Source: Octopus bimaculoides
Taxonomy: Eukaryota
Reading direction: 5' to 3'
Assembly: GCF_001194135.2 (NCBI RefSeq)
Contig: NC_068984.1
Coordinates: forward strand, 1,052,456-1,089,091
DNA: 36,636 nucleotides
This document shows positions 1 through 36,636 of this stretch, in pieces. The position numbers were made by a program, and so were the translations under genes. The notes below the pieces were generated by a model. The model worked only from the letters and a program-made list of their open reading frames with translations. It was not told the origin of the DNA and ran no database searches. How positions within the stretch are numbered: position 1 is the first letter of the stretch; the number at the start of each line of letters is the position of its first letter.

Positions 1-28
1 ATATATACATATATATAGACAGACAGGC

Positions 29-99
<71 letters not shown>

Positions 100-119
100 G
101 AGATAGATAGATAGATATA
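1..119. repeat. Compound microsatellite (AT)/(GACA)/(GATA)
   Basis: Direct inspection. Similar tracts at about 3321-3440, 4470-4500, 11965-12076, 17530-17660, 18784-18847, 19530-19670, 23884-23920, 33860-33950 and 34750-35010. Confidence 0.98.
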
Positions 120-741
120 ATTGAAATGCCAAGCAGAATCACTATCCCACAACATCTACACATTCAAAACAGTTTCCCAACGGCCCTTTAGCAACGACAC
201 ACCATGATAAGCTCAGTGACTATTACTAACTTCAGGCCACGACAGACAGAGAGGATGTTCTTGAAGCTGATGAGTTCAAACTTACAGAGACAATATTTAC
301 ATATCTCTTGAGGAAACACAACTAGATCTCATAATGTAGGGAAACAGTTGCATAATCAAGTACCTGCACGCCTGGAGAACTACGCTGCGTGGAAACAATT
401 GTAGTGGTTAAAAAATAAGTGTCCTTGTTGACTCCATTTTTTTCAATTATCTATTCACACATGACAGAAGCCTAAATGCAAACCTGGAAATATGTATGAA
501 ACTAATACTGGAAATCACAGGGTAAATCTGAAGGTGGACGAGTTCTATATTCTACTCTAGTACGTTCTTTACAAGATATACCATAACTATATATGTATAG
601 AAAGAGAGAAAGAGATACATGCATACATTCATATATATATGGAAGGTGTTTATAAGCCATTTAAAATAACACACAAAAACCGTTAGAATCACTTCAAAAT
701 TTATATTTAATTTGTCAAAATATTTTCGTCGCTTTGAGACC

Positions 742-801
742 GCGACCTGTTCACTGACAAAATTCTGGCGCAGCACAGAATTTTGTCAGTGAACAGGTCG
801 C
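742..801. repeat. Perfect 26-bp inverted repeat with 8-nt loop
   Basis: gcgacctgttcactgacaaaattctg (742-767) / cagaattttgtcagtgaacaggtcgc (776-801). Confidence 0.97.
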
Positions 802-3227
802 CTTATTGGTAGATAAATATTCTTTATTTGTAGGTTAACAAGGCAACTAATGGCTTCATGTGAAGAGATCTTCACACTTGTTCAAGAGTGCCACGTGGAA
901 GCCACAAGGTACACGCCACGTGATTCAAAAGTGCCACATGGTACTCGTCTCCACTTTGGTTACGATTACACGCGGTTACACTGCACAACACACACTCACA
1001 CATGCACAGACACACGCATAATATGCCCGTTATATTCAGGTTTGTTTTATGAATTTGTAGTGCAGTCTATTTTAAAATGTCTAATTTTAGTGGTTCCTCT
1101 ACGAACAGGTTACTGCACTACTGCTACTACTCTATCCACCATCACCATCACCACCACTGTGTTGCTATTAGGAAATGTGGCCGTGTCATTGCGCGGAATG
1201 ACTCAAGTGCCACCAATGAAGGTTTCGTCTTCACCGTCGACTATGAAGGACAAGTCAGCAAGACATGACTTTCTTCTTCAAATTATCGACTAAAGCTGAG
1301 AACTACAGAGAGAGGGACACGTTTGAAATGAAATGAAATGAATATAAATTGAGTCATGTACCTCAATAACAAAACACTCAATGGCACCACTACTACTATT
1401 ACTAACACTACAGCTGAATATAGCTTGACAACAATACGTTTTATTATTAGTGTTTATGTTGCATCTGTTAGAACAGTTGTATATAGTAAGAAGATGATAG
1501 AATGGAATGTAATCCATTGCAAAATCACTTCAATATAAATATTTACTCAGAGTTCATTTTCTAGGAAGCCTTTGAAACAACTCCGTCTTTCTTAGATCAA
1601 AGTTTGAAATTCTACAATGGTGAACGGATCCGACAGGAAGCCACTAAAATTCCCTGAATTTATGTGAATAAACAGTAAAGCTTTATCACACCATAGTCTT
1701 AAAAGTCAGTTGTACTGATTGACCGAGAGAAATATCCAGAGATCCCTGCTGTATGTAAACTATATAACAAAGTGGATGCTAATATAATGTACGTTCCAAG
1801 ACATTTCATATTAATTAAAATTACAGCCAGATTAATTAGAAATAGCCATTATTTCCATGATAATTATAGCTAAGAAGGGTGTGGGGGACAACACCTTAAT
1901 AACGTTGACTGAAAACAGAATACATTGAGGGGCGGGGATGTGAGTCTGTGCTTTAATAGTTGGTGCCTATAATCCCCGTCTGCTCAAAATGGTAAACAGT
2001 GACAAAGAAATACTTTTCTAAACTGTAATGATACAAACGAAAGATGAAGTTAACCTTCACGTAACTTAAACTTTGGGTCCTTCCTACAACATCCCCCCCC
2101 CCCATTATTATCGATATATATACATACATTGATATCTTTAAAACCCCGCCAGATATGACTTTTTACTTACTAGACTCATTATCGAGAAGATTCGAAAGAT
2201 AGAAATTTCTTACTGTTCAGCGTCTTTTGCCTTTCTTTCTGAGCAATGAATCTAAATAAAGATTGATTAGGGAAAATAACAATAATAATGAAAACGGTTG
2301 GAATAAAAAGAAAAGTAGAAGAAATAATAGCAATTTTGTAGAGAAATATTGATTTTGTACGTAAGCACCAGATTTATAGTGGAGCGGGGAAATGTGACTG
2401 CGAGGCATTCAAAATGTTCCTAATTATATAGGGGACGTAGATATGGAGAAACAAGAACATATCTATTTACTCTTAATACGTTCGGACGTGAGGACCTGAT
2501 TGCTGTTGTTTTTCCCCATCAAAACATTCCCTGCCACTAAATGATGTGCGTTCATTGACATTAGATTCATCGACCTAAGAAGACTTTGAGACTTCGCGAT
2601 GTTTCGACCTTATTGTGTGTCTCCTCGGTCAAAACTATCCCCAATCAATGAATCTAAAGCAGAAGTTTATGCTCCTGTTTATAGAAATTAGCAAACAAGT
2701 TATTTACTGATGTGGGCTGAAGTTTACCAAACTGAAAATAATTAATTGGTTGCATGCAGATCAGCAAGAATCGAAACAACGACGTATCAATTCATTCTTA
2801 AAATATCCTGGCAGATTTGAACATGAATATCAGATCGCTGTTGCTTTTCGTCATTGGAAACACCCCCGCCTCTCTTTAGACACTCTCTATTCATACGCGA
2901 TATATCGGTGTAAAGGGACTTTAGGACAGCTATTTGTTAAATATATTAAAAATGAATAAATACGTAACTGCTTGGCTTCTTATTGTTCTGCTTGCACTCC
3001 TTCAATTATTATCAGTTTGGTAGGCATCAGCAAGTAATTTGTTTACTGATATCTATAAACAAGATGCCCGGAATCTTGTTAGAGTCAACAGTCCGGTGGG
3101 GGTGGCTCTCACTGAGGGACACATAATAGAATCAAAACTAATATATCGTTAATTAGCAGCTCGATAAATAAAGCTCGAAAAAAATGGATGAGATCGATAA
3201 AGTACGGGAGCTGATATAATACTTGAT

Positions 3228-3275
3228 GACTGTGCCCCAGCATGGCCACAGCTAATGACTGAAACAAGTTTAAGG
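3228..3275 (+). mobile_element. SINE 3' fragment (related pieces at ~3871-3897 and ~34355-34410)
   Basis: gtgccccagcatggccacagctaatgactgaaacaag motif. Confidence 0.55.
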
Positions 3276-3369
3276 ATATTCACGTACATTTATCGAAAAA
3301 ATATCAGATACTGTATTAGAAACAGATTGACATACATACATACATACATACAGACAAACAGACAGACAA

Positions 3370-3440
<71 letters not shown>

Positions 3441-3492
3441 TTAGCAAATATATAATAAATTCGTTCCAATTTTGACACAAGGCTAGCAATTT

Positions 3493-3681
3493 TGAAAAGT
3501 GGGGGTATAGTCGATTATATTGACCCTAGTATTTGACTGGTTCTTTATTTAATTGATCCCGAAAGAGTGAAAGGTATGGTTAATCTCAGTGGGATTTGAA
3601 CTCAAGAGATAAAGAGCCGGAAGAAATGGCATTAAGTATTATTAGCCGACGCCCAAACCGTTCTGCCATCTCACCACCTTA
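3493..3681 (-). mobile_element. tRNA-derived SINE (cephalopod family)
   Basis: Reverse-complement match to the plus-strand copies at 14991, 15938 and 17325. Confidence 0.8.
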
Positions 3682-3932
3682 AACCTCTCCGAGCCATTAT
3701 TTCTTGAGACCAACGTTCTCTGACTTTACTCACTCTCACACTCAAGTGCATCTTTCACAACTTCTTAAAGAACAACAGCCACCACCACCACCTTCACATA
3801 TAACGTATTTATTGTCATTCCCATTGTGGTGGTGGGAAGAGAAAATATTTCAAACATTAAACAAATACGCTGGTGCCCCAGCATGACCGCAGCTTTTAAA
3901 GAATATTTATTAAACGAAACAAAATCATTACA

Positions 3933-4214
3933 GAATTAATTAACGAAATAGTTGAATGTATATCAGCTGTGGGGCCTTTCTTTTCAATTGGACATACAAT
4001 GGGGTTTGTTCATCATTAATTTAAACCTGTTCATCATAATAATATTGCTTCTGTTTGTCTGCTTTGAATTAATTAACTTTGAATGAATTAACGAAATTGC
4101 TGAATATATCAGCACTGGGACCTTCCCATTCAATTGGCCACAGAACAGGGTTAGTAATGCTACCGTTTCATTTAAGCCTATTCATCATAATATTGTTTCA
4201 ACTTGTCGTCTGCT
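3933..4214. repeat. Diverged ~150-bp tandem duplication
   Basis: 3933-4063 resembles 4081-4214 (attaacgaaat...tatatcagc...ttcaattgg...ttcatcataa...gtctgct). Confidence 0.8.
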
Positions 4215-4469
4215 ACTATAACCACGTCTAGCAACTGGTACAATACAGTTATGGCGTGATTGGACTTCAACATGGCAGCCACGCATTTCAACGTGATCTT
4301 CTTAACGTCGCTGTGGGTCTTTCTGCTAAATATCAACATTGAAATGAAAGCTAATATTGCTAAATAGTACCTCATTATACCCTCTTCATTGATCCTATTG
4401 GCGTGGGTGGGATATATTATTCGATCTTCTAATAGATCTTCCTTTCTTCTCATTCACTTGTTCTCTGTG

Positions 4470-4505
<36 letters not shown>

Positions 4506-6016
4506 CCCTTTCTCCTTCTCTCTTCCCTTTCGCTCTCTCTTACACATGCATATTCTCTCACATACATATCTACACATTCATGTTCTCTCTTTCTCACACA
4601 CACATTCTCCCGCCCTTCCTTTCTTTCACTTTCTGTCTTCAGTGTTTTTATTTTTATTATATTTAATCTTCCCGTCGTCGAATAAAAGTCCCGTTTACTA
4701 CAAAAAGAGAATAATCTTGAACTGTATAGAATCCATTTGGCGGAACTATCGATTTCTGAGTTTGTCAGAGTTATCAAAGTAGGTTTTGCTGCAATATCGA
4801 CCGTTTTTTTCTCAACTTCCTCGTAACCGACATATGTACTGGCCGCAGTACTATTTTCAGATCGAGCCAATTTCAGCCACTTAAGAACTGCAAAAATTTA
4901 CATCAAAGATAAAAAAATAAATAAATAATTTTTTTCTCAGTCTTTAAAGTGTCGATGGGGTGGAATATAAAATAGATGATAATAAAGGATTAGTTTTGTT
5001 GATAAACAAAAACTAAAGGGAAAAATGAATCTTTTCACCATTCTCCAGAAATCAGATAGAATGACGTTAGTATTAGGTCAATATGATGACGCCTACGTCA
5101 TCAAAGTTTCTTTACATAAATGCAATGACGTAAACAAAATGGAAACCCGCCTATCTGCTGCCGCTGAAAAGTCAAACACTTGGAATGCGATGTTTTCTTG
5201 GTGATTTTATTGATGAATAATTTCTAGAAGAAAAGGGGTCGGTTTGAATCCATCACTATTAGATGTGTTCCTTGAGAGAAGGCAGAGAATATTTCTATGA
5301 TTTGTTAGAATACGTCTGAAACATATTAAACATGGTGTTGTCTGTGAGTTTGTAGTAGTTTATATATCATAGCTGAGAAGAAATATTTGGAAATATTTGA
5401 CGTTTTGAGGTTATCCCTCCATTAGAGAGTGAAAGAATAAGTTTTTTTGTTTCAATTTGAACAAATAAAAATATTTTCTCTCTCGAAAATGAAGAGACAC
5501 CTTCATATTGAACAAACTCTAATTTCACACTTTAATGCATACCAATACGGATGATAACCGGTTTCCTCTGACACTGTTTATCGAAATACTTTTGTATAGT
5601 TTAGTGTGCTTTTGTTTGCCAAAGGCAAAACGCTTGTGTCCACAGTGATTTCTAATGAGAAGTAGATTGTGGGTAAATTTCTGCAGTTGTCACTTGGGAT
5701 CGAGTAACCGTGATCCAGGATAGACCGTCTGCCCCACACTTAACCGAGTGACAAGTAGCGGAAAAGAAGGCTTCACCAGAACTCGGCAGCTATTTTCTTT
5801 ATTGACACTGAGAAAGTGAAAGACAAAGTTCTCCTTGGCAGTATTCGAGATCAAAGTACAAAAAACCTAGCGCACTTTCTCCGAAACTCCAATGACTTGG
5901 CCAGTCGGCCATTTTATAGTAAATAGAAGCTGGACTGTAATATTGATAAATATCAAAAAGTAAATTTATCATATACAACTGGTATAAAGATGAGAAAATA
6001 CCTTGCGAGAATTGTT

Positions 6017-6120
6017 GTGTCTCTTTACGATCTGAGTTTCCACCGAGGGGCCACACTGCCTTTCATTCTTCTGGGGGTCGATAACATGAAATACCTTTTA
6101 GACCGATGGTATTGACTTCA
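6017..6120 (+). mobile_element. SINE internal fragment, same family
   Basis: ctttacgatctgagtt...gcctttcattcttctgggggtcgataa matches the other copies. Confidence 0.6.
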
Positions 6121-6159
6121 AAACTGTACACCTTACGTCTAACTATTGTTGTTGCTATT

Positions 6160-6950
6160 GAATCATCATTATTATTATTCCGCTTGTGTATGCGCTGGTG
6201 TATGTTAATTTCATTAGCAGGTATTTTGTTTTGAGGTTTGGTAACAACAAGTCTCCTCAAAGCTCAAGAACTTTCCTCAGGATTCAGAATATAGGATGGT
6301 ACTTTTCTGCCGGTCGACAATGCGAATTTCAATTCCAGTCTCTTTCAGTCTTTTAGATGACAATTTTGGGTTTTGTGCCAAGTGAACCAATTACTACAGG
6401 AATAATCTGTTGCCTTGATCTCCCACATTCTCCTCAGCTCTCTGGCTAGGTCCGGGCGTTTCCCGTTTTTTTTTCAACTTCGATTTCCTTGGTATGGAGT
6501 CTGTTATTATAGGAAATCGCAAAATCTCTGATCCTACACTGATTCTTTTGTCCTCTCTGATCATATTTGGTCCTCTAGCTTCAACGGTATGGTTAGTCTT
6601 TCATGGAAGATCTCACAATATATTTTAGAAAATTCTCATTTTCTACAACAGGGTCTGGTTCGTGTTCAAACCACTTTTCTGCCCTTTTGAAGCCACACTC
6701 TCGACTAGCATCCCAATACACTCACTCTCTTGCCTATACAGTCGCGTCTGCTCTTATCCTCAATTTGTGCCAGTGTTTTGCACTCACCCAAAAGATGATT
6801 TATACTTTCGTCTCCTTTCCTGAAGATTCTATATTTGTTGTCTGACTGAGTTTTGTCGGCCTCTGCTTTTCCACATTTGTTCTAAGCGGTTGTTCCTGAG
6901 CGGCTATAACTAGGGTTTCTGTTTCTCGTTTCAAGTTATTCTTAATATAT
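6160..6950 (-). mobile_element. R4/Dong-type LINE, 3' fragment (zinc knuckle plus RLE endonuclease region, 3' UTR, AAT tail)
   Basis: Minus-strand translation gives KRETETLVIAAQEQ, AEKWFEHEPDPVVENEN and LARELRRMWEIK, with stops and frameshifts. Degenerate (AAT)n at about 6160-6180. Confidence 0.85.
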
Positions 6951-6951
6951 T

Positions 6952-9465
6952 ATTGTATCATGAAAGCTCTCAGCTTATTTTGCTTGGATTAGTGGCAAGT
7001 GTCAGCTGACTACAGCCAACAGACTAACGTAACACTTGTTTATTGGTTATGCTTCAGGAACCCTTCGGAGAACTCTTGTAGTTCCAAGTAATCATGATTT
7101 TTGTAGGTGTTCTATCCTTACATTTGTACCAATCTTTTTGAGTTACGTTGGTAATTGAGTACTGATACTTCCAGGCATGCCACTCACTACTGGTATCATG
7201 GCTCACATTCTTCACTGCCCACAGTCTGAATATTTCCCAATTCAAATCGTCGTAGTTGTTCACTTGTTCACTTTTTCTTCTTTCTCTTTCAATTCAATTA
7301 TCAGGTATCTTTTATCTTTTCTGTTCACCACAGCAACGTCAGATTTCCGTTGTTTAATCTGATAGTAACACCGAATCGTTGCATCCCACGGGACTTTGCA
7401 ATTCTCATTCTCAATAACTCTTTCTGCGATTTGGCCATACCACGTTTATGATCTTCCTGGGCCATAATTTCCACAGAGCTTCCAATGGATCATTCTTGCC
7501 TCATTGTCATGTCATTTATAGTCATGTAATGCTAATTTCGATCATTCACTAACAATTTGTCATATTGTTTCACTTCTCTCCTCATCATTATGCATTTGTC
7601 GTTCTCAGTTTTACCAATTCAGCACTTCACATAGTTTGTCCTCAATTCTTGTCCTTTGCAGTGAATTTAAATGTTTCTGTTTCTATCTTCAAGTCATTCT
7701 TCCGAATCCATTATCACTGACATTATCTGTCTTTGGGCTCGTATCTCTTGCAAACTGACATTTTCTCTTTCTCTTTCGCTTTTTTTTTTTTTGCGTATTT
7801 TTTTCCTCTTTAAATTTCTTATCACAATTATCACAATTTCTATCTAAACTGTTTCCCTCTGCTACAATACAATCCTGATAACTGATCAAACCTCTCCTAC
7901 CCTTTCTTTAGGACAATTACAACCTATCAGTGTCGCTCTTAAGATGAACTTCTCCGTGCCCTCTCAATATTTTCTGTGTCTTCATATCCATGCTCATCAG
8001 TTCATACTTTTGCCCGTTTATGATTCCAGCTCTATACATAAGTGATGTTATCACCCATGTATTTAGTGCTTAAATTTTATTCCATCCAGTCAATTTTGAG
8101 CGCAACACCAATCTTAGTCTTCGAAAATACTCTTTCTTCAGCTGTTCTGTCATTTTCTTCTCCATGATTCCATTGAACTCTATTATGCCAAAGTAGTTAT
8201 AGCCTTCCTTTTTAATTTGTTTAATCACTTCTCTATTAGGTAATTCTATCCCTGCCAGGGACTGTAGTTTGCTTCTTTTCAGGTTCATTATACTACACTT
8301 CTTGAGTCCGAATTCCATGCAGTGGGCCGTGTTCACCAAAAAACTCACTTGTGCTTCATCCTTGTCATACAGCTTCAAAACATCCATGAAGAAGAGACGG
8401 CTGGTTCTTTGTTTTTCCCTTGGACTGATATTCCAGGTTCATTTTCCTCATCACCAAAGTCAGAGGAGTCATACAAAGAACAAAAAGCAACGGAGATAAG
8501 CTACCTCCTTGGAAAATCCCTTCCTTGATGCCCAGAGTGCCCAAGCTTTGTCCGTAGGATGTCAAACTCAGTTCTCCACCCCCACCATACTTCTCTTCAG
8601 AAAACGTGTTACATTCCTTGCAATTCCGAACAATTCTGAGTACTCAATGGTCCACGAATGTGGAATCATATCGTAAGCATTGCGATTGTCAATCCAGGCC
8701 ATTTCCAAATGTGTCCCCTTTCGCCTACAATCTTGCATTGCCATTTCCTTTGTCAATAATGGGTCTTTGAGTACTTCTGTATTTCCTTCTACAACTTCTT
8801 TCGTTTCATTGGTCAAATGTCATTATCATCAAGGGATCTGTACATTTCTTCTGTTATTCTTCCGACAGTAAGTTCCACATCAATGGAAGGCAAGAAATTA
8901 ACCTGTAATTATCGGCAGCATTTCCTTTTGGTACATCCTTCAGATACAACACTGTTCGTCCTTTGCTCAACCAACCTGGAATTACTTCTGTCCCCGTGAA
9001 TCAATGCATTAAATTGCTTTGCAATCAATTTATGGCACCTACTGGATTTTTTTCAACTAACATCCCTGTACACCTCATGGCCCCGCTGCTTTCTAATTGC
9101 CCATCGTTTTACTCATATTTCTGATACTCCTCTCCTCAGTAAAGAGGACAGCTTCTTGCATGGGATAAGAAGCTGTCTGCTTCAGATTGCAGGGCCATTC
9201 AGTTCCGGTATTGTGTTGGCCTTGCTTACTGGACATTTTACGGTCCCCAAACCGTCGACTTTCACCGGCATCAGAAATTAATCTTTCGCATGCAACATCC
9301 TCATTAATTTCTTGATAAAATCATTTTTGCTCGATCCTAAACAATTGCTCGACCTTAAGGAGTTCGGCTCTTTTGGCAAAAGTATGCGCTGCTCCCCCTC
9401 TTCGACTACAACACCATACTTGAAGCTTTCCAATTTATGATCATTCTTCAGTTCTTCTTTGCTTT
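6952..9465 (-). mobile_element. R4/Dong-type LINE, 5'-truncated and decayed (RT plus RLE)
   Basis: RT motifs AWIDNRNAYDMIPHSW (8568-8816), GIFQGGSLSPLLF (8365-8565) and EYFRRLRLVLRSKL (8070-8387); downstream ELRTNYVK, IHWKLCGNY and WEIFRLWAVK. Confidence 0.9.
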
Positions 9466-9512
9466 ATCATTATTATCATAATAGTTGTTGTTGCTATCTA
9501 CTTTTAATCTTT

Positions 9513-10592
9513 ATTTTTGTTGCAACCATTTGCCGAGGGGACATACCCAGCGCCCTAGGGTAAGTGAAGGATAAGAGATGTTACAGTATGACTGAAAGCT
9601 TGAGGAGGGGAAGTGGCAGGGACAGTAGCGAAATATCTTCATGTAATACAACACAGGCATTTAAATGGATAGGGTTTTTCTAATGATGTGGTGAGTACTT
9701 GTCAGCACAATCTTTTGGATTTCTCTGTGACATGGCTCACCAAGGATATTATCTAGATGTTTCTGACATCCCTTTCTTATCATACCTAGGGCACCCGCAA
9801 TAACAGGAACAGTTCTCGCTTTAAGATGCCACATCTTTTGGATTTCAATTTCCTGTTCCTTATATTTACTTAGTTTGTCAAATTTCTTTACAGATATATT
9901 CTTATCAGTGGGAACACTTACATCTATTAGTCTACAAGTATTTTCTTCTCCATCTTTAATGATTATGTCTGGTCGATTAGCTTGGATCGTTCTGTTAGTG
10001 TTGACTGGAAAATCTCAGGGGATAGTGAAATTTTTACCTTCAACGACTGGCTCAGGATGATGTTTATACCAGTAAGCAGGAGTGCTGATTTTGTAGTGTT
10101 AACATATTTTCCAATGTAAATACTGTTCTGCCCCATCGTGGCGATTTTTGTATTCGTTTGGTGTCAGCAGAGGACATCCTGAGATGAGATGGTCTATTGT
10201 TTCGTCGAATGTGTCGCTGAATCTGCATTTAGGGTCAGAACCGTTTTGAAGAATGTTAGCCAGGTAGTTTTTTGTGAGCAAGCTTTGATCTCGTGCCGCC
10301 AATATGAGTCTCTGCTTTCAGTCTTGAACTTCTCAGCCACTGATGGGTTGTTGCTTGGTCTACATCAACATTTCGACTTCGAAGTAAATACTGTCCATGC
10401 AGAGACTTCTAGCTCTATCGCTCCTCAATTTTGTTTCTGCCCGTTCTTTTTTGCCGTCCGTTTGATCCGTTTTGTTTGTTTTATGGCAGTGGTTTCAGGT
10501 TCTTCATCTAATTCAGGATTAATGCCAAGTTCCCTTGCAAATTTGCAAGCTTCCTTGACAATAGAATGAGATTTTTGGCTGCTTTCGGGAAC
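9513..10592 (-). mobile_element. R4/Dong-type LINE, 3' fragment of a second subfamily
   Basis: AARDQSLLTKNY...KCRFSDTFDETIDHLISGCPLL...RHD...LHWKIC (10099-10302), then a QANRPDI-type RLE region and 3' UTR. Confidence 0.88.
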
Positions 10593-10634
10593 GACCATCA
10601 TCATCATCATCATTATTATTATTATTATTATTAT

Positions 10635-11036
10635 TTTATGTTTGACTTTTGCTTTGCATTTGTACAAGTTGGCTCCAAGTCTCACCCAGAGACCTCAAGA
10701 GACAACAAGCGAGAAGTTCATGTAGGTGTTATGCCTAGGGTGTCATATATTTGGTTCTGGACATAGTGTTGTTCTAGAGAATGTTTAAGAAACCATAAGA
10801 AAATTATGTGTTTGTTTTAAAATTTGAGATCACATAGACAGTATTTTACGTAGGATATGGGCAGTTCTCATGAGCACTATCTTTTGAATTTCTGCCATTT
10901 AGGGGTCTCCTAGTATCTGAGATAGATAGCAATCAGCCCCTTTTGATATCATTCCCAGGGCTCCTATGACAACAGGTATCGTTTTAGTCTTAAGGTTCCA
11001 CATTTTGCTCATTTCTATTTCAAGATCTTTATATCG
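10635..11036 (-). mobile_element. R4/Dong-type LINE, short 3' fragment with (AAT)n tail
   Basis: RYKDLEIEMSKMWNLKTKTIPVVIGALGMI...TAHILRKILSM* followed by a UTR that closely matches 35910-36107; tail at 10596-10634. Confidence 0.88.
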
Positions 11037-11048
11037 TCATCATCATCA

Positions 11049-11108
<60 letters not shown>

Positions 11109-11113
11109 GTATT

Positions 11114-11225
11114 GAGTGAGAGAGCAGTGCATGCCATCAAAGTGGCACTGGGGTAAAATATAGGGTGCCCAATATACCCATCATGACTACCCGTCTAAGG
11201 GTACACCAGGCACATGCATCACAAC
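11114..11225 (-). mobile_element. 3' end of an abundant cephalopod retroposon with (AAT)n tail
   Basis: gagtgagagagcagtgcatgccatcaaagt...ggtacaccaggcacatgcatcacaac recognised as a common Octopus repeat; abuts (ATT)n at 11037-11113. Confidence 0.6.
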
Positions 11226-11465
11226 TGTCGTTCAACTTGAGCATTTGTAGGTTAACATTTGCTGAAAAAGCAAGAGACTGATGATAAAAGGTCTGGCGAA
11301 AGATTTAGAGTCTGTTTCGTGGCTGATGAATAAATAACGAAGGCCTTTAGTATTCGTCTTTCTAGGATGTAAATAACGTATTATAGTAACAGTAAATTAG
11401 ACAAAGCACAATGTCACAACTGATGTTACAATTAGTAAATACAGCTTCAGAGCAGGCAGACGATA

Positions 11466-11550
11466 ATGCAGCTGGTGGATGCAGCTGGTGGATGCAGCTG
11501 GTGGATGCAGCTGGTGGATGCAGCTGGTGGATGCAGCTGGTGGATGCAGC
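11466..11550. repeat. 13-bp minisatellite (GCTGGTGGATGCA) x6
   Basis: Exact units starting at 11471, 11484, 11497, 11510, 11523 and 11536. Confidence 0.97.
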
Positions 11551-11991
11551 TTCTGGTGAGTGAATCATCCAAATGAGTCCTTTGTGAATGCTGTCTAAAA
11601 TAATCGAAACTTTTGAACAGTTCTCTGATTTTGATCGAACATAAATACTGTATTGCGTGAGAAATTGTTTCGCGGTGAAGTAGTTCCTGGCTGTTTGTAT
11701 TGTTCTCTTTGCTATGATATAAATATAAGCAGTAAATATTGTGGAGTTTAAATTGGTTTGTTATTCATGACTTAATGCATGCATTTTCATCAGTTCTGGC
11801 TGGGACGTGGTGCCACTAAGTGAGACAATGGTCTTATAGACTTATTGAAGAATGTTTTCAAAGTCTCAATTCATGACAGAAGTGCGTGTATGTTTAGCTA
11901 GCGTGTGAATGACGCTCGCGTTTGAAAGATTATCAAAGAGCTAGAGGTGGTATCGTCTGCTCTGGTGTGTGTGTGCGTGCGAGTGTGTGCG

Positions 11992-12078
<87 letters not shown>

Positions 12079-12209
12079 TTATGAATGACAATGACCGTGT
12101 GATTAATATAGAGAAGGAAATAATACTACACTGCAATATATATACTTGTTGATATAACGTGGGCCAGAAATGGGCGTGGTTGATCTATAAAAGAGCAATG
12201 TGACTGGAA

Positions 12210-13600
12210 GATTACACTTCGACAGATGGGGTGGGGATTCTCTGTAGGTAATTTTTCTCATATCAAACAGTGTTCAAACCAACAACATTGGTATCTAGGG
12301 ATAGCAGTAAATTTGTCCCAAAGGAAACAGTTTTGGCGCGAAATATATTAGAAAATGATAATAAATCCAGTTAATGACTGTCCCCATAATTCCAGTTGCT
12401 GGACATGAGAGAAACACTTTGGTAGCCAGCAGCATCTGGAGGTTATCTTATTTTGACGTAGGATACACTGCCATGTGTTTCTACAGTTTCAAGTTTGGAT
12501 AAATGCAGAGAGAAATATTTTCGAGTTTAGCGAGGTTAGGAAACAAGAAGAGGGTAGGAAATGCCAGGATTGGGATTGATTATCTTACTGGCCAGGAATC
12601 ATTATGAAATCAGTGATTATGTAGACATGTTTCTAATATTGCTGATTTTGACGGGTTACTTCAAGTGGGATGTCTCGCATGTACAGAGATGAGCGCATGT
12701 ATCAAATTTGAAGGGTTTATTAGCAAGAACCTTTATAAAGATTTCTTTTTATTTTGGGAGTGTTGGATAACAGTATGAATTCTCTAGTCAAAGGGCTCGT
12801 AGCCAAAATACAATGTGAAATGAGGATAAAATTTTCAGGTTGCGGAGAAGTACGGAAGATTATTTTATATTCCTGATATCAAGTTGTAAGAATAGAAGAG
12901 ACAAATAAACAGTTCCCACTTAAAGAGAGAATATTCGCTCCAGGGACTTTTGGAAGTGTTATTTATTTACAGTAAGAGTATAGCTAAGTGTAAAATGCGT
13001 AGGGATTTGGGGTATTTGAAATTGACTGCGTGAAGGATGGAAAGAATTATTGAGAAAAATTACTACGAGTGCAAGGTTTCATTGCTCAGCTCTGAATCTC
13101 AGAGACTAGCGTTTCATGCAGAACCTAGAAATACTTCAGCTCTGAATATTTACTGGTTACCCCCACAAAGTTCAATTGAGACCTACGGTCCCAGAATGCT
13201 TCAACATTTGAGGCGATGTTGCTATCACTCACCTCCGAAAGAGGGGGCCCCCCACGACGTCGAAAACGGTAGAGGATAGGGACCGAAACCGGACGTGGTT
13301 CCTCTGGATGATGTCTTTAGCTACTGGATCCTATAAAGGAGAAGTTGAGATAGCGAACCACGAAACGTGGTTGGAATTCCTCCAAGACATTCCGTATCCC
13401 CATCCTGCCTTTTGAACTACTACTACAACAGCTTCTGCTCCTTACAGATTGCTAGTTCATCCTCACATCACCCATCTCTCCTATCATCTACCATAAGGTG
13501 TCTCCCATTATCCAGCCCCGCCCTAACCACTATACACGATTCTTCCTTCTCAACCCCGTATGTAGACATACAATTGGTTAGAAATTAACTTAACCATATC
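12210..13600 (-). mobile_element. Probable decayed Penelope-like element (linker/GIY-YIG region and terminal-repeat-like part)
   Basis: Minus-strand remnants resemble the Penelope RA.NLR.LLV.S.LP linker and the following Cys-rich segment. Heavily mutated; boundaries approximate. Confidence 0.4.
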
Positions 13601-14056
13601 GATCTCTACAGTCTCATGGGGACCTTTGAATGTCACTACTGTTGCCTTCCTGTCCTCACTAAAACATTAAATATTGTAACGACGTAGAAGGTTCCAGTCA
13701 CTGACTTATCTAATTCGAATAGGTTATTCTCAAATACAAGGCGTTGACAGGGGTTATTAGAGTAGAACTATCGGTTTTCTCATCAGATGCAGCCAGCCGT
13801 TGATGAGTGATATTTGTATCAACATCAAGATCGCTGGTCCATGTAGAAAATTAACCTTTCAACGCCTTTCTTTTCCCTTTATTAAGACACTCTGATATTC
13901 CATTTCATTTGGTTTATGTTTTGATTTTTATTTTGCTTTCACCGTAAGTTTTGTTTCACCCAGTTGCACTTCAATTTCGCTGATGTTTCATTCTTTTACA
14001 TATTTGCTTCTTCTGACACTGATCACAATTTATTGGTACATTCATATTTCAACTAC

Positions 14057-14939
14057 TCTGCCAGCCGGGCAATTCTGTCGGTGTAAGTTTCACTCGGGCG
14101 TTCTGTAGCGGGTAAGTGCGATGGCGTTCTCGGGGAGACTCTGGGTGTCGACGAGAATGAGTTGGCTGGTTTGTTCCGGAGAACTTTCGGGCCGTAGTCA
14201 ATGGATAATTTCTAGAAATCCTTGGCCTTCAGTGCTACCGAGGAGCACTGCCTGTTCGGGATAAACTCTACAGGTACAGAAGTGCAGTCAGCCGGGCTTG
14301 CCCGAGATGCGCGCAGAGCGACGAAACCCGTTCTGCATGCTCTCGTCCGGTGCCCTAGTATTTTTGACTTGTGGCCTTATTTCGAACACCTGCTGTTGCA
14401 TGTGGGACGGATCAGGCCATCGGTTGAATCCATTATTGTGAAGATAGTCCTGCCGCCTTCCTTGGTTGAGAAGGTCAGGGTGTTTTTCTTTGCTAGATAG
14501 CCGAAGCAACAGAGGTTATGTGGTGGACCAGATTGAAAGGGCTGAAGACAGACACTTTCCTCTTTGACCAAGGCCTCAACTTTTCCAAGTTTCACTTGAA
14601 AAGGAAAGTGAGGGTGAAGTGGAAAATTTTTCCCCCATCCCCATCAATTTTGTTAAAAGGTGGGCGAATGTTGTAAGAATAGCCCGAGTGAATGGTCCTC
14701 GTCTAAGCATGCGCCTGTAGACAAGGTGGAGAGTGTCCTTACTCTGGGGGTCAGGATTATCGTGAATTTGTAGGGTTACCACGAGCAGCCCCTGGAGGTT
14801 TCCCTCTCTGATGGGAATTTTGTTGTTAGATTATTTTTCATTGTTTACACGACTTTCATGTAACCCCACATTCTATTTATCCTGTGCAGCCCAGAATGTT
14901 TTTTTAATGTATATCCTTTGTGGTTAATAAAGAAATAGC

Positions 14940-14940
<1 letters not shown>
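14057..14940 (+). mobile_element. L1/Tx1-clade LINE, 3' fragment (ORF2 C-terminus with zinc knuckle, 3' UTR)
   Basis: LGETLGVDENELAGLFRRTFG; VLHALVRCPSIFDLWPYFEHLL (ORF 14222-14500); EVMWWTRLKGLKTDTFL...FFKFHLKRK; AATAAA near 14926. Confidence 0.8.
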
Positions 14941-14988
<48 letters not shown>

Positions 14989-14990
14989 TG

Positions 14991-15222
14991 GGTGGTGAGT
15001 AGGCAGAATCATTAGCACACCGGGCAAATGCATGGCGGTATTTCGTCCGTCTTTACGTTCTGAGTTCAAATACCGCCGAAGTTGACTTTGCCTTTCATCC
15101 TTCCATAGTCAATAAGTTAAGTCCCAATCAAATACTGGGGACGGTGGGATCCACTCAACCCCTCCCCAAAAATTTCAAGCTTTGTGCTTTTAGTAGAAAA
15201 GATTATTATTATTATCATTATT
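14991..15222 (+). mobile_element. tRNA-derived SINE with (ATT)n tail
   Basis: ggcagaatcattagc...gttctgagttcaaat (B-box-like)...gactttgcctttcatcc...tagtagaaaagattattatt. Confidence 0.85.
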
Positions 15223-15311
15223 TATTGTCCTTGCACAATAAATGTACTACGGTGCCAGCTGTTCACTACCAGTGAACTAAGGTAACACCCCTTATTTTTC
15301 GAGCACCATCC

Positions 15312-15381
<70 letters not shown>

Positions 15382-15383
<2 letters not shown>

Positions 15384-15900
15384 GTTTGACTTTCGTTTTG
15401 TATTTGTACATGTATCCCATATCTAGTCAGCAACTTCTTTGTCTTTCTGTCTAAACTGTTCACTTCGTCTACTGTCCATGCGGTTACCCCTGCTCCATAT
15501 CTAAGGAGTGAAGCCGCCCAAGTGTTGATAGCTTCAATCTTATTCAGTCCGTTTAATTTCGACTTAAGAATCAGTCTCAGTCTGCGCAAGTACTCCACCT
15601 TAAATTTTTCTCTCATTTCTTTCTCCATCAACCTATCCATCTCCAATATCCCCAAGTACTTGTAGCCCGTCTCTTCTATCTGCTTCATAACCGTCCCCAA
15701 CAGTACCTTACATTTAATCTGCATGTTTGTTACAATCACTTTCCGGGGACACACACCCAGCGTCCTGGGGTGAGTGAACGATAAAAGATGCTACAGTATG
15801 GCTGAAAGCTTGGGAAGAAGAAGTGGAAGGTGCAGTAGTGAAATATCTTCATGTAATAAAATACAGACGTTTAAATTGATGGGGTTTTTCTAAGAATGTG
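15382..15900 (-). mobile_element. Chimeric R4/Dong fragments (3' UTR + internal RT piece + ~30-bp 3' terminus)
   Basis: 15713-15900 matches the 9513-9700 UTR. 15412-15705 encodes YKYLGILE...EYLRRLRLILKSKLNG. 15382-15411 matches the terminus at 10635 and 35910. Confidence 0.8.
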
Positions 15901-15934
15901 GGCAGGAAGTGGATTAAGGCAGGAAGTGGATTAA
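15901..15934. repeat. 17-bp exact tandem duplication
   Basis: ggcaggaagtggattaa x2. Confidence 0.95.
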
Positions 15935-15937
15935 GAC

Positions 15938-16148
15938 AGAGAGCTGGTAGAATCATTACCGCGCCGGCTTAGCGGTATTTCGACCGTCTTTACGTTCTGA
16001 GTTCAAATGCCGCCGAGGTGTTGACTTTGTCTTTCTTCATTTCAGGGTTGACAAAATAAGTACCAGTCGAGCACTGGGGTCGATATAACCGGCTTACCTG
16101 GCTCCCTGGAGATTGCTGGCTTTGTGTCAAAATTTGAAGCAGTTATTA
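15938..16148 (+). mobile_element. tRNA-derived SINE
   Basis: Same head and body as 14991 and 17325. Confidence 0.85.
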
Positions 16149-16149
16149 G

Positions 16150-17322
16150 GCAAATTTCTACTGCATCACCTGTTACCCCCTCCGTGTTGCTGGGATGCGT
16201 GTGTACAGCATTGTGTGTTCTTGTTTTTCTTCTTTCTGAGAATGTGAAAACTCTTCCTGGTATTGTATTGCATCAGTTTGTTCTGCTATGGGGTTTCATA
16301 GCAGTCATTTGTTGTATTAATGTTGTGTTGTGTGTGTAATGCGAGTTGTGTTCATTTGTTGAGTATCTGACCTGCAGGGGGTTGTATATTTATTTTGGGG
16401 GTGAGGTGGATATATGCCATATAGAGTGAGTCTTGTGTTTCTGGATTGTTTTACTTGAGTTGTTTTATTGAGTTAATAGTGTCTTGCACAGGATGTGGCC
16501 TGTTCCTAGCAGGGTTATCTATTGGACAGTGTGCAATGTTGAAGCTCCGGGTATAGCGTCTACGTTTTTGTGTCATATGTTTTTTTTTTTTTATGATGCC
16601 CAATGCTCGAATTATCATTGGTTTTCGCCTTCATGCCCCACATCTTGAATACTTCAATTTCGAGGTCACTGTACTTTGACAATTTCTCCACTTCTTTTTG
16701 AGCAATACTTTGGTCAGAAGGAATTGCAATGTCTATCAATAAGCCGGTATTTGGTTTTTTCCAATCCTTGATTATTATGTCTGGTTGATTAGCTTTTATT
16801 TCTTTGTCCATTTGAATAGGCATATCCCAGATGATTGTGGCTTGGTCATTGTCTCATACTTTGTTCGGTACATTCTTATACCATTTATAGTTAGTGTTTA
16901 TGTTGTAGTGCTGGCATATTGTCCAGTGGATATAACTACTTACTCGGTTGTGTCTTTATATATATTCAGATTTGGCGAGTTCTGGACAGCCAGAGACTGA
17001 TGTCGCCAACTGTCTCATTATGCTGGTTGCGCATTCTGCATTTGGTGTTGGGGCCTGTTTTCCTTATTTAGCCTTTATAGTTGTTTGTGGTCAGGCATTG
17101 GTCTTGTGCAGCGAAAATCACTCCTTCCGTTTCTGTTTTTTAATTCACAGCTTTTGAGTCACTTTTCTTGCAGTCTTGAGTCACTTCTCTAAATGTCTTG
17201 AGTCACTTCTCTAAATGTCTTGAGTCACTTCTCTAAATGTCTTGAGTCACTTCTCTAAATGCCTTGCAGGCTTTTAGCCATGGAGTGATTTTTCTCTCCA
17301 TTCGTTCTTTAGTATGTTTTGT
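16150..17322 (-). mobile_element. R4/Dong-type LINE, 3' fragment
   Basis: IIWDMPIQMDKEIKANQPDIIIKD...LIDIAIPSD...EKLSKYSDLEIEVFKMWG (16560-16823), with upstream GVIFAAQDQ and KCRMCN. Confidence 0.88.
17173..17260. repeat. 22-bp minisatellite (GTCTTGAGTCACTTCTCTAAAT) x4 inside a LINE
   Basis: Exact units at 17173, 17195, 17217 and 17239. Confidence 0.97.
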
Positions 17323-17324
17323 AT

Positions 17325-17535
17325 TGGCAGAATCGTTAGCATGCCGGACCAAATGCTAAACGGTATTTCAACCGTCACTACGTTCTGAGTTCAAATTCTA
17401 CCGAGGTCGACTTTGCCTTTCATCCTTTCGGGGTCGATAAATTAAGTACCAGTGAAACATTGGGGTCGATGTAATCGACTAATCCCTTCCCGCCAAATTT
17501 CAGGACTTGTACTTTTAGTAGAAAGGATTATTACT
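17325..17535 (+). mobile_element. tRNA-derived SINE
   Basis: tggcagaatcgttagc...gttctgagttcaaattc...gaggtcgactttgcctttcatcctttcggggtcgataaattaagtacc...gaaaggattatt. Confidence 0.88.
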
Positions 17536-17786
17536 GTTGCTGTTGTCGTTGTCATCGTGGTCATCCTTCTCCTCTTCCTCCTTCTCCTCTTCCTCCTTCT
17601 CCTCTTCCTCCTTCTCCTCCTCCTCTTCATCATCATCATCATTATCATTATCATCACCACTTTCTAATCATAAATGAAACTTCTATATTTAGTTTCGGGC
17701 AAGAAATTCGTTAGACACATGTTAGCAGCCCAAATCGTGCCGGAGAATTCATTCGTGAATCTATGTATCTTAATTCTCGCTGATAA

Positions 17787-17866
17787 TAATTATGTTTATC
17801 CTGATTAATTATGTTTATCCTGATTAATTATGTTTATCCTGATTAATTATGTTTATCCTGATTAAT
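17787..17866. repeat. 19-bp minisatellite (TAATTATGTTTATCCTGAT) x4
   Basis: Exact units at 17787, 17806, 17825 and 17844. Confidence 0.97.
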
Positions 17867-18510
17867 ATTGCCATTCTTGAACAACAGGTGTGGCTCGGTT
17901 TTAAGTTTATCTGATTTTATCAAACCAGTTTATTCCATAGATGTAATATATTGACACCAAATTGAATATGAAAATTTCCGCCAATATATTAATATGAGTT
18001 GGCATGCTATTTTATCAATTCTTGTATACTCGAATGTAGGATTATTAAAATCAATAAATGTTTATTTTATTCGATATTAATCTTACACACTTGTAGCCAA
18101 TAGTAACTGGCTGCCTTTCATCCAGATCAAATACAACGTAACTAAATCATACAGGAATGTTAAATATATAAACAACGTTTCGAAAGTTTAATGAAAAATT
18201 AGACTTTATTATCTTCCAGTAAGAAAATGTGATCAAGTTCACATTTGCAAGCAGTAAAGAACTAATGTAGTTAACATTCTCTTTTGACTCCGAACTCCGA
18301 TTGGAAGCAGAGAGTTTCTGGTCCTCCGCCCTGCTTGTGTCGAGGCAGTTATTATCAGACAGATAAAGATAATTACATTTCTGCTGTCTAATTGTTTATA
18401 TTATTTATCAACCGCCTACATAAGTCAAAAGAGATTGTTAGATATCAACAAATGAGTGATTTATCTCAACCTACACACAAACCGAACGTATTTATGGAGA
18501 TGTGTGTGTA

Positions 18511-18585
18511 TGTGGAGGGTACACGGCCTAGTGATTAGGGTGTTGCACTCATGATTGCGAGATCATGGTTTCAATTCCTAGACGT
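18511..18585 (+). mobile_element. Truncated tRNA-like SINE head
   Basis: ggcctagtgattagggtgttgcactc...ggtttcaattcct gives A/B-box-like spacing. Confidence 0.55.
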
Positions 18586-18779
18586 TACTCACCGATCGCT
18601 TCGACACCTGACGCGTGGTACATTGTGCTCCTGTTCGAACATCGATTTGATGGAGGGAGAGAGAGAAAGAGAGAGATTTAATGTACAGCAAAGACATTTG
18701 ATCGTTAGAAACAAATGATTCGTGCAGGTCATTTGGCAAAAATGCTGAACGCTCATGTATCGTCTTCGATAGGAGAGTC

Positions 18780-18851
<72 letters not shown>

Positions 18852-19527
18852 TAACGACTAATGTGAATCTCTAAATTAAACACAAGTCCAGCCGAAATGC
18901 ACGCGGTGCTGCCATTGTTCCAAAAATAGCCTAGATCCTGACCCTTGTAAGTCTGCTGGTTAAAAACAAAATGACTCGCTGCCCAAGGAACTCTAGTATT
19001 CTACAGACATAGACCATCCTTAAATGGCGAGTGGCAGTATCAATGCTTAGTATCAGGTTACCTTAAGTATGTCTTTTACTGTTATTATCATCCATCTCAT
19101 TAGTATTGCTGCTTGTACTACTCTTATTATTATCAACAATAATAATATTCCACCCTGAAGAAGTGGCAACTAACAATAAGTACAGAGATGCAAATTTTGC
19201 AGTATGCATTAGTTAATTGCTACAGAAACATGTGTAGGTGCAGAAATGAAAAGAAGTAATTAACGGCTGAATAAAACTGAATATAAAACTCTATTCTCCT
19301 TCATTATAAATTCATTATTTTCTCGACCGGAAAAATGCAGTCTCTATAGAGACATGGATTTACCGATGTAAAGAGGGCCTGAGGTTAGTAGATGAAACTA
19401 ACTGGAGCTTTTCATACACTCACGGAGGTTAACCAGCATTAATAACCAGTACATGCGACTGCGGTACCTACTTGGATTCTATATGGCATTGCGAACCATA
19501 ATTTGGAAACTTATCTCTAATAACACT

Positions 19528-19595
<68 letters not shown>

Positions 19596-19613
19596 TGTAT
19601 GTATGTATGTATG

Positions 19614-19665
<52 letters not shown>

Positions 19666-19767
19666 TGTATATCAAATCAAATCAAATTTATTGCCAGGAG
19701 AAGAGCACAATGTGCTTAAGCCGTGTAAAAAACAAAAACAGTTATTGTCATATACATATACATCGTT

Positions 19768-22540
19768 TTATACATCGTCGCCACAGTTGTCCAGAGCCTC
19801 TTTGAACAGGGGAGTGGTGAGCAGTTGAATGACATCTTGTGGTAGCTTGTTCCACGGGGCTGCGATACGAACGGAGAATGCGGCCTTCCACCTGTTGATT
19901 TGAAAGTGTTGGGCATAGAGTTTGCGATCTTGCCCACGAAGACCCCTATCCGGCGTAGGGGTGAAAAACTCTGCAAATGGTAGGTTTACATTCCCGTTGA
20001 AGATATTGAAAACCAGGATGAAATCTCTCCGCATCCTCCGTCGTTCAAGTGAAGGTAATGCCACCCGTTGGAGACGTTCCTCATCCGTAAGCTTTGATAA
20101 TCACGTGACCATTTGGGTGGCTAAGTGCTGAAACCGTTTCAGGTGCTGAAAGTCTTTCTGGGGATATGGATTTGAGGCCTGGATGCAATATTCGAGGATA
20201 GGTCGAACTAGAGTAACATATAAAGGTCGAAAGACATCCATTGAAAAGTTGACAACGGACCGGTGGATGAGGAAAGGATTCCCTCTGGCTTTGTTCGCCG
20301 CCTCGATACCCTGCCGTGTTGGCTTGAAAATAGTATCAATCATTATTATGCCGAGATCCTTTTCTTCGGTGACCATCTAAATATGTTGGTGTTGGAGGCC
20401 AATAGTCAAGGGAGAGTTTGGAGGTGAACCTATTGGCAAATGGCTGCATTTTGAGGCGTTCAAGGGCAGATCCCATTCTTCCGCCCAATTCCAAGTTCGG
20501 TTCAGCGACGATTGGAGTAGGTCGTATTGATTCCTAGGCGAGACAAGTTTGATGTCGTCTGCAAATAGGAGGACTTTTCCATCAAGGAAATCTGGCCGGT
20601 CGTTGATATAGAGAAGGAAAAGTATTGGCCCCAGCACCGACCCCTGGGGAACGTAACTGCAGGCATTTGTCTTCGTGGAGAGATTTCCATTTATCTGCAC
20701 CCGAAAAGTTCGACGGCTCAGGAAGGAAGAAATCCACGAAGTCACCAGTGGGTGAATCTTGTATGCTTGAAGTTTGTGCAAGAAAAGTCCGTGATTAACG
20801 GGAGTCAAACGCCTTTGCAAAGTCCAAAAATACCACGTCCACCGTGTCTTTTTCATCCATGGCCCATGTAATCCACTCTTCAAGAAGGAAAAGATTTGTT
20901 AAGCAAGATCTTCGGGGTAGAAGTCCATTCTGCCAGTCGGAGATGGTTCATGAGAGATTTCTTGCCGATAGTCTCCATAACTTTGCAGAGGATGGACATC
21001 AGACTGACCGGTCGATAAGTAAGGGGGCCTTCTTTACTGCCCTTTTTAAATATTGGACATACGGTCGCTTTCCTCCAGTCTTCCGGTACAGTTCTTTGCT
21101 CGCTCAAGTGAAAGATTGAAAAGAGATGCCAGAGGAGCCGCCAGGATACAAGCTAGGACACGTAGAACAGCTGGATGGAGACTATATGGGCCGACGCTTT
21201 TGTCTCGATGAAGTTTTGAAAGGATAATATAGATTGCATGAGGTGAGATTGTGACTGGAGGTATCGGTTCGATTTGCCTGTCTGATATCAGTGACTCACG
21301 CCCATCATCTTTTCGGTAAATAGAAGAGAACATTGCAACAAAGAGTGGACTTTGTGAGGTGGAGTCTGTGACAATATTTCCTTCGACATCTCTCAGCGCA
21401 ACCACTCGATTATTCAGTCGTTTGTTTCGTTGAACTTGTGCTTAAAATCTTTTGGGGTTAGATTTTGCCTGTGATGCAAGATTGCGTTCGAATACACCAC
21501 GTGCCCGTCGGACCATACGTTCCGCCCTATTTCTTTGATTTCTGTAGATTTCGAAAGCAGCTGTAGTTCTACATCTCGTATATTCGTACCAAGCGCTATC
21601 TCTTAACCTCCATTCTCGTTTCACATTGCTGGATATCCAGGGTTTGTGTCTTTGTTTTCGAGGGAGAGGCACTTTCAGTCACCCTCATAATCGAGTTCTT
21701 GATCGCTTGCCATCGCTTTTCCACTCTCAGTATTGCCATTACTTCGTCCCAATCACAATTCTGAGCTGCATCTACAAGGGCGTTCTCGTCCATTGCATGG
21801 AACTTTCGTCTTGGTGCTGGAACTGGTATTGGAGAAGGGATTGACGATGCACATTGAATGTTAGAACCATGTGATCACTTTTACCCAAGGGTGGTAGGAT
21901 CTTCACATCAGAGATAGTTGTCGGGTACTTTGAGAAGACAAGGTCAAGTGTTGATGGCTGTTACGTATTTCAAAACTTCGTTGGTATAGAAATATGTTGG
22001 ATAAGGAATAGATTTTCAGCAGTGTGCAGCAAGGTTTGATAGAAACGAGCTCCTGTTGGGCAGAAATACGTCTCCCAGTCAATCAGCGGTGCATTGAAGT
22101 CACCAGCTATTAGACAATCTGCTTGAGATTTTGATATTTCAGCTATTGCGTTTAGAAGCCGTCGGCCATCTTCAGGTTCCACCTGTGGGCTGCGATACAC
22201 GGACAGAATGGGAAAGCTGCCTTTTACAAGTCAAATTTTGCACAGGGCGGCATTGAAATAGCCTGATGGTTGCGCATTTGGTGGGAGCTCATGCTGACAG
22301 GGCTTTAGATCTATTTTAATGAACATCACAACGCCACCTCCACGAAAACCGACTCTGTTACATCGGAACGTCATGTAACTCTCAATTGAAAATTCAGCAT
22401 CTTGAATATCAGCATGCTGCCAACTCTCTGTAACGATCGCAAAAATTTGGCTTCACTTTGATAACAAGCACTCGAAATTCATCTAACTTTGCCAAACGTG
22501 AGCAGATGTTGGTCTAGAAAACTCGAAGAGCGTGGTGATG
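19768..22540 (-). pseudogene. CR1 ORF2 (APE endonuclease + reverse transcriptase), frameshifted
   Basis: VYRSP, IAGDFN, GKSDH; PEDWRKATVCPIFKKG, YRPVSL, FLDFAKAFD, VPQGSVLGPILFLLYIND, LFADDIKL, EKDLGI, LVRPILEY, LERRRMRRD, PWNKLP. Confidence 0.92.
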
Positions 22541-22613
22541 CTGGGACTTTGAAGTGAAATCAGTTTAGGGCACCAAACTTTGCGTCTTGAAGGCTCAGTT
22601 GTTGATGCAGGGA

Positions 22614-23273
22614 CTAAATTTCTGGAGCTGTGATAATCAGTGGGTTCCTCCATAGAAACCTTTACATTATCTGACCATCTCTGATGACAAGTCCTTTCTC
22701 TCCGTTGGAGATTCTGTTCTGTAGCTCCAGCTTGGGCGCTCTCCATTTGATTCTATCTCGCGGAGAATACTCCTTCCGAAAACCCAGGCTGTGGTTGTCG
22801 CCGAAAACTTTTTGAGCAGTCATGATAAATCTGGAAGCTTGGTCAGCGGTTGCAAAAAATAACCTTTATGGGTCTGGTGTTAACAGGGGTTGCAGTTGCA
22901 GTTGCTTACCTTCCAATATGCATCACCGAACTTAAGTAGGATTATCAAGTGAAGCCGACACGAAGTTTTTGACAAGGGCGATGTCGTGCTGTAGTCGATC
23001 AAGGGGAGCCTCAGATTCTGCTTTCGATGCCCCATATATGACTGCGGTACAGTCTCATAGAAATGACTGTTTGTTTTCTCCTTTCTTGACTTCTTGCCAA
23101 TCTCCGGCTGTGGGGCAGTCCGTATCCACAGCAAAGTTCGATCTTCAGTTTGTTGTCCTCTTGCACTCGGTTCTGGAGGGTCTCTCTCAACATCTTGCAC
23201 CTACAGCTGCATTTAGTAGAAAGCTGCGGTTTTAATTTCGGGGTTGCAGATTTCGATTTGTTACTGTTGGCAT
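22614..23273 (-). pseudogene. CR1 ORF1 relic (~220 codons, several in-frame stops)
   Basis: ATG at 23273; later ...PIKVIFATADQA...LQNRISNGEKGLVIRDGQI, typical of invertebrate CR1-group ORF1 C-termini. Confidence 0.65.
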
Positions 23274-23881
23274 GGTGATGTTTTAACAAAAAAGGTTCAG
23301 GTAACCAAAGAGAATAAACAGCAGCAGTTAAGTTTGAATGATAGGTGAAACTGGGAGAGAGAAAAAAACTTGTATTATGTCTTCTCAGCAGCAGCCGACA
23401 ATATTGATATTGTTGATAGAGATGATAAGACGGGAGAAAAACAGCGCAGGAAGATGAGTTCGGGAGAGAAGAAGAGAAAGTATTCCACAATTGCATATAA
23501 TAATCCAGAATCAGGGTGGAAACAGCAGTAGAAATCTTTTGAAGAATAGTTGGACGAAGGTGAACCGTTGATATCCAAAGTTGATGTGAAGATTATCCGT
23601 CATAAGATTCAGACATCTTCCAATTAAAAGAATCAAAAGCTTCTTACTTTTTTCTATAAAAATTCTTCTTTTGCTAAAGGAATTGCTTAAGTTCCTTTGT
23701 AGAAAAGTAACTAATAAAGAAACTACTACTGCTACTACTATTATCAGTCTTTCAACAATAGTATGAACACACAAAACGAACTTTAAAAGGCTCCGAACTA
23801 CTGACAGTTTGTCAATATATACGTAAGTTAGTAGAAACTAAAATACATGTCAAAGAGAGAAGCGTCAGCGGCGATCAACCA

Positions 23882-23920
<39 letters not shown>

Positions 23921-23989
23921 TATACAAACTCGCTTTATGTAATTGAAACTGTCTCAAATTCAAAGAGGCATCTGTGTACTATACTTTAT

Positions 23990-24318
23990 ATTGAAAGGCA
24001 TTAAACTGGAATTGCGTGAGTTACAACGACGAGGGTTCCAATTGATTTGATCTACAAAACAGCCAGCTCGTGAAATTAACGTGCAAGTAGCTGAGAACTC
24101 CACAGACACACGTAACCCTTAACATCTCAGGGAGAGTCAGTGTGACGCAGAATGTAACGAGGTTGGCCCTTTGACCAACAGGTACAATTTTTTTTTGCCA
24201 GCTGGGTGGAGTGGAACATCTTAAAATAAAGTGTCTTTCTCAAGAACACAACGCGCCGCCAGGAAACGAACTCGTGACCCTACGATCAAGAACCGAATAC
24301 TCTAACTAGTCCACGCGC
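23990..24318 (-). mobile_element. tRNA-derived SINE, second family
   Basis: Minus-strand head gcgtggactagttagagtattcggtt...gagttcgtttcc, then gtgttcttgagaaagacactt. Confidence 0.75.
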
Positions 24319-24916
24319 AAGGCATGATGATTTATAGCAGAGCGAGACGAAATTGTCCCAGTAGTTATTCACGAGAACATCAGATGTTTTTCAGTATTCT
24401 TGAGACTTATCAGTGACGTACACTCGCTGCGTCCGCTTTGACGTACGGCGAATACAGTGAATAATACATCCACTGATATTGAAGAAAGCCACCGAGTTGA
24501 ATAAAAACTCAGTGTACACAATTGAAATACCTTTAAATTAAAATATCCATTTGTGTATCATACACAACGTATGAGCATCATTGAATAGCATGATGCTCTA
24601 GTTATTGTCTCTTAATAGATGTGCTGTATAGAAACTCAATATCTATCGGAGCGAGATACTGTCGTTCTGTCAGTGATTCAGGAAAGCTCCAGATGTATTT
24701 CAGCCCGGTGGCTGTATCTGTGAATGTGTTATTTACTGCCTTCTATATATCGAAGAGAACAGGTTTCGTTTAGGCATGTGACAAACGCCCAACAAGACTG
24801 AAGTGCATCTGGCGTTCGTGGGTCAACTGCTGGGGGTGATTTTTGTATCGCTCTGATATGCATTGTGCTTGTAGCACAGCAAGTCTTGTAAAGAGACTTT
24901 GTCTTGGACGGAAACA

Positions 24917-25458
24917 GAGTCGATTTTGCTTTTAATTAAATTGTGGTCGATGAAATATGTATTGGTCATATAATAGAGAAAGGTTCAATCGGTCATACAT
25001 CTCACAAATTTATCAATCTATCTATCTATCTATCTATCTGTCTGTCTGTCTGACTGTCTGTCTGCCTGTCTATCTATCTATCTATCTATCTATCTAGCTA
25101 TCTAGCTATCTATTTGTCTGTCTATCTACTTCTCTCTCTCTCTTTCTCTTTCTCTCTCTTTCTCTCTCTCTCTCCTTCTCTCTCTCTCTCTTTCTCTCTC
25201 TCTCTTTCTCTCTCTCTCTTTCTCTCTCTCTCTCTTTCTTTCTCTCTCTTTCTGTCTCTCTCTCTNNNNNNNNNNNNNNNNNNNNNNNNNNNNNNNNNNN
25301 NNNNNNNNNNNNNNNNNNNNNNNNNNNNNNNNNNNNNNNNNNNNNNNNNNNNNNNNNNNNNNNNNNNNNNNNNNNNNNNNNNNNNNNAGAGAGAGAGAGA
25401 GAGAGAGAGAGAGACGTTAAGTGTGGTGTATGGATAAATAGAGAGAGAGAGAAAGAGA

Positions 25459-25514
<56 letters not shown>

Positions 25515-25599
25515 AACAGAGATAGAAAGAGAGAGAGAAAGAGAGAGAGAAGTAGATAGACAGATAGACACATACACACACAGATAGATAGACAGACAA

Positions 25600-25675
<76 letters not shown>

Positions 25676-25805
25676 GACAGACAGACAGACAGACAGACAG
25701 ATAGATAGATAAATTTGTGAGATGTATGACCGATTGAACCTTTCTCTATTATATGACCAATACATATTTTATCGACCACAATTTAATTAAAAGCAAAATC
25801 GACTC
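24917..25805. repeat. Inverted duplication spanning an N gap (98-bp unique arms plus mirrored microsatellites)
   Basis: 24917-25014 is the reverse complement of 25708-25805 with one mismatch. Confidence 0.95.
25266..25387. other. Assembly gap (122 N)
   Basis: Run of N. Confidence 1.
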
Positions 25806-26369
25806 AAACGGGTGTTGAATGCAGATGGTATAGTTTTTGTGGCACTTTAAGATCTTAACGGATTTTATTATAAGCGATATGAATACCATTTACAAATAAA
25901 ACCTGTGCTTAAAGAACTATCATTTTAAGACTTGTTGAAAAGTATTTTCTTTTGTTTCCGAAGAGATTCATATTAAACGGTGTAATTTTTAATATAAAGA
26001 ATATATTTTTAACAAACGTAAAACAACTAATTAAGTGTATAATGTGGATGATTGACCTAAAAACAGCTGTTAGTAAATACAATACGAATACGCCATTAGA
26101 GTGGATTTCAAGTTATCCAAAGTGAAATCATTAAAACAGCTAAAAACAAGTAGACATTTTCCTTTATGATTCATTAATTTCTGTTCATTTAGTAATTCAT
26201 TACACCTCTAAAGTCTTAATTTAAATTATCTGCCCTGATTTTAGAGTTTATTTCTCCTCTTCAACTAAAGAGTTACAATTCGTAATTGGAAATGATTGAA
26301 CTGTGAAACATTTTAGCCGATCGGTTGGCCATTTATCATAGACTAAATTAGTTTTCCCTATTTTCAAAT

Positions 26370-26581
26370 ACATACTCACACACACACACACAATCACACA
26401 CACGCACACACACACACACACACAAATATACACATACAAACACACACACGCATATTTACGTATATGAGTGCATGTATGTGTATGTGTGTATATAAATACA
26501 AATATACATATACACACGTATATATGTGTGCATGTATGTATGTATGTATGTATGTATGTATGTATGTACAGATAGATAGAT

Positions 26582-26663
<82 letters not shown>

Positions 26664-26835
26664 CGTTCGTATATGTGTGTATGTATGTATATATATGTGT
26701 GTGTGTGTATGTGTATACATACATACACATACACACATATATATGAATACACACATACATATCTATATATACATACATGTGTGTGTGTGTGTGCGCGCGC
26801 GCGTGTGTGTGTGCGTGCGTGTGTGCGCGCGCGCG
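26370..26835. repeat. Compound microsatellite block (CA, TATG, GATA, GACA, GT/GC)
   Basis: Direct inspection. Confidence 0.97.
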
Positions 26836-27916
26836 CGCTTCTTCATTAAGTTCGTCTATTTATGCAGTATTTTTTTGTTTCCTCTTTTAACTTCCTCCGC
26901 CGGCCATACTACTTTCATAATTACATTTCCCTTGTTAAAGATCATTTCAGATCTAACTACTTAACTTATTTCAATATATTTAGAAATTGCTTACAACTGT
27001 CTGTTGCTTGGATGTTAATTCAAATGAAATAATATATTTATTTTAAGAATTATACAATGAAACACTCTATGGATGCTTCTGAGGAGAAAGATTACTTATC
27101 GCCAATTATAATCTCCCTCATACATCAAATCAGAAAATATTGTTACGCTATAATTCATCTTCCATTACAAACTGTATGAGGAACCTTCCCTTCACATTTA
27201 CTTACATAGAAATATCGTATACTAAGACAAGATTCCGTTCCTATAGTTCATGGCACTATAACCTTTCCATTCCATTGACCCACTTTCTCGTGCGCGTTAA
27301 GATGCTTCGAACTTTAGACACCCTGATATGTTTTTCATGAATTTATATATTTATACAAACAACCAAACAATTACATTTAGATATAGCTTCCTGTTGCTTC
27401 AATTAAGTCTTACTCGAGTAATTCTGGGATCAGAAATGTTCCGACTATGGCCACCACACCTGTTTAAAACAGAGTACGTCTGGGATTTTATAATGAAACA
27501 TTACCTACCGTTTTAAGATAGGATGGTATGATTTGAGAGAAATGTGACTGCTCCGTTTATTTGAGGCATACATGCACACAAATATACAAACATTTACACA
27601 ACTGATTTAAAGTCACTACAATTGTATCGACACATTTTTACACTTTTAATACATTGGTGAGATGTTGTGCAACTATTATCATCCATCCTAGGTGTAGGAT
27701 GCACCTCCTCAGCTGATTGTTTGAATAAGTCTTTCGTTAGACCCTCTCTTCATTCACATAGTGTGAGAGTGCTATAGAAGCTTACACATACATATGCACA
27801 CATACACGCTCGCGCACACACATACATCAGATACAAATAAGAAAGAAAAAACAATTTAAGTTATTATTAGGTTGACGCTCAAAGATGCAAAAATGTTACA
27901 GAGTAAATGTATAATG

Positions 27917-27952
27917 TTTAACGTTTCGGACATAGTCCTTCATCGGAGGGTA
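27917..27952 (-). ncRNA. Degenerate minimal hammerhead-like motif
   Basis: Minus strand reads CCGAUGA-A-GGAC/UAU/GUCC-GAA-ACGU-U. U4 is replaced by C and no stem I partner is found. Confidence 0.35.
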
Positions 27953-28570
27953 GAAAATATTTAGGAGAGACAAGGAAAAGAAGAAAGAAAGTTTTTAAAA
28001 AATGAAGTAGTAAGTAGAAAACGCATGTGGTTTAGGTTCATATACACGCTCACACACGCTTTGCAACCGAAGCAGTTGGCTACTCTCAGCATCTCTGACT
28101 TCAAACCATCACCAACCACTGGTGGACCTTTAGCAATATAATAATGTAAAAATGTAGTCGTTCAATAATTTCTCTCTTAAAATGTTGAGAAATATCCTAA
28201 GAGAATTTTTTACATTTTAATTATGTTTTGAACAATTCAATTTCTTTTGCCATCTAAACAATTTTAACTGTCCTCTTAAATATTATTTACAGTCGATAAA
28301 TTAATTATCATCGACTAATAACGATACGAGAATAATTAATGACATAATTACTAAAAATTAGAATGGTTTTAAAGAAGTGTTATTCATTAGTTGTCTTTTA
28401 TTATTGAAGTGTCCGTTTCTTTCACGAAACATAAAATGCAATAACACAACATCTATGAAGAAAACAGCAAACTACCACGTGGACACATGGAACTACTGGC
28501 ATTTTATGTTTATATGGTCTTGTCTTTTCTTGAACCTTCAACTCATGGAATCGAAGTCCTCATCGTGGGA

Positions 28571-28883
28571 TGTTGTATGTCTTGAGGACTTCTTACAGTC
28601 TGATGGAACCAAACCCTTTTCAGATCTGATCACAGGCAATTTCTTCCAGAGAGGAAGAAGGAGAGAGAGAGAGAGAGAGAAGATTGCTCAGCCAGTACTG
28701 AAGACATATATAGACTCTGAGGACTCTAACAGAGAACACCAGGGTTACCTGTGTTGTATGAGGTTACGAGTGTACAACAACGAATAACAATAGTCTCCTG
28801 GAAGTATCACTGAACGGGTGTAGAGTAAACAATAACGTTGTATTATTGATCTGTTAAATTGTAACCATCACAAAATATCAACA
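28571..28883 (+). mobile_element. Possible solo LTR
   Basis: TGTTG...CAACA termini, 313 bp; no matching target-site duplication. Confidence 0.3.
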
Positions 28884-29039
28884 ACTATATCGTGTTAGAA
28901 CTCAGTCCATCTTTGTCGGTTCCATTATTGTCAGCACTAGATTGCGGAGCTTTTATGAGGTGCTTGATCTACTAGAAGTAGAGACCAAATCTCACTCAAA
29001 TTACACTTTATCCTCTTAGAAAATAACTCGTTGAATGAT

Positions 29040-29160
29040 GTAGTTCTAAATCCCCGGCGCATGGGGAAAAGACGGGATTGTCACGGCTGGAATCCTTTTG
29101 ATCGTAGGTCTGTCGATCAGGGTTGTCCCAGAGTTAAACACCACAAACAACAACAACAAA
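29040..29160 (+). mobile_element. SINE-like 3' fragment with (AAC)n tail (related piece at ~33670-33745)
   Basis: gtcacggctggaatcc...gatcagggttgtcc...aaacaacaacaac, similar to 33670-33745. Confidence 0.45.
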
Positions 29161-29703
29161 CACAGAAAAAATATATAAGAACGGAGAAAGTACAACGTTC
29201 CAAGACTACAACACTACCAAAACTAACTATCATATGTCTGAATGCAGAATAGGTTCCTCAACACTAGTAGAGTTCCTAAAACCATTTTTACCGTATTTCC
29301 CTTTTGTACCAATTTCCAATCTTGATTTTCTGACTCACATATCATAAATGAATCCACAATTATAATATTGCAGAAAATTACACAATTTTTGACTAAATGT
29401 AATAACTACAGCCTTAAATAGTTTCTTATATTCTTGGATTCTCATATTCTTATATTCTTACAGTCTTATATTCCGATACTTCTATCAGCCTATATTTCCA
29501 GAATTTTTCCTGGAATACTGAAATTTTCTTGTTGGTGGGGAAGGAGGTACTCCATCACCAAGATTAAGATTTACAAACAAACAAGAAAAGATGAATTTAT
29601 AGCAGACCCAGTTTTGTAGAACTGCAGGGAGATCCACTCATAACCGTTCTCGTGATTACCCTCGTGACATGCGGTGGTTTGATCCTGACTGACATGGAGT
29701 CAC

Positions 29704-29734
<31 letters not shown>

Positions 29735-30202
29735 GCACAACTGGGTGTGCAACCAGAGCGGAGTACCAGAGATCGAAAGGAGTTCGCTCCACACTGGGCC
29801 CGCCTACAAATTATGCAAGCGAAGCTCAAGAATACAACCGACATGGTCCCCAGAAGAAGCTCATGAATGGACGTAGAGGATGGAATTCAAATCAGCATTT
29901 GCGCCGTACCGTCGTCCCAAATAAACTGAATTCACTTCCGAGATTCTACTTCAGACGACGGAACAAGTTTTACAATTAATGTTGGTTACCAGAGTCACAG
30001 TGACTCAATTGAAAAACTGTTCGGCCCGTTAGAAAGAGCAGCTAAATTTCCCTCAACTCATTTATACGCAGCTGATTTAACAAAAGGTAGATCATATTGG
30101 ATAATGTAATCTTAAATGCATTAAGTCTGAAAAAATTAAGACCGAGTAGGCGCGGCTGAAACGTCTTATATCATTGGCTTTCCGCAGGGAATTTACCTGG
30201 GT

Positions 30203-30434
30203 CTAAACCTTAAGCATTCAGATTTATTCTGTCAAATGTAATCCTTATTTATTCATATTGTTTTGAATTAATCATGGATTATCTCGTAGCTTTGAGATTT
30301 CGATGATGTGATCGTTCATGTTTAGAATAACATTGTAGGGTAGGTGTGAGAGGCTAGATCTGACCGGTTTGACAAAAGAAAAACAGGTAGGATATTTGGG
30401 CCGGATGTTGTCAGTTTAAATGCTAAACGGCTAA
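30203..30434. mobile_element. piggyBac-like MITE
   Basis: CTAA on both flanks (30203-06 and 30431-34); degenerate TIRs accttaagcatt / aatgctaaacgg. Confidence 0.6.
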
Positions 30435-30894
30435 ACAACAATAACAACAACAACAGCCAAAAGAGAACTCAACTCGAAAGCTGTTTAATAATTATCTGTG
30501 ACTGCGAATAGCAAAATAGCGTTTTTTATATTTCCGTTTTTTTTTTTTTTGTTTTTTTTTGCGTAGAATTTGTAAATCAGACATTTAACCAGAGGAGCAA
30601 AACAAAAAAACGTACATTCTTTAAAAGAAGAAAGCGAAGCCGGAAACGAGTAAAAGAGAAGGAAAAGGGAGAGGAGAGAGATTCAGAGGGGGAAGAAGGA
30701 GGAGAAGGAGATGGAGGTGGAGAACAGTGCAATTTTAACGATATGTAAATGAGGTTTTAAAACGATTATATTTGTTCAACAAGAGAAAAGTAAATTTGAT
30801 AAAATGGAGAACTCATATTTCTATATTGGGTATAAAAGACGGCATTAAATGGAGTCGCTAGATTAGTTTGAATAGATTAGTTTATTTTTTTCTC

Positions 30895-31075
30895 TCTCTC
30901 TGCATGTGCGGTGTGTGTGTGTGCATATATACTATACATACGTACATATACACACAGACACACACCACACACACACACGCACACATATACGCACATACAC
31001 ACCAAGCTACAGTGGGAAGATATGTATATATGCACCTGTATATTTATACATATACATGTATATATGTATAAACCT

Positions 31076-31128
<53 letters not shown>

Positions 31129-31222
31129 TATATATACACACATATATACGCATATGCATATATATATACATATATGTGTGCACATTTGTATTTACGTGTA
31201 AACTATATTAGAGAACATTTCG

Positions 31223-31254
<32 letters not shown>

Positions 31255-31256
31255 CA

Positions 31257-31294
<38 letters not shown>

Positions 31295-31668
31295 GTTGTT
31301 GTTGTTGTTATTGTTATTATTATTATCATTATCGTTATTATTATTATTATTTTTATTAGATTCTGTCAAAATTTCAAAAAAGGTTATTAGGAACAAAATC
31401 AATATATTTTATTTCTGAAAGATACAAGCCTCGTCATCTTCCTCATAAACTGGTTTGTGACGGTAGAATTCTCCTTCCTCCTCTCTCCCTCCTTCGTATT
31501 CTTTCTCTCCCTCTCTGTCTCTCTCCCTCTCTGTCTCTCTCCCACTTCTCTCCCTCTCTCTCGCTTTTTCTCATTCCTTCTCGCCCTCTCTCGCTCTCTT
31601 TTGTTTCTCTCTCTTTCTTCCTTTCTCTTTCTGCATTTCGTACACACAAATATATACAAACCTTCATT

Positions 31669-31763
<95 letters not shown>

Positions 31764-31960
31764 ATGTATATATATATATATACATATATACATACATATA
31801 TAGACATATATATATATATGCACATAAATGCATCGATAGAAAGATATATGTATATACACATGCATACATATGTGTGTATATGTATATGTATATATATATA
31901 CATGTATGTGTGTTAAATGTATATATGTGTGTGTTTGTGTACACATACGCATGTTTATAC
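30895..31960. repeat. Compound microsatellite blocks (CA, CT, ATT, TA)
   Basis: Direct inspection; the overlapping ORFs are low-complexity read-throughs. Confidence 0.95.
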
Positions 31961-32821
31961 ATACAAACTTCTATGCATATTTATTCATTTGTACATATTT
32001 GTGAGGATTTAATGTGAAATATGAGTTTAAATAAATTGACTCTGTGAGGTGTCTTTAAGTGTACATGATTTATGTATCTATTTATTTTTAACTCGCTCAT
32101 ACGCTTGTCTGTTGGTCTGTCCGTTCCTCCATTATCTGTGTATTTATTCCCCACCTCCTCCATCCATACACAGAGGGAGTGAAAGAGGTGAGTGGAAGAA
32201 ACATCGGGTTCTGAATTCACTTATGCGCATGTCACGATGCTGCTGTTTTCGAGCAGTCCACAAATCGAGTAGGATTTTACAAGTAACTCTACAATAACGC
32301 ATTCCGTCCATGACTACCCCACTTTTTGTTTCAGGCATAGTTGTACCACGAGCCACACATGCCAATATGTTATTTCCTGTTCAGTAATAGCTGTGTCATT
32401 TGAGGGAGATGTGGCTCTTATTTCTAACAAATACATTACTAACCCTTCGTGCAGCCTTCCGTTATTGGTCATTAGGTTCCTTTTATATGTAGTAGGTCCC
32501 TTGTCAAGTTACGTCTGTGGCTTCTAAGCTACGATGTGTGTACACTTCAAAAGCAAGTATAGTGTGTTATTTTTAAGATGAACTCTCTACAGTTGCAGCA
32601 ACCGAGCGAGTCATTAATATAATGGCGCACTTGATTAATAAATCAAAAATCATGTGACGAAAGAAAATAACTTTGATGGGATGTTGCCAATTTAATGTGG
32701 CAGTTCCATGAAAGGGAAGAATGCTACTGCTATTTAGCCCTAAAAAACACCGTTTCCAATTGGCCATGACACATTTTCTATGTCCTTATGTTTCCAAAGG
32801 GGGAGATAAGCACCTCCACCC

Positions 32822-32893
32822 AGCAAAGCCAGCATCCAGAGATTAGTTTCACAGTCATTGCTCATCATCAGTCTGGAGTAGCATGGCTTGTTA
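32822..32893 (-). ncRNA. Type I hammerhead ribozyme motif (copy 2, more degenerate)
   Basis: Minus strand reads CCAGA-CUGAUGA-UGAGCAAUGACUGU-GAA-ACUAAU-C-UCUGG-AU-GC-UGGCUUUGCU. Stem I is intact; stem II and the stem III palindrome each carry a substitution. Confidence 0.7.
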
Positions 32894-33119
32894 GCTGTCG
32901 ATGCTTATTTGCCTTTGAAAACATATAGATTTGCAGTAGCATTCTTCCCTTTCATGGGACTGCCACATTAAGTTGGCAATATATCATCACTTTATTGTAC
33001 TGCAGCTGTATAGATCTCTCTGAGAGATTTAGAAATGTAACATTTCTATTTTCAAAAACCAGTGAATGTATTTCACTTGAAATATATATGTTTTCAAAGA
33101 CGAATAAGCATCGACAGCT

Positions 33120-33190
33120 AGCAAACCATGCTACGCCAGACTGATGATGAGCAATGACTCTGAAACTAGTCTCTGGATGCTGGCTTTGCT
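33120..33190 (+). ncRNA. Type I hammerhead ribozyme motif (copy 1)
   Basis: CCAGA(33136-40)-CUGAUGA(33141-47)-U-GAG/CAAUGA/CUC-U-GAA(33162-64)-ACUAGU(palindrome, 33165-70)-C17(33171)-UCUGG(33172-76). Stem I extends through an internal loop into AGCAAACCA/UGGCUUUGCU. The first position of stem II is a non-canonical U.U. Confidence 0.8.
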
Positions 33191-33759
33191 GGGTGGAGGT
33201 GCTTATCTCCACTTTGGAAACATGTGTCATGGCCAACAGGAAACGGTGTTTCCTAGGGCTAAGTAGCATTAGCATTCTTCCCTTTCCTGGAACTTCCACA
33301 TTAAGTTGGCAACATACCATCACTTAGTCGAGCTGCTACTGTATAAATCTCTCTGAAAGATTCAGAAATGTAATGCTTCTATTTTCGAAAATAACTTATC
33401 TCAGTTGTTTATTTTTTTGTAGGTACAATACAGATATTGATGCAGGAGGGGGGGAGGGGCAAGGTAATGTGATTATGTGAGATTATGCCTTTAGGGAGTT
33501 GAAAGGCTGCGGTGACACAAAAACAAATGGTAGCCAAGTAGTTTAATTTAACCAATTTTATACCGCAGCATGATCACGTGACCAGCTACAAATACCAGAC
33601 AAATCACCCTTCAATTACAAATTACCGTCTTAATGAAAGAAAGTATACACCTCACACGTAACGACGTGATGGTCATGGCTGGAATTCGGCTCGTAATATG
33701 TCTGCTTGATAAGGGCTGATTTGGACAAACGCAACAAGAACGATAATAAAAGTACATGT

Positions 33760-33846
33760 TCCACGATCTCTGGAATAAGGTGAAAGGAAGTACTTGCCCA
33801 AGAGCATAGGTGCCACCTGATCGAATACTAACCACTAGGCCACCCG
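33760..33846 (-). mobile_element. SINE head fragment
   Basis: Minus strand gggtggcctagtggttagtattcgatc...ctcttgggcaagtactt. Confidence 0.55.
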
Positions 33847-33879
33847 TTTACACACTCACACATAAACATACACACACAC

Positions 33880-33950
<71 letters not shown>

Positions 33951-34798
33951 TCAACGAATGGTGTCTGAAGAAATGTATCATTCGTATTTCAAAGAGAATT
34001 CTTAACACAAGATAGGAAAAAGTTTGTGTAAAATATATATGAAGATAACTAAAAATGTTTGATGAAAAAATTAACGTAAGTGCGTGTAATAATATTTCTG
34101 TGGTGGCCTCTTTAATCCGGTACATCTTTAGGATTTTAAGAGGTACATACGCAGGCATCGGCATTATGAGAGAAACTCCGATCTTGTGCTGAAGTAATTA
34201 ACGGAATGAGGTATTCCAAATTTGTTTCCTTCTTTCATTCATGAATGTCTACAAACGCAATCAAGTATCGTCTGTTTGTGTCAAAAGTTAACTTTGCCAT
34301 TCCACAATAACAGATTGAAATACAGAGATCAATATAATTTAGCAAACACTTGAAGACAGCGCTCCATCACAGCTGCAGTCGAATTACTGAAGCCTGTAAA
34401 AGTATAAATGTTGCCAAACATATAATTTGGTTGTTATTTAGACCACAAGAGTATCAGTGCTGTCTTAGTAGAGCAGCCTACTTAGTATTAGTGCATTTCA
34501 TATTTAATCAATACCGAAATAGATTAAAGCCTTCTTCCTTTAATGATGAAAGAACAAACGTAGGAATCATTCGTACTTAATCATTCAATGGAATATTGTG
34601 AATTAACGGTTCTTTAAAGAACATAAAAGGCTTTTTTTTTTTTGGTTAAAGATAAAGGAATGGGAATTAAACTGTTTTAACAATTCTCTTAGAAACGCGA
34701 CATATTTCCCCAACCATCATTAAGTAGATGTGAGTGTCTTACATATTTTTCTCTTCCTCTATCATTTTCCTCGCCTTTCTTTCTTTCTTTCTTCTCTC

Positions 34799-34829
<31 letters not shown>

Positions 34830-34954
34830 TTATTTCCGTCTTTCTACCTCTTTTCCTCTCTCCCTCTCTCCCTCTTTCACTCTCTCATTATTTCCGTCTT
34901 TCCACCTCCCCCGCTCTCTTCGTCTTTTTATTTCCGTCTTTCCGCTTCTCTCCT

Positions 34955-34992
<38 letters not shown>

Positions 34993-35287
34993 CCCCTTTC
35001 TATTTAGCTGTCTGTCTCAGTTCCTGTTCTAGGAAAGTGATTTTAATCCTTCACCCGATTCAACGCAACCTCCTGTTTCATGGGTCTTTCTAACAAAGCC
35101 CTTTCTTTCGCATGTGTCAGGGGAGGGTCCGGCCTCGTGATAACTGTTTCTTTTCTAGTCTCAAAGAAAATCATGAAGGCCATTCTGCTTTTATCTGAGT
35201 TATATAAAAAAAATCTCAGCTACAAACGCAGACACGCTATCTGCGCATTAAAAGACTAGCTAAGTTAGTGTTAACATAAATAATGCA

Positions 35288-35853
35288 NNNNNNNNNNNNN
35301 NNNNNNNNNNNNNNNNNNNNNNNNNNNNNNNNNNNNNNNNNNNNNNNNNNNNNNNNNNNNNNNNNNNNNNNNNNNNNNNNNNNNNNNNNNNNNNNNNNNN
35401 NNNNNNNNNNNNNNNNNNNNNNNNNNNNNNNNNNNNNNNNNNNNNNNNNNNNNNNNNNNNNNNNNNNNNNNNNNNNNNNNNNNNNNNNNNNNNNNNNNNN
35501 NNNNNNNNNNNNNNNNNNNNNNNNNNNNNNNNNNNNNNNNNNNNNNNNNNNNNNNNNNNNNNNNNNNNNNNNNNNNNNNNNNNNNNNNNNNNNNNNNNNN
35601 NNNNNNNNNNNNNNNNNNNNNNNNNNNNNNNNNNNNNNNNNNNNNNNNNNNNNNNNNNNNNNNNNNNNNNNNNNNNNNNNNNNNNNNNNNNNNNNNNNNN
35701 NNNNNNNNNNNNNNNNNNNNNNNNNNNNNNNNNNNNNNNNNNNNNNNNNNNNNNNNNNNNNNNNNNNNNNNNNNNNNNNNNNNNNNNNNNNNNNNNNNNN
35801 NNNNNNNNNNNNNNNNNNNNNNNNNNNNNNNNNNNNNNNNNNNNNNNNNNNNN
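35288..35853. other. Assembly gap (566 N)
   Basis: Run of N. Confidence 1.
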
Positions 35854-35891
<38 letters not shown>

Positions 35892-35909
35892 GTTATTATT
35901 ATTATTATT

Positions 35910-36107
35910 TGTATGACTTTTGCTTTGTATTTGTACAAGTTGGCTCCAAGTCTCACACAGAGACCTCAAGAGACAACAAGTTAGAAGTTCATGCTGGTGT
36001 TATGCCTAGGGTGTCATATATTTAGTTTTGTACATAGTATTGTTCTAGAGAATGTTTAAGAAAACATAAGAAAAATATGAGTTTGTTTTAAAATTTGAGA
36101 TTACATA
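35910..36107 (-). mobile_element. R4/Dong LINE 3' UTR with (AAT)n tail running into the gap
   Basis: High identity to 10635-10835; tail at 35854-35909. Confidence 0.85.
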
Positions 36108-36636
36108 TCGTTGCTTTCTGATTTCCTGTAACCTTTTCTGGCGTGTGTTTATACCATCTCTTTCCTGTTCTTATTTCCATAGAGTTGGCACAGCCTCCAG
36201 TGTATATAGACCCCCAACTCTGTCGTATCTGTGAATATATTCCTTCTTAGCCAGGACTGGGGAGCCAGAGATAATATGGTTTATTGTTTCTCCACATATT
36301 CTGCAATTAGTTGGGTTTTTTTCTTTTCATTACATGTTTTGGGTAATTTCTGGTAGGAAGGTTTTGGTCTCGGGCTGCAGTTAAAAATTCCTCAGTCTCT
36401 GCTTTGAGTCCTGAGCTTCTCAGCCTTTGTTGGGATTTTGCTTTATCTATGTCTTTTTTGTTTAGTTTAGCCCAGTATTTGCCATGAAGGGCTTTTCTTA
36501 CCATCGTTTCACCGTGATACGCTGCCGTTCCAGTTTTTGTTTGGATTTCAGTTGTTTTACAGCTTTTGTTGTTTCTTCTTCTTCATAGTTGTTAGGTGGT
36601 ATGACTCTTTTGTATTTGTCAGTTTTTTGTTTTGTT
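36108..36636 (-). mobile_element. R4/Dong LINE internal fragment (continues beyond the window)
   Basis: KALHGKYW...LRSSGLKAETEEFLTAARDQNLPTRNY (36307-36504), then CRICGETINHII and WYKHTPEKV. Confidence 0.88.

What the first reader, a model, noticed from the sequence alone, without database searches (positions are those of the whole stretch)
33120..33190. Type I hammerhead ribozyme with palindromic stem III and extended stem I
Seen: CUGAUGA and GAAA core nucleotides, a GUC cleavage triplet (predicted cut after 33171), a perfect 5-bp stem I, stem II with a CAAUGA loop, and an ACUAGU palindrome. The two copies each lost a different base, and their consensus gives a perfect 10-bp distal helix AGCAAAGCCA/UGGCUUUGCU. 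Known: Schistosoma Sm-alpha type I hammerheads have a CCAG/CUGG stem I with an internal loop docking on a 6-nt loop II, and palindromic stem III lets animal type I motifs fold as dimers. Caveat: position 10.1-11.1 is U.U instead of G-C, so activity is uncertain.
Basis: partly seen in the sequence, partly recalled or inferred. Interest (0 to 1): 0.85.

Follow-up and report, generated by a model that had tools for sequence, protein, structure and literature searches.

The report
Fossil hammerhead ribozyme in retroelement insertion
The flagged sequence is a real hammerhead-class self-cleaving RNA motif, but it sits in an old, decayed copy of a small non-coding retroelement of a kind already well known in animal genomes, so it is a fairly ordinary find.

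Summary
CCAGA/UCUGG forms stem I, followed by CUGAUGA, a 3-bp stem II with a U.U pair and a CAAUGA loop, GAAA, the ACUAGU palindrome and GUC. The predicted cut is 33171|33172.

A hammerhead descriptor finds it once in the window and never in 400 simulated windows. Rfam's type I model does not report it, but a canonical control hammerhead also fails that model's threshold.

Context supports a hammerhead origin:
- The motif caps a 53-bp RNA rod that folds only on the hammerhead-sense strand (z -6.8, against -1.7 for the antisense).
- The 713-bp locus (32674-33386) is one insertion flanked by a perfect 11-bp target-site duplication.
- The insertion is an inverted 0.75-unit copy followed by 1.4 direct units of a 333-bp repeat. 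This is the tandem/inverted signature of Penelope-like elements and animal retrozymes.

U10.1.U11.1 is a published natural variant, and U.U is reported as the best-tolerated mismatch there.

The copies differ by 8-16%. The minus-strand copy has two pair-breaking changes, and a read-through transcript would bury the ribozyme in dsRNA.

No further family members were found and activity is untested. Verdict: a new member of a known kind, of low to moderate interest.

The parts
32663..32673 (.). Left target-site duplication GAAAATAACTT
   Evidence: This 11-mer occurs exactly twice in the window, abutting both ends of the insertion. 0.04 occurrences are expected by chance.
32674..32932 (-). Inverted partial copy of the unit (segment A plus the first 57 nt of segment B, about 0.75 unit)
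   Evidence: Aligns to 33080-33322 as a reverse complement: 92% identity over 243 ungapped columns plus 16 gap columns.
32836..32876 (-). Degenerate second hammerhead copy. The core is intact, but stem II is broken (CUG for CUC), stem III is broken (ACUAAU), and the triplet is AUC.
   Evidence: The notional cut would be 32841|32840 on the minus strand.
32933..33058 (+). Segment B1: upstream partial tandem copy (pLTR-like)
   Evidence: Direct repeat of 33266-33391 at a spacing of 333 bp, 84% identity.
33059..33386 (+). One complete unit in direct orientation (16-nt linker, segment A with the hammerhead, segment B2)
   Evidence: Period 333. It ends at the right TSD. GC of the insertion is 40.7%.
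33084..33227 (+). Imperfect RNA rod (53 pairs, 6 of them G.U) that extends stem I and carries the hammerhead at its tip
   Evidence: Folding 33075-33232: + strand MFE -60.0 kcal/mol, z -6.76, 0/200 shuffles as stable; antisense -38.1, z -1.74. The second copy shows the same asymmetry.
33120..33128 (+). 5' strand of the distal stem I helix (AGCAAACCA)
   Evidence: Pairs with 33181-33190 in the MFE fold. It differs from the other copy by substitutions at 33121 and 33125.
33136..33140 (+). Stem I 5' strand, CCAGA
   Evidence: Perfect 5 bp with 33172-33176.
33141..33147 (+). Core C3-A9, CUGAUGA
   Evidence: Identical in both copies.
33148..33161 (+). Stem II: U10.1.U11.1, then GAG/CUC (3 bp), with 6-nt loop CAAUGA
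   Evidence: The U.U is shared by both copies, so it predates the insertion.
33162..33171 (+). G12 A13 A14; the ACUAGU palindrome (stem III: 1 bp plus a 4-nt loop in cis, 6 bp between two copies); C17. Predicted cleavage between 33171 and 33172.
   Evidence: Intermolecular ACUAGU duplex -6.2 kcal/mol.
33172..33176 (+). Stem I 3' strand, UCUGG
33181..33190 (+). 3' strand of the distal stem I helix (UGGCUUUGCU)
   Evidence: Identical in both copies.
33387..33397 (.). Right target-site duplication GAAAATAACTT

Best explanation
The motif is a genuine hammerhead-class (type I, dimer-dependent) ribozyme sequence. It is carried by a non-coding retroelement unit of about 333 nt, of the animal non-LTR retrozyme kind, mobilised by Penelope-like-element (PLE) machinery.

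Shown:
- The locus 32674-33386 is one insertion bounded by an 11-bp target-site duplication.
- It consists of an inverted 0.75-unit copy followed by 1.4 units in direct orientation.
- The RNA of hammerhead polarity, and only that strand, folds into a long rod with the hammerhead junction at its tip.
- All 13 invariant core nucleotides are present.

Inferred from the published life cycle of such elements:
- In the source element, oligomeric transcripts paired their palindromic ACUAGU segments to form a double hammerhead and cut after GUC.
- A PLE reverse transcriptase copied the rod-like RNA into the tandem/inverted cDNA now seen here.

This locus is a fossil. The copies have diverged by 8-16%. 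The minus copy carries two pair-breaking substitutions. The plus copy would be buried in a roughly 250-bp dsRNA hairpin in any read-through transcript.

My estimates: about 0.85 that the motif descends from a real hammerhead; about 0.4 that the plus copy still cleaves in vitro as a dimer; below 0.1 that it acts at this locus in vivo.
For: Motif and statistics: the relaxed descriptor gives 1 hit in the window and 0 in 400 simulated windows.

TSD: GAAAATAACTT occurs only at 32663-73 and 33387-97.

Architecture: direct period of 333 bp plus an adjacent inverted copy. This matches the published PLE pattern of partial tandems with an inverted 5'-truncated copy at the 5' end (PMC8557442), and dual hammerheads 100-700 bp apart on opposite strands (PMC4209133).

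Retrozyme traits (PMC7229834), each met here: unit of 150-450 bp (333 bp); GC below 50% (40.7%); TSD longer than 4 bp (11 bp); highly self-paired RNA (circular 333-nt monomer -107.9 kcal/mol, z -5.9).

Strand-specific rod: sense z -6.76 and -5.57, against antisense z -1.74 and -1.97.

Controls: canonical hammerheads with the same stem I and stem III sequences exist in tandem or circular repeats in metagenomes. Their UCUGG strand was not part of the search pattern. The penalty of the hammerhead-compatible monomer fold relative to the MFE is 7.1 kcal/mol here and 7.5-7.9 in those controls.

U10.1-U11.1 occurs in natural hammerheads, and U.U is reported as the best-tolerated mismatch (PMC3088659).
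Against: - Rfam RF00163 gives no hit at gathering threshold, or at E<=10 even in an 81-nt search. A canonical control reaches 20.5 bits.
- The most conserved stem pair, G10.1-C11.1, is replaced by U.U, and stem II has only 3 Watson-Crick pairs.
- Only two copies are available. The hammerhead is not better conserved than its surroundings: 2/41 differences against a 7.8% background, P=0.37.
- Both differences break pairs rather than compensate.
- There are only 1.4 direct units and one hammerhead per strand, so this is not a true tandem array.
- Copy boundaries do not coincide with the cleavage site.
- No PLE reverse transcriptase or GIY-YIG gene is in the window. The only RT belongs to an AP-endonuclease LINE 12 kb away.
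- No other family member was found in any collection.
Confidence: 0.5

Rival explanations
1. Same hammerhead origin, different host element. The three pieces are heavily 5'-truncated terminal fragments (pLTR region) of a longer autonomous Penelope-like element, not copies of a dedicated 333-nt non-autonomous retrozyme.
For: PLE insertions are typically strongly 5'-truncated, form partial tandems and carry an adjacent inverted truncated copy. Their hammerheads lie in the pLTRs (PMC8557442; PMC4209133). B1 (126 bp) and linker-A-B2 (328 bp) could be two 5'-truncated copies sharing one 3' end. Retrozymes and pLTRs are reported to be homologous in Xenopus (bioRxiv 10.64898/2026.07.22.740005).
Against: The inverted copy lacks the last ~65-70 nt of segment B, so it does not share the 3' end expected from pure 5' truncation. 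The 5' limits of the inverted copy (about 33075-33080) and of the direct unit (33059) nearly coincide, which suggests a defined unit of about 330 nt. No PLE coding sequence is in the window.
Confidence: 0.3
2. The hammerhead resemblance is a coincidence. The locus is a structured foldback or MITE-like repeat whose hairpin tip happens to spell CUGAUGA...GAAA...UC.
For: - The motif passes only a relaxed descriptor and is not recognised by Rfam.
- My own rough estimate is about 3e-4 chance hits per window, which means roughly ten chance hits in a gigabase genome.
- The locus has long inverted arms and an 11-bp TSD, a length also produced by some DNA transposons.
Against: - The inverted arms are not terminal. 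The right arm ends 64 bp before the TSD, and the termini are not inverted repeats.
- A MITE does not explain the internal 333-bp direct repeat.
- The rod is strand-specific at the RNA level, on the same strand as the motif.
- Helix lengths, the 6-nt loop II, the palindromic stem III and the stem I sequence all match the canonical animal type I design (consensus; PMC4209133).
- The motif lies exactly at the rod tip.
Confidence: 0.07
3. Whatever its origin, the locus now acts as a hairpin-RNA (endo-siRNA) source, because of its ~250-bp inverted arms.
For: A transcript of 32674-33386 is predicted to fold at -444 kcal/mol. In that fold, 224 of the 232 paired right-arm positions pair with the left arm, including 40 of 41 hammerhead positions.
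Against: There is no expression data. The arrangement is the expected by-product of PLE-type insertion. The arms are decaying at a neutral-looking rate.
Confidence: 0.05
4. The segment is a C/D-box snoRNA-like element (UGAUGA C box, CUGA D box, terminal stem AGACU/AGUCU).
For: Weak Rfam matches: SNORD109A 16.8 bits and SNORD44 11.8 bits at 33136-33172.
Against: All matches are far below gathering scores (35-50 bits). They span only about 35 nt of 55-80-nt models, with most of each model deleted and no guide region. The resemblance follows from the hammerhead core (GAUGA...CUGA).
Confidence: 0.01

Closest known systems
Canonical metazoan type I hammerheads (Rfam RF00163: Schistosoma Sm-alpha, newt satellite 2, cave-cricket pDo500)
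   Same: - Type I topology.
- CUGAUGA / GAAA / A15.1-U16.1 / GUC core.
- ccag/cugg stem I.
- Helix II of 4 positions closed by a 6-nt loop.
- Very short stem III with a palindromic loop, implying action as a dimer (consensus; PMC4209133).
   Different: - U.U instead of G10.1-C11.1.
- Only 3 Watson-Crick pairs in stem II.
- One extra A-U pair at the base of stem I.
- Scores below about 9 bits against RF00163, where a canonical control scores 20.5.
Animal non-LTR retrozymes (Cervera & de la Pena 2020, PMC7229834)
   Same: Unit size (333 bp, within 150-450), low GC, TSD longer than 4 bp, a type I hammerhead, and a highly self-paired rod-like RNA.
   Different: Only 1.4 direct units plus an inverted partial copy, rather than a multi-copy tandem array. 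There is one hammerhead per strand, so no unit-length RNA can be excised from this locus. Expression and circularity are unknown.
Penelope-like element insertions and their pLTR min-hammerheads (Cervera & de la Pena 2014, PMC4209133; Craig et al. 2021, PMC8557442)
   Same: - A partial tandem plus an adjacent inverted truncated copy.
- Dual hammerheads on opposite strands a few hundred bp apart (295 bp here).
- A short helix I (5 bp).
- A nucleotide between A9 and the first G-C pair of stem II.
- A palindromic 15.2-16.2 region.
   Different: - No RT/GIY-YIG ORF.
- Helix II is 3-4 bp, not 7-8 bp.
- An extra U also lies on the 3' side, before G12.
- The insertion site is not a microsatellite.
Natural U10.1-U11.1 hammerhead variants (Perreault et al. 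2011, PMC3088659)
   Same: Stem II starts with a U.U mismatch next to an otherwise consensus core.
   Different: That paper reports them in a survey across all domains of life. No sequence relationship to this element has been established.
Metagenomic hammerhead repeats L001-L003 (found here)
   Same: Identical CCAGA-CUGAUGA...GAAACUAGUC-UCUGG framework. Stem I is extended by an internal loop and a distal helix. The competing monomer fold is the same.
   Different: They have a canonical G10.1-C11.1 GACC/GGUC stem II and units of 727 and 1021 nt. They share no similarity with the window outside the 42-nt hammerhead. They were selected by a pattern taken from the window, so the shared stems are not independent evidence of homology.

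Membership tests
Hammerhead ribozyme, type I | Invariant core C3 U4 G5 A6 N7 G8 A9 ... G12 A13 A14 | tested here: met
   CUGAUGA at 33141-47 and GAA at 33162-64. Identical in both copies.
Hammerhead ribozyme, type I | A15.1-U16.1 pair followed by a non-G residue (H17) at the cleavage site | tested here: met
   A33165-U33170 and C33171 (GUC triplet) in the plus copy. The minus copy has AUC.
Hammerhead ribozyme, type I | Three helices around the core, with stem I open and stems II and III closed | tested here: met
   Stem I is 5 bp and extends into a rod. Stem II is 3 WC bp plus U.U, with a 6-nt loop. Stem III is 1 bp plus a 4-nt loop in cis, and 6 bp (-6.2 kcal/mol) between two copies.
Hammerhead ribozyme, type I | G10.1-C11.1 base pair | tested here: not met
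   U33148.U33161 in both copies. This is a published natural variant and the best-tolerated mismatch (PMC3088659), so it weakens membership but does not exclude it.
Hammerhead ribozyme, type I | Score at or above the Rfam RF00163 gathering threshold (34 bits) | tested here: not met
   No Hammerhead_1 match at gathering or at E<=10. The test is weak for this subclass: a canonical control (L002) reaches only 20.5 bits.
Hammerhead ribozyme, type I | Core conserved and stems covarying across family members | tested here: inconclusive
   Only two copies are available. All 13 core positions are identical, but that is expected by chance (0.92^13 is about 0.34). There are 2/41 differences against a 7.8% background, P=0.37, and both break pairs. 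No other members were found.
Hammerhead ribozyme, type I | Site-specific self-cleavage | not testable with these tools
   Needs in vitro transcription of monomer and dimer constructs.
Animal non-LTR retrozyme | Tandem repeats of 150-450 bp, each with a type I hammerhead | tested here: inconclusive
   The period is 333 bp, but there are only 1.4 direct units and a single sense hammerhead, plus an inverted 0.75 unit.
Animal non-LTR retrozyme | Low GC (<50%), TSD longer than 4 bp, no LTR/PBS/PPT and no coding capacity | tested here: met
   GC is 40.7%. The TSD is 11 bp. The longest ORF (123 aa) has no homologue among 5.8 billion proteins. PBS and PPT were not specifically searched.
Animal non-LTR retrozyme | Highly self-paired unit-length RNA | tested here: met
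   The circular 333-nt monomer folds at -107.9 kcal/mol, z -5.9. The rod has z -6.76 on the sense strand only.
Animal non-LTR retrozyme | Expressed as linear and circular RNA | not testable with these tools
   No transcriptome of the source organism is available.
Penelope-like element (autonomous) | ORF with a telomerase-like RT and a GIY-YIG endonuclease | tested here: not met
   The 713-bp insertion has no such ORF. The only RT in the window (20377-20883, RVT_1, E 2.5e-16) lies in an AP-endonuclease LINE remnant. Not every ORF in the window was scanned.
Penelope-like element (insertion architecture) | Partial tandem (pLTR) plus an inverted 5'-truncated copy adjacent at the 5' end, with a hammerhead in the repeat | tested here: met
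   Inverted copy at 32674-32932, then B1-linker-A-B2 at 32933-33386, all inside one TSD. Compare PMC8557442.
C/D-box snoRNA | Rfam gathering score, and C/D boxes flanking a guide region in a 60-90-nt RNA | tested here: not met
   The best match is 16.8 bits against a threshold of 35. Only 35 nt are matched, with most of the model deleted.

The most novel reading that the evidence does not exclude
The 333-nt unit represents a live family in the source genome: a retrozyme whose hammerhead works with U10.1.U11.1 and a 3-bp stem II as its normal, selected state. This locus, with inverted plus tandem copies inside a single 11-bp TSD, would then be a clean single-event footprint showing that retrozyme RNA is integrated by the Penelope-type mechanism.
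Probability: 0.2. Interest if true: 0.45.

Novelty: new member of a known kind. Interest (0 to 1): 0.3.

Why it matters
Hammerhead-bearing retrozymes and Penelope-like elements are abundant in animal genomes but poorly annotated, so recognising this locus correctly improves repeat annotation. It prevents the region from being misread as a snoRNA, a MITE or a functional ribozyme gene.

The locus is a tidy example of a complex tandem/inverted insertion bounded by one target-site duplication. That supports the proposal that animal retrozymes are mobilised by PLE machinery.

If the family proves active, it would add an animal example of the rare U10.1.U11.1 core-adjacent variant. It does not open a new question about ribozymes.

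Tried and rejected
- **Rfam.** I searched at gathering threshold over the whole window, and at E<=10 over 901 nt and 81 nt. No hammerhead family was reported, only sub-threshold C/D snoRNA look-alikes, which I rejected. A control search showed the Rfam model is insensitive to this dimer-type subclass, so the negative result carries little weight.
- **Protein-space route to related repeats.** The 123-aa ORF across the repeat has no homologue.
- **Exact-protein look-ups** of two window ORFs, to identify the source genome. Neither is on record, so the organism remains unidentified.
- **Viral-contig scan** for the U.U variant. The 13 hits are all one phage coding sequence (P-D-D-E-F-G-F-S-E-T) with no stems I or III. 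Irrelevant.
- **Genome-contig scan**. No hits.
- **Literature search** for the motif sequence in full texts and in one supplement. No hits.
- **BLAST of the element against L001-L003**. No similarity beyond the 42-nt hammerhead.
- **MITE/foldback reading.** Rejected because the inverted arms are not terminal and a direct repeat is present.
- **First shuffle script**. It timed out because of N runs in the window. I replaced it with a Markov simulation.

Full report
**1. The observation**

Reading the plus strand gives the following. Stem I is CCAGA (33136-40) paired with UCUGG (33172-76). CUGAUGA is at 33141-47. Stem II is U33148, then GAG (33149-51), loop CAAUGA (33152-57), CUC (33158-60) and U33161. 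GAAA is at 33162-65 and the ACUAGU palindrome at 33165-70. C17 is 33171, so the predicted cut lies between 33171 and 33172.

A descriptor script found exactly this site and nothing else in the window. The descriptor required stem I of at least 3-5 bp, CUGANGA, stem II of at least 3 bp beyond position 10.1/11.1, GAAA, A15.1-U16.1 plus one further pair, and H17. It found the site only when a mismatch at 10.1/11.1 was allowed. It gave 0 hits in 400 first-order Markov windows of the same composition.

My own rough analytic estimate is about 3e-4 chance hits per window. That would mean roughly ten in a gigabase genome, so the motif alone is not decisive at genome scale and context matters.

One sub-claim is wrong. 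The two copies are collinear in the distal helix. They differ by two substitutions (33121 G/A, 33125 A/G), not by two single-base losses. The simplest ancestor, AGCAAGCCA, pairs with UGGCUUUGCU as 9 bp plus a bulged U.

**2. Curated models**

Rfam reports no family at gathering threshold. It reports no hammerhead family at E<=10 in a 901-nt or an 81-nt search.

As a control I used a textbook type I hammerhead with the same stems I and III (locus L002). It scores 20.5 bits against RF00163 (E 0.0044), which is also below the 34-bit gathering score. In a 4-kb search it was not reported at all.

So the model is insensitive to hammerheads with a one-pair stem III. Even so, the window motif scores at least about 11 bits below the control, as expected from U.U and a 3-bp stem II. 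The only matches at the site are C/D snoRNA fragments far below threshold (16.8 against 35 bits). These reflect the GAUGA...CUGA letters of the hammerhead core.

**3. The host element**

The motif lies in a compound repeat:
- 32674-32932 is the reverse complement of 33080-33322 (segment A plus the first 57 nt of segment B). Identity is 92% over 243 ungapped columns, with 16 gap columns.
- 32933-33058 (B1) is a direct repeat of 33266-33391 (B2) at a spacing of 333 bp, with 84% identity.
- No other copy exists in the window.

The 11-mer GAAAATAACTT occurs exactly twice in the window, at 32663-73 and 33387-97, abutting both ends of the complex. Only 0.04 occurrences are expected. The whole 713-bp structure is therefore one insertion with a target-site duplication.

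The layout is an inverted partial copy, then a partial upstream copy, then a complete unit. This is the published signature of Penelope-like-element integration (PMC8557442). Dual hammerheads 100-700 bp apart on opposite strands were described for PLE-derived sequences (PMC4209133). Unit length (333 bp), GC (40.7%) and a TSD longer than 4 bp fit the definition of animal non-LTR retrozymes (PMC7229834).

**4. RNA-level structure**

The 158-nt segment 33075-33232 folds on the plus strand to -60.0 kcal/mol (z -6.76, 0 of 200 shuffles as stable). It forms a 53-pair rod with 6 G.U pairs, and the hammerhead core sits at its tip. The antisense strand reaches only -38.1 kcal/mol (z -1.74).

The second copy shows the same asymmetry: hammerhead-sense -61.4 (z -5.57) against antisense -46.8 (z -1.97). 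A circularised 333-nt monomer folds at -107.9 kcal/mol (z -5.9).

The structure is thus a property of the RNA of hammerhead polarity, not of a DNA palindrome. This is independent support that the element evolved as a structured RNA read in the same sense as the motif.

**5. Competence of the ribozyme**

Stem III can form only one pair with a 4-nt loop in cis. Between two copies, ACUAGU forms a 6-bp helix (-6.2 kcal/mol). This is the dimer design typical of animal type I hammerheads (PMC4209133).

The monomer MFE sequesters the site in an alternative GACUG/UAGUC helix. The hammerhead-compatible fold is 7.1 kcal/mol less stable than the MFE. The three canonical control hammerheads show the same penalty, 7.5-7.9 kcal/mol, so this does not single out the window motif.

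The U.U at 10.1/11.1 is shared by both copies, so it predates the insertion. Perreault et al. report natural hammerheads whose stem II starts with U10.1-U11.1. They note that U.U supported more cleavage than any other mismatch in the classic mutational study (PMC3088659). The same residues can also be read as the extra nucleotide after A9 that is conserved in PLE hammerheads, plus an unusual extra U before G12.

Activity is therefore plausible but probably reduced. I put it at about 0.4 for the plus copy as a dimer in vitro.

**6. State of this locus**

The inverted copies differ at 19 of 243 aligned positions, and B1 and B2 differ at 20 of 126. The insertion is old.

The hammerhead carries 2 differences in 41 nt, which is not significantly fewer than the background (P=0.37). 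Both differences break pairs in the minus copy: C to G in stem II, and G to A in stem III, which also changes the triplet to AUC.

A read-through transcript of 32674-33386 would fold into a long dsRNA hairpin (-444 kcal/mol). In it, 40 of 41 hammerhead positions pair with the antisense of the inverted copy. There is one sense hammerhead per strand, so no unit-length RNA can be released from this locus. It is a fossil of the element, not a working gene.

**7. Relatives**

One metagenome scan used the framework CCAGACTGATGA-N(10-20)-GAAACTAGTC. It returned three contigs with four canonical hammerheads. All four continue with UCUGG, which was not in the pattern. They lie in units of 727 and 1021 nt that repeat within the contigs.

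These contigs form their own family, 68-84% identical to each other. They share nothing with the window beyond the 42-nt hammerhead. They serve as controls, not as evidence of homology.

All other routes to family members failed: the protein search, the viral and prokaryotic genome scans, and the literature. The source organism is unidentified. The window is clearly eukaryotic: it has dense microsatellites, about 37% GC and a decayed AP-endonuclease/RT LINE.

**8. Verdict**

The motif is a real hammerhead-class sequence, with probability about 0.85. It sits in a PLE-type retroelement insertion. The host is most likely a non-autonomous, retrozyme-like 333-nt unit (0.5), or alternatively truncated PLE termini (0.3). 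A chance origin is unlikely (0.07).

This is a new member of a well-known kind. Type I hammerheads of this design occur in thousands to over a hundred thousand copies in many animal genomes (PMC4209133, PMC7229834). The points of modest interest are the ancestral U.U variant and the clean TSD-bounded tandem/inverted footprint.

Noticed in passing
L001 (1-1445), L002 (1-1284), L003 (1-1320): Three metagenome contigs form a family of 727-nt (L002) and 1021-nt (L001) units that repeat within the contig, so they are either tandem or assembled from circular RNA/DNA. Each unit has one canonical type I hammerhead with a palindromic ACUAGU stem III. L001 has an extra G between A9 and stem II. They look like larger retrozyme-like or pLTR elements of an unidentified marine eukaryote.
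   Followed up: partly
L002:1238-1271: The contig ends in an Illumina TruSeq adapter sequence (GATCGGAAGAGCACACGTCTGAACTCCAGTCAC). This is adapter contamination in a public metagenome assembly.
   Followed up: no
window:19700-22400 (- strand): A decayed non-LTR retrotransposon. Fragments of an AP-type endonuclease (LIAGDFNAPLIDW) and an RVT_1 reverse transcriptase (20377-20883, E 2.5e-16) are split over several frames. It is unrelated to the hammerhead element.
   Followed up: partly
window:10597-10836 and 35868-36107; 9499-9691 and 15709-15901; 15002-15208 and 17326-17533: Other dispersed repeat pairs (78-90% identity) within the window. They are not related to the hammerhead element and were not classified.
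   Followed up: no
window:24917-25263 and 25440-25805: A roughly 350-bp inverted repeat (86%) made largely of TC/GA-rich and TATC/GATA microsatellite, flanking an assembly gap (N run 25266-25387). A second N run lies at 35288-35853.
   Followed up: no
window:3370-3440 and 33880-33950: Two perfect (ATAG)n arrays with the same copy number (17.8). The second lies about 480 bp downstream of the insertion. Microsatellite density is very high throughout the window (60 TRF rows in 36.6 kb).
   Followed up: no
window:11466-11551, 17154-17266, 17787-17866: Three short minisatellites with perfect or near-perfect units: 13-nt ATGCAGCTGGTGG x6.6, a 22-nt unit x5.1, and a 19-nt unit x4.2. Their significance is unknown.
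   Followed up: no
L004-L016: The string CTGATGATGAG-N8-CTCTGAAAC is conserved in 13 IMG/VR phage contigs because it encodes the C-terminal end of one protein family (..PDDEFGFSETITEYPDTL*). This shows that hammerhead core letters alone can recur in coding DNA.
   Followed up: yes
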